A stretch of 64,000 nucleotides of DNA from Novosphingobium sp. (GTDB lineage Bacteria; Pseudomonadota; Alphaproteobacteria; Sphingomonadales; Sphingomonadaceae): positions 78,476 through 142,475 of the forward strand of contig NZ_JADZAT010000001.1 of the NCBI RefSeq assembly GCF_020852455.1, in the 5' to 3' direction. The translations under genes were made by a program, and so were the position numbers. Below are positions 1 to 64,000 of this stretch, in pieces. Each line of letters opens with the position of its first letter. Position 1 is the stretch's first letter. The notes beneath the pieces were generated by a model. It had not been told where the DNA came from. It saw nothing but the letters and a program-made list of their open reading frames with translations, and did no database searches.

Positions 1-449
1 CGGGTCAGCAGCTCGGCTTCGATCCCCTGTACGGCCATGGCATCGCCCTTTTCAGCGAGGCGGATCATGTCCGCGTCGGAATGGCCCAGGGTCAGCGCGC
101 CGCGCGGGCTGAACATCACGTTGTAGTTGAGATCGTCGGACAGGCCTTCCCACAGCTTGAGGCTGAATTCGTAGAACCGCCCCAGCGGCTCAAGCCGATA
201 GTTGGAACGCACGATCGTGGTGTTGCGGCCAACATTGCCGCTGCCGATGTAGCCCTTTTCCAGCACCGCGACATTGGTGATCCCGTGCACTTTGGCGAGG
301 TAATAGGCGGTGGCCAGGCCATGCCCGCCACCACCGATGATCACCACGTCATAGCTGGGCTTGGGATCGGGATGGCGCCAGGCGGGCTGCCAGTGGCTCT
401 GCCCGTTGAAGGCACCGCGCAGGAGTTGGAGGGCCGAGTACTTGCTCAT
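1..449 (-). CDS. soxB: Sarcosine oxidase subunit beta family flavoprotein (5' part; runs off the window edge)
   Basis: Not in the ORF track. Hand translation from ATG 449 gives MSKYSALQLLRGAFNGQSHWQPAWRHPDPKPSYDVVIIGGGGHGLATAYYLAKVHGITNVAVLEKGYIGSGNVGRNTTIVRSNY, the typical SoxB N-terminus. TGATG overlap with the upstream gene. Confidence 0.9.
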   Translation of the reverse strand, partial: MSKYSALQLLRGAFNGQSHWQPAWRHPDPKPSYDVVIIGGGGHGLATAYYLAKVHGITNVAVLEKGYIGSGNVGRNTTIVRSNYRLEPLGRFYEFSLKLWEGLSDDLNYNVMFSPRGALTLGHSDADMIRLAEKGDAMAVQGIEAELLT

Positions 450-1573
450 CAGAGTGGCAACCACCCCTTCTGGGTCTTCCAGCCTTCACCAATCCCGTCG
501 AACCGGCTGAGGGCCAGCTTGTCGATATCGGTAAAGCTGCAGCGGCCTTCCAGTACCAGGTCGCTCACCGCATGGCCGCTGGCGGGGGAAAGGCCGAAAC
601 CGACGCCGGACATGGTGCAGAAGGTCACATTGTCCTTGCGGTCGATGACCGGGCGGCCATCGGGGGTCATTTCGATCACTCCGGCCCAGGAGCGAATGAC
701 GTTGAGGTGCGCGGCGTTGGGGAACAGTTCGGCCAGCCGCCGGGCAAGGTTGCGGGTGAGGGGGGTAGAGGGCTTCACTTCTGGCCCCAGGTCGCCGAAT
801 TCCACCCATTCGTGCGGGCCGCCGCCATAGGCCAGATTGCCGCGCAGGGTTTGGCGGCCATAGAGCCCGTTGCCATCAACGCCGCCTAGCTTCATCATCG
901 GTGCGGGTTCGGTGACGATCATCTCAGCGCGCGCGGCGGCCAGCGGCAGATCGATCCCCAACTGGGCGAGCAGCGTGCCGGTCTGCGGTCCGGCGGCGAT
1001 CGCCACGGCATCGCATTCATAGGTGGCGGTGGTGCTTTCCACCGCAGTCACCTTGCCGCCTTCGCGGCGGAAGCCAGTGACCGGCGAATGCTGGACAATT
1101 CTGCCGCCCAGGTCCTGGATCGCCCAGGCATAGGCCTGCACCGTGCGGTGCGGATTGGCATGCCCACCGAAACGGTAATGGATCCCGCCCAGGCAATTGT
1201 CGCCGGCCAGCGGCACCGCCTCGCGAACCTGCTGGGCATCGAGCAGGTCAACCCGGTGGCCCAGCCGGTTGTTCATCTGCGCGATGTAGGTGTACTGCTC
1301 AAGCTGGCGCGGGGTTACCGCCATGACGATGCGTTCGGGGCTGAATTCGGTGGGGTAGCCCAGCAGCTCGTCCATCTGCGGCCACAGGCGCTGCTCTTCC
1401 TTGAACAGCGGGCTCTGGTAGTGCGAACAGCCCCCGCCATTGCGGCCCGAGGCTTCCCAGCCGACCACACCCTTGTCGAGCACGGTGACCTCGACCCCAC
1501 TGCGCGCGAGCCACCAGGCGGTGGACAGGCCCGAGGCACCGGCCCCGACCACGACGACTTTTTGCGCGCTCAC
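449..1573 (-). CDS. FAD-dependent oxidoreductase, DAO family (HcnC/OoxB-like)
   Basis: VVVVGAGASG FAD motif, EASGRNGGG, C-terminal WAGVIEMTPDGRP and GFGLSPASG. Confidence 0.85.
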   Translation of the reverse strand: MSAQKVVVVGAGASGLSTAWWLARSGVEVTVLDKGVVGWEASGRNGGGCSHYQSPLFKEEQRLWPQMDELLGYPTEFSPERIVMAVTPRQLEQYTYIAQMNNRLGHRVDLLDAQQVREAVPLAGDNCLGGIHYRFGGHANPHRTVQAYAWAIQDLGGRIVQHSPVTGFRREGGKVTAVESTTATYECDAVAIAAGPQTGTLLAQLGIDLPLAAARAEMIVTEPAPMMKLGGVDGNGLYGRQTLRGNLAYGGGPHEWVEFGDLGPEVKPSTPLTRNLARRLAELFPNAAHLNVIRSWAGVIEMTPDGRPVIDRKDNVTFCTMSGVGFGLSPASGHAVSDLVLEGRCSFTDIDKLALSRFDGIGEGWKTQKGWLPL

Positions 1574-3018
1574 AGGCTCATGTTCCCGCCCAGCACGCGC
1601 CGGTTTTCTTCTTCATAGGGGGTTCCGATATCGGCATAGGGCACCCACTGCGTGGGGATGCCCATCCAGACGTCCCAGCCGGCCCGCATCTCCTCGCTTT
1701 CCTCCCAGTCGGCGATCACCTTGAGCGGCAGCGGGCGAACCGGCGCGCGGTGGGTGGCTAGCGGCACTTCGGCAAGCTTGCACTTGGCTTCGGCGGCCAG
1801 GATCATCGCCACCTGATCGCGGCAGCGGCGGCCCTGGCACTGGCCCATGCCCGAACGGGTCAGTCGCTTGACCTGGTCCTGATTGGGCGGACCATCGGCC
1901 AGCAGGGTGGAGAGCGAGCGCCTTTGCAAGGCTGGCGGACGATCGAGATAGCGTGGCGGCTGCACCCCGGTCAGGTCGGCCAGGGTCATCTCCTCGCACT
2001 GGCAGATCACCGTGTCACCGCCGCAGGCTCCGCCCAGTGCTTCCATCCAGGCTTGGCGATAGGCGACATGGTCGAAGCCGGTGTCGGGCAGACCAGCGCA
2101 GTTGCCGACTGCGGTGATGTTGCTGTCCGCGACCGGAACCCAGCCGCCACGGTTGGGTGCAAATTGCCGCGCCGCATTGGCGGCATCGTGCAGCTCGAGC
2201 ATCGGCACCAGTCCGATCGCCATGACAACGCTGTCACAGGCGAGGGTGGTGCCATCCGACAGCACCAGCGCTTCAACCCCACCGAGACCGCCCTTGGCCT
2301 CGACCGGCCAGGTGCGGCAGCGGATCGGAATGCCGGCGGCGGTAACCGCCGCGGCATCGGCCTGAGGGGCATCGCGGACCTCAAGGATCGCGGCGACCTC
2401 GATCCCCTTGGTTTGCGCGGACAAGGCTGTTTCAAGACCCAACTCGTGCGAACCCACCACAACGATCCGGCGTCCGGCGAAGGCATCGTACAACGACAGC
2501 AATTTGCCTAGCGCCGCAGCGCCCATCACCCCGGGCTGGTTCCAACCGGGGAAGGCCATCGGCAGATCGCGCGCACCGGTTGCCAGCACCAGCTGGTCGA
2601 ACCCGACCAGCCAGGACTTCTCGGCATCGGCCAGTCCCACGACCTGGCTGGGCAGGCTGCCCACCAGTGGCCCGTTGCGATAGACCCCCCAGGCGCAGGT
2701 GCCGAGCTGGACTTCCACTCCGGCATCGAACAGCGGCTCAAGATGGTCCATGTTGGCGAAGACGGTTTCGAGCATCCGCTCGCTGTTCTGCATCGCAGCC
2801 GTTGCTCGTCCGCCAAAGAACCACGGCACGTCATTGCCCACCTGGTGGCCGGGTACCGGGTTCTCATCGACGAGTAACACCTTGAGGCCTGTCTGGGCAC
2901 CTTTGAGTGCCGCTTGTGTGCCACTGGTGCCACCGCCGATGACCACCAGATCATAGTGCTGCCCGGGCACCGGGAACTTGCCATCAATGGCGTGGGGATC
3001 GGTCCCGCGCGCGCTCAT
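1570..3018 (-). CDS. NAD(P)/FAD-dependent oxidoreductase with C-terminal BFD-like [2Fe-2S] domain (HcnB/OoxA-like)
   Basis: VVIGGGTSG, LVLATGARD, FPGWNQPGVMG, plus CQCEE...KRLTRSGMGQCQGRRC and RAPVRPL. Confidence 0.85.
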   Translation of the reverse strand: MSARGTDPHAIDGKFPVPGQHYDLVVIGGGTSGTQAALKGAQTGLKVLLVDENPVPGHQVGNDVPWFFGGRATAAMQNSERMLETVFANMDHLEPLFDAGVEVQLGTCAWGVYRNGPLVGSLPSQVVGLADAEKSWLVGFDQLVLATGARDLPMAFPGWNQPGVMGAAALGKLLSLYDAFAGRRIVVVGSHELGLETALSAQTKGIEVAAILEVRDAPQADAAAVTAAGIPIRCRTWPVEAKGGLGGVEALVLSDGTTLACDSVVMAIGLVPMLELHDAANAARQFAPNRGGWVPVADSNITAVGNCAGLPDTGFDHVAYRQAWMEALGGACGGDTVICQCEEMTLADLTGVQPPRYLDRPPALQRRSLSTLLADGPPNQDQVKRLTRSGMGQCQGRRCRDQVAMILAAEAKCKLAEVPLATHRAPVRPLPLKVIADWEESEEMRAGWDVWMGIPTQWVPYADIGTPYEEENRRVLGGNMSL

Positions 3019-4274
3019 ACTGCCTCCAGTGCCTGCGCCAGATCGGCGATTATATCGTCCCGGTGTTCAAGCCCGACTGACAGCCGGATTGTCCCGTCGG
3101 TGATCCCCCCGGCCAGCCGCTGCTCGCGCGCCACGGCATAGTGGGTGGTGCTGGCGGAGTGACAGATCAGGGTGTTGGAGCCGCCCAGATTGACCGCCAT
3201 TTTCAATAGCTTGAGGCTATCGAGCAGGCGAAATGCCTCGGCCTCGCCGCCGTGCAGGTGGAATGAAAAGGTCGATCCGGCGCCCTTGCACTGCCGCTCG
3301 AACACGGCGCGCGCCGCAGTGCTTTCGGGTGTGAACCCCAGGTAGGTTACCCCGGCCACCTTGGGATGGGCGCGCAGCCATTCGGCCACCACCTTGGCAT
3401 TGTCCATCGCCCGCTCGGTCCGCAGGTGTACCGTCTCCAAACTGCGCAGCACCAGCCAGGCGGTGTAGGGATCGAGATGACTGCCCCAGACAAGCCGCTG
3501 TAATTTAAGCGGTTCTACCAGATCCCGGCGGCCGCTGATCGCGCCCGCCAGCATGTCCGAATGGCCCGCGCAATACTTGGTCAGCGAAGTGACCACCAGA
3601 TCCACCCCGTGCTCGATCGGGCGCTGGTGGAACGGACCCAGCAGGGTATTATCGACCATCACGATCGGCCGCCGCCCCTGTGCCGCCTCAACCCGTCCGG
3701 CAAGCTTGACCAGCAGGTCAAGGTCAACCAGTGCGGCGGTCGGATTTCCGGGGCTTTCAGCGGCAAGCATCGCCACCGGTCCCCTGGCCATCGCGCGCTC
3801 GCAGGCGGCCCACATGTTGGCTTCGTCGCAGCCGTCGGTCCAGGCTTCGGCATGGGCGCCGAAACCGGGCATGATCTCATTGAACAGGCCATCGACGCCC
3901 GAATAGAACGGTCGCCCGTGAACCACCCCTTCGCCGGGCTTCAGATAGGCCAGCGCCACTGCGGTATGCGCGGCCATTCCGCTGCAATAGGCCAGCGCCG
4001 CTTCGGCCCCGTCGATCGCCGCCAGTCGCGCCTCAAGGATGTCGAGCCCGGGATGGCCAAGCCGCGAATAAATGTGCGCACTGCCGCCGGCTTCGGGACC
4101 GTCTCCGTCAAAATAGGCGCGGTGCACATCCTTGGCGACCTGCGCCGAAGGATAGGTAAAAGTCGCGGTCATATAGACCGGCGGCTTTGCTGAACGCGAT
4201 GCCGTCTCGGGATCGTAGCCCGAGACGATTGCCAATGTTTCGGGGCGAAAACCCGGGCTTGTGTCGTCTGCCAT
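3015..4274 (-). CDS. Cys/Met metabolism PLP-dependent enzyme (methionine gamma-lyase / cystathionine gamma-synthase-like)
   Basis: YSRLGHP, ESPGNPT, VDNT, SLTKY (PLP lysine), IRLSVGLE. Start moved to ATG 4274 (MADDTSPGFRPETL). Confidence 0.88.
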   Translation of the reverse strand: MADDTSPGFRPETLAIVSGYDPETASRSAKPPVYMTATFTYPSAQVAKDVHRAYFDGDGPEAGGSAHIYSRLGHPGLDILEARLAAIDGAEAALAYCSGMAAHTAVALAYLKPGEGVVHGRPFYSGVDGLFNEIMPGFGAHAEAWTDGCDEANMWAACERAMARGPVAMLAAESPGNPTAALVDLDLLVKLAGRVEAAQGRRPIVMVDNTLLGPFHQRPIEHGVDLVVTSLTKYCAGHSDMLAGAISGRRDLVEPLKLQRLVWGSHLDPYTAWLVLRSLETVHLRTERAMDNAKVVAEWLRAHPKVAGVTYLGFTPESTAARAVFERQCKGAGSTFSFHLHGGEAEAFRLLDSLKLLKMAVNLGGSNTLICHSASTTHYAVAREQRLAGGITDGTIRLSVGLEHRDDIIADLAQALEAV

Positions 4275-4369
4275 GATGTCGCTTGTTTGCACGCCGCAAA
4301 CCGGCTGGCCAGCGGCGAAATCGCATAGCGTCATGCCGAAAAGTTGAGCTATTTGACCCGGCAGAGATT

Positions 4370-4378
4370 TGCGATAAT
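4370..4378 (+). promoter_or_regulatory. Extended -10 promoter candidate (TGcGATAAT) for the LysR gene
   Basis: TG-n-GATAAT at 4370-4378, followed by GGGAAGGGGA (SD-like) at 4391-4400. Confidence 0.4.
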
Positions 4379-4408
4379 CCGGACTGCAAAGGGAAGGGGA
4401 CGGGCACC

Positions 4409-5335
4409 ATTTCGGGCAAGAATTCGATCAATCGGCGCTGGCTGCCCTTGAACGCGCTGCGCGCTTTCGAGGCGGTGGGCAAGCATCTTAGCTTCACCGG
4501 CGGCGCGGCGGCGCTTTCGGTGTCGCAAAGCGCGATGAGCCGGCATGTCGCAGGGCTTGAGCAGTTGCTGGGCAAGCAGTTGTTCGAGCGGGATTCCGGG
4601 CGGCTTTCGCTGACTCCCGCGGGTGAGGAACTGCTAGGCGTGGTCGCCAAGTCGCTCGACCGGATCGAGATCACTCTCAACGCCATCCGCGACGATACCA
4701 TGCCGGGCCGGGCCCTGCGGCTGCACGTGCCGCCGTCGTTGCTGCAGCAAACCGTGCTGCCGATGCTGGCCGACTTTCACCGCGAATACCCTGACATCCG
4801 GATTGATGTATCGAGCTCGCACGTGACCGGATTGCCGCAGGGCGATATCGATATGGCGATAGTCTATGACCGGCCCAATGTCGACGACATGGTCACCGAC
4901 CTGTTGTGGCAAATTCGGGTTGCACCACTGTGTTCACCCGAGATTGCCCGCAATGCGGAAGGCAAGACGCTTGCCGAGTTCCTGGCCGGTGAGGAACTGC
5001 TGCACATGCGCCTGGACAACCAGCCGCGTGAATACCAGTGGGCGGCCTATCTTGCCCCACGCGGGATCAGCCTGCCGCTCAGCCGTGGGCTAACGCTGGA
5101 CACGGCTATTGCGCTGGCGCGCTATGCGATGTCATCGGGCGGGGTGGTGCTGGGCGATATCGATATGCTTGCCGATGAGATTTCCTCGGGTCAGCTGGTC
5201 ATGCCATTCGATGACACCAGCGAGGATGGCTATGGCTATTACTTCAAGTTTCACGCCGACGACCTGGCCGATGCCGACATCGCGCTGTTCCGTTCCTGGT
5301 TGATCGCCCGCTTCGCCGCAATGCGCCAAAGCTAA
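4409..5335 (+). CDS. LysR-family regulator, GcvA/AmpR-like (start uncertain; ATT at 4409 proposed)
   Basis: RRWLPLNALRAFEAVGKHLSFT...SQSAMSRHVAGLE HTH, C-terminal GQLVMPF and YYF. Divergent from the oxidase operon. Confidence 0.85.
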   Translation: MSGKNSINRRWLPLNALRAFEAVGKHLSFTGGAAALSVSQSAMSRHVAGLEQLLGKQLFERDSGRLSLTPAGEELLGVVAKSLDRIEITLNAIRDDTMPGRALRLHVPPSLLQQTVLPMLADFHREYPDIRIDVSSSHVTGLPQGDIDMAIVYDRPNVDDMVTDLLWQIRVAPLCSPEIARNAEGKTLAEFLAGEELLHMRLDNQPREYQWAAYLAPRGISLPLSRGLTLDTAIALARYAMSSGGVVLGDIDMLADEISSGQLVMPFDDTSEDGYGYYFKFHADDLADADIALFRSWLIARFAAMRQS

Positions 5336-5375
5336 ATCTTGCGCTTGAGCTGACTTGCTGCCAAGCGCCGGACTG

Positions 5376-6152
5376 ATGGAAAACCGCGTTCTCAAGCTCG
5401 ATGGCGTTCACAACTTCCGCGATTATGGCGGCTATGCCGGTGCACAGGGCGCGCGGGTGAAGACCGGGCTGCTGTGGCGCTCAGCGCAACACGGCGATGC
5501 CAGCGCGTCTGATCTGGAGACTATCCACGCGCTTGGCATAGCGACGGTGATCGACCTGCGCGGACCCAGTGAGTACGAGGCGAAGCCTTGCCTGCGCCAT
5601 CCTGAATTTTCGGCTCAGGTGTTCCGTTATCCCGAAGAGACCGCGGGGCTGGCGCTGCATACCGAAGCTGCCGACGGGGTGGTGACCGCCGCGGAGGCGC
5701 GCGCGGCGATGATGCGGCTCTACGAAGGAATTGCCTTCCGCGAAAACCTGGTGCCGATGCTGCGCTGCTATTTCGAAGTCCTGCGCCGCGCCGAAGGGCC
5801 GAGCCTGGTTCATTGTGTCGCTGGCAAGGATCGGACCGGCTTTGCCGTGGCGCTGGCCCAGCATGTCCTGGGTGTCGATCGCGACGCGATCCTGGCCGAC
5901 TACGTGCTGACCAACCGGGCCGGTAACATCGAGGCCCGGATTGCAGCCGGCGCCGAACAGATTCGCGGCAAATATGGCGCGATCGATGAGGCAACGATCC
6001 GTACCCTGATGGGAGTCGAGGAAGACTATCTGGTCACCGCGCTGGCTGCGGTCGAGGCCCGCCATGGCTCGATCGATGCCTACCTGGCCGAGGCCATCGG
6101 CCTGGACAACGCTGCGCAGGAAACGCTGCGCAGGCATTACCTGGAAGCCTAG
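5376..6152 (+). CDS. Tyrosine-protein phosphatase family protein
   Basis: NFRDYGGY, VIDLR and the catalytic CX5R motif HCVAGKDRTG. Confidence 0.88.
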   Translation: MENRVLKLDGVHNFRDYGGYAGAQGARVKTGLLWRSAQHGDASASDLETIHALGIATVIDLRGPSEYEAKPCLRHPEFSAQVFRYPEETAGLALHTEAADGVVTAAEARAAMMRLYEGIAFRENLVPMLRCYFEVLRRAEGPSLVHCVAGKDRTGFAVALAQHVLGVDRDAILADYVLTNRAGNIEARIAAGAEQIRGKYGAIDEATIRTLMGVEEDYLVTALAAVEARHGSIDAYLAEAIGLDNAAQETLRRHYLEA

Positions 6153-7018
6153 AGGAAGGCCCTCACTTCGGCCATGAACCGGTCGAACTGGTCGTGGTGC
6201 AGCCAGTGCCCGGCGTTCTCAAATTCGCTGACCCGCCAGTCCTTGAAGACCATTGCGCGCCCGTCCTTTTCGGGGTTTGAAGCCCACGAATCCGCTCCAT
6301 AAAGGAACAGGATCGGGCAGGTGATCGCGCTCCACAGCTCTTCCAGACGCTCCTCAGGAGTGTCTTCGAACGGCCAGTTGTTGAGATAGGGATCGAACTT
6401 CCAGCTCCAGGTACCGTCTTCGTTGCGACTGGCGCCATGGATCGTGAGGTGGCGGGCCTGCTCGTCGGTCAGGAAGCCGTTTTCCTCTTTCATGCGGGCA
6501 TAAGCGGCTTCGATCGATTCATAGCGGCGCGGGATCCGACCGGACGATTTGCGGCGCTCGTCGATCCATTTGCGAAAGCGGTTGGCATAGCCTTCGGCTT
6601 CCCGCCGGGCGCGAACATCGGGTGATGGGCCAAGCCCTTCGATATTGACCAACTTGCGGACCTTTTCCGGGTACAGACCGGTAAAGCGGGTGGCGATATT
6701 GCCGCCCAGCGAATGTGCCACGATCGTCACCTGATCGTGCCCCAGCGTGTGGACCAGCTGGGCAAAGTCATAGACGAAGGCGTTCATTTCATAGTTGCCA
6801 TCGGGCACCCAGGCGCTGTCGCCGTGGCCGCGCAGATCAGGAGCGATCACGTGCCAGTCCCTGGCCAGTTCCTCGGCCACCCAGTCCCAGCTGCGGCAAT
6901 GGTCGCGCCCGCCGTGCTGGAGGATCAGCGGCGGTGCCTCCGGATTACCCCAATCGACATAGTGGAGGCGCAGGCGCTGCGAGATGAAGCTGTTGGCGGT
7001 CGGTCCGTGCGGTGTCAT
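6149..7018 (-). CDS. Alpha/beta fold hydrolase
   Basis: LQHGGRDH, APDLRGHGDS, AHSLGG nucleophile elbow, AGHWLHHD. Start at ATG 7018. Confidence 0.88.
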   Translation of the reverse strand: MTPHGPTANSFISQRLRLHYVDWGNPEAPPLILQHGGRDHCRSWDWVAEELARDWHVIAPDLRGHGDSAWVPDGNYEMNAFVYDFAQLVHTLGHDQVTIVAHSLGGNIATRFTGLYPEKVRKLVNIEGLGPSPDVRARREAEGYANRFRKWIDERRKSSGRIPRRYESIEAAYARMKEENGFLTDEQARHLTIHGASRNEDGTWSWKFDPYLNNWPFEDTPEERLEELWSAITCPILFLYGADSWASNPEKDGRAMVFKDWRVSEFENAGHWLHHDQFDRFMAEVRAFL

Positions 7019-7037
7019 GCTTGGCGCTTTGCGCGCA

Positions 7038-7745
7038 TCATAAGCCGAATTCAAGGCCGATCCTGAACTGCCCCTTGGTGTCGTCGCGCGCTTTGCCGAG
7101 CGTGAAGAGGTAACCTGCGCGCAAGTTGATTGAAGGTTCGATTTCATAGCCAATGATCGGGCCAAGCGCATGGCCGCCGTGCGGCAAAAGGCGATCAAAA
7201 CTGCCGAACTCGCCAAAGCCTTGCAGCCCTAGCCGCCATTTCGGCAGGACTTGATAATCACCGCTGAACGCATAACCGAGTTCGACACTTTCACCGCTGG
7301 CCAGTTCGCGGGTGGCGATCAGGTTGAACCGCAGGTTCATGCGGCCACGGTCATGTTCGAGGATGAAGCGCGCTTCCACAGCGTCGGGCGCGTCAATCCC
7401 GATGTCATAGGTGGCATAAAGCGCTGAATCGATTGGGCCCAGTTTGCCCAGCGCGAACAGCACTTCTGCACCGACTGTTTCGACCTTGCGACTTGTTCCG
7501 GGTTGGCGTGCAAAGCTGGCCTGTCCGCCGATCCGCACCCGATCGCTCAGTCCATGGGTAATGCCGATCTGCAGCAAGTCCTCGCCCCCTGCCGGCCCGC
7601 TGTCCAGACGGTCATAAAACAAGGCGGCATCAATTGATCCGCTTTCAACTGTCGCTCCATCGGCATCGTCGCCGCGCCCGGGCGTTGCGAGGGCTGGACT
7701 GGCAGTCAGCACCAGTGAAATGGCAAGGGCAGCAAGGCGCAGCAT
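7038..7745 (-). CDS. Exported protein, probable outer-membrane beta-barrel
   Basis: Signal peptide MLRLAALAISLVLTASPALA, alternating amphipathic strands, terminal FRIGLEFGL. Confidence 0.6.
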   Translation of the reverse strand: MLRLAALAISLVLTASPALATPGRGDDADGATVESGSIDAALFYDRLDSGPAGGEDLLQIGITHGLSDRVRIGGQASFARQPGTSRKVETVGAEVLFALGKLGPIDSALYATYDIGIDAPDAVEARFILEHDRGRMNLRFNLIATRELASGESVELGYAFSGDYQVLPKWRLGLQGFGEFGSFDRLLPHGGHALGPIIGYEIEPSINLRAGYLFTLGKARDDTKGQFRIGLEFGL

Positions 7746-7878
7746 TGTCTTGCAGCGAATACCGCCTTGCCGATTGCTGGCAATCCCGAGACATCGCCAA
7801 ACAGGGGAAATTTTGCGGGTCGACTCTGGCCTTGGAGCTCGGTGCTGCCTATCTGCTGCCCGCACTACGGAGGAATTC

Positions 7879-8832
7879 ATGGCAACCCACACCACACGCA
7901 TGCTGATTATCGGTTCCGGCCCGGCGGGGCTTTCGGCGGCGATCTATGGCGCGCGCGCCGGCATGCAGCCGATCGTGGTGCAGGGCCTGCAGCCCGGTGG
8001 GCAGTTAACGATTACGACTGACGTCGAGAACTACCCTGGCTTTCGCGATGTGATCCAGGGGCCCTGGCTGATGCAGGAAATGCAGGCCCAGGCGGAACAC
8101 GTGGGCACCCGGATGCTGTGGGATACGATCACCGAGGTTGATCTGTCGGGCTCGCCCTTCCGGGCGATCGGGGACAGCGGCGATATCTATGAAGGCGATA
8201 CGCTGGTGATCGCGACAGGGGCCCAGGCCAAGTGGCTTGGCGTTCCTGGCGAGCAGGAGCTGTCGGGCAAGGGCGTTTCCGCCTGCGCGACCTGCGACGG
8301 ATTCTTCTATCGCGGCAAGAAGGTAGTGGTGATCGGCGGCGGCAACACTGCGGTCGAGGAAGCACTGTACCTTACCAACCATTCGCAGGATGTGACGCTG
8401 ATCCACCGCCGGGATTCGCTGCGGGCGGAAAAGATCCTGCAGGATCGGCTGCTGGCGCACCCCAACATCAAGGTGTTGTGGAACAAGGCGGTCGATCACT
8501 TCGTGGGGGGCGATACCGGGCTGACCGGTGTGGCGCTGAAAGATACAGTGACCGGCGAAAGCAGTGTCGCGCCGACCGACGGCGCTTTCGTCGCGATTGG
8601 CCACGCGCCGTCGACCGAACTGTTCAAGGGCAAGCTTGAAGTTGATGCCGGCGGCTATCTGGTGGTCCAGCCGGGCACGCCCAAGACCGCGATCGCCGGC
8701 GTTTTCGCTTGCGGCGACGTGATGGATCACACCTATCGCCAGGCGGTCACCGCTGCCGGGACGGGCTGCATGGCCGCGCTCGACGCAGAGCGGTTCCTGG
8801 CCGAAAAGGACTTCCAAGCCGCCAAGGGCTGA
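7879..8832 (+). CDS. trxB: Thioredoxin-disulfide reductase
   Basis: IGSGPAG, GGQLTITTDVENYPG, redox motif CATCDG, GGGNTAVEEAL. RBS GGAGG before ATG 7879. Confidence 0.97.
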   Translation: MATHTTRMLIIGSGPAGLSAAIYGARAGMQPIVVQGLQPGGQLTITTDVENYPGFRDVIQGPWLMQEMQAQAEHVGTRMLWDTITEVDLSGSPFRAIGDSGDIYEGDTLVIATGAQAKWLGVPGEQELSGKGVSACATCDGFFYRGKKVVVIGGGNTAVEEALYLTNHSQDVTLIHRRDSLRAEKILQDRLLAHPNIKVLWNKAVDHFVGGDTGLTGVALKDTVTGESSVAPTDGAFVAIGHAPSTELFKGKLEVDAGGYLVVQPGTPKTAIAGVFACGDVMDHTYRQAVTAAGTGCMAALDAERFLAEKDFQAAKG

Positions 8833-8868
8833 CCTAGCATCTGGCCTGACCCCGGGGGAGGACAGGCG

Positions 8869-10875
8869 ATGCGAAACTGGCTCAGCAAATTCGGCCTCGC
8901 GGGCCTTGCACTGGCGAGCGGGGCGAGTTCTCTGCCTGCTCCAGAGCCGGACCTGGTGATCGTCAATGCCCGGATCTACACATCCGATGCCGGGCATAGC
9001 ATGGCCTCTGCCATGGCCGTTCGGGGCGGCAAAATTGTCTATGTCGGGTCCAGCGAGCACGCCCGAACCATGGTCGCACCGCGAACCGAACTGCGCGACC
9101 TTGGTGGAAAACTGGTGCTGCCGGGGCTGATTGACAGCCACATCCATCCTGAAGGGGTGATCGACTACCCGGCCTGTGACCTGCAGTCCAAGCCGCTTTC
9201 GCTGGCGCAGATTTCGCGCGAAGTGAAGGATTGCATCGCGCGCCGCAAGATCGCACCTGGTGAATGGGTGCTGGTCGATCTGTGGAACTTCTCCGAAGGG
9301 ATGCAAACCGATCCGGCGAACCCCACGATCCGCGCCGCGCTGGATGCGGCCAGCACGCAGCATCCGATCAAACTGTTCGGGCTCGATGGCCATCACTACG
9401 GTTTCAACAGCGCGGCGCTGGCCATGGCCGCACCGCGCGGCAAGCCGGTGATCGGCCTCAATGCTGCAACGCTCAAAGGCCCCTTTGCCCGCTATGCGCC
9501 TTATGTCGGCGTCGATGGTTCGGGTGAACCTGATGGCTATATCACCGAGTCCGCCGCCAAGCTTTTCCCGGCGCCCAATTCGATCGGCCCCGATCCCGCC
9601 AACCTGGGCGATGCCCCGGACCGGATCGGGCAGATGCTGGCTTCGCGCGGGATCACAGCAATCCAGGATGCCGGCGGCGGGCCGACCAATTACCGGATCT
9701 TCGATACCTTGCAGGCCAAGGACGCGCTCAACCTGCATGTCCGGTTTGCGCAGCATTTCGATTTCGATGATTTCACTGATGATAGCGGCAAGGTCGATTT
9801 CGCGCGCATGGTGGTAACTGCCGCGGCGGTGCGATCGCGCTATGCCGGCAATCCGCTGATCCGGGCCGATGCAGCCAAGCTTTATGCCGATGGGGTCCTG
9901 GAAGGAAATCCGCTGGCTTTGCCGCCGACATTGCCGACATCGCCAATGCTCAGGCCATTCCTGCAGCCGATCTTTGCCAAGGATCCACAGGGCAAGCTGG
10001 CGGTAAAGGGCTATGTTGATACCGCCAGCGCGCTATGCCGCGATACCCGGGCGCACATGGCGGAACGGATTGTCCAGGCTGGCCCGTTCATTGCCGCCCA
10101 TGGCTTTCACCCGGCGCAGTGCCGGATATCTTCAGGTACGCTTGAGCACCCGCGAGACCAGTTGCTGGAATTTGCCCGCCAGTTCCATCGTGCCGGTTTC
10201 ACGCTGCATATCCATGCAATCGGTGACAAGGCGGTGCGGGTGGCGATCGACGCGATCGAGGCGGCGCGGCGATCCGATGGAGTTTCGACCCAGCCCGATG
10301 CGATTGCCCATTTGCAGGTCATCGCACCGTCCGATATCGCGCGAATCGGGCGTGACCGGATCTATACGGCCTTCACATTCGCATGGGCCAACGCGCTGAA
10401 GGACTACGACCTGACGGTTATGCCGTTCATCGACCGGGTCAACGGCAATTCCGATGCCGCCTTCTACACAGCGCGCAATTACACTTGGCGGCAGAGTTAT
10501 CCGGCGCAGTCGGTGCTCAGGGCTGGCGGCATATTGGTCGGTGGTTCGGATGCGCCGGTTGAAACCCGCGATCCGCGTCCGTTTTACAACATCCAGTACG
10601 CGGTTACCCGTCAGCATCCGGGTCTGCCGCGGTTCAACCCGGCAGAGGCGCTGACGATCTGGCAGGCGCTTGATGCCTATACCATCAACGGAGCAAGGGG
10701 GCTGGGGCTGGGCGGACAGATCGGATCGCTGGAAGTAGGCAAGGAGGCGGATTTCATCGTGCTCGACCGTGATGTTCTGGCGCTGGCCGCCGATACGAAG
10801 GGTCGGCAGACGATCCGCGACACGCGCGTGCTGGAAACCTGGTTTGCGGGACGAAAAGTCTTCTCCGCCAACTAG
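8869..10875 (+). CDS. Secreted metal-dependent amidohydrolase (YtcJ/Amidohydro_3-like)
   Basis: Signal peptide, LPGLIDSHIH, HIHAIGD, AHLQ, GSDAP, GSLEVGKEADFIVLD. Confidence 0.88.
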   Translation: MRNWLSKFGLAGLALASGASSLPAPEPDLVIVNARIYTSDAGHSMASAMAVRGGKIVYVGSSEHARTMVAPRTELRDLGGKLVLPGLIDSHIHPEGVIDYPACDLQSKPLSLAQISREVKDCIARRKIAPGEWVLVDLWNFSEGMQTDPANPTIRAALDAASTQHPIKLFGLDGHHYGFNSAALAMAAPRGKPVIGLNAATLKGPFARYAPYVGVDGSGEPDGYITESAAKLFPAPNSIGPDPANLGDAPDRIGQMLASRGITAIQDAGGGPTNYRIFDTLQAKDALNLHVRFAQHFDFDDFTDDSGKVDFARMVVTAAAVRSRYAGNPLIRADAAKLYADGVLEGNPLALPPTLPTSPMLRPFLQPIFAKDPQGKLAVKGYVDTASALCRDTRAHMAERIVQAGPFIAAHGFHPAQCRISSGTLEHPRDQLLEFARQFHRAGFTLHIHAIGDKAVRVAIDAIEAARRSDGVSTQPDAIAHLQVIAPSDIARIGRDRIYTAFTFAWANALKDYDLTVMPFIDRVNGNSDAAFYTARNYTWRQSYPAQSVLRAGGILVGGSDAPVETRDPRPFYNIQYAVTRQHPGLPRFNPAEALTIWQALDAYTINGARGLGLGGQIGSLEVGKEADFIVLDRDVLALAADTKGRQTIRDTRVLETWFAGRKVFSAN

Positions 10876-11696
10876 CCTTTGGCGCGCAGAGCGCCCAGGA
10901 TTTGCCCCTGCAACCAGATCCGCGCCTGTGGTTCGGCAAAGCTGTGACCGGCGCCCGGGCATTTGCGCAGCCGAGGATCGGCCTTGTCCCAATGTTCGAG
11001 AAAAGCCTGCGCGGTGCGGTCATTTTCGGCGATCAAAATCGTTGCCGGGCCGGTGAAGGCCTTGAGCCCATCGGCCATCGTGGTCGCCAATGAGCTTGGC
11101 GGCGGCGCGGGCTTGACCGCATCGGCCAGGCTTTCGGCCATTTGCCGCACCTTGACCTTGCCGGTAAGCAGCCGCAGCAGCGCGCTGGGGCTGGTCAGCC
11201 GCTTCAGGTAGTGCCGACGGATTGCCGCCGGGCTCAATTGGGGCTGGGGTTCCGGTTCGGACTGGGCCTCAGGTGCCACCGCTTCCTCGACTTCAGGTTC
11301 GAACGTCCACGGGTTGGCCAGGACCAGACCGTCACAGCCCTGACCCTGGGCCAGCATCAGCGCACTGGCGGCGTCGCAGTTGCCGAAAGCAACCACGCGC
11401 TGAAGTCTTGGTACCTGTGCACGGAAGGCATCCAACGCCGCGGCGATATCGTCGCCACAATCGGCAAAGCTGGCATTGATCCCCGAGCTGTCGCCTACCC
11501 CGCGCCGGTCATAGCGCATGACCGGAAAGCCGGCGGTAGCGATTTTGTCCGCGAGCCCGGCATGGCTGCCGAACGGACCGCTGCGTAATTCGTTGCCGCC
11601 AGTCACGATCAGCAACCCGGTGCGTGCCTCGGCCAGATCGACCGTGGCGGCCAGTGTTTCGCCCTGACAAGCGAAGGTGAAATGCCGCCGGTTCAT
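10872..11696 (-). CDS. Hydrolase 1, exosortase A system-associated
   Basis: GGNELRSG, YDRRGVGDS, GNCDAAS, LANPW; position in the XrtA locus. Confidence 0.88.
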   Translation of the reverse strand: MNRRHFTFACQGETLAATVDLAEARTGLLIVTGGNELRSGPFGSHAGLADKIATAGFPVMRYDRRGVGDSSGINASFADCGDDIAAALDAFRAQVPRLQRVVAFGNCDAASALMLAQGQGCDGLVLANPWTFEPEVEEAVAPEAQSEPEPQPQLSPAAIRRHYLKRLTSPSALLRLLTGKVKVRQMAESLADAVKPAPPPSSLATTMADGLKAFTGPATILIAENDRTAQAFLEHWDKADPRLRKCPGAGHSFAEPQARIWLQGQILGALRAKG

Positions 11697-12373
11697 GCGT
11701 TCAGTCCTACGGCAACGATGGCCGCAAGTGCGTCGGCCTGGCTGGCATCCTCATCAGGTTCGGCGCGCAGCCACAACGGCCCGCCGCCAACAAGCTCGTG
11801 CTCGATCGCGGTGATGCCCGGTTGCTTGCCGGCAACCAGCGTGCCCAGCTGGCGCAGCATCTCGCCCGAAAGTGAAAAGCCCGCCAGTTCGATGCCCAGT
11901 TGCAGGCCCTGTTCCATCAGCGCATCGACATTTTCCTCACGGCCAGCCTCGCGGGCGGACAGGATCCGGGCGCGCAGCATGGTCTTGAGCAGACTGGATC
12001 CCTTGACCGGGGCATAATGCCAGCCGCCCAGCTTGGCCGGCAGGACCAGGCCGCCGCCGCGGATTGCCAGAACATGGCTAGCCTCAAAGTGCCGGGCTGC
12101 TGCCTCCAGCGCCATGCGCCAGTCCTCCGGCTCTATCAGCGCCAGGTCCTGCTCGCTCTCATTGCAGCCGGGCAGATCGGGCAGGAAGCAATCGATTCCC
12201 GAACCGTCGAGCCGACGCATCACCTCGACGGTGAAGCGCCGCAGCTTGTGGCCTTCCTCGAACAAAGCCGGGGCGATCAGCACGCGCTTTTCGCGCCCGG
12301 CATCGAAAGCCAGCGCGTATTCGCTTGCCGCGGCACCGCCGGGCAGGGGGCAGGGGTAGCTTTCGGCCTTCAC
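11693..12373 (-). CDS. Hydrolase 2-like protein, exosortase A system-associated
   Basis: ALFEEGHKLRR, PDLPGCNES, LWLRAEP; translationally coupled to hydrolase 1 and the ACP. Confidence 0.8.
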   Translation of the reverse strand: MKAESYPCPLPGGAAASEYALAFDAGREKRVLIAPALFEEGHKLRRFTVEVMRRLDGSGIDCFLPDLPGCNESEQDLALIEPEDWRMALEAAARHFEASHVLAIRGGGLVLPAKLGGWHYAPVKGSSLLKTMLRARILSAREAGREENVDALMEQGLQLGIELAGFSLSGEMLRQLGTLVAGKQPGITAIEHELVGGGPLWLRAEPDEDASQADALAAIVAVGLNA

Positions 12374-12630
12374 GCCTTGTCCCGCTTGCTCCGCGCGAAT
12401 TTCAGCAGGCTGCCATAGGTTTCGAACAGTTCGCCATCGATCTCGTCCTCGTCGATCACGATATCGAGCCGGTCTTCCATCTCGGTCAGCAATCCGGCGA
12501 CTGCCATCGAATCGAGTTCGGGCAGTTCGCCGAACAGCCCGGTTTCGGCGGTGAAATCGTCGGCCTGGCCGGGCCTGAGGCCCAGCACGTCGGAAAGGAT
12601 CGCGCGCAGTTTGCGGTCGGTGGTGTCCAT
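12370..12630 (-). CDS. Acyl carrier protein (XrtA system-associated)
   Basis: MDTTDRKLRAIL...LPELDSMAV with the DS phosphopantetheine serine; acidic, about 86 aa. Confidence 0.9.
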   Translation of the reverse strand: MDTTDRKLRAILSDVLGLRPGQADDFTAETGLFGELPELDSMAVAGLLTEMEDRLDIVIDEDEIDGELFETYGSLLKFARSKRDKA

Positions 12631-12643
12631 GGTGTCCTTGTCT

Positions 12644-13651
12644 CTAGCCTTTGCTCCGCGCCCGGCGCAAGGCCGTGCGGATGATCCGCAGCCAGTTGCC
12701 GGGCCAGCCGGGGCGATACATTTCAAGTCGATAACGCGGACGGACCTGTTCCATCCAGTCGCGCTTGTAGGCATCATTGCCGGTGCCAAAATCGACCAAG
12801 CTGACCTGGTCGCGATCGATCACCTCCTCGAACAGCGCAGCGGAGAGGGTGGTACCCGGCGAAAGCGGCTTCGATGCTTCGGTGTGCGCCAGCTTGTGAA
12901 TGAAGGCCGTGCCGTGTTCAACAGTCCAGAACTGGGCGGCAACCGCCTGCCCGTCGGCGAAGGCAAGGCCCAGGCGCAGGCGGCCGGCGGCGGCTTCGGC
13001 TTCGGCAAAGGCGCGCAGGAAATTCGGGCTGCCTTCCTGGGGCTTCCAGCTTTGCGCATAGATTGCCTCGTAGGCCGCCCAGCTGGCCGGGTTGAACTCG
13101 CGCTCGAGCGAGACAGTCACCTTGCCGGCCTTGCGCTTGAGCGTGGTGCGCAGTGGGCCGGGGCGCGAGGTGAGGTAGTCTGCGAAAGATCGATCCTTGA
13201 CTTCAAGTACATGATTCACATCGCATTGCTCGCGGAACACGACCCACCCAGCTGTGCGAAATGCCTGTTCGAGCAGAGTGGCGTCCCCATGTTCATCAGG
13301 CAGCGGAGAAAGCGTGATGCGTGGGGCCTGGCCGGCCAGGTCACGGGCAATGGCCTCAAACAGGCTCGGCCGGTCAGCGTGTTCGCTGGCGAGCGGAGCG
13401 ACCCGGAATGCGTACCAGTTAGCCAGGGCTTCGATTGCCCGGCCCTTGCGGGTAAGCGGCAGAACTGCGCGGTTTAGGCCGTCGCTGGCTACGGCAATCA
13501 GCGGGGTCAGGGCGCAGTGCTGTTCCAGGCCGCGCCACCAGGCGATCCGGTCAAACGGGGCGCGGGCCTGCGGTGCATTAAGCAATGCAGCCAGCGCCGC
13601 ATCGCCTTGCACTTCGTTAAGATCATCGTGATAGGTAACCACGATTGCCAC
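12644..13651 (-). CDS. GNAT family acetyltransferase (CelD/BcsL-like)
   Basis: LRTTLKRK, AVAAQFW, HKLAH, SPGTTL, DFGTGNDAYKRDWM. Confidence 0.85.
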   Translation of the reverse strand: MAIVVTYHDDLNEVQGDAALAALLNAPQARAPFDRIAWWRGLEQHCALTPLIAVASDGLNRAVLPLTRKGRAIEALANWYAFRVAPLASEHADRPSLFEAIARDLAGQAPRITLSPLPDEHGDATLLEQAFRTAGWVVFREQCDVNHVLEVKDRSFADYLTSRPGPLRTTLKRKAGKVTVSLEREFNPASWAAYEAIYAQSWKPQEGSPNFLRAFAEAEAAAGRLRLGLAFADGQAVAAQFWTVEHGTAFIHKLAHTEASKPLSPGTTLSAALFEEVIDRDQVSLVDFGTGNDAYKRDWMEQVRPRYRLEMYRPGWPGNWLRIIRTALRRARSKG

Positions 13652-13684
13652 AGCGAAACCCTTGCCTCCGGAGCGAATAAGTCA

Positions 13685-15208
13685 TTGTCCTGCAACGCCA
13701 ATCCAGTGGTCCGGCCGATCGATCATCTTGCCGAATGCGGTGCGGACAATGCGCCTGCACTGTTGTTGCGTGGCGGCACCCTTAACCACAAGGACTTAAG
13801 GGAACGTGTCGCTCGGTTGGCTGGATGGCTGAAAAGTCAGATTAGTGAACCCGGGGCGCGGGTGGCGAGTTGGGCGGCCAAGGGTGAGCTGACCTGCTTG
13901 ATGCCGCTAGCCGCAGCGCGTGCAGGGCTGGTTCACGTGCCAATCAACCCGCTGTTAAAGCGCACTCAAGTGGCACACATCGTACACGACAGTGGTACAC
14001 GGATGTTACTCGGCACCCCATCACGCCTCACCAGCCTTGAGCCTGGCGATTGTCCTGCCGATTGCCTGGTGATGGCTGAGGATGAAGCACTGGCCGCAGC
14101 CATGTATAGCCAGCCGCTCGGCCCCTCGGATAGCGATCCCGATGCCTTGGCGGCGATCCTCTATACCAGCGGTTCGACCGGCAAGCCCAAGGGGGTGATG
14201 CTGAGCAATGCCAACATGTGGCTGGGCGCTGACAGTGTGGCCGACTACCTTGGCCTGGCTGACGACGACGTGACGCTGGCGGTACTGCCGCTGTCATTTG
14301 ACTATGGCCAGAACCAGCTGTTCAGCACCTGGTACGCCGGCGGCTGCGTGGTTCCGCTCGATTACCTGACCCCGCGTGACGTGGTGAAGGCGGTCGAACG
14401 CCACAGGGTGACTACCCTGGCCGCCGTGCCGCCGCTGTGGGTGCAGTTGACCGAGCTGGACTGGCCGACCGAGGTCGCCGCGAACCTGCGCCGCCTGACC
14501 AATTCGGGCGGAGCACTGACGATCGAACTGGTGCGCAAGCTGCGCGGCCTGTTCCCGGCAGCGCGGCTGTTTCCGATGTACGGGCTGACCGAGGCCTTCC
14601 GATCGACCTACCTCGATCCCGCGTTGGTTGACAGCCACCCGACATCGATGGGTAAGGCGATCCCCCATGCAGAGATTCTGGTGATCGATGATCACGGTCA
14701 GGTTACCGCCGATGATGCCGAGGGCGAGCTGGTCCATTGCGGTCCGCTGGTGGCGCAAGGATATTGGCAGGATCCGGTCCGCACCGCCGAGCGTTTCAAG
14801 CCCGCGCCCGCAGCGTCGAGTTACGGCGGCATGGCGGTCTGGTCGGGTGACCGGGTCCGGCGCGACGCCGAAGGTTTGCTATACTTCGTCGGTCGCCGCG
14901 ATGCGATGATCAAGAGCGCCGGCAACCGGATCAGCCCGCAGGAAATCGAGGAAGCGGCGCTGGCCAGCGGCCTCGTTGCCGAAGCGGTCGCGCTGGGTAT
15001 CCCTGACGCGCGGCTGGGCCAGGCCGTGCACCTGATCGCCCGGCCGCTTGCCGGAATCTCAGGCTTTGAGGAAGAATTGCCACGTATCCTGTTGCAACAG
15101 CTACCCAATTTCATGCAGCCCAAGGTCATTCACTGGCGCGAAGCCATGCCGATTTCGCCCAACGGCAAGATCGACCGGACCGGTCTTTATCAGGAACTGG
15201 CGGCATGA
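13685..15208 (+). CDS. Acyl-CoA ligase (AMP-forming), exosortase A system-associated
   Basis: YTSGSTGKPKG AMP-binding motif, MYGLTEAFRST, SGDRV, PNGKIDR. Start is TTG 13685 or GTG 13706. Confidence 0.9.
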   Translation: MSCNANPVVRPIDHLAECGADNAPALLLRGGTLNHKDLRERVARLAGWLKSQISEPGARVASWAAKGELTCLMPLAAARAGLVHVPINPLLKRTQVAHIVHDSGTRMLLGTPSRLTSLEPGDCPADCLVMAEDEALAAAMYSQPLGPSDSDPDALAAILYTSGSTGKPKGVMLSNANMWLGADSVADYLGLADDDVTLAVLPLSFDYGQNQLFSTWYAGGCVVPLDYLTPRDVVKAVERHRVTTLAAVPPLWVQLTELDWPTEVAANLRRLTNSGGALTIELVRKLRGLFPAARLFPMYGLTEAFRSTYLDPALVDSHPTSMGKAIPHAEILVIDDHGQVTADDAEGELVHCGPLVAQGYWQDPVRTAERFKPAPAASSYGGMAVWSGDRVRRDAEGLLYFVGRRDAMIKSAGNRISPQEIEEAALASGLVAEAVALGIPDARLGQAVHLIARPLAGISGFEEELPRILLQQLPNFMQPKVIHWREAMPISPNGKIDRTGLYQELAA

Positions 15209-16431
15209 AGCCGCTGGGCCCGATCCCGTCCGGTTACGCCATGATCGACGGCGAACTGGCGATTGCGGGGCGTACAGCCAGCGCGCTGGTGGCCGAAGCC
15301 GGACGCACGCCGCTGTTCGTCTATTCGGGCGCGCTGATCCGCCGCCGGGTGGGCGAACTCTATGCCGCACTGCCAAACCGCGTGGCACTGCATTACGCCA
15401 TGAAGGCAAACCCTTACGGGCCGGTTCTTGAGCTGATGTCCGAACTGGTTGACGGGTTCGATGTGGCATCCGCCGGCGAACTTGAACTGGCCCTGTCAGC
15501 CGGCGTCGCGGCGGAACGGATTTCGTTCGCCGGCCCGGGCAAGCGAACCGAGGAACTTGAAGCCGCGATCCGCGCCGGAGCAACGCTTAACCTTGAGAGC
15601 GAGGGCGAGGCGATCCGTGCGCTCGAGGCCGGCCACCGCCTTGGAATTACTCCGCGTCTGGCGATCCGGGTCAATCCCGATTTCGATCTCAAGGGATCGG
15701 GCATGAAGATGGGCGGCGGGGCCAAGCCGTTCGGCGTCGATGCCGAGCGGGTTCCCGCGATGGCGCGCGAAGTGATTGCCAGTGGGGCAGAATGGCGGGG
15801 CTTCCACATCTTTGCTGGCAGCCAGGCGCTGAATGCGGAAGCAATCATCGATGCCCAGGTTCAGGCACTGGCACTTGCTGCCGACCTGTCGGAGCAGATC
15901 GACGCACCATTGCCGCATTGCAATCTGGGTGGCGGCTTTGGCATTCCCTATTTTCCCGGCGACGAAGCAATGGATCTGGCGGCGGTCGGTGCCGCGCTGG
16001 GCGAAGCGCTCGAAGCTGTCCCGCAAGTGCTTAAACACACGCAATTCTGCGTCGAACTGGGGCGTTACCTGGTTGGCGAGGCGGGCGTTTACCTGACCCG
16101 GATCGTCGATCGCAAGGTCAGCCATGGCGAGACCTTCCTGGTCGTGGACGGCGGCTTGCATCATCAGTTGGCGGCCACCGGCAATTTCGGCACGGTTGTG
16201 CGCCGCAACTATCCCGTTGCGATCGCCAGCCGGTTTGACGAACCCGGCGATGAGGAAGTCAGCGTGGTCGGGTGCCTGTGCACCCCGCTAGATCGTCTGG
16301 CTGAAAAAGGCGGTTTCCCGCGTGCGGACGTTGGCGATCTGGTCGCAGTGTTCTGCGCCGGTGCCTATGGCGCCAGCGCCAGCCCGGCGCAGTTCCTTGG
16401 ACACGGCCCCGCTGCAGAAATGCTGGTTTAA
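15205..16431 (+). CDS. PLP-dependent decarboxylase (Orn/DAP/Arg fold III), exosortase A system-associated
   Basis: HYAMKAN (PLP lysine), HIFAGSQ, LGGGFG, ELGRY, GAYG. Confidence 0.9.
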   Translation: MKPLGPIPSGYAMIDGELAIAGRTASALVAEAGRTPLFVYSGALIRRRVGELYAALPNRVALHYAMKANPYGPVLELMSELVDGFDVASAGELELALSAGVAAERISFAGPGKRTEELEAAIRAGATLNLESEGEAIRALEAGHRLGITPRLAIRVNPDFDLKGSGMKMGGGAKPFGVDAERVPAMAREVIASGAEWRGFHIFAGSQALNAEAIIDAQVQALALAADLSEQIDAPLPHCNLGGGFGIPYFPGDEAMDLAAVGAALGEALEAVPQVLKHTQFCVELGRYLVGEAGVYLTRIVDRKVSHGETFLVVDGGLHHQLAATGNFGTVVRRNYPVAIASRFDEPGDEEVSVVGCLCTPLDRLAEKGGFPRADVGDLVAVFCAGAYGASASPAQFLGHGPAAEMLV

Positions 16432-16607
16432 CCAGTAACTTGCGCCTCGTCCCAAAACGGGACCGGGTCCGGGTGAACACACAATCTGCACATAGGGCTA
16501 ACGCAATATTCACCCTTTTTTCCGATAGCGGAGACCGAATAGCCGGGTCTGCGTGTCGGGTAGGGCATGCTCACGCACAGTCGCGGCGCCGTTGAAGGAA
16601 ATGCCCG

Positions 16608-17252
16608 ATGAAAATCAACCGCTTCTCCTGCCTGCTGGCCAGCAGTGCCGTGATGAGCCTGGCGCTGACTGGATGCGCCGGTTCCGGCAGTGGTCCGCAG
16701 CTGCCGCCCGCCTCGTTCGTGGCGATGCAGGAGGGTCCGGGCGAGGATTACATCATCGGCCCGCTTGATGAGCTGACCATCTTCGTCTGGCGCAACCCCG
16801 AACTGGGCGCGAAAGTCCAGGTCCGTCCCGATGGACGGATTACTACCCCGCTGATCACCGATATGCCGGCCGTGGGCAAGACGCCCAAGATGCTGGCTGA
16901 CGACATCACCCTGCAGCTTTCGCAGTTCATTCAGGATCCGCTGGTTTCGGTGATCGTCAACAAGTTCTCTGGCACTTACAGCCAGCAGGTTCGCGTGATC
17001 GGTGCCACCGGCAAGCCGGCTTCGCTGCCCTACCGTGCGAACATGACGCTGCTTGACGCGATGATCGCAGTGGGCGGTCTTTCGGAATATGCCGCGGGCA
17101 ACCGGGCCAAGCTGATCCGCTTTGACAAGGAAAGCGGCAAGCAGAAGGAATTCGCGCTGCGTCTGGGTGATCTGCTGCGCAAGGGCGACAGCAAGGCCAA
17201 CGTCATGCTGATGCCGGGCGACGTGATCATCATCCCTGAAAGCCAGTTCTGA
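16608..17252 (+). CDS. XrtA/PEP-CTERM system polysaccharide export lipoprotein (Wza-like)
   Basis: Lipobox LTGC, YIIGPLDEL, VRPDGRITTPL, SLBB-type region. Confidence 0.92.
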   Translation: MKINRFSCLLASSAVMSLALTGCAGSGSGPQLPPASFVAMQEGPGEDYIIGPLDELTIFVWRNPELGAKVQVRPDGRITTPLITDMPAVGKTPKMLADDITLQLSQFIQDPLVSVIVNKFSGTYSQQVRVIGATGKPASLPYRANMTLLDAMIAVGGLSEYAAGNRAKLIRFDKESGKQKEFALRLGDLLRKGDSKANVMLMPGDVIIIPESQF

Positions 17253-17277
17253 GGAAAGGACGGGCCGGGGGCACACG

Positions 17278-18798
17278 ATGAGCAACATCTTCGACGAACT
17301 GCGCGCAGCGCTATTTTCGGTCTGGCATCGCCGCTGGCTGGCCCTGGGCGTTGCCTGGGGCATCTGCCTGCTGGGCTGGCTGGTCGTGGCCATGGTGCCC
17401 AACAGTTATGAATCCAAGGCGCGCATCTTTGTCCAGCTGGACGACATGCTGGCCGACGTGACCGGCGTTCCCAGCAACACCAAGCGTGACATCGAACGGG
17501 TCCAGCAAACGCTGACCAGTGCGGTGAACCTTGAAAAGGTGATCCGCGGCACGCCGATGGGCGCCGAAATTTCAAGCCCGAAGGAAATGGAAGCTACGGT
17601 GCTTTCGCTGGGCAAGAAGATCAAGGTCGAGAACGACAAGGACAACCTGTTCACGATCACTGCCACCTATGGCAACGGATCGAATTCGGATGCCGCCAAT
17701 GCCAAGATTGCGCAGGCGATTGTCCAGAAGCTGATCGATCTGTTCCGCGAGGAAAACCTTTCGGGCAACCGGGGGCAGGTCAACCAGTCGCTCGATTTCA
17801 TGGATCAGCAGCTCGCCGCGCGGCAGAAGGAACTCGACGCGGCCGAGCAGAAGAAGATCGCTTTCGAAGCCCAGAACCCCAGCCTGGCTGGTGGGGCTGG
17901 CGCCGGGATCCAGAAGCTTGAATCGATGCGCAGTGAACTGCGCGGGGTGGAAGCCGATCTGGTGGCGGCGCAAAGCGCGCTGGCTGCGATCAATGGCCAG
18001 ATTGCCGGCACGCCCAGAACGATCGCGGCGGCGGGTCCGGTCGGCGGCGCACGTGGTGCGCTGGCCGATGCCCAGGCCCAGCTCAATTCGCTGCGCGCGC
18101 GCGGGCTTACCGAAAACCACCCCGATGTGATTGCCGCCCGCAACCAGGTGAATGGCCTGCGCTCTGCGGCTGCGGCGGAAGGCGGCGGTTCGGTCGGCAT
18201 GGCCAATCCGGCCTACACCTCGCTCGAATCGATCCGGGCCGAACGCCAGGCCAATGTGCAGTCGCTGCAATCGCGGCAGGCTTCGCTGCGCCAGGAAATC
18301 AACACGCTGACCGCGCAGCAGTTCTCGAACCCCGCAGCCGCAGCCGAATATCAGCGCCTGACCCGCGACTATGACGTGCTGAAGGGGCAATACGACAAGC
18401 TGGCCCAGGACCGCGAAGAACTGAAGATCCGCGGTTCGGTTGAAACTGAACACAACGCGGTCAAGTTCCAGGTGATCGATCCGCCGACCACGCCGCGTTC
18501 GCCGATTGCCCCCAATCGCCCGCTGTTGCTGCTGGGCGTGCTGGTCATGGGGCTGGGTGCAGGGGTGGCAACCGCCTTTGCGGTTAGCCAGCTGCGCTCG
18601 ACCTTTGCCACGGCCAATGGCCTTGAAAAGGCGCTGGGTCTGCCGGTGCTGGGCGCGGTGAGCCAGGTCCTGACCGATCCGGTGCGTCAGGTCCAGGCCA
18701 AGCGCCTGCGGTATTTCTATGGCGCCTGCGCAGCCCTGGGCGGTGTTTTTGCAATCTTGCTGGCGCTTGAAATGGTCCAGCGCGGAATGGTGGCCTGA
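17278..18798 (+). CDS. XrtA system polysaccharide chain-length determinant (Wzz/Wzc N-terminal type)
   Basis: Two TM segments flanking a coiled-coil, TENHPDV, VIDPPTTPRSPIAPNR. Confidence 0.9.
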   Translation: MSNIFDELRAALFSVWHRRWLALGVAWGICLLGWLVVAMVPNSYESKARIFVQLDDMLADVTGVPSNTKRDIERVQQTLTSAVNLEKVIRGTPMGAEISSPKEMEATVLSLGKKIKVENDKDNLFTITATYGNGSNSDAANAKIAQAIVQKLIDLFREENLSGNRGQVNQSLDFMDQQLAARQKELDAAEQKKIAFEAQNPSLAGGAGAGIQKLESMRSELRGVEADLVAAQSALAAINGQIAGTPRTIAAAGPVGGARGALADAQAQLNSLRARGLTENHPDVIAARNQVNGLRSAAAAEGGGSVGMANPAYTSLESIRAERQANVQSLQSRQASLRQEINTLTAQQFSNPAAAAEYQRLTRDYDVLKGQYDKLAQDREELKIRGSVETEHNAVKFQVIDPPTTPRSPIAPNRPLLLLGVLVMGLGAGVATAFAVSQLRSTFATANGLEKALGLPVLGAVSQVLTDPVRQVQAKRLRYFYGACAALGGVFAILLALEMVQRGMVA

Positions 18799-18808
18799 GG
18801 GACAAGTC

Positions 18809-19906
18809 ATGACTGAACAGACGAAGATCCCGGTGCCGCAGGAAGGCGAGGACAAGCCCCAGGGGCCGACCCTGATCGAGCGCGTTGTGCGCAATTACGA
18901 TCTGGTCAAGCTGGCTCCGGCGCCGATCCCGGCTGATCTGGTGCCGCCGCCGTCAAAGCGCCGCCGCTATCGCCGTGCCGATGAAGTGGTTGAAGAAGCC
19001 GAAGTGGCTCCGGTGGTTGAACCGGTGCGCGAGGCTGCTCGGGCTCCCGCTCCGGCGCCTGCCGCTCAGGCCACGGCCCCGGAAGTGGTCGAGCCCGAAG
19101 TGATCGCGCCCGTGCCGGCTCCGGTTGTGGCCAAGCCGCCGGTTCCGGCGGTGAAAGCCGTTCAGTTCAAGGGCAAGCGTCTGCCGGTCAATCGCCAGCA
19201 TTTGCGCGATCAGGGCCTGATCGTGCCCGAAGGCGCGGTGAGCGCGGTGCTGGAAGAATTCCGCATCGTGAAGCGGCAGCTGCTCTACAATGCCGGCCAG
19301 CTGGCGCAGCAGGGCATGGGCATGGCCGCTCAGCGGGTGCTGATCTGTTCGCCGCATCCCAGCGAAGGCAAGAGCTTCACCGCCGTCAACCTGGCGCTGG
19401 CGATCGCTGCCGAAAAGGAAACCGAAGTGCTGCTGGTCGATGCCGACTTTGCCAAGCCTTCGGTGCTGTCGATGCTGGGCCTGCCCGGCGGGCCGGGGTT
19501 GATGGACGCACTGTCCAACCCCGATATCGACGCGGCCGATTGCGTGATCGGCACCGATATTTCGGGTCTGTGGGTGATGCCAGCGGGCAATGCCACGGCA
19601 TCGGACAGCGAATATCTCAGCAGCTCGCGTACCCGCAGCGTGCTCGACCGCCTGGTCGAAGGCGCGCCGAACCGCTTCGTGATCTTCGATTCGCCGCCCG
19701 CACTGATGGCTTCTCCGGCTGCCGAGCTGGCGAAATATGTCGGCCAGGCGGTGCTGGTCGCACGGGCTGATCGCACCGGGCAGGGCGCGCTGGAAGACGC
19801 GGTTTCGCTGCTTTCGGGCTGTCCGAACATCCAATTGCTGCTGAACGCAGTTCACTTCAGCCCAAGCGGTCGCCGCTTTGGCTCCTACTATGGTTACGGA
19901 GGCTGA
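18809..19906 (+). CDS. XrtA-associated tyrosine autokinase (BY-kinase)
   Basis: EEFRIVKRQL, Walker A PSEGKS, LLVDAD, IFDSPP, C-terminal tyrosine cluster GSYYGYGG. Confidence 0.9.
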   Translation: MTEQTKIPVPQEGEDKPQGPTLIERVVRNYDLVKLAPAPIPADLVPPPSKRRRYRRADEVVEEAEVAPVVEPVREAARAPAPAPAAQATAPEVVEPEVIAPVPAPVVAKPPVPAVKAVQFKGKRLPVNRQHLRDQGLIVPEGAVSAVLEEFRIVKRQLLYNAGQLAQQGMGMAAQRVLICSPHPSEGKSFTAVNLALAIAAEKETEVLLVDADFAKPSVLSMLGLPGGPGLMDALSNPDIDAADCVIGTDISGLWVMPAGNATASDSEYLSSSRTRSVLDRLVEGAPNRFVIFDSPPALMASPAAELAKYVGQAVLVARADRTGQGALEDAVSLLSGCPNIQLLLNAVHFSPSGRRFGSYYGYGG

Positions 19907-19908
19907 CC

Positions 19909-21657
19909 ATGAAGTCGCACCTCTTCTTGCAGGTCACTGCACTGGCTGCCGGAATGGTTCTGGCCGTGCCCGGCGTGGCCCATGCGCAATTGTTGCCCTA
20001 TGCCGACGTATCCGGCTCGGTCGGGGGCAGCGGCGATGATGCCGCAGCCGATGGCGAAAGCGGTGATGACGCCGTTTCGGACGTCGGCGGCTATTCCCCG
20101 CGATCGAAGAAGTTCCACGTTACGCCCTATATCGAAGCACAGCAGGTGGTTACCGCCGAGCTTTCGCCGGGCAGTGAGACGCTGACCTACTCGACCCTGG
20201 CGGTGGGTGCCGACGCCAATCTCAGCGGCCGCAATTACGACGCCGGCATGGCGATGCGCTATGAGCGCCGCTTTGGCTGGGGCAGCAACAAGGTGCCCGA
20301 CAGCGATGTGATCAGCGGCATGGCCCGCGCCAGCGTGGGGATCGTGCCCAAGGCGGTGTTTATCGAAGGCGGGGCCATGGCCGCGCGGATGAGCGCGGAA
20401 AACAACGGTTCGACCGTTGCCGGTCAGGAATTCGGCGACAGCGCCACGCAGGTCTATGCCGCCTATATCGGCCCTTCGGTGAAGACCCGGGCCGGTGATG
20501 TCGAAATCGAAGGCCATTATCGCTTTGGCTACAACAAGGTCACGTCGCCCAATGCGGTGGCGGTTGCACCGGGCCAGAACCCGGTCGACGTTTATGACGA
20601 AGGCAAGGTCCACGCGGCGCAGCTGCATGTCGGCACCCGGCCTGGCGAGCCGCTGCCGATCGGGATCGGCGTTGGCGCGGGCTGGATGCGTGAAGACGTC
20701 AACAACCTTGACCAGCGGGTCGATGACAAGAACGTGCGCGGCGATGTGATCCTGCCGATCGGCGGCGATCTCGCGCTGGTGGGCGGGGTCGGCTATGAAA
20801 AGGTCGAAGTCTCGCACCGCGACGCGGTGAAGGACACCGTGACCGGGCTTCCGGTGCTCGACGCCAGTGGCCGTTATGTCACCGACAAGAGCCAGGCGCG
20901 TCAGCTTGCCTATGAAAGCGAAGGGCTGATCTGGGATGCCGGGGTGATGTGGCGGCCCAGCAAGCGCACCGCGCTGGAGGCCCATGTCGGCCGCCGGTAT
21001 GGTTCGACCACCTATTTCGGCAGCTTCGCCTATGCGCCCAGCGCGCGCAGCAGCCTCAACATTTCGGTCTATGACAGCGTCACCGGCTTTGGCGGGATGC
21101 TGAACAAGAGCCTGGCTTCGATGCCGACCAACTTCGAAGGCCTGCACAATCCGCTGACCGGCGGGCTGAGCACCTGCGTTGCGGCGGTTTCGCAGGCCGG
21201 CAGCAATTCGGGCACCTGCCTGAACGGCGCACTCGCTTCGGTCCGTTCGTCGGTGTTCCGCGGCCGCGGGGCGATCGCCAGCTTCAATGTTGCCGGCAAT
21301 ACCCTGCAGTACGGGATCGGCGCGGGCTATGACCGGCGCAGGTTCATCTCCGTGCCGGGTACGGTGCTGGCGTCGGCCAATCTCCTGATCGACGAGAACT
21401 ACTGGGTCGCGGCCTATCTCAACGGCCGGATCGACCGCAATTCCAGCTTTGGCACCAACATCTGGGCCAACTGGTACCAAAGCGGAGACGCCTTGGCTGG
21501 CGATACCAGCTCGCTTGGGGCATCGGCTGCTTATTATCGCACGATCGCACGCAACCTCTCCGCCACGCTGGCCGTGGGCGTCAACGGGGTGAACCGCGAT
21601 CAGCTTGAGGACATCTGGTCGGCATCGGCGTTGGCCGGGGTCCGCTATTCGTTCTGA
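19909..21657 (+). CDS. PEP-CTERM system-associated outer-membrane beta-barrel protein (TIGR03016-like)
   Basis: Signal peptide, beta-strand-rich body, terminal GVRYSF; canonical position between the kinase and the ATPase. Confidence 0.78.
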   Translation: MKSHLFLQVTALAAGMVLAVPGVAHAQLLPYADVSGSVGGSGDDAAADGESGDDAVSDVGGYSPRSKKFHVTPYIEAQQVVTAELSPGSETLTYSTLAVGADANLSGRNYDAGMAMRYERRFGWGSNKVPDSDVISGMARASVGIVPKAVFIEGGAMAARMSAENNGSTVAGQEFGDSATQVYAAYIGPSVKTRAGDVEIEGHYRFGYNKVTSPNAVAVAPGQNPVDVYDEGKVHAAQLHVGTRPGEPLPIGIGVGAGWMREDVNNLDQRVDDKNVRGDVILPIGGDLALVGGVGYEKVEVSHRDAVKDTVTGLPVLDASGRYVTDKSQARQLAYESEGLIWDAGVMWRPSKRTALEAHVGRRYGSTTYFGSFAYAPSARSSLNISVYDSVTGFGGMLNKSLASMPTNFEGLHNPLTGGLSTCVAAVSQAGSNSGTCLNGALASVRSSVFRGRGAIASFNVAGNTLQYGIGAGYDRRRFISVPGTVLASANLLIDENYWVAAYLNGRIDRNSSFGTNIWANWYQSGDALAGDTSSLGASAAYYRTIARNLSATLAVGVNGVNRDQLEDIWSASALAGVRYSF

Positions 21658-21682
21658 GCCTGGATTTTTGGGGGTTATCGCA

Positions 21683-22858
21683 ATGTTCAACGACTTCTAC
21701 GGGCTCACCGGACGGCCGTTCCAGCTTACGCCGGATCCGACCTTCTATTTCGAGAGCCTGACGCACCGCAAGGCGCTGTCCTATTTGTCCTACGGCCTGG
21801 CCCAGGGCGAGGGTTTCGTGGTGATCACGGGCGAGGTTGGCGCGGGTAAGTCCACGCTGGTCGCGCACCTGATGGCGACGATCGATCCCGCCCGCCTGAC
21901 TGCGGCGCAGATCGTCACCAGCAAGCTTGACGGTGAGGAACTGGTGCATGTGGTGGCGCAGGCCTTTGGCCTGATCGTCGATGGCCACGACAAGGCCAGC
22001 GCACTCGGCGCGATCGAGGCCTTCCTGCATGACGAGGCCCGCGCGGGCCGCCGCTGCCTGCTGGTGGTCGATGAAAGCCAGAACCTGGCGCTCGAGGCGC
22101 TGGAAGAGCTGCGCATGCTCTCCAACTTCCAGCTGGGCGCGCATCCGCTGCTGCAGACGCTGCTGCTGGGCCAGCCTGAATTCCGCGATACGATCCAGGA
22201 TCACCCGCAGCTTGAACAGCTGCGCCAGCGCGTGATCGCCGCCCACCACCTTGAGGCGATGGAGCTGAGCGAAGTTCAGCCCTATATCGAACATCGCCTG
22301 AAATGCGTGGGCTGGACCGGCAATCCCAAGTTCGATCAGCGCGTCTTCACCGAGCTGTACGAAGCTTCGGGCGGGGTGCCGCGCCGGATCAACCAGATCT
22401 GCAACCGGCTGATGATGCTGGGTGCGGTCGAGCAGCGCAGCCGGATCGACGGGGCAATGCTCAGCCAGGTGCTCGAAGAGCTGGAGCTTGATGGCACCAT
22501 GCAGCTCAACAAGCCGTCGCGCGCACAGCCGGTGGCCGCACCGGCTGAACCGGTTGCCGCCGCTGCGGCCCAGCCGCCGGTCGATGCAGTGGCCCTGGCG
22601 CAGCTTCAGGCCATGCTGGCCGAACGCGACGCCCAGATCGCCGAACTGCAACAGGCCGTTATCGAACTGGCCAACGAGCAGGAGGCCAGCCCGGCCGCCG
22701 CCGCCGATCCGGCGCTGGCCGCCGCGATCAGCGCGCTTGAAGGCAAGGTCGCCGGGTTCGAGGCCAAGATGCTAGAGCAAGAGCGCACGATCCGTCACAC
22801 CCTGACCATGCTGATCGAGTGGATCGAAGCCGACGACGCCAGCCGCGCTGCGGCCTGA
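21683..22858 (+). CDS. XrtA/PEP-CTERM system ATPase (ExeA/GspA-like)
   Basis: FYGLTGRPFQLTPDP, GEVGAGKS, LVVDESQ, LLGQPE, GVPRRIN, C-terminal coiled-coil. Confidence 0.92.
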   Translation: MFNDFYGLTGRPFQLTPDPTFYFESLTHRKALSYLSYGLAQGEGFVVITGEVGAGKSTLVAHLMATIDPARLTAAQIVTSKLDGEELVHVVAQAFGLIVDGHDKASALGAIEAFLHDEARAGRRCLLVVDESQNLALEALEELRMLSNFQLGAHPLLQTLLLGQPEFRDTIQDHPQLEQLRQRVIAAHHLEAMELSEVQPYIEHRLKCVGWTGNPKFDQRVFTELYEASGGVPRRINQICNRLMMLGAVEQRSRIDGAMLSQVLEELELDGTMQLNKPSRAQPVAAPAEPVAAAAAQPPVDAVALAQLQAMLAERDAQIAELQQAVIELANEQEASPAAAADPALAAAISALEGKVAGFEAKMLEQERTIRHTLTMLIEWIEADDASRAAA

Positions 22859-22880
22859 GCCAGGACGCGGAGCGGGTCGC

Positions 22881-23750
22881 ATGTCAGCTCAGATCGTCAA
22901 CGGTCTCTCGGTCGATGTCGAAGACTGGTTCCAGGTCGGCGCCTTTGAAGGCGTGATCGACCGGCAGAGCTGGGATTCGCTTGGCAGCCGGGTAGAGGAC
23001 AATTGCCTGGCAATCCTCGACATGTTCGCGCGCGCGGATGTTAAGGCCACCTTCTTCACGCTGGGCTGGGTGGCCCAGCGGCATGGCGCGCTGATGCGCC
23101 GGATCGTCGATGCCGGGCATGAGCTGGCCAGCCATGGCTGGGATCACGAACGCGTGTTCCGGTTCGACAAGCAGAGCTTCTCGGACGACCTTGAGCGCAG
23201 CCGCAAGGCGCTGGAAGATGCGTCGGGCGTGCGGATCACCGGCTATCGGGCACCCAGCTTCTCGATCGACCAGCGCACCCCCTGGGCCTACATGGCGCTG
23301 CACGAACAGGGCTTTGAATACTCCTCATCGGTCGCCCCGATCGTTCACGACCACTACGGCTGGCGCGAAGCACCGCGCTTTGCCTTCAAGCCCTTGCCGT
23401 GGAGCGACCTGGTCGAGCTGCCGGTTACCACTGCCCATTTCGCCGGACGCCGTCTAGCGGCTGGGGGCGGGGGCTTTTTCCGGGTTCTGCCCTATGGCTT
23501 TTCGCGCTGGGCGATCCGCCAGGTGAACCGCGAGGATCGCCGCCCGGCGGTGTTCTATTTCCACCCGTGGGAAATCGATCCGGACCAGCCGCGCGTTCCC
23601 AATGCGTCGATGCGGTCGCGGGTCCGGCACTATACCAACCTGTCGGTAATGGCCGAAAAGCTCGAACAGCTGGTCCGCGAATTCGCCTGGGGCCGGATGG
23701 ACCTGCTGGCCCATCGCGAGGCTTTGAACGCGGTGGAGCTGGCCGCGTGA
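22881..23750 (+). CDS. XrtA system polysaccharide deacetylase
   Basis: SVDVEDWFQ, ELASHGWDH, GYRAPSFS, FYFHPWEIDP. Confidence 0.93.
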   Translation: MSAQIVNGLSVDVEDWFQVGAFEGVIDRQSWDSLGSRVEDNCLAILDMFARADVKATFFTLGWVAQRHGALMRRIVDAGHELASHGWDHERVFRFDKQSFSDDLERSRKALEDASGVRITGYRAPSFSIDQRTPWAYMALHEQGFEYSSSVAPIVHDHYGWREAPRFAFKPLPWSDLVELPVTTAHFAGRRLAAGGGGFFRVLPYGFSRWAIRQVNREDRRPAVFYFHPWEIDPDQPRVPNASMRSRVRHYTNLSVMAEKLEQLVREFAWGRMDLLAHREALNAVELAA

Positions 23751-24823
23751 ATGCCCCGTTCAAGCCAACCCGGCTAGGCCTCAGGCTCGCAAGTGTCTCC
23801 GATCCGGATGAATTGCGCCGGATCGAAACCTATGTTGCGGCCCACCCAGATGGCACCGCCTTTCACCGTCCGGCCTGGCTGCTGGGTGCGGCAGCCGGGA
23901 CCGGCAACCGTGCGCTTGCTCTGCTGGCTGAGCGCGGAGGTGAGATTGCAGGGTATGTTCCCTTGGTCGAGGTCCATTCGCCGCTATTCGGCCGCGTGCT
24001 GGCCTCCAGTGGCTTTGGCGTTGGCGGAGGGATGCTGATTAATGACGTCCGCGACGCCGCAGCGATCTTCGCAGCGCTGGAAGAGCTGGCCCTGCGGCGC
24101 AACTGCCCGTCGATTGAGCTGCGCGGCGGAGTCTTGCCCGGCCAGCGCAAGGGTTGGACGATCAAGCAGGAATCGCACTGCGGCTTTGTCCGTCCGCTGG
24201 CTTCCGATGACGAAGCCGAATTGCTGCAGATCCCGCGCAAGCAGCGCGCCGAAGTGCGCAAGGGTCTGGCCAACGATCTGCAGGTCACAGTCGGCAGCGC
24301 GGAAAGCGATCGCAGCGCGCATTATGCGGTCTATGCCGAAAGCGTTCGCAACCTGGGCACGCCGGTGTTTCCGCGTGCGCTGTTCGATGGCGTGATGGAC
24401 CGCTTTGGCAACGATGCTGATGTGCTGACCGTCTGGCATCAGGGCAAACCGGTTTCTTCGGTGCTTTCGCTTTACCACAAGGGCGATGTCATGCCCTATT
24501 GGGGCGGGGGGACCTGGGATGCGCGGCGGCTGCGCGCGAATGACCGGATGTATTACGAACTGATGCTGCATGCGCGCAGGCGCGGCTGTGCGCGGTTCGA
24601 CTTTGGCCGGTCCAAGACCCATTCGGGTCCCTATGACTTCAAGCGCAATTGGGGGTTCGAGCCAGAGCCGCTGGCCTATGCCCAGTGGACCGCGCCGGAC
24701 GCTCCGGTGCGCGATGCCGATCCGACCAGCGCCAAACACGCCATGCTGATCGCGGCCTGGAAGCGCCTGCCGCTGCCGCTTGCCAATCTGCTGGGGCCGC
24801 ATATCGCACGGGGGCTGGGCTGA
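23747..24823 (+). CDS. FemAB-family XrtA/PEP-CTERM system-associated protein
   Basis: AFHRPAW, PRKQRAEVRKG, VRNLGTPVF, FDFGRSK, FKRNWGF. GTG 23747 overlaps the upstream stop. Confidence 0.9.
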   Translation: MNAPFKPTRLGLRLASVSDPDELRRIETYVAAHPDGTAFHRPAWLLGAAAGTGNRALALLAERGGEIAGYVPLVEVHSPLFGRVLASSGFGVGGGMLINDVRDAAAIFAALEELALRRNCPSIELRGGVLPGQRKGWTIKQESHCGFVRPLASDDEAELLQIPRKQRAEVRKGLANDLQVTVGSAESDRSAHYAVYAESVRNLGTPVFPRALFDGVMDRFGNDADVLTVWHQGKPVSSVLSLYHKGDVMPYWGGGTWDARRLRANDRMYYELMLHARRRGCARFDFGRSKTHSGPYDFKRNWGFEPEPLAYAQWTAPDAPVRDADPTSAKHAMLIAAWKRLPLPLANLLGPHIARGLG

Positions 24824-26058
24824 TGGGAGAGATCCTGTTCCTGGCCCACCGGATGCCGTTTCCGCCCAATCGCGGAGACAAGATCCGCTCGCACCACGTG
24901 CTGCGGTGCCTGGCCGGGATCGCTCCGGTACATGTCGCGACCTTTGCCGACGATGCCGCCGACCTGGCTGAGGAGGGCGAGCTGGACAAGCTGGCCGCCA
25001 GCCATTGCCTGGTGCTGCGCAGCAAGAACCTGGCTCTGGCCGGGGTTGAAGGATTGCTGCGCGGCAAGCCGGTCAGCCTGACTGCCTTTCATCACCCGGC
25101 GATTGCGGTCTATGTCCGCAAGGTGCTGGCCGAGCGGCCGATCGACACGATCTATGCGTTCTCGGGCCAGATGGGCCAGTACATCCCTGATGACTTTGCC
25201 GGACGGGTGCTGTTCGATTTCGTTGATGTCGATTCGGCCAAGTTCGAAGCCTATGCCCAGTCGGCCCGGGCACCGCGCAAATGGATCGATGCCCGCGAAG
25301 CGCGGCTGCTGACGGCGGAAGAGGCCCGGCTTGCCCGGCGCAGTGCGGTCAGCCTGCTGGTTTCGAACGAAGAGGCTGCGCTGTTTCGTGCCAGGCTGAA
25401 CCCCGAAGATCGGGCGACCTGCGATATCCGGGCCTTGCGTAACGGGATCGACAGCCGGCTGTTTGACCGCAGCCTGATGCGCCCCGCGCCGGCCATGCTG
25501 GATCGCGCGGGGCCGCGGATGATCTTCACCGGGCAGATGGACTATGCCCCCAACATCGCAGCGGCTGAGCGCGCGATCGAGCGTATCCTGCCGCTGGTGC
25601 GCGAAGCCTTCCCCGATGCCAGCTTTCACGTGGTCGGACGCAATCCACCCGAACAGTTGCTGGCCCGCCATGGCCAGAATGGCGCCTTCGTATGGGGCGG
25701 GGTTGAGGATATCCGTGAATGGCTTGCCGCCGCCGACCTGGCGCTCGTTCCGCTGGAACTGGCGCGCGGGATCCAGAACAAGGTGCTTGAAGCGATGTCG
25801 ATGGGTCTGCCGGTGGTGCTGACCCCGGCTGCGGCAACCGGCATCGGCGGAATTGACGCGCATCACTATGCCGTGGCGGACAGCGATCTGGCCCTGGCTG
25901 AGCGCGCCATTGCCCTGCTCAGCGACCATGACCATGGCTGGGCCATGGGACTGGAAGCGCGCCGCTTCGTGGTTGAAGGGATGAGCTGGCAAGCCACCCT
26001 GGCGCCGCTGGCTGCGATGCTGGGCCTGGGCGAGGCGGCGGCACGCCATGCCGCCTGA
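24823..26058 (+). CDS. GT4 glycosyltransferase, PEP-CTERM/XrtA system (TIGR03087-like)
   Basis: HRMPFPPNRGDKIRS, DFVDVDSAKF, FTGQMDYAPN, RGIQNKVLEAM. Confidence 0.92.
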   Translation: MGEILFLAHRMPFPPNRGDKIRSHHVLRCLAGIAPVHVATFADDAADLAEEGELDKLAASHCLVLRSKNLALAGVEGLLRGKPVSLTAFHHPAIAVYVRKVLAERPIDTIYAFSGQMGQYIPDDFAGRVLFDFVDVDSAKFEAYAQSARAPRKWIDAREARLLTAEEARLARRSAVSLLVSNEEAALFRARLNPEDRATCDIRALRNGIDSRLFDRSLMRPAPAMLDRAGPRMIFTGQMDYAPNIAAAERAIERILPLVREAFPDASFHVVGRNPPEQLLARHGQNGAFVWGGVEDIREWLAAADLALVPLELARGIQNKVLEAMSMGLPVVLTPAAATGIGGIDAHHYAVADSDLALAERAIALLSDHDHGWAMGLEARRFVVEGMSWQATLAPLAAMLGLGEAAARHAA

Positions 26059-27604
26059 AGCAGCTCTGGCAGCCCCGGCGGCACCGCAATCTGCCATACC
26101 GACGCATTGGCGCCGTCCCGCACTGATGCTGGGTCTGGCCTGGCTGGGACTGATTCTGGCTTTCCTGCCCGACTGGCTGACGATGTTCGACAAGTGGTGG
26201 AATGTTTCCACCTATAACCACGCCTTGCTGATTCCGGTGATCGTGGGTTGGCTGGTGTGGCAACGCGTGCCGCAACTGGCCGAACTTGAACCCAAACCAT
26301 GGCGCTGGGGCCTGCCAGTGCTGGCCGGGGCGGTGTTCCTTTGGGTGTTGGGTGCCTTTTCAGGCTTTGACCTGCTCCGTCAGGCCGGTGCCGTGGCCAT
26401 GCTGCCGGCCAGTGCCTTGCTGCTGCTGGGGCCACGGATTTTCGCCGCATTGCTGTTCCCGCTTTGCTATATGGCCTTCATGGTGCCATTCGGTGACGAA
26501 CTGGTTCCGCCACTGCAGGCGATCACCGCGGCAATCACGATCTCGCTGGTCCATGTCAGCGGCGTTTCAGCCTCGATCAACGGGGTGTTCATCGACACGC
26601 CGGCCGGACTGTTCGAAGTGGCTGAGGCCTGTTCGGGCGTAAAGTTCCTGATCGCGATGATCGCGCTGGGCACCCTGATCGGCAACGTCTGTTTCAAAAG
26701 CTGGATGCGCCGCGCGGTATTCTTCGCCTTCTGCCTGGTGGTGCCGATCCTGGCCAATGGGGTGCGTGCCTGGGGGACGATCTTTGCCGCGCAGTATGTC
26801 GGGATCGAAAAGGCGGCCGGGATCGACCACCTGATTTATGGCTGGGTATTCTTCGCAGTGGTGATCGTCGCCGTTCTGGCGGCGTCGTGGCGGTTCTTCG
26901 ATCGGGCGATCGACGATCCGATGATCGACGCCAAAGCCTTGAAGGCGATGCCTCTGCTTGATCGGCTTGAGCGGGCTGGCCTGCCCGAATGGGGCGCGCT
27001 GGCTGGCTGCGGAGCTCTGATCGCGGGCGGGATCGCCTGGGCCACTGCCGCAACGGCTTTGGTCGCACCATTGCCGAAGCAGGTTGGCCTGCCCGATGTG
27101 CCGGGATGGCAGCGGATCGACTATGCCCCGCAGGCGGCGTGGGAACCGCTGGCCGGCGGCGCCGATCATCGCCTGTTGGGGCGTTATCAGGACGCGGCCG
27201 GAAACCAGGTCGATGTATTTTATGCGCTCTATGCCTCGCAGGGCGAAGGCAAGGAGGCCGGCGGATTCGGGCAGGGGGCTCTGACCCCGGAAAGCACCTG
27301 GGCCTGGACCGGCAACGGCCCGGCCATGCCGCCGGCCAAGAGCGAGCGACTGCTTTCGGGCGGACGGATCGAACGGCTTGCGCTGACCTATTACCGGAGT
27401 GGCGACCTGCTGACCGGCAGCAACATGCGTCTGAAGCTGGCCAACATTGCCGACCGGCTGCTGCTGCGCGAACGCACCACTGCGGTGCTGATCCTGTCGG
27501 CTGAGAAGCGGCGGGACTTTGAACCGCAAGCCGAAATATCCGCGTTCCAGGCCGCGATCGGCGAACCGGGACAATGGATAGACCGCATCGCCGAAGCCCG
27601 CTAA
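26048..27604 (+). CDS. xrtA: Exosortase A with fused EpsI domain
   Basis: Multi-TM protein with catalytic Cys (VAEACSG), Arg (NGVR) and His (DHLIYGW), followed by an EpsI-like domain. Confidence 0.95.
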   Translation: MPPEAALAAPAAPQSAIPTHWRRPALMLGLAWLGLILAFLPDWLTMFDKWWNVSTYNHALLIPVIVGWLVWQRVPQLAELEPKPWRWGLPVLAGAVFLWVLGAFSGFDLLRQAGAVAMLPASALLLLGPRIFAALLFPLCYMAFMVPFGDELVPPLQAITAAITISLVHVSGVSASINGVFIDTPAGLFEVAEACSGVKFLIAMIALGTLIGNVCFKSWMRRAVFFAFCLVVPILANGVRAWGTIFAAQYVGIEKAAGIDHLIYGWVFFAVVIVAVLAASWRFFDRAIDDPMIDAKALKAMPLLDRLERAGLPEWGALAGCGALIAGGIAWATAATALVAPLPKQVGLPDVPGWQRIDYAPQAAWEPLAGGADHRLLGRYQDAAGNQVDVFYALYASQGEGKEAGGFGQGALTPESTWAWTGNGPAMPPAKSERLLSGGRIERLALTYYRSGDLLTGSNMRLKLANIADRLLLRERTTAVLILSAEKRRDFEPQAEISAFQAAIGEPGQWIDRIAEAR

Positions 27605-27616
27605 GGCCCGGTAACC

Positions 27617-29509
27617 ATGTGCGGAATCGCCGGCATCTTTCACCTCAGCACGCCCAAGCCGGTCGATCCGGCGCGGGTTGAACGGATGTGCGATGCACTG
27701 GCGCATCGCGGACCCGATGGGGCCGGGGTGTGGACCGCGCCGGGGGTCGGGCTGGGCCACCGCCGCCTGTCAATCATCGATATCGCCGGATCGCCGCAGC
27801 CGATGGCCTCCAGCGATCAGGCCGCGATGCTGGTGTTCAACGGTGAGATCTACAACTTTCGCGAACTGCGCGACGAGCTGAAGGGCGCCGGAGCCGAATT
27901 CCATACCGATGGCGATAGCGAGGTTATCCTTGCCGCCTGGCAGCGCTGGGGCCCGGCTTGCGTATCGCGATTACACGGGATGTTCGCCTTCGCGATCTAT
28001 GACCAGCGCGAACGGACGCTGTTCATGGCCCGCGACCGGCTTGGCGTGAAGCCGCTGTTCTATGCCCCGCTCAGCGATGGCAGCCTGGCCTTTGCGTCCG
28101 AACTCAAGGGCCTGCTGGCCCATCCGCTGCTGCGGCGCGAAATCGACCCGCTGGCGGTGGAGGACTACCTGACCTGGGGCTATGTCCCCGATCATCGCTC
28201 GATCCTGCAAGGCGTCCACAAATTGCCGGCCGGGCACACCCTGCTGCTGCGGCATGATGCGCCGCTGCCGGCGCCCTCCCAGTACTGGGACGTCAGCTTT
28301 GCCGAACGGCGCAAGGGCCGCGCCGCAGATCTTGAGGCAGAACTGCTGCACCTACTGCGCCAGGCGGTAACCTCGCGGATGGTTTCGGACGTACCGCTGG
28401 GCGCGTTCCTGTCGGGCGGGGTGGACAGTTCCTCGGTCGTCGCGCTGATGGCCGAGGCCAGCCGCGATCCGGTCAAGACCTGCTCGATCGGCTTTGACGT
28501 CGCGGCGGCGGATGAAACCTCCTATGCCGAGCAGGTCGCCCGCCGGTTTGCGACCGAGCACCGGGCGCTGCAGGTTTCGCCTGACGATTTCGCGCACCTC
28601 GATGCGCTGGTCGGGATGTTTGACGAACCCTTTGCAGACGCGTCGGCCCTGCCGACCTGGCGGGTTTGCCAGCTGGCGCGCGAGACGGTGACCGTCGCCT
28701 TGTCGGGCGATGGCGCTGACGAGGCTTTTGCCGGTTACCGGCGGCAGGTGTTTCAACATGGCGAGGATCGCGTCCGCTCCTTGCTGCCGCAGGCGCTGCG
28801 CGGACCGGTGTTCGGTGCGCTGGGGGCGATCTATCCCAAGGCGGATTGGGCGCCGCAACCGCTGCGCGCCAAGACCACCTTGCTCTCGCTGGCCGGGACG
28901 TCAGAGGCCGGCTATGCCCGCGCAGTCTCGATCCTGCCGCCCGAGCTGCGCCAGACGCTCTATTCGCCCGAGTTTTTGCGGCTGCGCGGTGACTACCGGG
29001 CCGAACAGGCGTTCGAGGACATGATGCGCCAGGCCCCGGCTCGTTCCGGGCTGGACCGCGCACAATATGCCGACCTCAAGTTCTGGCTGCCGGGCGATAT
29101 CCTGACCAAGGTCGATCGCACCAGCATGGCGGTGAGCCTGGAAGCGCGCGAGCCGCTGCTCGACCACCGGCTGATCGAATTCGCCGCCAGTCTGCCTGAA
29201 GGGCTGCGGGTACGGCGGGGCGAGGGCAAGTGGCTGCTCAAGAAGACGATGCAGCGCTACCTTCCGCAAGACATCCTCTATCGGCCCAAGCAGGGGTTCG
29301 TAACCCCGATATCGCAGTGGTTCCGCGGCCCCCTGGCTGAAACCGCGCGCTCGATCGCTTCAAGCGATGCCCTGGTGCGAACCGGATGGTTCGACGGGCA
29401 GCGCCTGGCCAGCATGGCCGATGCGCATATCGCGGGTCGATCGGATCATGGACGGATGCTGTGGCAACTTGTCATGCTCGACAAGTGCCTGGGCCAGATC
29501 CTGGGCTGA
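27617..29509 (+). CDS. XrtA/PEP-CTERM system amidotransferase (asparagine synthase-like)
   Basis: MCGIAG (Cys2 Ntn), HRGPD, FNGEIYN, LSGGVDSS, SLEAREPLLD, KQGF. Confidence 0.93.
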   Translation: MCGIAGIFHLSTPKPVDPARVERMCDALAHRGPDGAGVWTAPGVGLGHRRLSIIDIAGSPQPMASSDQAAMLVFNGEIYNFRELRDELKGAGAEFHTDGDSEVILAAWQRWGPACVSRLHGMFAFAIYDQRERTLFMARDRLGVKPLFYAPLSDGSLAFASELKGLLAHPLLRREIDPLAVEDYLTWGYVPDHRSILQGVHKLPAGHTLLLRHDAPLPAPSQYWDVSFAERRKGRAADLEAELLHLLRQAVTSRMVSDVPLGAFLSGGVDSSSVVALMAEASRDPVKTCSIGFDVAAADETSYAEQVARRFATEHRALQVSPDDFAHLDALVGMFDEPFADASALPTWRVCQLARETVTVALSGDGADEAFAGYRRQVFQHGEDRVRSLLPQALRGPVFGALGAIYPKADWAPQPLRAKTTLLSLAGTSEAGYARAVSILPPELRQTLYSPEFLRLRGDYRAEQAFEDMMRQAPARSGLDRAQYADLKFWLPGDILTKVDRTSMAVSLEAREPLLDHRLIEFAASLPEGLRVRRGEGKWLLKKTMQRYLPQDILYRPKQGFVTPISQWFRGPLAETARSIASSDALVRTGWFDGQRLASMADAHIAGRSDHGRMLWQLVMLDKCLGQILG

Positions 29510-29522
29510 TTCCTGACAGCAC

Positions 29523-29554
29523 AAACGAAAAGGCCCTGGCTTTCGCCAGGGCCT
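29523..29554 (-). terminator. Rho-independent terminator with its U-tract on the minus strand
   Basis: Perfect 10-bp stem AGGCCCTGGC-TTTC-GCCAGGGCCT (29531-29554). On the minus strand it is followed by TTTCGTTT; on the plus strand by AAAC. Confidence 0.8.
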
Positions 29555-29576
29555 AAACTCGTTTCTGGAGATAGCC

Positions 29577-29633
29577 TTAGCGGCCCGAGCTGCCGCGCAG
29601 CGAATCCCAGAATTCCTTGAAGAAACCGGTCAT
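29577..29633 (-). CDS. 18-aa small peptide MTGFFKEFWDSLRGSSGR (below the ORF-track cutoff)
   Basis: CAGGAGGctattATG RBS, TAA stop, codons typical of this genome (TTC, AAG, CTG, CGC, GGC), upstream promoter and a strand-matched terminator. Confidence 0.75.
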   Translation of the reverse strand: MTGFFKEFWDSLRGSSGR

Positions 29634-29682
29634 AATAGCCTCCTGAAAGCCTTGCCGTCAGTAAGGGCTGGCTCTCGACGCT

Positions 29683-29710
29683 AGGATAATGAATTCTTAA
29701 CCACTTGCAA
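29683..29710 (-). promoter_or_regulatory. Sigma70-like promoter TTGCAA-N16-TATCCT overlapping a CtrA-like TTAA-N7-TTAT box
   Basis: Minus strand reads TTGCAAgtggTTAAgaattcaTTATCCT, 49 nt upstream of the small-peptide ATG. Confidence 0.55.
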
Positions 29711-29886
29711 TAGCGAAAAATTCACCATCAGCTATCCTGGCTATTCAAGAAATTACCTCATTGATTCAGATGGTTGTGCGATTTCTGCTGGAAGTGCTCG
29801 GCGTTAACCCGCGAATCTCTGGGAACCGCTGGCAACGAATCGATGGAATTTGATCAGCGCTAGGGGAACGCAACGGCCCCCGTAGA

Positions 29887-32193
29887 TCAAGCCGCGTGTA
29901 GGCGGTTGTTCGAATTGAGCAGCGCTTCCAGCGCTTCGATCCGCATTGGCTTGGCCAGGTAATAGCCCTGGGCAATATCGCAATGGATCGCTCGCAACAG
30001 TTCAAGCGTTTCGGGATCCTCGATCCCTTCGGCGATCACGCGCCGGCCGAGACCATGCGCCAGTTCGATCGTCGATTCGACCAGCAGCATGTCGCTGGGG
30101 TTGGCCACCAGGTTGGCGACAAACCGGCGGTCAATCTTGATTTCCTGGCATGGAACCGACCGCAGGTAGTCGAGCGTTGCGTTCCCGGTGCCATAATCAT
30201 CGATTGAGAGTTCGATCCCCAGCGCGGCGATTGCTTCCAGGTTTGCCGCAACGATCGTGTGTTCGGCAAACGGCGCGGATTCGGTAACTTCAAGCGTCAG
30301 GCTGCTGGCGGGGAAGCCGTATTTGGCCAAGGTCAGCAGGATCTGCTGGGGCAGTTGCGGATTTTCGAGCAGTACCGCCGAGATGTTGACGCTGAGCCGG
30401 AAGGTCGGGTTGGCGGCCACCAGGTGTCGGGTCGACTGGATCGACTGCTCAAGCACATAGAAGGTCAGGCGGGTAATACGGTTGTATTCTTCCGCCGCGA
30501 GCACGAAGGCTTCGGGCGAAATTGCCCCCCGGGTCGGGTGCAGCCAGCGGACCAGCGCTTCGGCGCCGACGATCCGGTCGGTCTTGAGGTTGAATTGCGG
30601 CTGGAACGCCACCCAGATGTCGCCATTGTCGATCGCGGCATCGAGTTCGCTCATCAGCGAGAGTTCCCAGGCGCTTTCATCGTCGTTTTCGCTGTTGTTG
30701 AACTGGACCAACTGGTGCTTTGCTGCGGCCTGGTCTGCGGCCAGGAGCGCACGCCCGATCCTGCTTGCAACTGGCCTGGCCAGCACGGTGTCTACCCCGA
30801 AGACCACATGGATATCGAGCTTGCGGCCCTGGATAATCAGATGGCTTTCGATCAGTTGGGCAAGACCTGCCAGGTGACCGGCGATCTCGTCGTCGGGCAG
30901 CTTGGGACCCAGCCAATAGAGCACGTCTTCGGCCTGATAGAAGGTGGTCTTTTCGCCCGGCAAGGTAAGCCGCCTGGCAAGTTCGGTAATCAGATCGGCT
31001 TCAACGGCCTCTGGAAAGCTGGCGCAAACCGCAGCGTAGTTCCGAATTCGCATCGCCACAATCGGGCGACTGGCAGCGGCGGGCTCTTCGCGCAGCGCCG
31101 ACAGATTAGGCAACAGGGTATTCGCATTCTGTCGGCGGGCTTCCGCTACGTCGCGCAGATTGTTTGCGCGATAGGCAATCACGCCGAACAGGAGGATCGC
31201 CGGAACATAGTAGGCATCAACAAGCAGGCTATCCAGGATGAAGGGTACGACCAGTGCCAGCGACAGGCCGAACAGGACTATTTGCATAGCCCGGCGTCTT
31301 GAGGATGTTCGCAACAAGGCTATTGAAAGCATGGCAGCGACAAGCAGGATCGGAAGTCCGCCAGCCGAAGTCGGCGATCCTTCACGCAAGGTTTGAGCGC
31401 CAATGGCATGCCCATAAACGCCAGCCACCCAACCTTGACCAACAATCTGGGTAAAATCGTTCTCCGTTTGCGCGGTCACCCCAAGCAGAACATCTTTGTT
31501 CTTGAAGAAATTTTGCGGGATTTTTCCGTCAATCACATCAGCCAGGCTGATGGTCGGGATGGTCGAAGCCTGGATTGACCAATCCGGTCGGTACCAGTCG
31601 TCGAGTTGTGCTGCGCGGCCGGCCATGTCTCCTGAGATGGAGGGAACCGTTTGCCCTTCGATTTTTCCACCATACCCCAGGCGAAGCGTGAGCTGAAAAG
31701 GTGATTTAAGATTTGCGAACGAGCGCAACGGCGCTTTCGATCGAAAGGCGTCGATCGGCACCAGCCTTACTTCTTCACCAGACATATTCTGGTAGCTATC
31801 TGCGCCGATAAACACACGGCCATAGTGCCGCGTGAGTGCCGACGCGAAGCTTTGGTCACCCTCGGGATCAAGCGGTAGCCGGAATGACTCGTCAAAATAC
31901 ACCCGTTTGGCGCCACCGGCGAAGGCCTTGTCTAAAAGGTCTGCGTTGTGCTGACGGGAATAATAGCTTGTTTTGAAGCGCTGCACCGTCCGATCGTCGA
32001 TCGCAACGACGACAACAGATTTATCAGCTGGGCGCGCTCTGATCGTGTCACGCAGACCGCGAAAGGCGTCTTCGATCGGCGACGTGAAGTTGGCAATTGC
32101 GGCCAGCAGGCAAATCACAAACGGCCACAGGAACAGCCGCAGCCGCGAAACTGGCCCCTTTGTCCTGGTTTTGCGCCGGAATGGCCAGATCAT
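29887..32193 (-). CDS. CHASE2 sensor - 3 TM - degenerate GGDEF - EAL c-di-GMP phosphodiesterase
   Basis: VVVVAIDD CHASE2 start, KNKDVLLG. GGDEF motif absent. EAL motifs intact: GAEALVRW, VNIS, LEVTES, IDDYGTG, EIKIDRRFV, AEGIE, AQGY. Confidence 0.9.
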   Translation of the reverse strand: MIWPFRRKTRTKGPVSRLRLFLWPFVICLLAAIANFTSPIEDAFRGLRDTIRARPADKSVVVVAIDDRTVQRFKTSYYSRQHNADLLDKAFAGGAKRVYFDESFRLPLDPEGDQSFASALTRHYGRVFIGADSYQNMSGEEVRLVPIDAFRSKAPLRSFANLKSPFQLTLRLGYGGKIEGQTVPSISGDMAGRAAQLDDWYRPDWSIQASTIPTISLADVIDGKIPQNFFKNKDVLLGVTAQTENDFTQIVGQGWVAGVYGHAIGAQTLREGSPTSAGGLPILLVAAMLSIALLRTSSRRRAMQIVLFGLSLALVVPFILDSLLVDAYYVPAILLFGVIAYRANNLRDVAEARRQNANTLLPNLSALREEPAAASRPIVAMRIRNYAAVCASFPEAVEADLITELARRLTLPGEKTTFYQAEDVLYWLGPKLPDDEIAGHLAGLAQLIESHLIIQGRKLDIHVVFGVDTVLARPVASRIGRALLAADQAAAKHQLVQFNNSENDDESAWELSLMSELDAAIDNGDIWVAFQPQFNLKTDRIVGAEALVRWLHPTRGAISPEAFVLAAEEYNRITRLTFYVLEQSIQSTRHLVAANPTFRLSVNISAVLLENPQLPQQILLTLAKYGFPASSLTLEVTESAPFAEHTIVAANLEAIAALGIELSIDDYGTGNATLDYLRSVPCQEIKIDRRFVANLVANPSDMLLVESTIELAHGLGRRVIAEGIEDPETLELLRAIHCDIAQGYYLAKPMRIEALEALLNSNNRLHAA

Positions 32194-32433
32194 CTCCGGT
32201 CCCCCTCGGCGCCAGGATTCGACCGATCAAAGATGCACAAAAACAGCGCGCTACGCCGCCAAGGCGCAACACGTTTAATATCGCATCGGGGAGGGGTCCC
32301 GTGGTGCATGCACCTTTCTAACCGGCAATATGGTAATTTTCCGTTATCCCTACCGGCGGGTTGATCAGGTAATCAATCGGCAGACTTTTCGACGAACCGT
32401 TCGCCTGGTCCGAGAAAATGCGTTGCTATTTGA

Positions 32434-32450
32434 GATGTGATATTGTTACG
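32434..32450 (+). promoter_or_regulatory. Candidate Zur box
   Basis: GATGTGAT-ATT-GTTACG resembles the TGT(T/A)AT-N3-AT(A/T)ACA palindrome and sits upstream of a ZnuD-like receptor. Confidence 0.4.
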
Positions 32451-32525
32451 GGCGTCAACAGCAGCTAAGGACCCCGCAAGCCGGGCGGGGGATCGTCTCG
32501 CCAACCGCCTATTGATGGAAAGCCT

Positions 32526-34655
32526 GTGATGAATTGCCCGATCGATCGTTTCCTCGTCTCTGCTGTGGCCCTTGCGGCTGCCAGCCTGGCCCTCCCGGCC
32601 CAAGCACAGGACCAGACCGGAGGCGATGAACCCGACTATCACGATCACGGCGATGCCGAGATTGTCGTCACCGGGATGTTGCGAACCAGCCGTCAGGATG
32701 CGCTGTCAGGCGTCGCGGTTGTTAGCGGAGAGGAACTGACCGCAGCGATCCGGCCATCGATCGGGGATACGCTGGCGCGCACGCCAGGGGTCAGCGCGAC
32801 TTCGTTCGGGCCTTCGGCATCGCGCCCGGTCTTGCGCGGCCTGCAGGGTGAACGCGTGCGGGTGCTGTCGAACGGGATCGGCTCGATCGACGTTTCCAAC
32901 ACCTCGGCCGATCACGCCCCGGCAATCAATCCGGCGCTGGCGCAGCGGGTTGAAGTGCTGCGCGGTCCGCAATCGCTGCAATACGGCTCGGCCGCGATTG
33001 GCGGTGTGGTGAACGTCATCGACAAGCGGATACCCGAATCGGTTCCGGATGAACCGGTGCATCTCTCTGCGCTTGGCACCTATGGTTCGGCGGCGGACGA
33101 ACGCAGCGGCGCGGGATCGCTTGAGCTTCCGCTTGGTGACGGATGGGTTGGTCATATCGACGCAAGCTATCTGAAGACGAGCGATCTGCGGATCGGCGGC
33201 TTTGCCCTGACGCCTGAATTGCGAGCCGAAGCGCTTGGGTCGAGCCTGCTGCCACCCGATCCCTTGGCGGATCCCGAAATTGACTTTGCTGCCAATGCCG
33301 TGCTGGCAGGGCGCCTGCCGAACACTGCGGCCCGCAACTGGTCGGTCGGGGCAGGGCTGGCCTATATCAACGATGGCGGCAACATCGGCGTGGCCTACAG
33401 CCACCTCGATTCACTCTATGGAGTGCCGCCGCGGCTCGCCACTGAGCCCGGCGAAGGGCAGGAAGCACCCCGCCTGCACATGCGGCAGGACCGGATTGAT
33501 GCCCGGGCTGAGCTTGAACTGGGCGAGGGCCTGTTTGACAAGCTGTCGGCGCGATACGCCTTTGGCGACTATTCGCATGCCGAGCTTGAACCGGATGGTG
33601 CGATCGGCACCACTTTCCTCAATCAGGGTATGGAAGCCCGGCTCGATATATCGCAGACCGAACGCGGGGGATGGAAGGGCGCCAGCGGTATCCAGTTCAT
33701 GAACCGCGACTTCAACGTGATTGGCGACGAAGCGTTTCTGCCTCGCAATTTCACCGAACAATTCGGGGTCTTTACCCTGCAGCAGGTCGACAGCGGACCC
33801 TGGCTGATCGAGGCGGGTCTGCGATACGAGCACAGCAGTCTGGATTCGCTGCCCGAGGCCAGCCAGCCGCAGTTCTTTTCGGGGCGACGCGCCTTCGATG
33901 CCTGGTCGGGGGCATTGGGTGCAGCCTATGATTTCGCGCCGGGCTGGAAATTCGGGCTGAACCTGTCGCGGGTGGAACGCGCGCCGTCGGCCGAGGAACT
34001 GTTTGCCAATGGTCCGCACCATGGCACCGAATCCTATGAGCTTGGCGATCCTGCCCTGACCAAGGAGCGGGCGGTGAGCGTTGAAGCGATCCTGCGCGGC
34101 CAGCACGACGGTCTGACTCTGGATGTCTCAGCCTACCACAGCTGGTTCGCAAATTTCGTCTATGACGAGCGCACCGGCGCGATTGTGGACGGACTGCCCG
34201 TATACCAGATCCGCCAGGGTGATGCCCGGTTGTGGGGTTTCGAAGTACAAGGCAGCCTGGAACTGGCGGAAAGCGGTCTGTGGACCTTCTCGGTCGATGG
34301 GCTGGCGGACTATGTGCACGCCAGTATCGACGGAGCGGGGCCGGCACCGCGAATTCCGCCGCTGCGCTTTATGGGCGGACTGCGGGCCAAGTCGGCCAAG
34401 TTCGATGCCGGGATCGAGGTGGAGCGCGTAACCGCACAGCGCCGTACCGCCGCGAACGAAACCGAGACACCCGGATACACCATGGTCAACCTTGAGCTGG
34501 CCTGGCGTCCCAGCGGCAACGACAGTCCGATCAGCCTGGTGCTCAGCGCCAGCAACCTTTTCGATGTCGAGGCCCGCCGCCACGCTTCGTTCCTGAAGGA
34601 TTACGCGCCGCTAGCGGGCCGTGATATCCGGCTGACCGTGCGGCTGGAAATCTAG
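32526..34655 (+). CDS. TonB-dependent receptor, ZnuD-like
   Basis: Signal peptide, YHDHGDAEIVVTG (TonB-box region), ASRPVLRGL, VEVLRGP, GPHHGT, C-terminal LAGRDIRLTVRLEI. Confidence 0.9.
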   Translation: MMNCPIDRFLVSAVALAAASLALPAQAQDQTGGDEPDYHDHGDAEIVVTGMLRTSRQDALSGVAVVSGEELTAAIRPSIGDTLARTPGVSATSFGPSASRPVLRGLQGERVRVLSNGIGSIDVSNTSADHAPAINPALAQRVEVLRGPQSLQYGSAAIGGVVNVIDKRIPESVPDEPVHLSALGTYGSAADERSGAGSLELPLGDGWVGHIDASYLKTSDLRIGGFALTPELRAEALGSSLLPPDPLADPEIDFAANAVLAGRLPNTAARNWSVGAGLAYINDGGNIGVAYSHLDSLYGVPPRLATEPGEGQEAPRLHMRQDRIDARAELELGEGLFDKLSARYAFGDYSHAELEPDGAIGTTFLNQGMEARLDISQTERGGWKGASGIQFMNRDFNVIGDEAFLPRNFTEQFGVFTLQQVDSGPWLIEAGLRYEHSSLDSLPEASQPQFFSGRRAFDAWSGALGAAYDFAPGWKFGLNLSRVERAPSAEELFANGPHHGTESYELGDPALTKERAVSVEAILRGQHDGLTLDVSAYHSWFANFVYDERTGAIVDGLPVYQIRQGDARLWGFEVQGSLELAESGLWTFSVDGLADYVHASIDGAGPAPRIPPLRFMGGLRAKSAKFDAGIEVERVTAQRRTAANETETPGYTMVNLELAWRPSGNDSPISLVLSASNLFDVEARRHASFLKDYAPLAGRDIRLTVRLEI

Positions 34656-35773
34656 GCTTCGCCGTGGCCGGCAGCCAGGTACTCAGCGCTCTGCATTTCC
34701 ATCAGGCGTGATACGGTACGTTCGAATTCGAAGGCACCGTCGCCCTTGGTATAAAGCGCTTCGGGTTCGGCGGCTGCGGTGGCGAACAGCTTGACCTTGT
34801 TTTCGTAAAGCGCGTCGATCAGGGTGACAAACCGCGCGGCATCGTTGCGGTTTTCCGGTCCCATGCGCGGAATACCGACCACGATGACCGTGTGATAGGT
34901 TTGCGCAATTGCCAGATAATCGGCCGCGCCGCGTGCTTCGCTGCACAACCGCTTGAAGCTGAACACTGCCACACCCTTGAGGCTTTTGGGGACATGCAGC
35001 ATGCGCCCGCCGCCCAGGTCGAGTTCGGCCGAGGGCACATGCTCGCTGTCTTCGGGCGAGAAGTCGGTCAGCCGAAAGAACGCCTCGCGAACCTGCGCGG
35101 TGGCGGCATCGCCCAGCGGCGTGTGCCAAGTGTCGATCCCGGCAAGGCGTTCAAGCCGGTAATCATGCGGCCCGTTCAGCGCGATCACGTCAAGCTCCCG
35201 CTCGATCAGGGCGATGAACGGCAGGAAGTGTTCGCGGTTGAGCCCGTCCTTGTATAGCTCGCCCGGCGCGCGATTGCTGGTGGTGACGATGGTCAGGCAG
35301 CACATTTCGATCAGCCAGGTGAATAGCCGGCTCATGATCATGGCGTCGGCGGAATTGTTGACCACCATTTCGTCGAACGCCAGCACTCGCAGCCCCTCGG
35401 CGATCTTCATTGCGACCGGCGGGATCGGATCGCCCGATTCTTTCTTGCGCTCCTCGCGCAGCAGGGAGTGCACTTCCAGCATAAAGGCGTGGAAGTGGAC
35501 CCGCCGCTTGCCGGGAATCGAAAGGCAGTCATGGAACAGGTCCATGAGCATCGACTTGCCCCGGCCAACCCCGCCCCACAGATAGATCCCGCGCGGCAGC
35601 GGCTCGCTGGGAGGCGTGCCGACCAGATAGGAGTACCAACGACGCTTGGCGGGTGGGCGCTCAAGCTCCTGCTGGAGTTGGTCCAGCTTGCTGGCTGCGG
35701 CACGCTGTTCGGGATCGGGGCGCAGTTCTCCCGAAGCGACCAGTTGTTCGTACCGCGCCAGAACGGTGGTCAT
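34652..35773 (-). CDS. zapE: AFG1/ZapE family ATPase
   Basis: GIYLWGGVGRGKSMLMD, RVHFHAFM, FDEM, TSNRAP, RFVTLIDALY, ERTVSRLMEM. Confidence 0.95.
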   Translation of the reverse strand: MTTVLARYEQLVASGELRPDPEQRAAASKLDQLQQELERPPAKRRWYSYLVGTPPSEPLPRGIYLWGGVGRGKSMLMDLFHDCLSIPGKRRVHFHAFMLEVHSLLREERKKESGDPIPPVAMKIAEGLRVLAFDEMVVNNSADAMIMSRLFTWLIEMCCLTIVTTSNRAPGELYKDGLNREHFLPFIALIERELDVIALNGPHDYRLERLAGIDTWHTPLGDAATAQVREAFFRLTDFSPEDSEHVPSAELDLGGGRMLHVPKSLKGVAVFSFKRLCSEARGAADYLAIAQTYHTVIVVGIPRMGPENRNDAARFVTLIDALYENKVKLFATAAAEPEALYTKGDGAFEFERTVSRLMEMQSAEYLAAGHGEA

Positions 35774-36246
35774 TTGGGTGCAGTAGGCTTGCGGATTGTG
35801 CCTGAAAATGCCGCAACCAGATTGCCTTCGCCCTGCTCCACGACGCCGCGCAGGAATACCAGCCGGCGGGTTTCCTTGAGCAGCTCGGTCACGGCGTCAC
35901 ACGGAATGTCAGGCTTGCCTGCGCCGATGAACTGCACCGACAGGTCCAGCGTTACCGCGGTGCCGGCTTCGATGATTCCCAGCTGGCGGGCGCAGGCGAA
36001 CAGGGCAATGTCGATCAGCGCCATCACCGTGCCGCCGTGGATGTTGTTGCCCAGGTTGGTGTGGCGATGCTCGGGAAACATCCGCAGCCGCGCCTTGCCA
36101 TCGGGATCGCCGCGGACCAGCAGCTTGGGGAACATCCAGCTGTTGAAGCGGGTGCTGTCTTTCAGCTGCCAGGTAAACCAACCGGGATTTTCCGGATCAG
36201 GTTCGCTTCTGAAGCCGCGATCGTCGCCGTTAGCTGTGACGCTCAA
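35770..36246 (-). CDS. PaaI family thioesterase
   Basis: [22 protein letters not shown] hotdog fold. Confidence 0.88.
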
Positions 36247-37025
36247 ACGTGGCGCTCCGCCTGCATCTTCTTGATTTCGGCAATAGCGCGCGCCGGGCTG
36301 AGGCCCTTGGGGCAGACGTTGGCGCAGTTCATGATCGTGTGGCAGCGATAGAGCCGGAAGGGATCTTCCAGCTCGTCAAGCCGTTCACCGGTCATTTCGT
36401 CGCGGCTGTCGGCCAGCCAACGATAGGCCTGTAGCAGGATCGCCGGGCCCAGGAACTTGTCGCTGTTCCACCAGTAGCTGGGGCAGCTCGTCGAGCAACA
36501 GGCGCACAGGATGCACTCATAGAGGCCATCCAGCTTCTCGCGCTGTCCGGGGCTTTGCAGGCGCTCCTTGCCCGAGGGCGTGGTGCTGACGGTTTGGAGC
36601 CAGGGGCGGATGCTGGCGTACTGGGCATAGAAGTGCGTGAAATCGGGGACCAGGTCCTTGATCACTTCCATGTGCGGCAGCGGGGTGATCCGCACGTCGC
36701 CGGCCAGATCCTCGATTGCGGTGGTGCAGGCCAGGCCATTGCGCCCGTTCATGTTCATCGCGCAGGACCCGCAGATCCCTTCGCGACACGAGCGGCGGAA
36801 GGTGAGCGTCGGATCCATTTCCGACTTCATCTTGATCAGCGCGTCGAGCACCATCGGCCCGCAGTTGTCGAGATCGATCTCGAACGTATCGTAGCGCGGG
36901 TTTTCACCGCTGTCCGGATCATAGCGATAGACAGTGAACTTCTTGACCCGGCTTGCGCCATTCACGGAATGGGCAGTGCCTTTGCCGCTGATCTTGCTGT
37001 TTGCGGGAAGGGTGAAGCTCGCCAT
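36243..37025 (-). CDS. sdhB: Succinate dehydrogenase iron-sulfur subunit
   Basis: [36 protein letters not shown]. Confidence 0.98.
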
Positions 37026-37115
37026 GTCGATCCCTGTTTGCTGGCCGGCCGTGCCGGACTTGGCGCTCTCTCTAGCGATTTGGCCCGTCAGGGCAAGGCA
37101 CGAATGGCATCAAAT

Positions 37116-37631
37116 TCAGCCACCTCCGATTCCCGCCGCCAGGTATTGGGTAACCAGCACCGCAACTGCCAAAGCGGCGGCGAAGATCGCGGCCATGGCG
37201 CTGACACGCGCCCAGACCATCGCGCGCGAATCGCTGTTCAGCCAGGTTGCCGGTGAGCGGAAGAAAAAGGCGGAGAGTTGCGACCCATCTCCTCCCCCGG
37301 CATCTGAACTGCCGACGGGCGAGATACCCTCCGCGCCGCCGCCGTTAGCCATTGCCGCCGTTCCGGGTAGGTGAATTTTTTGCCATGTCGGCTCGGAATC
37401 GGGTTCACCTATAGAAAATTCCTGCCGGTAAAGCCGTGCCAGTTCGCCGCGTGGCAGGCCGCCCAACCGGGCGCGGACGATCTCGATCCGCTGGTTTACG
37501 GCGCTTTCGGAAATCCCAAGCAGACCGGCGATTTCCTTGCTGGTGCGATTGTCAGCGACCAGCGCGAGCACGTCGCGCTGCTTGGCGGTCAGCTGGGGTA
37601 ACGCTTTCGCGGTATTGCCTTGATCTGTCAT
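37116..37631 (-). CDS. LuxR-type HTH protein with C-terminal TM helix (copy 1)
   Basis: LTAKQRDVLALVADNRTSKEIAGLLGISESAVNQRIEIVRARLG; C-terminal hydrophobic AMAAIFAAALAVAVLV. Confidence 0.85.
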   Translation of the reverse strand: MTDQGNTAKALPQLTAKQRDVLALVADNRTSKEIAGLLGISESAVNQRIEIVRARLGGLPRGELARLYRQEFSIGEPDSEPTWQKIHLPGTAAMANGGGAEGISPVGSSDAGGGDGSQLSAFFFRSPATWLNSDSRAMVWARVSAMAAIFAAALAVAVLVTQYLAAGIGGG

Positions 37632-37653
37632 GCAATCTCGCCTTGCCTGCGGC

Positions 37654-37682
37654 ATCTTAACTGCGGCGAAGCGGATCGACAA
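37654..37682 (-). promoter_or_regulatory. Sigma70-like promoter TTGTCG-N17-TAAGAT
   Basis: Minus strand, 22 nt upstream of ATG 37631. The ORF-track TTG at 37682 is the -35 box. Confidence 0.55.
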
Positions 37683-38162
37683 TCACTTGCGTTGCAATTG
37701 ATCGCGCCAGGGCGGGCGTTGGTCTGTTCCGGGCGGCCACTTGCGATGGCGCAGCCAGCCCAGCAGAAATGCCAAGGCGGCGACAAAGTGACCTGATTCC
37801 ACGATCAGCGCCGTAGCGCGGGGCAAGGTGGCAAGTCCGGTCAGGGCCAGCCACTGGGCGCTGGCCGCGACCAGAAATCCCGCCGCCAGCAGTGCCGGAT
37901 AATGCCGGTTGGCCTTGAGTGCGAGCGGAACGAGCCACGCCAGCGCCAGACTGTCGATCAGGGTATGGGCCAACAAGGCGCCGCCCATCACTGCCCAGGC
38001 GGCTAAGTCGAGCAGTGCGATCGATCCCAGGATCAGGATGCCTGCCTTTTCGGGTGGACCCGCGTTGCGCCAGCCGAGCGGAAGGCCAAGCACCAGCAGC
38101 AGTGTGATCAATCCGGGCGAATGCCAGCCCAACAGGGCCAATGACAGGTCGGGCGCAGCCAC
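37683..38162 (-). CDS. Multi-TM membrane protein of unknown function
   Basis: GTG 38162, 4 nt after the upstream stop; about 159 aa with 4-5 hydrophobic segments (GPPEKAG..., ALKANRHYP). Confidence 0.7.
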   Translation of the reverse strand: MAAPDLSLALLGWHSPGLITLLLVLGLPLGWRNAGPPEKAGILILGSIALLDLAAWAVMGGALLAHTLIDSLALAWLVPLALKANRHYPALLAAGFLVAASAQWLALTGLATLPRATALIVESGHFVAALAFLLGWLRHRKWPPGTDQRPPWRDQLQRK

Positions 38163-38166
38163 GCGG

Positions 38167-38685
38167 CTATCCGTTGCTCGCCAGCAATCGCGAAAGTTTG
38201 TCGATAAGATCGAGCAGCAACACGCCGAATGCGACCATGCCGAGCGCCAAGCCGACGATCGCGCCCAACCGGACCCAGACCGCGCCAGGACCGTTCCAGA
38301 TCGAAGGGGGGGTGGAGGGTTGCAACCTGCCGCTTCCTTCGCCGGCTTCTGGCACGGCAAGATCGACGACACCCTCCGCTGAATAGGGTTGCGTGCGATC
38401 GTCGCCGGCCTGAAGCTGGATTGGCTTACCTGTAATCGGATTACTGGAAGGAATTGTGATCAACAGGGTCGATTGACGGCGATAGAGTCGGGCAATCTGG
38501 GCCCTTGGCAAGCCTCCCAGGCGCTGGCGGATTGTCTCGATCCGTTGGTTGACCGCACTTTCGGAAACGCCCAGTTTTCTGCCAATTTCCTTGCTGGTCA
38601 GGCCATCTGAAACATAGGCCAGCACTTCACGCTGCTTGGGGGTCAGCCGGTCGAGAAGCGCGGTCTGTTCAAGGATGTCTGCCAT
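38167..38685 (-). CDS. LuxR-type HTH protein with C-terminal TM helix (copy 2)
   Basis: LTPKQREVLAYVSDGLTSKEIGRKLGVSESAVNQRIETIRQRLG; C-terminal LGAIVGLALGMVAFGVLLL. Confidence 0.87.
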   Translation of the reverse strand: MADILEQTALLDRLTPKQREVLAYVSDGLTSKEIGRKLGVSESAVNQRIETIRQRLGGLPRAQIARLYRRQSTLLITIPSSNPITGKPIQLQAGDDRTQPYSAEGVVDLAVPEAGEGSGRLQPSTPPSIWNGPGAVWVRLGAIVGLALGMVAFGVLLLDLIDKLSRLLASNG

Positions 38686-38694
38686 GCAGGGGGA

Positions 38695-38723
38695 ATGATA
38701 GCCCGGTGTGGGGCTGGTAACAA
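38695..38723 (-). promoter_or_regulatory. Sigma70-like promoter TTGTTA-N17-TATCAT
   Basis: The -10 box ends 9 nt before ATG 38685; no SD sequence in between. Confidence 0.55.
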
Positions 38724-38730
38724 ATTCATT

Positions 38731-39615
38731 CTAGCGTCGAGCCGCAACCTCGATGATCGCGGCAACGAATCCCTGCGGATCGTCCTCCTGGATGAAGTGC
38801 CCGCCGTGCAATGTGCGGTGCGCCATCTTCTGTGTTCCTGGCACCCGTTCGCGCCAGATCGCATCGCCGCCGCGGGTAATCGGATCGCCATCGGAAAAGC
38901 AGCACAGGAATGGTTTGGTCCAGCCTTCAAATACCTGCCAGGCCTTCTTCTGGTCCGGCACGGCCGGATTACCGGCGAAGGGGACCAGCCCCGGATAGAC
39001 CCGCGCGGCAACCTTGCTGGCGCGGGTCGGGAAGGGGGCATCGTAAGCGGCGATCTCTTGCGGCGAGAGCGCTCGCTTGGTGCCAGACTTGACGATCTTG
39101 CCGATCGGGAACAGCGGGCTGTAGCGCGAGAAGGCGCGCCAGATCGCGAAGGCTCGCGGAGGCTCGCCGCCTTCGGGCAGGCCGCCGTTGGACAGCGCGA
39201 CGCCGTGAAACCGCTCGGGCATTTCGGCGGCCAGCCGCAGTCCGATCAGCGATCCCCAGTCCTGACAGCCCAGCGTCATGCCTTTAAGGTCAAGCGCCTC
39301 GATCCATTCGCGCATCCAGCCAACCTGTGCGGCATAGCTGTAGTCGCTCCGGGCCAGCGGCTTGTCGCTCTTGCCGAAGCCGATCAGGTCGGGCGCCACC
39401 ACGCGAAAGCCTTGGGCAGTCAGCAGCGGGATCATATGCCGGAACAGGTAGCACCAGGTCGGCTCACCATGCAGCAGGAACACCACCTGCCCATCGCGTG
39501 GACCTTCATCAAGGTAGTGAACCCGCAGCCCCTGACCTAATTCGAGGTAGTTTGAGGCAAATGGAAAGTCGGGCAACGCCGCGAACCGCTCCTCGGATGT
39601 GCGATAAACCTGCAT
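38731..39615 (-). CDS. Haloalkane dehalogenase (HLD-I/DhlA-like)
   Basis: HGEPTW, PDLIGFGKSDKP, QDWG nucleophile with adjacent Trp, SDGDPI acid, GGHFIQED base. Confidence 0.9.
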   Translation of the reverse strand: MQVYRTSEERFAALPDFPFASNYLELGQGLRVHYLDEGPRDGQVVFLLHGEPTWCYLFRHMIPLLTAQGFRVVAPDLIGFGKSDKPLARSDYSYAAQVGWMREWIEALDLKGMTLGCQDWGSLIGLRLAAEMPERFHGVALSNGGLPEGGEPPRAFAIWRAFSRYSPLFPIGKIVKSGTKRALSPQEIAAYDAPFPTRASKVAARVYPGLVPFAGNPAVPDQKKAWQVFEGWTKPFLCCFSDGDPITRGGDAIWRERVPGTQKMAHRTLHGGHFIQEDDPQGFVAAIIEVAARR

Positions 39616-39682
39616 TTCCTGTTTCCCTCCCCCATGAATGTGGCATCATGGCGCGGATTTTGGGCAGGGGGAAGGATCGAAA

Positions 39683-40315
39683 ATGGGCTTTGCACGCTGG
39701 TATGATGAACACATCGTTCCCCGGGTGATCCAGTGCGCCTGTTCCTCGCCTGCGATCATGAAGGTGCGCGATCAGGTGGTGCCGCTTGCAGCCGGCAAGG
39801 TATTTGAGATTGGCTGCGGAGGCGGAATCAACCAGCAGTTCTATGACACGGCCAAGGTCGCCAGCTTTTCCGGCATGGATCCGTCCGCCAAGGGGCTTGA
39901 TTATGCCCGCGCTGCTGCAGCCGAGAAGGGCTGGCAGGCCGATATTCGCCAGGGCTTTGGCGAGGCGATCCCGTTCGAGGATGAAAGCTTCGATTGCGTG
40001 GTCTGCACCTACACGCTTTGCTCGGTGGGCGATCAGGCACAGACGGTGCGCGAACTGCGCCGGATCCTGAAGCCGGGCGGGCGTATGCTGTTCGCCGAGC
40101 ATGGCAGCGCGCCGGATGCCGATGTGCGCAAATGGCAGGGACGGATCGAACCGGTCTGGAAGCGCCTTGCTGGCGGTTGCCATCTTACCCGGCCGATCAG
40201 CTCTGTGGTGGAACAGGGCGGGTTCACCGTCAGTCCGATCGGCGCGCGTTATGCCCCCAAGACCCCGCGCTGGGCGGGCTGGATGGAATGGGGCGAGGCG
40301 GTGAAAGCAGGTTAG
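39683..40315 (+). CDS. Class I SAM-dependent methyltransferase
   Basis: VFEIGCGGG, GMDPS, SFDCVVCTYTLCSV, RILKPGG, AEHG. Confidence 0.9.
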   Translation: MGFARWYDEHIVPRVIQCACSSPAIMKVRDQVVPLAAGKVFEIGCGGGINQQFYDTAKVASFSGMDPSAKGLDYARAAAAEKGWQADIRQGFGEAIPFEDESFDCVVCTYTLCSVGDQAQTVRELRRILKPGGRMLFAEHGSAPDADVRKWQGRIEPVWKRLAGGCHLTRPISSVVEQGGFTVSPIGARYAPKTPRWAGWMEWGEAVKAG

Positions 40316-41469
40316 GCCGCCGCATCCTGGCTTAACAAGCGCCCCATGATCCTTCTGACCGGAGGCAGAGCGCCCAGCCTCAGCACACCCGCGCGGATCG
40401 GGCGGGCGAGCAGTCGATCGTCGGTGTAAAGCTTCACCAGTTGGCGGGTCGCTTCATAGAGCGGCAGCGTGGCCAGACGGTGCTGGCGGGCATAGCGCGA
40501 CAGCAAGTGTGCCGCGCCCGGGTCCGCAGCCTGACCGACCAGTTGCCCCAGTCGCCAGGCACCGAGCAGCCCGAAGTTGAAGCCGTGTGCGGTAACCGGA
40601 TGCATGCCGACAGCGGTATCTCCGATCAGGGCGCAGCGCGGACCAGCAAATCGTTCGGCAAAGGTCATCGCCAGTGGGTAGGGCGTCGGCTTGGTCAGCA
40701 AGGTCACCTGACCCCAGCGCTGGCCCAAAAATCCGGCCATGCGGTGTTCGAGCGCGGCACCCTCCAGCGCGCAGACTTCACGGGCTTCGTCGTTAGCCAG
40801 GGTAACCACCAGACCCGACGTGCCCTCGGCCAACGGTAGCAGGGCGACGGTGCGGCCATGATCGAACCACTCGGTCGAGGTGTGGCGATGCGGCAGGGTG
40901 TGGGCGATCCGGCAGACCAGCATGGTGTGGCCAAAGCGTGTGACCGAAGCGTCGATCCCCAGTGCGTCACGCAGTTTCGAAAAGCGCGAATCCGCTGCGA
41001 TCAGCAAGTCGCCGACCAGTTCGCTGCCATCATCGAGTGTTACCGCAACGCCGGTTTCACCTATGCGGGGTTCTACGACCCGCCTGCCACAGCGCAGTTC
41101 GACATTGGGCTGATCCTCGATCGCGGCATAGAGACCGGCGCGGATCACGTGGTTCGAAACCAGGTTGCCCAGGCTATCGCCACGCTCCGGGCCGATCTGC
41201 ATGGCAAATGGCGAAGCGCCATTGAGCACGCGGGCTTCGCATAAGGGGTGGATCGCGTCGGCCGGAAAGCTTTGCCAGACGCCCATTTCCTTGAGGATCG
41301 CCTCTGATCGCCGGGTCAGGGCGATTTCGCGGCCATCGGGTGCCGGGGCTGCCAGGGCAGCTTGTGCTTGCGGTTCGATCACCACCACCCGGTGCGGAGA
41401 TCCGGCCAGGGCGCAGGCAAAGCTCAGACCGGCGGGGCCGCCGCCGGCTACGATGATGGTTCGACGCAT
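40312..41469 (-). CDS. ubiM: Ubiquinone biosynthesis hydroxylase UbiM-like
   Basis: AGGGPAG, DGREIAL, LLIAADSRFS, LIGDTAVGMHPVTAHGFNFG. Confidence 0.85.
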   Translation of the reverse strand: MRRTIIVAGGGPAGLSFACALAGSPHRVVVIEPQAQAALAAPAPDGREIALTRRSEAILKEMGVWQSFPADAIHPLCEARVLNGASPFAMQIGPERGDSLGNLVSNHVIRAGLYAAIEDQPNVELRCGRRVVEPRIGETGVAVTLDDGSELVGDLLIAADSRFSKLRDALGIDASVTRFGHTMLVCRIAHTLPHRHTSTEWFDHGRTVALLPLAEGTSGLVVTLANDEAREVCALEGAALEHRMAGFLGQRWGQVTLLTKPTPYPLAMTFAERFAGPRCALIGDTAVGMHPVTAHGFNFGLLGAWRLGQLVGQAADPGAAHLLSRYARQHRLATLPLYEATRQLVKLYTDDRLLARPIRAGVLRLGALPPVRRIMGRLLSQDAAA

Positions 41470-41524
41470 GATCACCTCTATGCCGCTTGATAATTGCTAA
41501 TCGCTTGCAGCGAATTGGCGCAGA

Positions 41525-42232
41525 TCAATCGGCGGTCAGGATCTCGTCGAAGAAGCTCTGCATTGCGGTCCAGCTTTGCCGGTCGGCGCTGGAATCAAAG
41601 GCGATCGGTCCGCCTGCTGGCGGTGGATTGGGATTGGTATAGCCGTGGCGTACGCCGCTATAGCTGTGGAAGTGCCAGTTGGCGCCAACCCGGTCCATTT
41701 CTTCCCAGAAGGACAGGACCTGGCTGCGCGGAACCAGACTGTCGGCATCACCGTGGCAAACCAGAATACGCGGCTTGATCGGCGCATTGGCCGGACGGGT
41801 TGTATCAAGCAGACCATGGAAACTGACCACGCCCAGCAGGTCAGCTCCGGCCCGGGCCAGGTCAAGTACCGCCATGCCGCCCATGCAGAAGCCGATCGCC
41901 AGCCGGGGCAGATCGCGGGATTCTTCCAGCTCGTCGAATACCTCAAGGGCTGTCAGCAACCGGGTGCGAAACCCATCGGTATCGCGGACAAGCTGCTGCG
42001 AGAGTACCTGCGATGCGGCAAAATCCGCCACCGGCTCGCCATAGTAGTCAGCGATAAAGGCCAGGTATCCGGCCTGGGCCAGGGCCTGCGCCTTGGCTTC
42101 CACTGCCGGGGTCTTGTTCATGATGGTCGGAAAGACTGCGATGGCGGCCCGTGCTGCTCCGACTGGCCGCGCCAGCCAGCCGGTCAGCGCGGTTGCGCCG
42201 TCGTGATAGTCGATCCGCTCCAGCGCGGTCAT
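41525..42232 (-). CDS. Dienelactone hydrolase family protein
   Basis: IGFCMGG, VVSFHG, CHGDAD, HGYTNP. Confidence 0.9.
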
Positions 42233-43146
42233 TCGGGCAGGAAGTCCGGCACCGAAAGATAACGCTCGCCGGTGTCGTAGTTGAAGCCCAGCACGCGGCT
42301 GCCGGCGGGCAGCTCGGCCAGCTTCTGCTTGATCGCGGCCAAGGTTGCGCCCGAACTGATGCCGACCAGCATACCTTCCTTCGTGGCGCACAGCCGCGCC
42401 ATTTCCTTGGCATCGGCGGGATCGACCTGGATCGCACCGTCGATCGCCTGGGTGTGGAGGTTGGCGGGAATGAAGCCGGCGCCGATCCCCTGAATCGGGT
42501 GCGGGGCGGGCTGCCCGCCCGAGATCACCGGCGACAGTGTCGGCTCAACCGCAAAGGCCTTCATCGCCGGCCACTTGGCCTTGAGCGCTTCGGCGCAGCC
42601 GGTCAGGTGACCGCCGGTGCCAACGCCCGTGATCAGCGCATCAAGCGGGGTGTCGGCGAAGTCGGCCAGGATTTCCTGCGCGGTGGTGCGCACGTGTACG
42701 GCAATGTTGGCGGGGTTTTCGAACTGCTGGGGCATCCACGCGCCGGGGGTGGATGCGACCAGTTCGTGTGCACGCTCGATCGCGCCCTTCATGCCCTTTT
42801 CACGCGGGGTCAGGTCGAAAGTGGCGCCATAGGCCAACATCAGCCGGCGGCGCTCGATCGACATCGATTCGGGCATGACCAGCACCAGTTTGTAGCCCTT
42901 GACCGCAGCTGCCATGGCCAGGCCGATCCCGGTGTTGCCGCTGGTCGGCTCGACAATGGTGCCGCCGGGTTTGAGGCTGCCGTCGGTTTCGGCGGCTTCG
43001 ATCATGGCCAGGCCGATCCGGTCCTTGATCGAACCGCCCGGATTGGCGCGTTCGGCCTTCACCCAGACCTCATGGTCCGGGAACAAGCGCGACAAGCGGA
43101 TATGCGGGGTGTTGCCGATAGTGGCGAGGATGCTGTCAGCCTTCAT
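42229..43146 (-). CDS. cysK: Cysteine synthase A
   Basis: [43 protein letters not shown]. Confidence 0.96.
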
Positions 43147-44411
43147 GAGACTTCTTCCTTCTGTCGATATTGCGGGGCGAAGGTCTTCGCCCGTTTGAGT
43201 TCGGGGAACAGCCAGGTCCAGATTCCGGTTACCACGATCGCCCCGGCACCGCCCAGCGCCACCGCGCCGACCGGCCCCAGTGCTGCGGCAGCCAGACCCG
43301 ATTGCATTTCGCCCAGCTCGTTCGAGGCCGAGATTGCCAGCCCGCTGATCGAGGAGACGCGTCCGCGCTTGTCGTCAGGCGTGTTGAGCTGGACCAGCGT
43401 GTTGCGGATGAACACCGAGATCGCATCGGCCGCGCCCAGCAGCGCCATCATCGCCAGCGAGAGCGGGAAGCTCTTGGAGAGTCCAAAGACCAGCGTGGCG
43501 AGGCCATAGACCGCTACGGCCCACAGCATCTTGGTGCCGACGTTTCGCGCAATCGGGCGAAAGCCCAGCCAGGTCGCAACCAGCACCGCACCCAGCGCCG
43601 GCGCGGCGCGCAGCAGGCCCAGCCCCTCATCGCCCACGTGCAGCACGTCATAGGCAAAGGCTGGCAACATCGCGGTGGCGCCGCCCAGCAATACCGCGAA
43701 CAGATCAAGCGTGACGCAGCCCAGCAGGAAGCGTTCGTGCCAGACGAAACGCGCACCTTCGGCCATCAGCTTGAGCGGTTTCTCCTTGGCGGCGGCGGGC
43801 GGGGCGCGGTGGTTGATCGCCAGCAGCGCGGTAACCCCAAGGCCCAGCATGATCGCCGAAAATTGGTAAGGCAGGCTCTCGCTCTTTGCCAGCATGAACC
43901 CGCCCAGGGCGGGGCCGATCACAGCTGCGCTTTGCCAGGCGACCGAACTGATCGCGATCGCCTTGGGTAGCAGTTCGGGTGGAACCACGTTGGGAGTAAT
44001 CGCGCTCATCGCGGGGCCAATGAAGACGCGCGCCGCACCATATGCCGCAGCCATCGTCAGCAGCAGTGGCAGGGTCAGGAAGCCATCGGCATTGGCCAGA
44101 GCCAGCAATGCTGCGATCACCAGGTCGGCAAGGCAGGCGGCGGCGGCGACGTAGCGGCGGTCCATCCGGTCAGCCAGCACCCCGGCGATCGGGGTCAACA
44201 GCATGAAGGGGATGAACTGGACCAGCCCCAGCACGCCGATCAGGAACGAAGCCTCAGCCTCGGACATGCCATACTGGGTGCGGGCCAGCTGATAGGTCTG
44301 CGCGCCGATCACCACCACCATCGCCGTGGTTGCGGCGGTGTTGATGAAGCGCGCCAGCCAGATCAGCCGGTAGTCACGGATGTGCAGAGGGTGGGTGGGT
44401 GCGCTCACCAC
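43143..44411 (-). CDS. MFS transporter (DHA3/EntS-like)
   Basis: About 12 TM segments, [27 protein letters not shown]. Confidence 0.9.
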
Positions 44412-44477
44412 ACCCGAATGGCAGCGCGCGGCGCGCTTGCCAAGCGGTCAGATACTTTGCGGGGTGATAACGCCGCT

Positions 44478-44816
44478 TTAGCGGCTGCGCCGCAGGCGCG
44501 GGTTGGGCTGCAGCGAATCGATCATGCGCATGAAGTCGTCGAACCGGATGATCCGTTCGAACTGGAACCCGGCTCGGCCTTCGGCAGCCCAGATCAGGTG
44601 CGCCTCGATCCGACCCACTTCGGGCAGGCGGATGACGATCCGCTCACCGCGGCTCAGCTCAAGGTCGCCCTCGACCATGAAGCCATGCGCAGAGATGTTG
44701 ACGATATGCATATGCACGTCGCCCAGGCGGCGGTGTTCGCCGATTACCTTGTGGTCAACCGGGTGACGCGCCGCACGGCGCATGTCGGTGACTGTCAGTT
44801 GAGCTCCTGCGCCCAT
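44478..44816 (-). CDS. PilZ domain protein
   Basis: RRAARH (RxxxR) and NISAHG (D/NxSxxG). Confidence 0.88.
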   Translation of the reverse strand: MGAGAQLTVTDMRRAARHPVDHKVIGEHRRLGDVHMHIVNISAHGFMVEGDLELSRGERIVIRLPEVGRIEAHLIWAAEGRAGFQFERIIRFDDFMRMIDSLQPNPRLRRSR

Positions 44817-44906
44817 GCCGCTGCTTGCCTCCCGAGATTGTTCACAGCGTCTGCCGTTCTGCCCGGGAAAGACAAAGATTGGGTAAATTGCGGCAAGAAA
44901 TTGCCG

Positions 44907-46130
44907 TCAGACCGGCCGAAGTATGCCGTGTTTCTTCTTGCCCGATGACAATCGCTGCTCAATTCCGCCTGCAATATGAAGTGCTTCGTTGGTTACCGCA
45001 TTGCCATCAAGGCGTGCGCCGCCACCGGCAATTAATCGCTTTGCTTCACCCTTCGAAGCCGCGAATCCGATCGCAACGAGCGCATCGACCACCGAAATCC
45101 CTTCCGGAGGCAGCGTCAGGACCGGCAGATTCTCTCCCAGTCCGCCGCCAGCAAAGGTGGCCGCAGCGGTGGATTCGGCAGCCTTTGCGGCCTCCTCACC
45201 GCGGCACAGCCGGGTAATCTCGTTGGCCAGGACCACCTTGGCCTGGTTGATCTCGCTGCCTTCAAGCGCTTCGAGCCGGGCAATCTCGTCCAGCGGCAGG
45301 TCGGTGAACAGCCGCAGGAACTTGCCGACATCGCGGTCGTCGGCATTGCGCCAATACTGCCAGAAGTCGTAGCTGGGCAGGGCATCCTCGTTGAGCCAGA
45401 CCGCGCCGGCGGCGGTCTTGCCCATCTTGGCCCCGTCGGCGGTGGTCAGCAGCGGGGTCGTGACCCCGAATACCTCGACACCGTCCATCCGCCGGGCCAG
45501 TTCGATCCCGTTGACGATGTTGCCCCACTGGTCGCTGCCGCCCATCTGCAGGCGCACGCCCATGTGCTTTTCCAGATGCCGGAAATCATAGCCCTGAAGG
45601 ATCATGTAGTTGAATTCGAGGAAGGTCATCGGCTGTTCGCGGTCCAGCCGCAGCTTGACCGAATCGAAAGTCAGCATCCGGTTGACCGTGAAATGGGTGC
45701 CCACTTCCTGCAGCAGCTCGATATAGCCGAGCTGGCCAAGCCAGTCGTGGTTGTTGACCATCACCGCGTCGGTCGGCCCGTCGCCGAAAGTGAGGTAGCG
45801 TTCGAACACCGTACGGATCGAGGCGATGTTGGCATCGATCGTTGCGTCCGACAGCATCTTGCGGCTCTCGTCGCGGCCGGTCGGATCGCCAATCCGGGTT
45901 GTCCCGCCGCCCATCAGCACCACCGGCTTGTGCCCGGCCTGCTGCAAGCGGCGAAGCAGCATGATCTGCACCAGCGATCCGACATGCAGCGATGGCGCCG
46001 TGGCATCGAAGCCGATATAGCCGGGCACAACCTGCGCGTTCGCAAGCTTGTCGAGCCCTTCGGCATCGGTCAGCTGATGGATGTAGCCGCGTTCGTCGAG
46101 CAGGCGGAGTAGGGTTGAGGTATATGTCAT
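44907..46130 (-). CDS. tyrS: Tyrosine--tRNA ligase
   Basis: [15 protein letters not shown] (HIGH-like), [16 protein letters not shown]4 tail. Confidence 0.98.
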
Positions 46131-46177
46131 GGCGGCCTTCTGGTTTGCGGAGGCGCGCCTAGCATGGGGAGGGCGGT

Positions 46178-46732
46178 TTGGAAAAGGTCTTGGGGAAATT
46201 CGGCTTCGTCCCCCACCCCGACTTTCAGCATCCTGATCTCATGATTGGCTGCAAGGTATCCACCTCCGGCGCTGAGACGCTGAAATTCGAATATGTCGTG
46301 ATCGGTGATATCGAGCAGCTAGCGATACCTGGACCAGCACCACGGCAGCGTACCGATGGCCTTTGGCAACATACCTGTATGGAGGCCTTCATCATGGTAG
46401 GCGATGGCAGCTATCTCGAGCTAAACTTCTCGCCATCCGGGCAATGGGCAACTTATCGTTTTTCGGACTACCGAGAGGGCATGGCCGAGGCCTCCGACAT
46501 TGCCCTGAAGCCGCTGGCTATGGGTTGGCAAAAGTCGTCTATGAGGTTCTGGCTGGCGGCGGAAGTTGAGGTTCCTGAGCTTGTCCCGACGAACGAATGC
46601 CGATTAGGTCTTGCTGCAGTGATCGAGGAAACGGACGGCAGCAAGAGCTACTGGGCGCTGGCCCATCCGCCGGGCAAACCCGATTTCCACCATCCCGCTT
46701 GCTTTGCCGCCACGCTTCCGGCACCGCTCTGA
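46178..46732 (+). CDS. DOMON-like domain protein
   Basis: [38 protein letters not shown]; TTG start after GGGAGGG. Confidence 0.8.
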
Positions 46733-46734
46733 CC

Positions 46735-47931
46735 ATGAAATTCGGGATTGATCGCCTGCTGGCTGAGCCAGCCCTACGCAAACCACTGGAAGGCAAACGG
46801 GTCGCGTTGGTGGCGCATCCGGCCAGCGTGACCGAGAACCTCGTCCATTCGCTCGATGCGCTGATTGCAGCGGGGGTCAATGTCACCTCTGCCTTCGGGC
46901 CGCAGCACGGGCTGAAGGGCGACAAGCAGGACAACATGGTCGAGACCGAGGACGAACTCGATCCGGTCTACAACATCCCAGTGTTCAGCCTCTATGGCGA
47001 AGTGCGGCGGCCCAGCGGGCAGATGATGAGCACGGCTGACGTTTTCCTGTTTGACCTGCAGGACCTGGGGTGCCGGATCTATACCTTCGTCACCACCCTG
47101 CTTTACCTGCTGCAGGCGGCGCATGGCACCGGCAAGGAAGTCTGGGTGCTGGACCGTCCCAACCCGGCCGGGCGCCCGATCGAGGGGACTTTGCTGGTGC
47201 CGGGGCAGGAAAGCTTCGTTGGCGCCGGGCCGATGCCGATGCGCCACGGGCTGACCCTGGGCGAGATGGGACACTGGTTCATCGGCCAATTTGATCTCGA
47301 CGTTCCCTATCGGGTGATCAAAATGGAGGGCTGGCGGCCCGATGGACCCGGTTTTGGCTGGCCGGAAAGCCGGATCTGGATCAATCCCAGCCCCAACGCG
47401 GCGAGCGTCAATATGGGCCGTGCCTACGCCGGAACGGTTATGCTGGAAGGGGCCACGTTGAGCGAAGGACGCGGCACCACCCGTCCGCTTGAAGTGCTGT
47501 TTGGCGCGCCCGACGTGAATGCCAAGAAGGTGCTGGGCGAAATGAACCGGCTTGCCCCCGCTTGGCTTGAAGGCTGCGCGCTGCGCGAATGCTGGTTCAC
47601 GCCGACCTTCCACAAGCATGCCGGGCAGCTCTGCAATGGGCTGATGATCCATGCCGAGGGCAAGTTCTATGATCACCGGGCTTTCCGCCCCTGGCGCTTG
47701 CAGGCACTGGCCTTCAAGGCGATCCGGCGGCTTTATCCGGACTACGCGATCTGGCGCGATTTCCCTTACGAGTACGAGTTCGAACGCCTGGCGATCGATG
47801 TGATCAACGGCGGCCCGGCCTTGCGTGAATGGGTTGACGATCCCGCCGCGCTGCCGGGTGATCTTGATCGCCTGACTGCGGTCGATGAGGCTGCCTGGTC
47901 ACAGGATATCCAGTCGCTTTTGCTCTACTAG
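46735..47931 (+). CDS. DUF1343 family exo-beta-N-acetylmuramidase (NamZ-like)
   Basis: FGPQHG, FSLYG, FDLQDLGCRIYTF, LDRPNP, RHGLTLGE, LSEGRGTTRP. No signal peptide. Confidence 0.9.
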   Translation: MKFGIDRLLAEPALRKPLEGKRVALVAHPASVTENLVHSLDALIAAGVNVTSAFGPQHGLKGDKQDNMVETEDELDPVYNIPVFSLYGEVRRPSGQMMSTADVFLFDLQDLGCRIYTFVTTLLYLLQAAHGTGKEVWVLDRPNPAGRPIEGTLLVPGQESFVGAGPMPMRHGLTLGEMGHWFIGQFDLDVPYRVIKMEGWRPDGPGFGWPESRIWINPSPNAASVNMGRAYAGTVMLEGATLSEGRGTTRPLEVLFGAPDVNAKKVLGEMNRLAPAWLEGCALRECWFTPTFHKHAGQLCNGLMIHAEGKFYDHRAFRPWRLQALAFKAIRRLYPDYAIWRDFPYEYEFERLAIDVINGGPALREWVDDPAALPGDLDRLTAVDEAAWSQDIQSLLLY

Positions 47932-47941
47932 GGGACTACGG

Positions 47942-49186
47942 ATGGACCGGCGCAGTGCAATGTTGGCGATGGGCGGTACGGCGCTACTGGCCGGGCTGGG
48001 CATTCCCGCCATAGCCGCCGACGATGACGGGCTGGTTGACCTGACGAAAGCTGCCAAGCTAATCACCCGCGCAGAACGGATCGGCCGGATCGAGCGACTG
48101 CAGGTGCAATTGCGCAAGGCTGGAATCGGTGCAGTTATAATCGAAGCCGGGTCGAGCCTGGATTATTTCACCGGGATCCAGTGGTGGCGCAGCGAAAGGG
48201 TTACGGCGGTCGTCATTCCGCGCGATGGCGAGGCTTTGATCGTAACGCCCTATTTCGAAGCGCCATCGATCAACGAGATGCTGGCCGTGCCGGCCCAGAT
48301 CCGCACCTGGAACGAGCATGACAACCCGTTTGCGGTGATCGCGGACTGGCTGCGCGAGCGCAAGCTGGGAAGCGGAACTATCGGGCTGGAAGAAACCGTG
48401 CGCGAATTCATCCACGCCGGTGTGGAATCGGCCTTGCCAGCAGCGATTGTCGTCTCGGCTGCCGATCAGATCCGCGCTGTACGGATGCGCAAGACTGCAG
48501 CCGAGATTGCGCTGATGCAGGTCGCCAATACCATCACGCTCAATGCGCTGCGCTATGCGGCCAAGCGCACGCAGGTGGGGATGACCCCGGGCGATATCGT
48601 TGCGATGATTGTCGCCGCGACCCGCAAGCAGGGCGGTGATGCCGATGGCGGACTGGTCCTGCTGGGCGAGGCGGCCGCTTATCCGCACGGTTCGCGCCAG
48701 CGCCAGGTTGTGCGCGAAGGCGAAGTAGTGCTGATGGACTGCGGGTGTCAGGTGCACGGTTACAGCTCCGACATTTCACGCACGTTTGTGGTTGGGGAGC
48801 CCAGCGCCGAACTCCGCCGGGTGTGGGGCATCGTCCGTCAGGGGCAGCAGATCGCGCATGAAACCGCGCAGATCGGCGTGGCCTGCGGTGCGGTCGATGA
48901 CGCGGTGCGGACTTACTATGAGCGTGAGGGTTTTGGCCCCGGCTATAAGCTGCCCGGCCTGTCTCACCGCACCGGGCATGGGATCGGGATGGACGGGCAC
49001 GAACCGGTGAACCTGGTCCACCTGGAATCAACGCGGCTGGATGTCGGCATGTGCTTTTCGAACGAGCCCGGGCTCTATCTTCCTGGCAAGTTTGGCGTGC
49101 GGCTTGAGGACTGTTTCTATATGACGGCAGATGGACCAAGACTGTTTACCGAACTGGCCCCCGGCATCGACAAGGTGTTCGGTTAG
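47942..49186 (+). CDS. M24 Xaa-Pro peptidase family protein with N-terminal export signal
   Basis: MDCG, SDISRT, HRTGHGIG, HEP, SNEPG, GVRLED; N-terminus MDRRSAMLAMGG...AIA. Confidence 0.9.
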   Translation: MDRRSAMLAMGGTALLAGLGIPAIAADDDGLVDLTKAAKLITRAERIGRIERLQVQLRKAGIGAVIIEAGSSLDYFTGIQWWRSERVTAVVIPRDGEALIVTPYFEAPSINEMLAVPAQIRTWNEHDNPFAVIADWLRERKLGSGTIGLEETVREFIHAGVESALPAAIVVSAADQIRAVRMRKTAAEIALMQVANTITLNALRYAAKRTQVGMTPGDIVAMIVAATRKQGGDADGGLVLLGEAAAYPHGSRQRQVVREGEVVLMDCGCQVHGYSSDISRTFVVGEPSAELRRVWGIVRQGQQIAHETAQIGVACGAVDDAVRTYYEREGFGPGYKLPGLSHRTGHGIGMDGHEPVNLVHLESTRLDVGMCFSNEPGLYLPGKFGVRLEDCFYMTADGPRLFTELAPGIDKVFG

Positions 49187-50461
49187 ATGAACGATCAGCG
49201 CTCGCGGCTTGATCCGTCTGTCCGGCGGATGCTCCTTGTCCTGCTGGTGGTTTATATCTTCAATTTCCTCGACCGGCAGATCGTCAACATCCTGGCCGAA
49301 CCGATCGGGCGCGATCTGAAGCTCAGCGATACCCAGTTGGGCCTGATGACCGGGCTGGCTTTCGCGCTGTTCTATACTGTTCTGGGCCTGCCGATTGCGC
49401 GCTATGCCGATCGTCCGACGACCGATCGCGGGCGGCTGATCGCAGCGGCGCTGACGATCTGGTCCGGTATGACCGCGCTGTGCGGACTGGCGCAGAACTA
49501 TGTTCAGCTGTTGATGGCGCGGATCGGGGTTGGGGTCGGCGAAGCAGGCTGTACTCCAGCCGCGCATTCGCTGATCGCGGATCGCGTTCCGCCGGATCGG
49601 CGACCCGGTGCGATGGCATTCTATGCTCTGGGCATCCCGGTCGGATCGTTGCTGGGGATGATGATCGGGGGCTATCTGGCTGACACCCTGGGGTGGCGCA
49701 AGGCTTTCACGCTGGTTGGCTTGCCCGGTATCGTGATGGCAGTAATCGTGCTGTTGCTGGTCAAGGACAAGGGACGCGCCAAGGCTGGACCGGTTTCCAC
49801 CCAGGGCGGGGTGGGGATGTTTTCGGCATTGGGGCAATTGCTGCGTTCGCCCGCATACCTGTTGCTGCTGGCCGGGGCATCGGCCAGTTCGTTCCTGTCC
49901 TATGGCAAGGCAACCTGGACCACGATCTTCTTCCAGCGCAGCTATGGCATGTCGCCGGGCGAGGTGGGCTTCACCTTCGGATTGTGGGGCGGACTGGCCG
50001 GAGCCTTGGGCACCTGGCTGGGCGGCTGGCTGGCGGATCGCTATGGCCGGCACGACCGCCGCCATATCGTCACGGCTCCCGCTATAGGAATGGCACTCGC
50101 GGTACCGATCGCGATTGCGGCCTATCAATCGACCGACTGGCGGATCTCGCTGTTGCTGCTGATGATCCCTAGTGTGCTCAACTCGCTCTATTACGGGCCG
50201 GTCTATTCCTCGGCTCAGGGGTTGGTACCGCTGCACCAGCGCGCCACGTCCAGCGCTTTGCTGCTGTTCGGGCAGAACCTGATCGGTCTGGGATTGGGGC
50301 CGTTGTTCTTCGGGATGCTGTCGGACTGGCTAAAGCCCGAATACGGTGCGGATTCGGTGCGTTATGTGCTCTACGGCGCAGCCTTGCTGGGGCTGCTTCC
50401 GGCGGCGCTCTACTGGCAGCTTGGCAAACGGCTCAATGCAGAGCTTGACCGGCACGGTTGA
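49187..50461 (+). CDS. Spinster-family MFS transporter
   Basis: NFLDRQI, ARIGVGVGEAG, SLIAD, FYALGIPVG. Confidence 0.9.
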   Translation: MNDQRSRLDPSVRRMLLVLLVVYIFNFLDRQIVNILAEPIGRDLKLSDTQLGLMTGLAFALFYTVLGLPIARYADRPTTDRGRLIAAALTIWSGMTALCGLAQNYVQLLMARIGVGVGEAGCTPAAHSLIADRVPPDRRPGAMAFYALGIPVGSLLGMMIGGYLADTLGWRKAFTLVGLPGIVMAVIVLLLVKDKGRAKAGPVSTQGGVGMFSALGQLLRSPAYLLLLAGASASSFLSYGKATWTTIFFQRSYGMSPGEVGFTFGLWGGLAGALGTWLGGWLADRYGRHDRRHIVTAPAIGMALAVPIAIAAYQSTDWRISLLLLMIPSVLNSLYYGPVYSSAQGLVPLHQRATSSALLLFGQNLIGLGLGPLFFGMLSDWLKPEYGADSVRYVLYGAALLGLLPAALYWQLGKRLNAELDRHG

Positions 50462-50597
50462 TCCGTCCCGAGACGCAATTCAGGCGACATTTCGGAACCG
50501 GTACGCATTTCAATCTGGTCCCTGCCACTTCAAACCGCGATAATTGCGCGCCGTGCGCCAGGAAACGAATGGCCACATATCGGAGTGGTCTGCATCC

Positions 50598-51113
50598 ATG
50601 TATCGAATTGCCTTCCTGGTATCGCTCTTGGCCTTGATTGCAGCCTACAGCTTCAGGGCCGAAGCACAGCATAGTTGCCCGTCTGGGTACTATCCGGTTG
50701 GCGGCGGCAATTCAGGCTGGAGCGGCTGCGCATTGATGGGGACGGAGTCCGGTACAAGCCAACAGGACTTCACTCCCGTTCCTTCCGGGCCAGCCTGGGC
50801 AACCCGGTGGGGGGCAATTGCAGTCGACAATGTTGCCGGGATCTATGGCGGGGCCGAAGGAAGCGATTCCAAAGGGGGCGCCAAGAAGGCCGCGATCGCC
50901 GATTGCAAGAATTACGGCGGAAAGAAGTGCAAGATTTCAATCCTGTACTACAACCAATGTGGTGCACTGGCATCCGGCGACACATATTCGATCACGACTC
51001 GCGGCCCGCAACTGGAAGAAACGACGGCTCGTGCAGTGAAGCTGTGCAGCGAGCATACGAAGAACTGCAAACCCTACTATGGCGGTTGCAGCTATCCGCA
51101 GCGCGTTCGCTAG
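50598..51113 (+). CDS. DUF4189 domain secreted protein
   Basis: Signal peptide, CPSGYYP...GC, RWGAIA, YNQCGALA, multiple Cys, terminal YYGGCSYP. Confidence 0.85.
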   Translation: MYRIAFLVSLLALIAAYSFRAEAQHSCPSGYYPVGGGNSGWSGCALMGTESGTSQQDFTPVPSGPAWATRWGAIAVDNVAGIYGGAEGSDSKGGAKKAAIADCKNYGGKKCKISILYYNQCGALASGDTYSITTRGPQLEETTARAVKLCSEHTKNCKPYYGGCSYPQRVR

Positions 51114-51134
51114 CTGCGGATCCGGGCTTTTTGT

Positions 51135-51938
51135 TCAAACATGATTGGCGATCCAGGCCACCAGTTGCGCCGCGGGCAGGAACAGCACCTGCGCCAGGAT
51201 CGTGCCGGCCAGGCGGCTGAAACTGATCCAGACGATGGTGCGGCGGAACAAGGCCTCGCTGACCCGGCCTTCAACCGCGTCGTCGGTCATTACCGACAGT
51301 TGTGGATCGATCAGCGCGAACAGCAGGATCGTCGCAAAACCGTTGATCACTGCCGAAAGCTGGCTGGCGGTGACGCGGAATTCGGGATTGAGGTAGCCGG
51401 CATAGAGCGAGGCGACCACGCCGACGGTGATCAATGCCTGCGCCAGGCAATTGGCCAGCAGCACGCCCCAACTGACCCCCTTGTCCAGCCGGAGGTTCTT
51501 GAGCTGCGACAGCGAAGGCGGGTGCATGGCGTCGCGCACCGCCTTGAGCCCGGTCGGGGTGGCAGTTTTCATCACCATCTTCGCGGTTGAGCGATGCTGC
51601 TGGAAATAGCCGATGGCCTTTGCGAACAGCCGCTGCCCGGTCGGGACTAGAGCGATGCCCAGCGCCACTGCCAGGCTGGCCGAAAGCAAGATCAGTTGGA
51701 AGTCGGCATAGAGCTGCTCGCCGCCGCCATTGGCGATCCGCACTTCAATTCGCTTGGCCAGGAACGGCCCCAGAAAACTGTTCGAGGTGCGGCTGACCAG
51801 CACCAGGATGTTGAACAGGGCAAAGCTCATCGCGATGCGGCGGGTTCGCACCCCGGCAATCCGCGCCGAATAGGCCAGCGTGCCGATCAGGTTGATCGCT
51901 GCGGTCAGCAGGCAGATGATCAGCAGCTGGCTATCCAT
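51135..51938 (-). CDS. amj: Lipid II flippase Amj family (DUF2837)
   Basis: IGTLAYSARIAGVRT, SRTSN, RVTASQLSAVINGFATILL, IDPQLS, SRLAGTILAQ. Confidence 0.88.
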   Translation of the reverse strand: MDSQLLIICLLTAAINLIGTLAYSARIAGVRTRRIAMSFALFNILVLVSRTSNSFLGPFLAKRIEVRIANGGGEQLYADFQLILLSASLAVALGIALVPTGQRLFAKAIGYFQQHRSTAKMVMKTATPTGLKAVRDAMHPPSLSQLKNLRLDKGVSWGVLLANCLAQALITVGVVASLYAGYLNPEFRVTASQLSAVINGFATILLFALIDPQLSVMTDDAVEGRVSEALFRRTIVWISFSRLAGTILAQVLFLPAAQLVAWIANHV

Positions 51939-51977
51939 TGCCGCCGGACTATGCCGGTATGACCCATCGCGCCAGTG

Positions 51978-52781
51978 TCAGCCCAGGGTCTTCAACAGTG
52001 CCGTATCGCCGATCAGGTAGCTGGTCATGGACATTGCCCCGTCGATGGTATCGCTGAACACGCCAACGGCGTCACCGGGTAGCCGCGCGCCGACAGTGTA
52101 GAGCAGCGGCAGGTAGTGCTCGGCGCTGTTGATTGCGAGTGCGGCGGCGCGATCATCGGGCGCGAAGCTGGTGAGCGCCCGGTGATCGCCTTCGCGCACC
52201 GCGGCGTTGATCCGCAGCTGGAACTCCAGTGCCCAGTCGGGCTGCGTGCCCATGGTTCGGAAGTATTCGCGCAGGTTGTGGATCACATTGCCGCTTGAGA
52301 CCAGCAGCACACCTTCATCGCGCAGCGGGGCCAGCTTTGCCGCCACATCGAGATGCTGATCGGGTGACAGCGCCCGATCGAGGCTGAGCTGGATCATCGG
52401 CACATCGGCGGCGGGGAACATCGGCCGGACCACGCCCCACGATCCGTGGTCAAAGCCCCAGCTTTCATCGCGCACCACCGGATAGCCGTTGAGCAGCCCG
52501 GCCACCCGTTCAACCAACGCCGGAGCGCCGGGGGCAGGGTACTCGATCTGGAACAGCTCGTCCGGAAATCCGCCGAAGTCATGGATCGTGCGCGGATGCT
52601 CACCGGCGGTCAGGTGGATCGCCCCTGTGGTCTCCCAGTGGGCCGAGACGCACAGGATTGCGGCAGGGCGGGGCAAGGCCCGGCCCAGCGCCTGCCAGGC
52701 GCGGCGCTCGGCATTGTCGGTGATGACGTTCATCGGCGATCCGTGGCCGAGGAACAGGGCAGGGAGGCGTTGGCTGGTCAT
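51978..52781 (-). CDS. 4,5-DOPA dioxygenase/YgiD-type extradiol ring-cleavage dioxygenase
   Basis: FLGHGSPM, VSAHW, TIHDFGGFP, FDHGSW, SSGNVIHN, EHYLPL. Confidence 0.92.
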   Translation of the reverse strand: MTSQRLPALFLGHGSPMNVITDNAERRAWQALGRALPRPAAILCVSAHWETTGAIHLTAGEHPRTIHDFGGFPDELFQIEYPAPGAPALVERVAGLLNGYPVVRDESWGFDHGSWGVVRPMFPAADVPMIQLSLDRALSPDQHLDVAAKLAPLRDEGVLLVSSGNVIHNLREYFRTMGTQPDWALEFQLRINAAVREGDHRALTSFAPDDRAAALAINSAEHYLPLLYTVGARLPGDAVGVFSDTIDGAMSMTSYLIGDTALLKTLG

Positions 52782-52837
52782 GCCTGCAAAGTGGACCGAT
52801 CGGCCCGGCAATCAAGCCAAGCAAATCTTGGTCCCCC

Positions 52838-54019
52838 TCAATGCTTCTTGCGGGTCAGCTCGCGCATGGCGTTGTCGAGCCCTTCGAGCGTCAGCGGGTA
52901 CATGTTGCCGCCGACCAGTTCCTTGATGATCTTGGTCGATTGCGAATAGGACCACTGCTTTTCGGGCACCGGATTGATCCACACCGTGGCGGGATAGACA
53001 TGCGCCAGCCGCTGCATCCAGACCGTGCCGGATTCCTCGTTGAAATGCTCGACCGAACCGCCCGGATGGGTGATTTCATAGGGGCTCATCGCGGCATCGC
53101 CAACGAACACCACCTTGTAGTCGTGACCGTACTTGTGGAGGATGTCCCAGGTGTTGGTCCGCTCGCTCCAGCGGCGCTTGTTGTCCTTCCACACGCCTTC
53201 GTAGAGGCAGTTGTGGAAATAGAAGAACTCCAGGTTCTTGAACTCGGCCGTGGCGGCGCTGAACAGTTCCTCAACCAGCTTGATGAACGGGTCCATCGAT
53301 CCGCCGACGTCAAGGAACAGCAGTACCTTGACCGCATTCTTGCGCTCGGCGCGCATCCGGATGTCGAGCCAGCCCTGCCGCGCGGTGCCTTCGATCGTGC
53401 CTTCAAGGTCCAGCTCTTCCGCTGCGCCTTCGCGGGCGAAACGGCGCAGCCGGCGCAGCGCGATCTTGATGTTGCGGGTGCCCAGCTCGCGCGTGTTATC
53501 GAGGTTCTGGAACTCGCGCTTTTCCCACACCTTCAGCGCGCGCTTGTGCTTGCTCTCGCCGCCGATCCGCACGCCTTCGGGGTTATAGCCCGAATTGCCG
53601 TAGGGCGATGTGCCGCCGGTGCCGACCCACTTGTTGCCGCCTTCGTGGCGCTTCTGCTGTTCCTCGAGCCGCTGCTTGAGCGTCTCCATGATCTCTTCCC
53701 AGGAACCGAGTTTCTCGATCGCGGCCATTTCCTCGGGCGTGAGAAACTTTTCGGCAACGGCTTTCAGCCAGTCCTCGGGGATATCGACGGGGTTCTGGCC
53801 ATAGTTGGTCAGCAGACCCTTGAAGACCTTGTTGAACACCTGGTCGAACCGGTCGAGCAGGCCTTCGTCCTTCACAAAGGTTGCGCGGGAAAGATAGTAG
53901 AACGCCTCGGGCGTCTGCTCGATCACTTCCTTGTCGAGCGCTTCCAGCAGCACCAGATGCTCCTTGAAACTGGCCGGGATCCCGGCGGCGCGCAATTCAT
54001 CGACGAAGTTGAAGAACAT
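52838..54019 (-). CDS. VWA domain protein (CoxE-like)
   Basis: WVGTGGTSPYG, FLDVGGSM (MIDAS), FHNC, VGDAAMSPYE. Confidence 0.9.
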   Translation of the reverse strand: MFFNFVDELRAAGIPASFKEHLVLLEALDKEVIEQTPEAFYYLSRATFVKDEGLLDRFDQVFNKVFKGLLTNYGQNPVDIPEDWLKAVAEKFLTPEEMAAIEKLGSWEEIMETLKQRLEEQQKRHEGGNKWVGTGGTSPYGNSGYNPEGVRIGGESKHKRALKVWEKREFQNLDNTRELGTRNIKIALRRLRRFAREGAAEELDLEGTIEGTARQGWLDIRMRAERKNAVKVLLFLDVGGSMDPFIKLVEELFSAATAEFKNLEFFYFHNCLYEGVWKDNKRRWSERTNTWDILHKYGHDYKVVFVGDAAMSPYEITHPGGSVEHFNEESGTVWMQRLAHVYPATVWINPVPEKQWSYSQSTKIIKELVGGNMYPLTLEGLDNAMRELTRKKH

Positions 54020-54241
54020 GGGACTGATCCTCAGCCGCACACCTGGATACACACCCGATGCGGTGCGAAATGTCGCCGCTGGGTATGCACAGGTATCTGT
54101 AAAACAGAGCGAAAATGTGCTGCATGGCTGCGGTACATGTAAATTTCCGATCTGGCTCTCAGGACTTGGCGTTTGTCATTCGGTTCATTGAACTAGCAGA
54201 AGGCCAGTCAGTAGGAAAACCGAAGGGCGAAAGTGCCGTTA

Positions 54242-55087
<846 letters not shown>

Positions 55088-55332
55088 GAGAACTCCCTGT
55101 GCGTTTCTTAATCGTGCGGTTAAGATCGATAAGAGCGCACAGGCGGCTTTGCAAGCGCCTAAAATGATACGGGCGTCCAGCCTAGACCGAACGCCCGCAT
55201 CCCCCCTCCAAAGTCCCCATGCGGCAATTCTGCTGCTCGGAGCGACCCAAAGGACCTTGTTCGCTGGCCGTGCTAATCAAGGCTGCCGCGAAGGAATATA
55301 AACTTTTTGGGATTTCGTGCTAAGCCGCGCGA

Positions 55333-56007
55333 ATGGTAGCCCTGGCCGGTGAAGTCCTGCTCGATCTGATCAGCCCGCCCGCGCGGAGCTGGCTGGCGCA
55401 GATTGCCCAGCGGCGCAGCTATGGCCATGGTGAGCTGATCCACAATCGCGGCGATCTGGCGGCTGCAATGGGGATCGTCGTCAAGGGGCAGATCCGGCTT
55501 GTGCGGCTGCAAGCGGACGGTTCACACACCTTCGTCAGCATGATCCGGGCCGGCCAGCATTTTGGCGATGTGGTCATGCTGGGCCAGCGTCGCCGCTCGC
55601 ACGACGCGATTGCCGAAGGCGAGGTTGAGATAGACCTCTACGATGCCGATGCCTTTGAACTGGTTCAGAACAATCTTGAAATCGTCCGTGCGCTCTACCG
55701 GATTACCGCCCTGCGTTTGAGCGGATCAATGGCGATGAGCGATGACCTGCGCAGCCTGCCACGCGACGTTCACCTGGCCAAGATCCTGCTCGCCTTGTGG
55801 CAACGCGAAGGCGGGCAGACGACGTTCGATTGCACTCAGGAAGACCTGGCGAGCATGCTGGGCACGTCGGTCATGTCGCTGTCCAAGCATCTTAAAGTGC
55901 TGAAGCAGGCTGGGCTGGTCGAAACCGGTTACCGGCAATTGCGGATTGTCGATCCAGAAGTGCTGCGTGCCTGGTTGCGGGGGCAGAGCAAGCGGTCGAA
56001 GCTCTGA
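55333..56007 (+). CDS. Crp/Fnr family transcriptional regulator
   Basis: cNMP-binding fold (GQHFGD...RSHDAIA), C-terminal TQEDLASMLG HTH. Confidence 0.88.
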   Translation: MVALAGEVLLDLISPPARSWLAQIAQRRSYGHGELIHNRGDLAAAMGIVVKGQIRLVRLQADGSHTFVSMIRAGQHFGDVVMLGQRRRSHDAIAEGEVEIDLYDADAFELVQNNLEIVRALYRITALRLSGSMAMSDDLRSLPRDVHLAKILLALWQREGGQTTFDCTQEDLASMLGTSVMSLSKHLKVLKQAGLVETGYRQLRIVDPEVLRAWLRGQSKRSKL

Positions 56008-56011
56008 CAAA

Positions 56012-56053
56012 TCCCCCGCGCCGGCAGGAGGGGAGTGGGGCCGGCGCGGGGGA
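56012..56053. terminator. Perfect 14-bp GC hairpin between convergent genes
   Basis: TCCCCCGCGCCGGC (56012-56025) / GCCGGCGCGGGGGA (56040-56053) with a 14-nt loop; short TTTG tail on the minus strand. Confidence 0.6.
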
Positions 56054-56061
56054 GGGGAGCA

Positions 56062-56916
56062 TCAGTCCTGCCGGACCGGCTCCACGGGAGACTTGCGCCG
56101 GCGCAAGGCGCGCCAGGCCAGAACGGCCAAGGCGGCAATGCCTACCCAGGGCAAGGCAATGCCCAGCATCAGCATCACGAACGAAAGTGCGGACTGGGCG
56201 CTGGACCAGCTGGCGCTGGCGGCCTTGCCAAAGGTGCCGCTGCCGCCAATCAGGCCCTCGCTGGCATAGGCGAAGCTGACCGGGGTTGAGGCAATCGAGG
56301 CCTCCTTGGCGCGGCGATCCTGGGCGTTGCCACGCAGTTGTTCACGCAGGCCCGCGATCTGCTGTTGCAGCTCAACCCGTTCGCTCTTGGTCAGGCCGGG
56401 TCCAGCCAGGCGTGCTTCGATCCGCTTGATTTCGGCCTCGACGCCGGCGCTGTCCTGCTGCGACAGCTTGATCGCGTCGCCAGCGTTCTCGCCGTTGACC
56501 CGCGCGGAATCGAGCTTGCCTTCGGCCTTTTCGACCGCGGCGATCCCATCGGCGGCGAAGGCCTGGGCAATATCGGGGGCGAGCAGGAAATCGAGCCGGG
56601 CCTCAACCTCGCCTTCGCGGGGCTGTTCATAGGCCATGCCGGTCACCCGGCAGCGATCGGCGCCCAGCCGCGCGCAAGCGGCTGCATGTTCACGCTGGAT
56701 CCCGGTGATCGCCTTGGCGGGGAGGGTGAAACTGTAATCGAACTGGAAGGCGACGCCAGGGGCGATCGAGCGATCGATTCCCGGACCGGCGGCATCCTGT
56801 GCCGCGGCTTCTGCGGCGGGCGGAGCACCTGCAGATTCTTCGCTTTTCTTCTCACCACAAGCGGTGAGCAAAAGGGTTGAAGCAAGGGCAGTGAGGGCAA
56901 GGGAAGGAACACGCAT
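56062..56916 (-). CDS. DUF4349 domain lipoprotein
   Basis: Lipobox LLTAC, central coiled-coil, C-terminal TM (LGIALPW). Confidence 0.85.
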   Translation of the reverse strand: MRVPSLALTALASTLLLTACGEKKSEESAGAPPAAEAAAQDAAGPGIDRSIAPGVAFQFDYSFTLPAKAITGIQREHAAACARLGADRCRVTGMAYEQPREGEVEARLDFLLAPDIAQAFAADGIAAVEKAEGKLDSARVNGENAGDAIKLSQQDSAGVEAEIKRIEARLAGPGLTKSERVELQQQIAGLREQLRGNAQDRRAKEASIASTPVSFAYASEGLIGGSGTFGKAASASWSSAQSALSFVMLMLGIALPWVGIAALAVLAWRALRRRKSPVEPVRQD

Positions 56917-56934
56917 TACGAACTCTCCCAATTA

Positions 56935-56976
56935 TCTACTGAATCAGTAGAGTCATATGCCTATCAAATGAGTAGA
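56935..56976. promoter_or_regulatory. Tandem operator-like palindromes upstream of the DUF4349 gene
   Basis: Perfect TCTACTGA-A-TCAGTAGA (56935-56951) and a 12/17 copy CCTATCAAATGAGTAGA (56960-56976). Confidence 0.6.
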
Positions 56977-57010
56977 GTTTTGCAAGCGGCACTTCAACGC
57001 GATGTGGATA

Positions 57011-58588
57011 TCACTCGAGAACGACGGAAAAGCTGAACTTCGCCGTGCCATTGGCAGGGACGCTCAGGCGCCAGATGCGGCGGCCGTTCTGCTCGGTCAG
57101 CGGCAAGCTGGTGGTACGGATGAGGTTTGGCGGGCCGCTCGGCCAGGCTTCGAACACTGCGGTCTTGCTGCCAGCGTTGCGGACTTCGATCTCGTAGCTG
57201 CGGATGACTTCCTTGCCATCTTCGCGCTCGTTTATCAGGCGTTGCCGCCAAGAGAGGTCCGTGTTTTCAGGCCCTTGCAGGCTGATTTCCTCATTGATTG
57301 CATGATCGCGGCCGCCGGCCTCATCGATCACCATCGTCAGGCCGAACTGGTCCTGCTCAATCAGGTATTGCCCCCCGGGGATCGGCAGGCCCAGGCCGTG
57401 CGCCTTGTCGTTGCGAATGCGCAGGTACAGAACCGGATTGCTCCAGCCGCTGTCATCCTCGTAGGTGGAGAGGTCTGCTTTGGCAGTAAAGACCCGATCA
57501 TATTTCACGCCGGTCAGGTCAATCAACCGCACCTGCTTCATCTGCTGGGCCGCGACCGTGCTGGGGATCGGCACCCGATAGAGTTTGAGATCGCCGAGCT
57601 GTTCAAGCTCGGCGGAGTTGATGGCGGTAATGGGTGACGGCGAAGTCAGATTGTACTGACGAATCCGTTCGGCGGTTACCACAATATCGCCATTGGCCCG
57701 GGCATAGCCGGTGAAGCGGTATGGCCTGACCAGCTGGTAGGGACGGTCGGGTTTCAGCGGGATGTCGCTGGTGGTCTGCATGGCCCAGCAGTTGGCGACA
57801 ACCTTGTCATCCTTGCCGGCCAAACGCTCGTATTCCTCGCGATTGAGTTGGCCGGCGACGACGTGAACCTGGGCGTTCTCCAATGACGAGGCATTGCCGT
57901 TGGCCAGCGTGATCCAGCCACCAAAATCGATCGTTTCGCCATCCTCGTTGACGTGCAACGTATAGTTTGCGCCCCAGTCGAACCGTTCGGCGACATAGGT
58001 CAGCGTGACGGTGGTCTCGATCGGACGCGATGAGCGGGTGAGCACCGAAAGCGTTGGCTTGGACGGTACGCCCGAAAGGCTGGCATCGTAACGAAACGTC
58101 TCGGCGAAGCCCGAGCAGCGCAGCGTTTCGAAACTTTGGCCGGTCTTGAAGACAACGCCTTCCGGGCTGGCCGAAACGATCTCGGCAGCGGTCCGCCTTG
58201 GCTTGCCGGTGGCTGGATCGGTGCGGGACAGGGTCAGTTTGCGGCCACGGGCTGCGCGCAGCAGCGCCGAGGGGGAGAGCAGGTCGGCATCCTGGTTCTT
58301 TTCGATCACTCCGCCGGGCAGACCGGTGATGATTGCGCTTTCGGGGATGATTCCGTCGATCACCCCTTCGAAGCGCAGCCGATGCTTGCCCGCTGGAATG
58401 GTAACCCGGCGCGTTTCGGTGATTACGGCGAAACCGCCGAGGCTTTGCAGTTCGATCGAACCTGAATCGCGATCGGGATCACGATAGATCGTGACGTCCA
58501 GTTTGACCGGATCGCTGGCCTTGAACTCGTCGGCAAAGGTCGGCGTGGCGAGCGCTGCGATTATCAGGAAGGCCAGGCACCGCCGCAT
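57011..58588 (-). CDS. DUF4139 domain exported protein (paralog 3)
   Basis: Signal peptide, VTIYRD, ETRRVTIPAG, DWGANY, GWITLAN, EQLGDLKLY. Confidence 0.85.
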   Translation of the reverse strand: MRRCLAFLIIAALATPTFADEFKASDPVKLDVTIYRDPDRDSGSIELQSLGGFAVITETRRVTIPAGKHRLRFEGVIDGIIPESAIITGLPGGVIEKNQDADLLSPSALLRAARGRKLTLSRTDPATGKPRRTAAEIVSASPEGVVFKTGQSFETLRCSGFAETFRYDASLSGVPSKPTLSVLTRSSRPIETTVTLTYVAERFDWGANYTLHVNEDGETIDFGGWITLANGNASSLENAQVHVVAGQLNREEYERLAGKDDKVVANCWAMQTTSDIPLKPDRPYQLVRPYRFTGYARANGDIVVTAERIRQYNLTSPSPITAINSAELEQLGDLKLYRVPIPSTVAAQQMKQVRLIDLTGVKYDRVFTAKADLSTYEDDSGWSNPVLYLRIRNDKAHGLGLPIPGGQYLIEQDQFGLTMVIDEAGGRDHAINEEISLQGPENTDLSWRQRLINEREDGKEVIRSYEIEVRNAGSKTAVFEAWPSGPPNLIRTTSLPLTEQNGRRIWRLSVPANGTAKFSFSVVLE

Positions 58589-58594
58589 GTCCGA

Positions 58595-60190
58595 TCAATC
58601 CGACCGGGCCGTGTACTGGATCACCATTTCGCCTTCGCCCGGCAGTTCGAATTCGAACAGCGGGCGACCGTTGCGGGTGCCGGCCGGTATGCTGGGTGCC
58701 ACCAGCTTGCGCCCGTTGAGGTCAAGTCGGAGTTCGAACGGCACCGCCTGTGCGCCCGCATTTTTCACCGTCACCTGGTACAGCGCCGACTTGCCGGAGA
58801 CTGAGATCAGCTTGCTTTCCACCGTGATGTCCGGAGCCTGGCCGAGCAGGAGCTCGATCTTCTCGTCTTCGGCCGTGTCGCTCAGGCTGGGTTCGCCAAC
58901 CAGCATGGCCCGGCCAAACTGTTGCTGCCCGATCAGGAACGAGCCTGCCGGCAGCGGCAGGCCGAGATTATGTGCCTTGTCATTGACAGTCCGGATCAGC
59001 GCTATGGCATTCAGGTTGGCCGTGCCGCCCCACGGCGCCTGATACAGCATCGCGGTGTAGATCCGTTCATAGGGCACGCCCGATTGTTCGACCAGCCGGG
59101 TTTGCTTCATCTGCTGCGCGGCAACCGTGGTGCGCTGCGGCACACGGTAGAGCTTGAGGTCGCCCAGCTGCTCGGGCGGCGGGGGCGGGGCAGGGGGCGG
59201 CGGAGGTGGCGGCGGGGCTGCCATCACCATCATCGCAGGAGGCGGAATTCCAGCGTTGCGTCCGCGAAAACCCTTCTCCTCGGAGACCGCATCGGCGTAG
59301 GTCTCATAGTCCTCGCCCAGCCAGGGCTGGACCAGTTCATAGGGCCGTTCCGGCTTGCGCGGCACATCGTGGGTGCGCTGCTGCGGCCAGCACCTGGCGA
59401 TCGCTTGCGGCTGCTGGTTGACGAATTTCGCAACGTAGGCGCGGTTGAGCCCGCCCGCGACAATCTGGGTGCGGGCGTTGCTCAGGCTGACCGAATTGCC
59501 ATTGGCCAGGGTGATCCAGCCGCCCAGCTCCATGGTCTTGCCATCGGGATTGAGCTGCGCGGTGTAATTGGCGCTCCAGTCAAACCCCTCGGCGATATAG
59601 GTCAGGGTGACCATTGCAGTCACCGCGCGAGCGCTGCTGGTCAGCACCGACAGCGTCGGGCGCGCCGCGAGTCCCTCGGCATTCACGTCATAGCGGAACG
59701 TCTCCGCCAGGCCTGAACAACGCAGCGCTTCGGTTCCGGCGGCGGTCTTGAACATCACCCCCTGGTCGCTGGCCGAAATGATCTCGCCCGAAACCAGCAC
59801 CGGCTTGCCGGTCGCCGGATCGGTGCGCTTGAGCGACAGCACCTTGCCGCGCGCCGCACGCAGCAGTGCGGCGGGGGAGAGCAGGGCCGAATCCTGGTTC
59901 TTCTCGATCACGCCGCCCGGCAGCCCGGCCACGATCGCGCTGGCCGGGATGATCCCGTCCACCACCCCTTCGAAGCGCAGGCGGTGCTTGCCCGCGGGGA
60001 TCGTGACCCGCCGGGTTTCGTTGATTACCGCAAAGCCGCCGAGCGAACCGAGCTGGATCGACCCGCCGTTGCGCCACGGCGCGCGGTAGATCGTCACCGA
60101 TACGTCGATCGGATCGCTGGCCGCAACGTCGCGCGCGGCAGCGGGCAACGCCACGATCAGGGACAGCAGCATGGCGATCAGCCAGCGCAT
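58595..60190 (-). CDS. DUF4139 domain exported protein (paralog 2) with poly-Pro insert
   Basis: Same motifs plus AAPPPPPPPPAPPPPPEQLGDLKLY; start at ATG 60190. Confidence 0.85.
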   Translation of the reverse strand: MRWLIAMLLSLIVALPAAARDVAASDPIDVSVTIYRAPWRNGGSIQLGSLGGFAVINETRRVTIPAGKHRLRFEGVVDGIIPASAIVAGLPGGVIEKNQDSALLSPAALLRAARGKVLSLKRTDPATGKPVLVSGEIISASDQGVMFKTAAGTEALRCSGLAETFRYDVNAEGLAARPTLSVLTSSARAVTAMVTLTYIAEGFDWSANYTAQLNPDGKTMELGGWITLANGNSVSLSNARTQIVAGGLNRAYVAKFVNQQPQAIARCWPQQRTHDVPRKPERPYELVQPWLGEDYETYADAVSEEKGFRGRNAGIPPPAMMVMAAPPPPPPPPAPPPPPEQLGDLKLYRVPQRTTVAAQQMKQTRLVEQSGVPYERIYTAMLYQAPWGGTANLNAIALIRTVNDKAHNLGLPLPAGSFLIGQQQFGRAMLVGEPSLSDTAEDEKIELLLGQAPDITVESKLISVSGKSALYQVTVKNAGAQAVPFELRLDLNGRKLVAPSIPAGTRNGRPLFEFELPGEGEMVIQYTARSD

Positions 60191-60200
60191 GGGTCTGCCC

Positions 60201-61565
60201 TCAGTACTTCGAATCGAACGTGGCCGTGACCACCGTCTTGCCGTTGGCGGGGACGGTAACCGCCCAGACAACGCTATCGGCATCGCGGCGTGTGCTCTTC
60301 TGGCTTTCCTCGGCCACCTTGGTATCGCCCCACAGGCCCGACTGGATCATGTTCACCGTCACCGGTTTGGGCAGGGCATTGGTCAGGGTATAGCGCATCT
60401 GGGTCTTCCAGCGGCGATCGTTGACCTTGGTGCGGGCCTCGACAACCGGTTGGACCTTCACGTCGAAAGCATCGCCGGTGCTGATCGCCAGCTTGGAACC
60501 CATCGGCGTGTGGCCGATCCCGCGTTCGCCGATGAACTGGGCCTGGCCGCGCGAATCCTTGATGTAGAACCGCACAATCCCGGCCGGCAGCTGGTCGCCC
60601 AGTCCGCCGTTGGCCGAATTGGTGAAGCTGTACATCGTCGCGGCGCTGAGCGGGGTTTCGCTCGTCTGCAGCCAGCCAAAGCGGATCTCATAGCCGTGCT
60701 GCGCGGGGGCGCCGTGAACGTCGAGGAAACTGACCTGCTTGGTCTGCAGGTTGGCGATTGTGGTGCGTTCGGCCAGCGGGTAAAGATAATAATCCCCCAG
60801 CCGTTCGCGCGTGCCGCTTTCGGTTCCGGCCTCGACCATGCCGGGATTGCCGCGGCGCCCGCCATAGCCCTGGTTGAGCATCCGCGGGCTACCCGCAACG
60901 AGCACCGCCCGGGCATTGTCATAGGTTGTGCCCGAATTGTTGGTCAGCGTGACCCAGCCCTGGACGTCGATCGTGCTCTTGCCCTCGTCGTACAGCGCGA
61001 CATAGTCTGCCCGCCAGCCGAGGCCCGGGGTAAGATAGCGCAGCGCTGCCTCACGCGTGCCGGCCTTGCCCTGCAGCGTGATTGATAGCGTGGGATCGGC
61101 GCGCATGTTGGGCGGTACCTTGTCAAAGATCACCCGCACCGGCAGGCCATCATCGCGCAGCACCTCGATCCGGTTGCCGATCTGCAGCACCACGCCGCCA
61201 TTGGCCGCCAGCACCACCGCCTGCTCACGCGATTCAGCGCCGGTCGCCGGGTTGGTGCGGACCAGCGTGATCGTCTGGCCGACCGCGTTTTCCATGATCT
61301 TGGCGGGGGACAACAGATCGTAGTCGAAGTTCTGCTCGATGATCGCCATGTCGCTGGCGACCAGGCTGGCGGTTTCGGCGCGGATCTGGGCCGAGACGTT
61401 CTTGAATTCCACCTTCTGCCGGTCACCGGTGAAGGTGATCGGGCGGGTATCCTGAACCAGCGCCTGGTTGTCGGCATAGATCGTGATGTCGATCCCCGGT
61501 TCGGCTGCAGCGGCGGTAGCAAGCGTTACCAGCGAAGCGGCGAGCAGCATCGATTTACGCGGCAT
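60201..61565 (-). CDS. DUF4139 domain exported protein (paralog 1)
   Basis: Signal peptide, ITIY, EQNFDYDLLS, GLGWRADY, GWVTLTNNSG, RLGDYYLY. Confidence 0.87.
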   Translation of the reverse strand: MPRKSMLLAASLVTLATAAAAEPGIDITIYADNQALVQDTRPITFTGDRQKVEFKNVSAQIRAETASLVASDMAIIEQNFDYDLLSPAKIMENAVGQTITLVRTNPATGAESREQAVVLAANGGVVLQIGNRIEVLRDDGLPVRVIFDKVPPNMRADPTLSITLQGKAGTREAALRYLTPGLGWRADYVALYDEGKSTIDVQGWVTLTNNSGTTYDNARAVLVAGSPRMLNQGYGGRRGNPGMVEAGTESGTRERLGDYYLYPLAERTTIANLQTKQVSFLDVHGAPAQHGYEIRFGWLQTSETPLSAATMYSFTNSANGGLGDQLPAGIVRFYIKDSRGQAQFIGERGIGHTPMGSKLAISTGDAFDVKVQPVVEARTKVNDRRWKTQMRYTLTNALPKPVTVNMIQSGLWGDTKVAEESQKSTRRDADSVVWAVTVPANGKTVVTATFDSKY

Positions 61566-61673
61566 GTCTGTGATCCCCTCTTGCGTTACGTGTAACACTG
61601 TAACATCGGTTTCTGTCAGCGCAATGAACGAAAATGCACTAAGGCAGTTTTGCCAACAGATCAGGACAAGTCC

Positions 61674-61967
61674 ATGATAATCATTACCGGATCGATCCAA
61701 GTACGCCCGGAACACCGCGAAGAAGCCCTGGCGCTGGGGATCGAACATTCGCGGCGATCACGCAGCGAACCGGGCTGCCTTGCGCACAATTGCCACATCG
61801 ATGCCGAAGATCCGCTGCGGATCGTCTTTCTCGAAAAGTGGGCGGATATGGCCGCGGTAAAGACGCACTTCGCGGTTCCGGCCTCGGGCGATTTCGTGCG
61901 TCGGCTGAGCGCGATGGGCGATGCTCCGCCGGTGATGCGGCTTTTTGCAGCGGAGGAGGTGAAGTGA
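61674..61967 (+). CDS. Antibiotic biosynthesis monooxygenase (ABM) family protein
   Basis: SRSEPGC, FLEKWAD, HF ferredoxin-like pattern; 97 aa. Confidence 0.88.
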   Translation: MIIITGSIQVRPEHREEALALGIEHSRRSRSEPGCLAHNCHIDAEDPLRIVFLEKWADMAAVKTHFAVPASGDFVRRLSAMGDAPPVMRLFAAEEVK

Positions 61968-62008
61968 TAGATGTTGCGATATGTATGGTCAGGTCATAGA
62001 ATATTGGA

Positions 62009-62299
62009 ATGTCCTACCTCGCGCGAATAGAGCAGCATCGCGATGCCATCGCCGAGCTTGTCAAGAAGCGCGGGGCAGCCAACCCGCGCCTGTTTGGGTC
62101 TGCTCTGCAAGAACGTGAAGGTCCGGATAGTGATATCGACATTCTGGTCGATGCCTTGCCGGGCGCGACACTGTTCGATCTCGGCGCTTTGCAGGTTGAG
62201 CTTGAGGAATTGCTGGGTGTGCCCGTCGACCTGCTCACACCGGGCGACATTTCGCCGGATTTCAGAGGCCGGGTTCTAAGGCAAGCCCAGCCATTATGA
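62009..62299 (+). CDS. mntA: MNT nucleotidyltransferase antitoxin
   Basis: GS-X10-DxD (FGSALQEREGPDSDID), LEELLGVPVDL. Confidence 0.88.
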   Translation: MSYLARIEQHRDAIAELVKKRGAANPRLFGSALQEREGPDSDIDILVDALPGATLFDLGALQVELEELLGVPVDLLTPGDISPDFRGRVLRQAQPL

Positions 62300-62640
62300 G
62301 CGTACCGTCTGCAGAGCAATTGCTGCAACATATGCGCGATGCGATTTCGCAGACCCTGACGTACATCGAAGGGTACGCAAAGGAAGACTTCCTGGAAGAC
62401 AAGCGGACCCAGCAAGCTGTCATTCTGAATCTGATCATCCTGGGCGAAGCTGCCACGAAGTTGATGGATAGCTACCCTGACCAGACCGCCGCCCGACCTG
62501 AAATTGAATGGCGTTCAATGCGCGGCATGCGCAATCGAATCGCGCACGGGTACTACGATATCGATCTGGATGTGGTTTGGGAGACGGTGAGCGTCGCGTT
62601 GCCGGAACTATCGAAGCTTTTAGATAATTCCGGCAATTGA
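62296..62640 (+). CDS. hepT: HEPN/DUF86 ribonuclease toxin
   Basis: LIILGEAA and RX4HXY (RNRIAHGY); ATGA overlap with mntA. Confidence 0.9.
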   Translation: MSVPSAEQLLQHMRDAISQTLTYIEGYAKEDFLEDKRTQQAVILNLIILGEAATKLMDSYPDQTAARPEIEWRSMRGMRNRIAHGYYDIDLDVVWETVSVALPELSKLLDNSGN

Positions 62641-62658
62641 GCGCTTTGCAGGCGTGAA

Positions 62659-62886
62659 CTAGCCCTCCAATGCCTGCCAAATGAGGCTGGCAGCTGTGAT
62701 CACAATCAACGCCCATGTCGCGCGAGTGTAACGCTCAGCCGCAATTGCACCGCGAAGCGTCGCATCCGCAGCTTGTTTTTGAGCTAAGCAGACGCGCCTC
62801 TGCATTTCAAATTTGATGATCTCGTGATTTGGGCTGCCCGGTAACGGGCCGCCTCCAAGGACATCGGCTAGCTGCTCATCAGTCAT
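62659..62886 (-). CDS. Small hypothetical protein with C-terminal TM helix
   Basis: 75-aa ORF, GAGG upstream, coiled segment followed by ATWALIVITAASLIW. Confidence 0.5.
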   Translation of the reverse strand: MTDEQLADVLGGGPLPGSPNHEIIKFEMQRRVCLAQKQAADATLRGAIAAERYTRATWALIVITAASLIWQALEG

Positions 62887-62927
62887 TTGAGGCCCTCGGC
62901 GTAGTCAGTCATGCTAACTTCCCCAAA

Positions 62928-64000
62928 TCAAGCATCAATCAGATCCCGGTCCACATCGCCGGCGCGGTTCTGGATGAACATGAAGCGTTGGGCCGGGTCA
63001 CGGCCCATCAGCTTGTCGACCAGTTCCTTTACCGCCGCGCGGCCTTCGTATTCGGGGGGCAGGGTGATGCGCAGCAATGAGCGGCTTTGCGGGTTCATGG
63101 TGGTTTCGCGCAGCTGCTGCGGGTTCATTTCGCCCAGGCCCTTGAAGCGGCCGACCTCCACCTTCTTGCCCTTGAACAGCGTGGCTTCCAGCTCGGCGCG
63201 GTGCGCGTCGTCGCGGGCATAGGCGCTCTCCTTGCCGGCGGTGAGCCGGTAGAGCGGCGGCTGGGCGAGGTAGAGGTGGCCGCGGCGGACCACTTCGGGC
63301 ATTTCCTGGAAGAAGAAGGTCATCAGCAGGGTGGCGATGTGCGCGCCGTCAACGTCGGCGTCGGTCATGATGATGATCCGGTCGTACCGCAGGTTGTCCG
63401 GGTTGCAGTCCTTGCGGGTACCGCAGCCCAGCGCCAGGCCAAGGTCGGCCACTTCCTGGTTGGCGCGGATCTTGTCAGCCGTGGCACTGGCGACGTTGAG
63501 GATCTTGCCGCGGATCGGCAGAATCGCCTGGGTCTTGCGGTCGCGCGCCTGCTTGGCGCTGCCGCCGGCGCTGTCACCTTCGACGATGAACAGCTCGGTC
63601 TCGCCATCGCCTTCGCCCGAACAGTCGGTCAGCTTGCCGGGCAGGCGCAGCTTGCGGGCGTTGGTGGCGGTCTTGCGCTTGACCTCACGCTCGGCCTTGC
63701 GGCGCAGGCGATCGTCCATCCGCTCCATCACCGCGCCCAGCAGCGCCTTGCCGCGCTCCATGTTGTCGGCCAGGAAATGGTCAAAATGGTCGCGCACGGC
63801 GTTTTCGACCAGGCGGGCGGCTTCGGGGCTGGTCAGGCGGTCCTTGGTCTGGCTCTGGAACTGGGGATCGCGGATGAAGACCGAAAGCATCATCTCGCTG
63901 CCGGTGACCATGTCTTCGGGCGCGATGTCCTTGGCCTTCTTCTGGCCGACCAGTTCCCCGAATGCGCGGATCCCCTTGGTCAGGGCAGCGCGCAGCCCGG
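62928..64000 (-). CDS. parE: DNA topoisomerase IV subunit B (3' part; starts outside the window)
   Basis: LPGKLTDC, VEGDSAGGS, PIRGKILNV, MTDADVDGAHI, RFKGLGEM. Lacks the long proteobacterial GyrB insertion. Confidence 0.93.
   Translation of the reverse strand, partial: GLRAALTKGIRAFGELVGQKKAKDIAPEDMVTGSEMMLSVFIRDPQFQSQTKDRLTSPEAARLVENAVRDHFDHFLADNMERGKALLGAVMERMDDRLRRKAEREVKRKTATNARKLRLPGKLTDCSGEGDGETELFIVEGDSAGGSAKQARDRKTQAILPIRGKILNVASATADKIRANQEVADLGLALGCGTRKDCNPDNLRYDRIIIMTDADVDGAHIATLLMTFFFQEMPEVVRRGHLYLAQPPLYRLTAGKESAYARDDAHRAELEATLFKGKKVEVGRFKGLGEMNPQQLRETTMNPQSRSLLRITLPPEYEGRAAVKELVDKLMGRDPAQRFMFIQNRAGDVDRDLIDA

Follow-up and report, generated by a model that had tools for sequence, protein, structure and literature searches.

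A conserved micro-protein gene downstream of a CHASE2-EAL cyclic-di-GMP phosphodiesterase gene in sphingomonads

Genes of 11 to 18 codons escape standard annotation. Here we examined one such candidate in Novosphingobium sp., located on the minus strand of a 64,000-nucleotide stretch of contig NZ_JADZAT010000001.1 (the window, in which position 1 is the first letter), between the gene of a c-di-GMP phosphodiesterase and a convergent gene of the XrtA/PEP-CTERM system. An initial annotation, made from the letters of the sequence, had described there an 18-codon reading frame with its own promoter, ribosome binding site and terminator, and had proposed that it encodes an amphipathic peptide acting as a secreted signal, a biofilm surfactant or a membrane-bound modulator. 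The question raised by this locus is whether the frame is a gene at all and, if so, whether it acts as a peptide or as an RNA, and with which partner.

Every element of that description (promoter, leader, Shine-Dalgarno sequence, reading frame and hairpin) was found again in the sequence of the minus strand, from the two promoter hexamers with their 16-nt spacer to the TAA and the hairpin with its T-tract (Table 1). The reading frame has an in-frame stop 8 codons upstream and no alternative start. The hairpin is followed by TTTTCGTTTGT, and the scan placed the T-tract on the minus strand only, which confirms the earlier view that the terminator suits this strand and not the convergent operon. 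Within the window alone, the expression signals are weak. The promoter hexamers agree with the consensus in 8 of their 12 letters, under the cut-off of the scanner, so that the promoter was not reported by the scan, and a single terminator-like site was observed for 2.0 expected by chance. Taken on the window alone, these values would suit a chance intergenic ORF that is not a gene. We consider the unit to be more than chance because it is conserved in 45 related loci, and not because its signals match a consensus.

Table 1. Coordinates of the micro-protein unit and of the flanking genes in the window
Feature	Coordinates	Strand	Basis or remark
CHASE2 - TM - (degenerate GGDEF-like) - EAL c-di-GMP phosphodiesterase gene	29887..32193	-	Pfam CHASE2 + EAL
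Upstream element ATGGTGAA	29721..29728	-	Family consensus ATGGTTAA, the reverse complement of the CtrA half-site TTAACCAT
-35 hexamer TTGCAA	29705..29710	-	TTGnnn kept at the same position in all lineages
TTAA-N7-TTAA-like box TTAAGAATTCATTAT	29686..29700	-	Operator-like, candidate CtrA site; lies over the spacer of the promoter and the first letters of the -10
-10 hexamer TATCCT	29683..29688	-	Relatives align TATCCT, TAAAAT, TATAAT or TATACT
5' leader stem-loop of the predicted transcript	29645..29676	-	dG -13.7 kcal/mol, z = -2.26 in the window
Shine-Dalgarno AGGAGG	29639..29644	-	5 nt before ATG; GGAG core (GGGG in L016) at every locus
Micro-ORF, 18 codons + TAA, encoding MTGFFKEFWDSLRGSSGR	29577..29633	-	ATG at 29633, TAA at 29579-29577
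3' spacer with semi-conserved ACGAGTTT (family GAGTTTYGAAA), just before the terminator	29555..29576	-	Alignment
Intrinsic terminator: 10-bp GC-rich hairpin + T-tract	29521..29554	-	Window scan; stem 29554-29531
XrtA/PEP-CTERM-system amidotransferase gene, convergent neighbour	27617..29509	+	TIGR03108, 985 bits for a cut-off of 817

Conservation of the frame downstream of CHASE2-EAL orthologues, a check proposed in the initial annotation, was found in 45 of the 46 assessable sphingomonad loci, each time directly behind the phosphodiesterase gene and in the same orientation. These loci comprise 34 distinct Novosphingobium-type, 6 Sphingopyxis, 3 Sphingorhabdus, one Sphingomicrobium and one unplaced locus. 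Among cultivable strains, Novosphingobium sp. NPDC080210 (L002), Sphingopyxis yananensis FBM22, S. jiangsuensis XHP0097 and S. solisilvae R366 are candidate carriers, as is a Sphingorhabdus isolate. A tandem second copy of the peptide gene is present at one locus (L005), and the unit is absent from a distant CHASE2-EAL locus with 25% identity (L076). Promoter, ribosome binding site and terminator are all conserved in position across the 45 loci, as expected of the independent micro-gene described at first. The spacer between the -35 and -10 hexamers measures 16-17 nt in Novosphingobium-type and Sphingorhabdus-type loci (L048, for example, reads TTGAGA-16-TATAAT), and the Shine-Dalgarno sequence and the ATG are invariant among the family loci. 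A scan of metagenome contigs for the promoter pattern, made independently of gene context, retrieved 7 true units, 6 of which demonstrably lie beside a CHASE2-EAL gene; the contig of the seventh (L046) is short and stops before reaching the upstream gene. Since the unit has been kept across at least five lineages, over which the partner enzyme has diverged to approximately 25% identity, long-term selection is indicated.

The proposed link with the c-di-GMP phosphodiesterase is strengthened by these comparisons, as its gene is the sole invariant neighbour across the five lineages, and all other neighbours vary between genera. The same cannot be said of the EPS/exosortase operon, which had also been regarded as a meaningful neighbour. 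The XrtA amidotransferase gene adjoins the unit in the Novosphingobium-type clade alone; the loci of Sphingopyxis, Sphingorhabdus and Sphingomicrobium lack it, and it does not form part of the unit. In Sphingopyxis the unit is followed by nrdAB, and by other genes in Sphingorhabdus and Sphingomicrobium. A role of the peptide as lasso-peptide or other RiPP precursor for the AsnB-like neighbour was rejected: this neighbour corresponds to TIGR03108 and scores 282 with the lasso cyclase model, for a cut-off of 525, it is missing in the other genera, and a leader would not fit in peptides of 11-13 residues.

The variation between loci bears the signature of a protein. The family peptides range from 11 to 35 residues, those of the closest relatives being MWSYFERVFGR, MKTTRNWWQYIDRVLGR and MWTWLRVTFGR. 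They share a core composed of a hydrophobic or aromatic residue, W, any residue, an aromatic residue (or Ser) and L, F or I, followed either by x3-[F/L]-G-x-[R/K] and the stop codon or by a Gly-rich tail, the latter in members from Sphingopyxis and Sphingorhabdus. The long forms have in common an A-[E/R]-G boundary before the hydrophobic-W pair. The FFKxF pattern pointed out initially is not kept in the family, in which the conserved parts are the W-x-aromatic/Ser-Leu core and the G-x-R end. Likewise, the peptide resembles the N-terminus of the phosphodiesterase (MIWPF... and MIWSW...) in Novosphingobium and not in the other genera, and mimicry of the N-terminal tail was discarded.

At the codon level, entropy is highest at the third position (0.75, 0.82 and 1.28 for positions 1, 2 and 3) and dN/dS is approximately 0.5 across the ORF family. 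At 58% nucleotide identity, the BLOSUM62 score per residue reaches 3.21 in frame versus 1.04 and 0.88 in the shifted frames, which also contain stops. Leucine is encoded by CTT, CTG, CTA or TTG and serine by TCG, AGC or TCT, aromatic residues are exchanged between TGG and TAC or TAT, and in many members Tyr, Phe or Ser stands in place of Trp. The frame is maintained by every indel, among them N-terminal extensions of several lengths, the longest of 18 codons, and an insertion of 33 nt in one locus (L026). Judged on entropy, frame test and indels, the micro-ORF evolves as a protein under protein-level selection, in agreement with its first description as a peptide-coding gene. With the whole unit kept in 45 loci of five lineages, in-frame indels and protein-level substitutions, the probability of a chance ORF becomes negligible; on comparative sequence grounds that reading is refuted and the 18-codon gene is a real one.

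It is also a gene without annotation, as had been claimed. Searches of the Pfam and NCBIfam profiles with 8 family peptides, those shorter than 20 residues being padded with X, gave no match at E <= 10. The Rfam search at E <= 10 over positions 29300-30100 returned sub-threshold matches to terminator modules only, and blastn of the region against a plasmid collection gave no match. The 32-residue forms of the family carry the label "hypothetical protein". No prior description was found in the literature searched on CHASE2/EAL proteins in sphingomonads, small proteins, Ribo-seq and CHASE2 together with small proteins. As far as sampled, the family is previously unannotated and confined to the Sphingomonadales.

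A real gene with a conserved reading frame may nevertheless act through its RNA. The main rival explanation is thus a small RNA of approximately 150 nt with a dual or mainly regulatory function, pairing with targets or titrating an RNA-binding protein, the ORF being translated as well. The architecture resembles that of an sRNA, with a 5' hairpin, an unstructured middle, a hairpin at the stop codon, a U-rich stretch with the semi-conserved GAGTTTYGAAA and a strong terminator, so that the RNA may itself act as an effector. The leader hairpin is predicted in 26 of 28 relatives (mean z -1.45) from sequences that differ (CTC/GAG versus CCC/GGG), and a second hairpin engages the last codons and the stop codon of the ORF (mean z -1.41). 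In the RNAalifold consensus of 26 sequences, the terminator comprises 12 pairs, 7 of them with compensatory changes; on the MAFFT alignment the program recovers the terminator only, as the leader hairpins cannot be aligned by sequence. The position and U-richness of the 3' spacer would be compatible with an Hfq-type module. No consensus RNA structure was found on either strand of the stretch of constant length (~140 nt) upstream of the promoter.

Well-known dual-function RNAs, such as SgrS/SgrT, Spot 42/SpfP (15 residues), AzuCR/AzuC (28 residues) and RNAIII/hld, are likewise short RNAs transcribed independently, with structured ends, a terminator and a very small ORF that is translated; for the present unit, transcript ends and translation are predicted. 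They differ from the present unit in several respects. The unstructured middle is conserved here as amino acids and not as nucleotides (TGG GAT TGG CTT versus TAC GAT TAT TTC; Ser as TCG or AGC), which argues against a nucleotide seed in this part. No pairing seed or target was found in the 5' regions of the CHASE2-EAL genes, with which the units formed predicted duplexes of -59.8 kcal/mol on average for cognate and -61.7 kcal/mol for non-cognate pairs (p = 0.95), without any preference for their own partner. The unit does not belong to an Rfam family either, the weak sub-threshold matches being on the terminator module. An RNA effector is a possibility that we take seriously, while holding it to be clearly on the unlikely side.

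Transcript data were searched for the unit. A contig of a sludge metatranscriptome (X21) covers positions 29562-29729 at 94% identity; it includes the promoter, and neighbouring genes have equal depth. Another contig (X22), matching locus L010, starts approximately 16 nt after the predicted transcription start site but extends beyond the terminator. A third (X37), from a library whose kind is not known, also includes the promoter, and three runs of raw reads gave 0 reads.

A short Trp-rich ORF followed by a terminator, with a hairpin overlapping its stop codon, also recalls a cis-acting leader peptide, attenuator or arrest peptide governing read-through into a downstream gene. However, the Novosphingobium-type loci have no co-oriented downstream gene, the next gene being convergent, and in the other genera the downstream genes vary. 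The terminator stem begins 20-27 nt after the stop codon, the predicted folds showed no alternative antiterminator, and the replacement of Trp by other residues leaves no invariant run of regulatory codons. We judge this reading very improbable. The closest known case is the 14-residue, Trp-rich leader peptide peTrpL (rnTrpL) of Sinorhizobium and Agrobacterium, which has a function in trans; trpL lies upstream of trp genes and acts as an attenuator. Both are alphaproteobacterial peptides of similar size with adjacent or near-adjacent Trp residues, and both are potentially trans-acting. The present unit differs in having no downstream cistron, in tolerating Tyr, Phe or Ser for Trp and in its phosphodiesterase neighbour.

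The leading analogy of the initial annotation was with the phenol-soluble modulins (PSMs) of staphylococci, which would make the product an amphipathic surfactant or biofilm-structuring peptide. The window peptide can indeed be drawn as an amphipathic helix: the proposed face geometry is arithmetically right, and the net charge of +1 was obtained again on recomputation. Its hydrophobic moment is nevertheless 0.39 (z = 1.2), a value reached by 13% of 2000 shuffled sequences, and in the family the moment is not elevated over shuffles, with a mean z of 0.19 and z > 1 in only 5 of 30 peptides. In many members the peptide has just 11-13 residues or ends in a Gly-rich tail that does not allow a continuous helix. 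The 8 family peptides gave no match to a PSM family in Pfam at E <= 10, and no exporter gene was found nearby. The family shares with PSMs a small size, a likely retained fMet and the lack of a signal peptide; it differs by the absence of homology, by an amphipathicity that is not conserved, by its lengths of 11-35 residues, by the lack of a nearby Pmt-type exporter and by its taxonomic range. The analogy thus fails, and a PSM-like function is highly improbable. A type I toxin was also rejected, the family peptides not being hydrophobic transmembrane peptides: their mean Eisenberg hydrophobicity ranges from -0.57 to +0.25, with charged residues throughout.

A different role outside the cytoplasm is that of a leaderless peptide which, whole or trimmed to the core with the W motif, would be exported and sensed by the periplasmic CHASE2 domain as an autocrine or quorum input into c-di-GMP turnover. 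CHASE2 is an extracytoplasmic sensor domain, and to our knowledge no ligand has been assigned to it. The A-[E/R]-G boundary of the long forms could be a processing site, and the arrangement, in which a short peptide gene with its own promoter lies next to a sensor gene, resembles that of the Rgg/SHP and ComR/ComS cassettes of Gram-positive bacteria. The pheromones of such systems are exported, processed by PptAB/Eep and re-imported by Opp, some having W-W or C-terminal GG motifs, and the receptors of Rgg/SHP, ComR/ComS and PlcR/PapR are cytoplasmic RRNPP/TPR proteins. The partner here is, in contrast, a CHASE2-EAL membrane enzyme in a Gram-negative bacterium, and an RRNPP/Rgg-type cassette was accordingly rejected. 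Several observations speak against export in general. Neither a signal peptide nor a double-glycine leader was found in the family peptides, and those of 11-13 residues are too short to include a leader. In none of the lineages is the pair accompanied by a conserved gene for a transporter or a peptidase. By analogy with the cassettes cited, an exported signal would be conceivable, though we consider it unlikely; the specific proposal that the released micro-protein serves the adjacent enzyme as cognate ligand of its CHASE2 domain is, in our estimate, improbable. If this holds, c-di-GMP turnover in a Gram-negative bacterium would be directly coupled to a peptide autoinducer, and a first ligand would be defined for CHASE2.

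The promoter region gives some indication of how the gene may be controlled. The TTAA-N7-TTAA-like box, with at most 2 mismatches, is present at a fixed offset in all 42 units compared (42/42), for a background of 0.86 per kb per strand; with at most one mismatch it is found in about half of them, for a background of 0.09 per kb. In the whole 64 kb, only 3 sites match with at most one mismatch, the box of the unit among them. Its second half coincides with the -10 element, and part of its conservation may come from ordinary promoter constraint. Further upstream, the window scan found a match to TTAACCAT with one mismatch at the ATGGTGAA element, and in the alignment an element of this type occupies the same position in Novosphingobium-type loci, approximately 24 nt upstream of a second GGTTA element. 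A GANTC site is conserved as well. CtrA recognizes a full TTAA-N7-TTAA site or an TTAACCAT half-site, binding near the -35 being associated with activation and binding over the -10 with repression (PMC6180460). In Sphingomonas, CtrA is reported to govern motility, EPS and c-di-GMP signalling, the last including a phosphodiesterase (PMC8921679, citing Francez-Charlot 2015). The promoter may therefore be subject to regulation of the CtrA type.

The explanation that we favour, and to which we give about an even chance, is that the micro-protein is translated and works together with the phosphodiesterase, its promoter being regulated and possibly of the CtrA type. The unit would be transcribed on its own from the sigma-70-type promoter and then translated, its synthesis being gated by a transcription factor at the conserved box, for which CtrA, the alphaproteobacterial regulator of motility and biofilm, is the leading candidate. 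The peptide would be a cytoplasmic or membrane-peripheral modulator in the CHASE2-EAL pathway, binding the phosphodiesterase or one of its partners and tuning the hydrolysis of c-di-GMP. The catalytic motifs of the enzyme, read by eye, are all present (EAL, N, EVTE, DDYGTG, K, EGIE and QG), and its EAL motifs are thus intact.

Known proteins of comparable action include MgrB and SafA, which target PhoQ, and PmrR. They have 29-65 residues and a transmembrane helix and act on histidine kinases. The present peptide would resemble them as a very small protein with its own regulated promoter and as a proposed modulator of a membrane-bound signalling enzyme. It differs in its length of 11-35 residues, in the lack of a transmembrane segment (mean hydrophobicity ~0) and in its putative partner, a c-di-GMP phosphodiesterase to which the only link is synteny.

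A gene kept with its own promoter and terminator behind one c-di-GMP-degrading enzyme is likely to be a small regulator of the switch between biofilm and motility. Sensor-linked c-di-GMP phosphodiesterases are the class of enzymes that sets the decision between the motile state and biofilms or flocs, and in the families and literature searched no micro-protein is described as their partner. Owing to its small size, the system lends itself to quick tests by point mutation and with synthetic peptides. Should the peptide act on the enzyme as a modulator, or report to it, this would represent a new layer of c-di-GMP control in bacteria that are important for activated-sludge flocculation and bioremediation, and it would also provide a handle on the orphan CHASE2 sensor domain.

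The putative micro-gene lies on the minus strand of the window, where a promoter, a leader hairpin, a Shine-Dalgarno (SD) sequence, a micro-ORF and a terminator follow one another (see table). An initial annotation had proposed this unit as a gene for an 18-aa amphipathic peptide; all its elements were recovered in place, and their arrangement is kept in relatives. The U-tract had been assigned to the same strand, in agreement with a T-run that stands 3' of the terminator hairpin on the minus strand only. The reading frame is closed by a stop 8 codons before the ATG, with no alternative start in between. On the window sequence alone, these signals would be unconvincing. The promoter hexamers agree with the consensus in 8 of 12 bases, under the scanner threshold, the window scan found 1 terminator-like site versus 2.0 expected by chance, and Rfam gave only sub-threshold matches in this region, to a terminator module.

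Features of the micro-gene and its convergent neighbours in the window
Feature	Position	Strand	Remarks
-35 hexamer	29710-29705	minus	TTGCAA
Promoter spacer	between -35 and -10	minus	16 nt, GTGGTTAAGAATTCAT
-10 hexamer	29688-29683	minus	TATCCT
Leader stem-loop	29676-29645	minus	predicted fold, dG -13.7 kcal/mol, z = -2.26
SD sequence	29644-29639	minus	AGGAGG
Micro-ORF	ATG 29633, TAA 29579-29577	minus	ATG plus seventeen codons; product MTGFFKEFWDSLRGSSGR
3' spacer	between TAA and terminator hairpin	minus	22 nt, with ACGAGTTT
Terminator	29554-29531 (hairpin)	minus	10-bp GC-rich hairpin, then TTTTCGTTTGT
Amidotransferase	27617-29509	plus, convergent	TIGR03108, 985 bits vs cut-off 817
Exosortase A fused to EpsI		plus, convergent	XrtA/PEP-CTERM system
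PEP-CTERM/XrtA-system glycosyltransferase		plus, convergent

The surroundings had been correctly described as an EPS operon and a c-di-GMP phosphodiesterase, since domain and family matches identify three convergent XrtA/PEP-CTERM-system genes on one side and a co-oriented CHASE2-EAL gene upstream of the unit on the other. The CHASE2-EAL protein (768 aa) comprises CHASE2 (36-270), membrane segments and EAL (516-749). Its EAL, DDYGTG, EGIE and QG motifs, which we take to be the catalytic ones, are intact, so the protein probably functions as a c-di-GMP phosphodiesterase. A stretch of about 130 aa without Pfam match separates the membrane segments from EAL (residues ~380-510; gene at 29887-32193) and appears by eye to be degenerate GGDEF-like, without a GGDEF motif. 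A TonB-dependent receptor gene (32526-34655, plus) is divergent from the CHASE2-EAL gene, as in most of the closest relatives (L039-L042); at the related locus L038 it is also upstream but co-oriented, and in other genera it is not at this position. The DNA sequencing runs in which the region occurs come from wastewater and sludge metagenomes.

When a genome collection was scanned for the CHASE2-EAL protein, 28 Novosphingobium/Sphingomonadaceae loci were obtained (56-72% protein identity), most of them with a convergent AsnB-like gene of ~633 aa; at two Novosphingobium loci (L002:6800-8155 and L024:6807-8060) the convergent gene encodes a PLP-dependent Orn/DAP/Arg-type decarboxylase and not an amidotransferase. 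The intergenic region of all 28 contains, in this order, ATGGTTAA, TTGC-N3-TGGTTA-N7-GTTA(TCCT/AAAT), a hairpin, AGGAG, ATG, a short ORF, and a GC-rich hairpin with a T-tract. With an nhmmer profile built on the unit, one match was obtained in the window (E = 6e-29) and one at each locus, except for L005, a Novosphingobium MAG with two tandem units (6611-6759 and 6967-7076) encoding MWDWLRDVGLGRR and MWDWLKDVGARR, each copy with SD and terminator. The nearest relatives of the window enzyme (67-72% identity), retrieved by exact-protein look-up, encode MWSYFERVFGR, MKTTRNWWQYIDRVLGR and MWTWLRVTFGR, which share the GR-stop end with the window peptide.

The unit occupies the same place in six Sphingopyxis loci, where CHASE2-EAL is only 31-34% identical to that of the window and the micro-ORFs are 20-21 aa long (MAFWRWLGLGFGTGNGGSQA, MGWFWKFLGGGGTGNGGGSA, MAWIWKWVGGGGTGGGGLPA, MGWFWRFLGGTGTDSAGGQA, MGNFWSWLLGGGGSGNSSTRA). 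These loci are flanked by an acyl-CoA dehydrogenase gene and nrdAB, and no exosortase gene was found among the flanking genes. A context-free scan of metagenome contigs with a promoter-only pattern gave 29 matches, seven of which were confirmed by nhmmer as true units. Five sit between CHASE2-EAL and amidotransferase genes, and for the sixth, L046, the contig is short and breaks off before reaching the upstream gene. The remaining one, L048, is a Sphingorhabdus-type locus (GC 55%) with CHASE2-EAL at 26% identity, a TTGAGA-16-TATAAT promoter, a 32-aa ORF (MKALEKAKQVERQAEGIWEWLFGGGRSAGGNG), and GH3 glycosidase and MFS transporter genes as other neighbours. Look-ups added two further Sphingorhabdus loci, in which gene finders call the 32-aa gene "hypothetical protein"; a Sphingomicrobium locus (MKYKKATSARGLWSWLFGHGWSGAGGTG) and an unplaced lineage (MMKASKPARGIWDWYYEGGWGGSSPIG) also bear the unit. 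No such ORF was present within 5.2 kb at L076, a locus with a distant CHASE2-EAL (25% identity). The search for a conserved SD-ATG-ORF downstream of CHASE2-EAL orthologues, suggested with the initial annotation, thus found the pair in 45 of 46 assessable loci, leaving out L038, whose sequence ends 147 nt past the stop codon. On this comparison, the conserved partner is the CHASE2-EAL phosphodiesterase, not the exosortase/EPS locus.

Every unit has an ATG a short way 3' of a GGAG core. In the Novosphingobium-type clade the peptides are 11-25 aa long, with the consensus [W/Y/F]-x-[W/Y/S]-[L/F/I]-x3-[F/L/V/T]-G-x-[R/K]-stop. For 16 distinct sequences with a common 11-codon core, entropy at codon positions 1, 2 and 3 was 0.75, 0.82 and 1.28 bits, dN/dS was ~0.5, and the mean pairwise BLOSUM62 score per residue was 3.21 in the ORF frame versus 1.04 and 0.88 when the frame is shifted, at a nucleotide identity of only 58%; stops interrupt the two shifted frames in 3 and 5 sequences. 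As had been anticipated for a coding sequence, synonymous changes are present: conserved Leu is encoded by CTT, CTG, CTA and TTG, and in the subgroup of the window, where Ser takes the place of the second aromatic residue, this Ser is encoded by TCG (window), AGC (L003) or TCT (L001). Aromatic positions alternate between TGG and TAC/TAT. N-terminal extensions of several lengths, up to 18 codons, are all in frame, and at L026:1374-1451 a 33-nt in-frame insertion right behind the ATG results in a 25-aa peptide (MARIRKPVSRDLSVWSWLDRAFGNR) with the motif undisturbed. This substitution and indel pattern is unlike that of a non-coding RNA seed; the ORF evolves as a protein. Comparison between loci establishes the anatomy, conservation, coding signature and partner of the unit; the micro-gene is real and conserved, and very probably translated.

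The unit could also be a dual-function RNA. The terminator shows compensatory changes in 7 of 12 pairs, 26 of 28 relatives have a predicted 5' stem-loop (mean z -1.45) whose stem sequences differ, a second predicted hairpin spans the last codons and the stop codon in most sequences (mean z -1.41), and a semi-conserved GAGTTTYGAAA stretch lies between stop and terminator. An architecture of 5' stem-loop, U-rich stretch and terminator is also expected of an Hfq-type sRNA, and a dual-function RNA therefore stays the main rival to a gene acting through its peptide. A purely RNA role is opposed by the unstructured middle, which is conserved as amino acids, and by duplex energies with the CHASE2-EAL 5' region, which show no cognate preference. 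In the stop-codon hairpin (window 29577-29600; L021, TTCGGCGAACGCTGAA; L007, GGTCGTCGTTAAAACGACC) base pairs join the last 2-5 codons to the stop or to the bases directly 3', the stop being in the loop or 3' arm; the hairpin persists between clades though the pairing partner changes.

The gene had been described as unannotated, and indeed no Pfam or NCBIfam model matches the family and literature searches found no description of it; the family is new to annotation. When a 41-aa member was compared with 5.8 billion proteins in a word-indexed search, 11 clusters came up, all of 32-35 aa and without Pfam domains. The long-form profile, run exhaustively with HMMER against 1.84 billion representatives, recovered 8 clusters of this kind and no others. 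Forms below 30 aa are absent from protein databases, presumably as gene callers do not emit them.

The functional analogies fared less well. The amphipathic helix holds as helical-wheel geometry, but the hydrophobic moment of the window peptide is reached by 13% of shuffles, and the mean z across 30 family members is 0.19. The likeness to staphylococcal phenol-soluble modulins (PSMs) fails because the moment is not raised, relatives do not keep the FFKxF pattern said to recall them, a PSM-like helix would not fit the many members that are very short or Gly-rich, and a Pfam search gave no PSM family match. The likeness to pheromone cassettes is limited to gene arrangement, a sensor gene adjoining a short peptide gene; the family peptides have no signal sequence and no conserved exporter lies nearby. 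Secretion and a surfactant role are unsupported.

The TTGnnn...TAnnnT promoter holds in all lineages, with a perfect TATAAT in L048, and its spacer is 16-17 nt in Novosphingobium-type and Sphingorhabdus-type loci; the spacer conservation is unusually high for a sigma-70 promoter. At a fixed offset in every unit, a TTAA-N7-TTAA-like box extends over the spacer into the start of the -10. The box has 2 mismatches or fewer in 42 of 42 units, and 1 or none in about half of them (background per strand, 0.86 and 0.09 per kb, respectively); the 64-kb window has three sequences within 1 mismatch, and the box of its unit is among them. Some 24 nt farther upstream is ATGGTTAA, whose reverse complement is TTAACCAT. 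TTAA-N7-TTAA and TTAACCAT are two published CtrA motifs, and CtrA sites activate when near -35 and repress when over -10 (PMC6180460). According to PMC8921679, citing Francez-Charlot 2015, motility, EPS and c-di-GMP signalling are under CtrA control in Sphingomonas, and a phosphodiesterase is among the controlled functions. Control by a CtrA-type factor via the candidate TTAA box is a lead and not a result; one half of the box overlaps the -10.

Further upstream, 25 of 29 intergenic regions from the EAL stop to the micro-ORF promoter (L001-L032) have a CGAATC hexamer (usually CGAATCA), which includes GANTC, the site methylated by CcrM; in about 17 loci it stands 162-169 nt upstream of the -35, with no alignable sequence in between. 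The window instead has GATTC twice and GAATC once (29837-29841, 29813-29817 and 29763-29767, minus). Another small motif, yTGAww, stands ~45-50 nt 5' of ATGGTTAA. The intergenic regions upstream of the promoter yielded no consensus RNA structure on either strand.

Among assembled metatranscriptome contigs, X21 covers 29562-29729 at 94% identity, including the promoter, with neighbouring genes at equal depth; its eight listed differences are all upstream of the ATG, and two more exist beyond those listed. X22 covers the unit of the related locus L010 from ~16 nt past the predicted start and runs on beyond the terminator. Three raw-read runs gave no reads, and expression of the unit stays putative. 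From its constant partner we infer that the micro-protein may act on or with the adjacent CHASE2-EAL phosphodiesterase, and its promoter would be governed by a CtrA-type factor.
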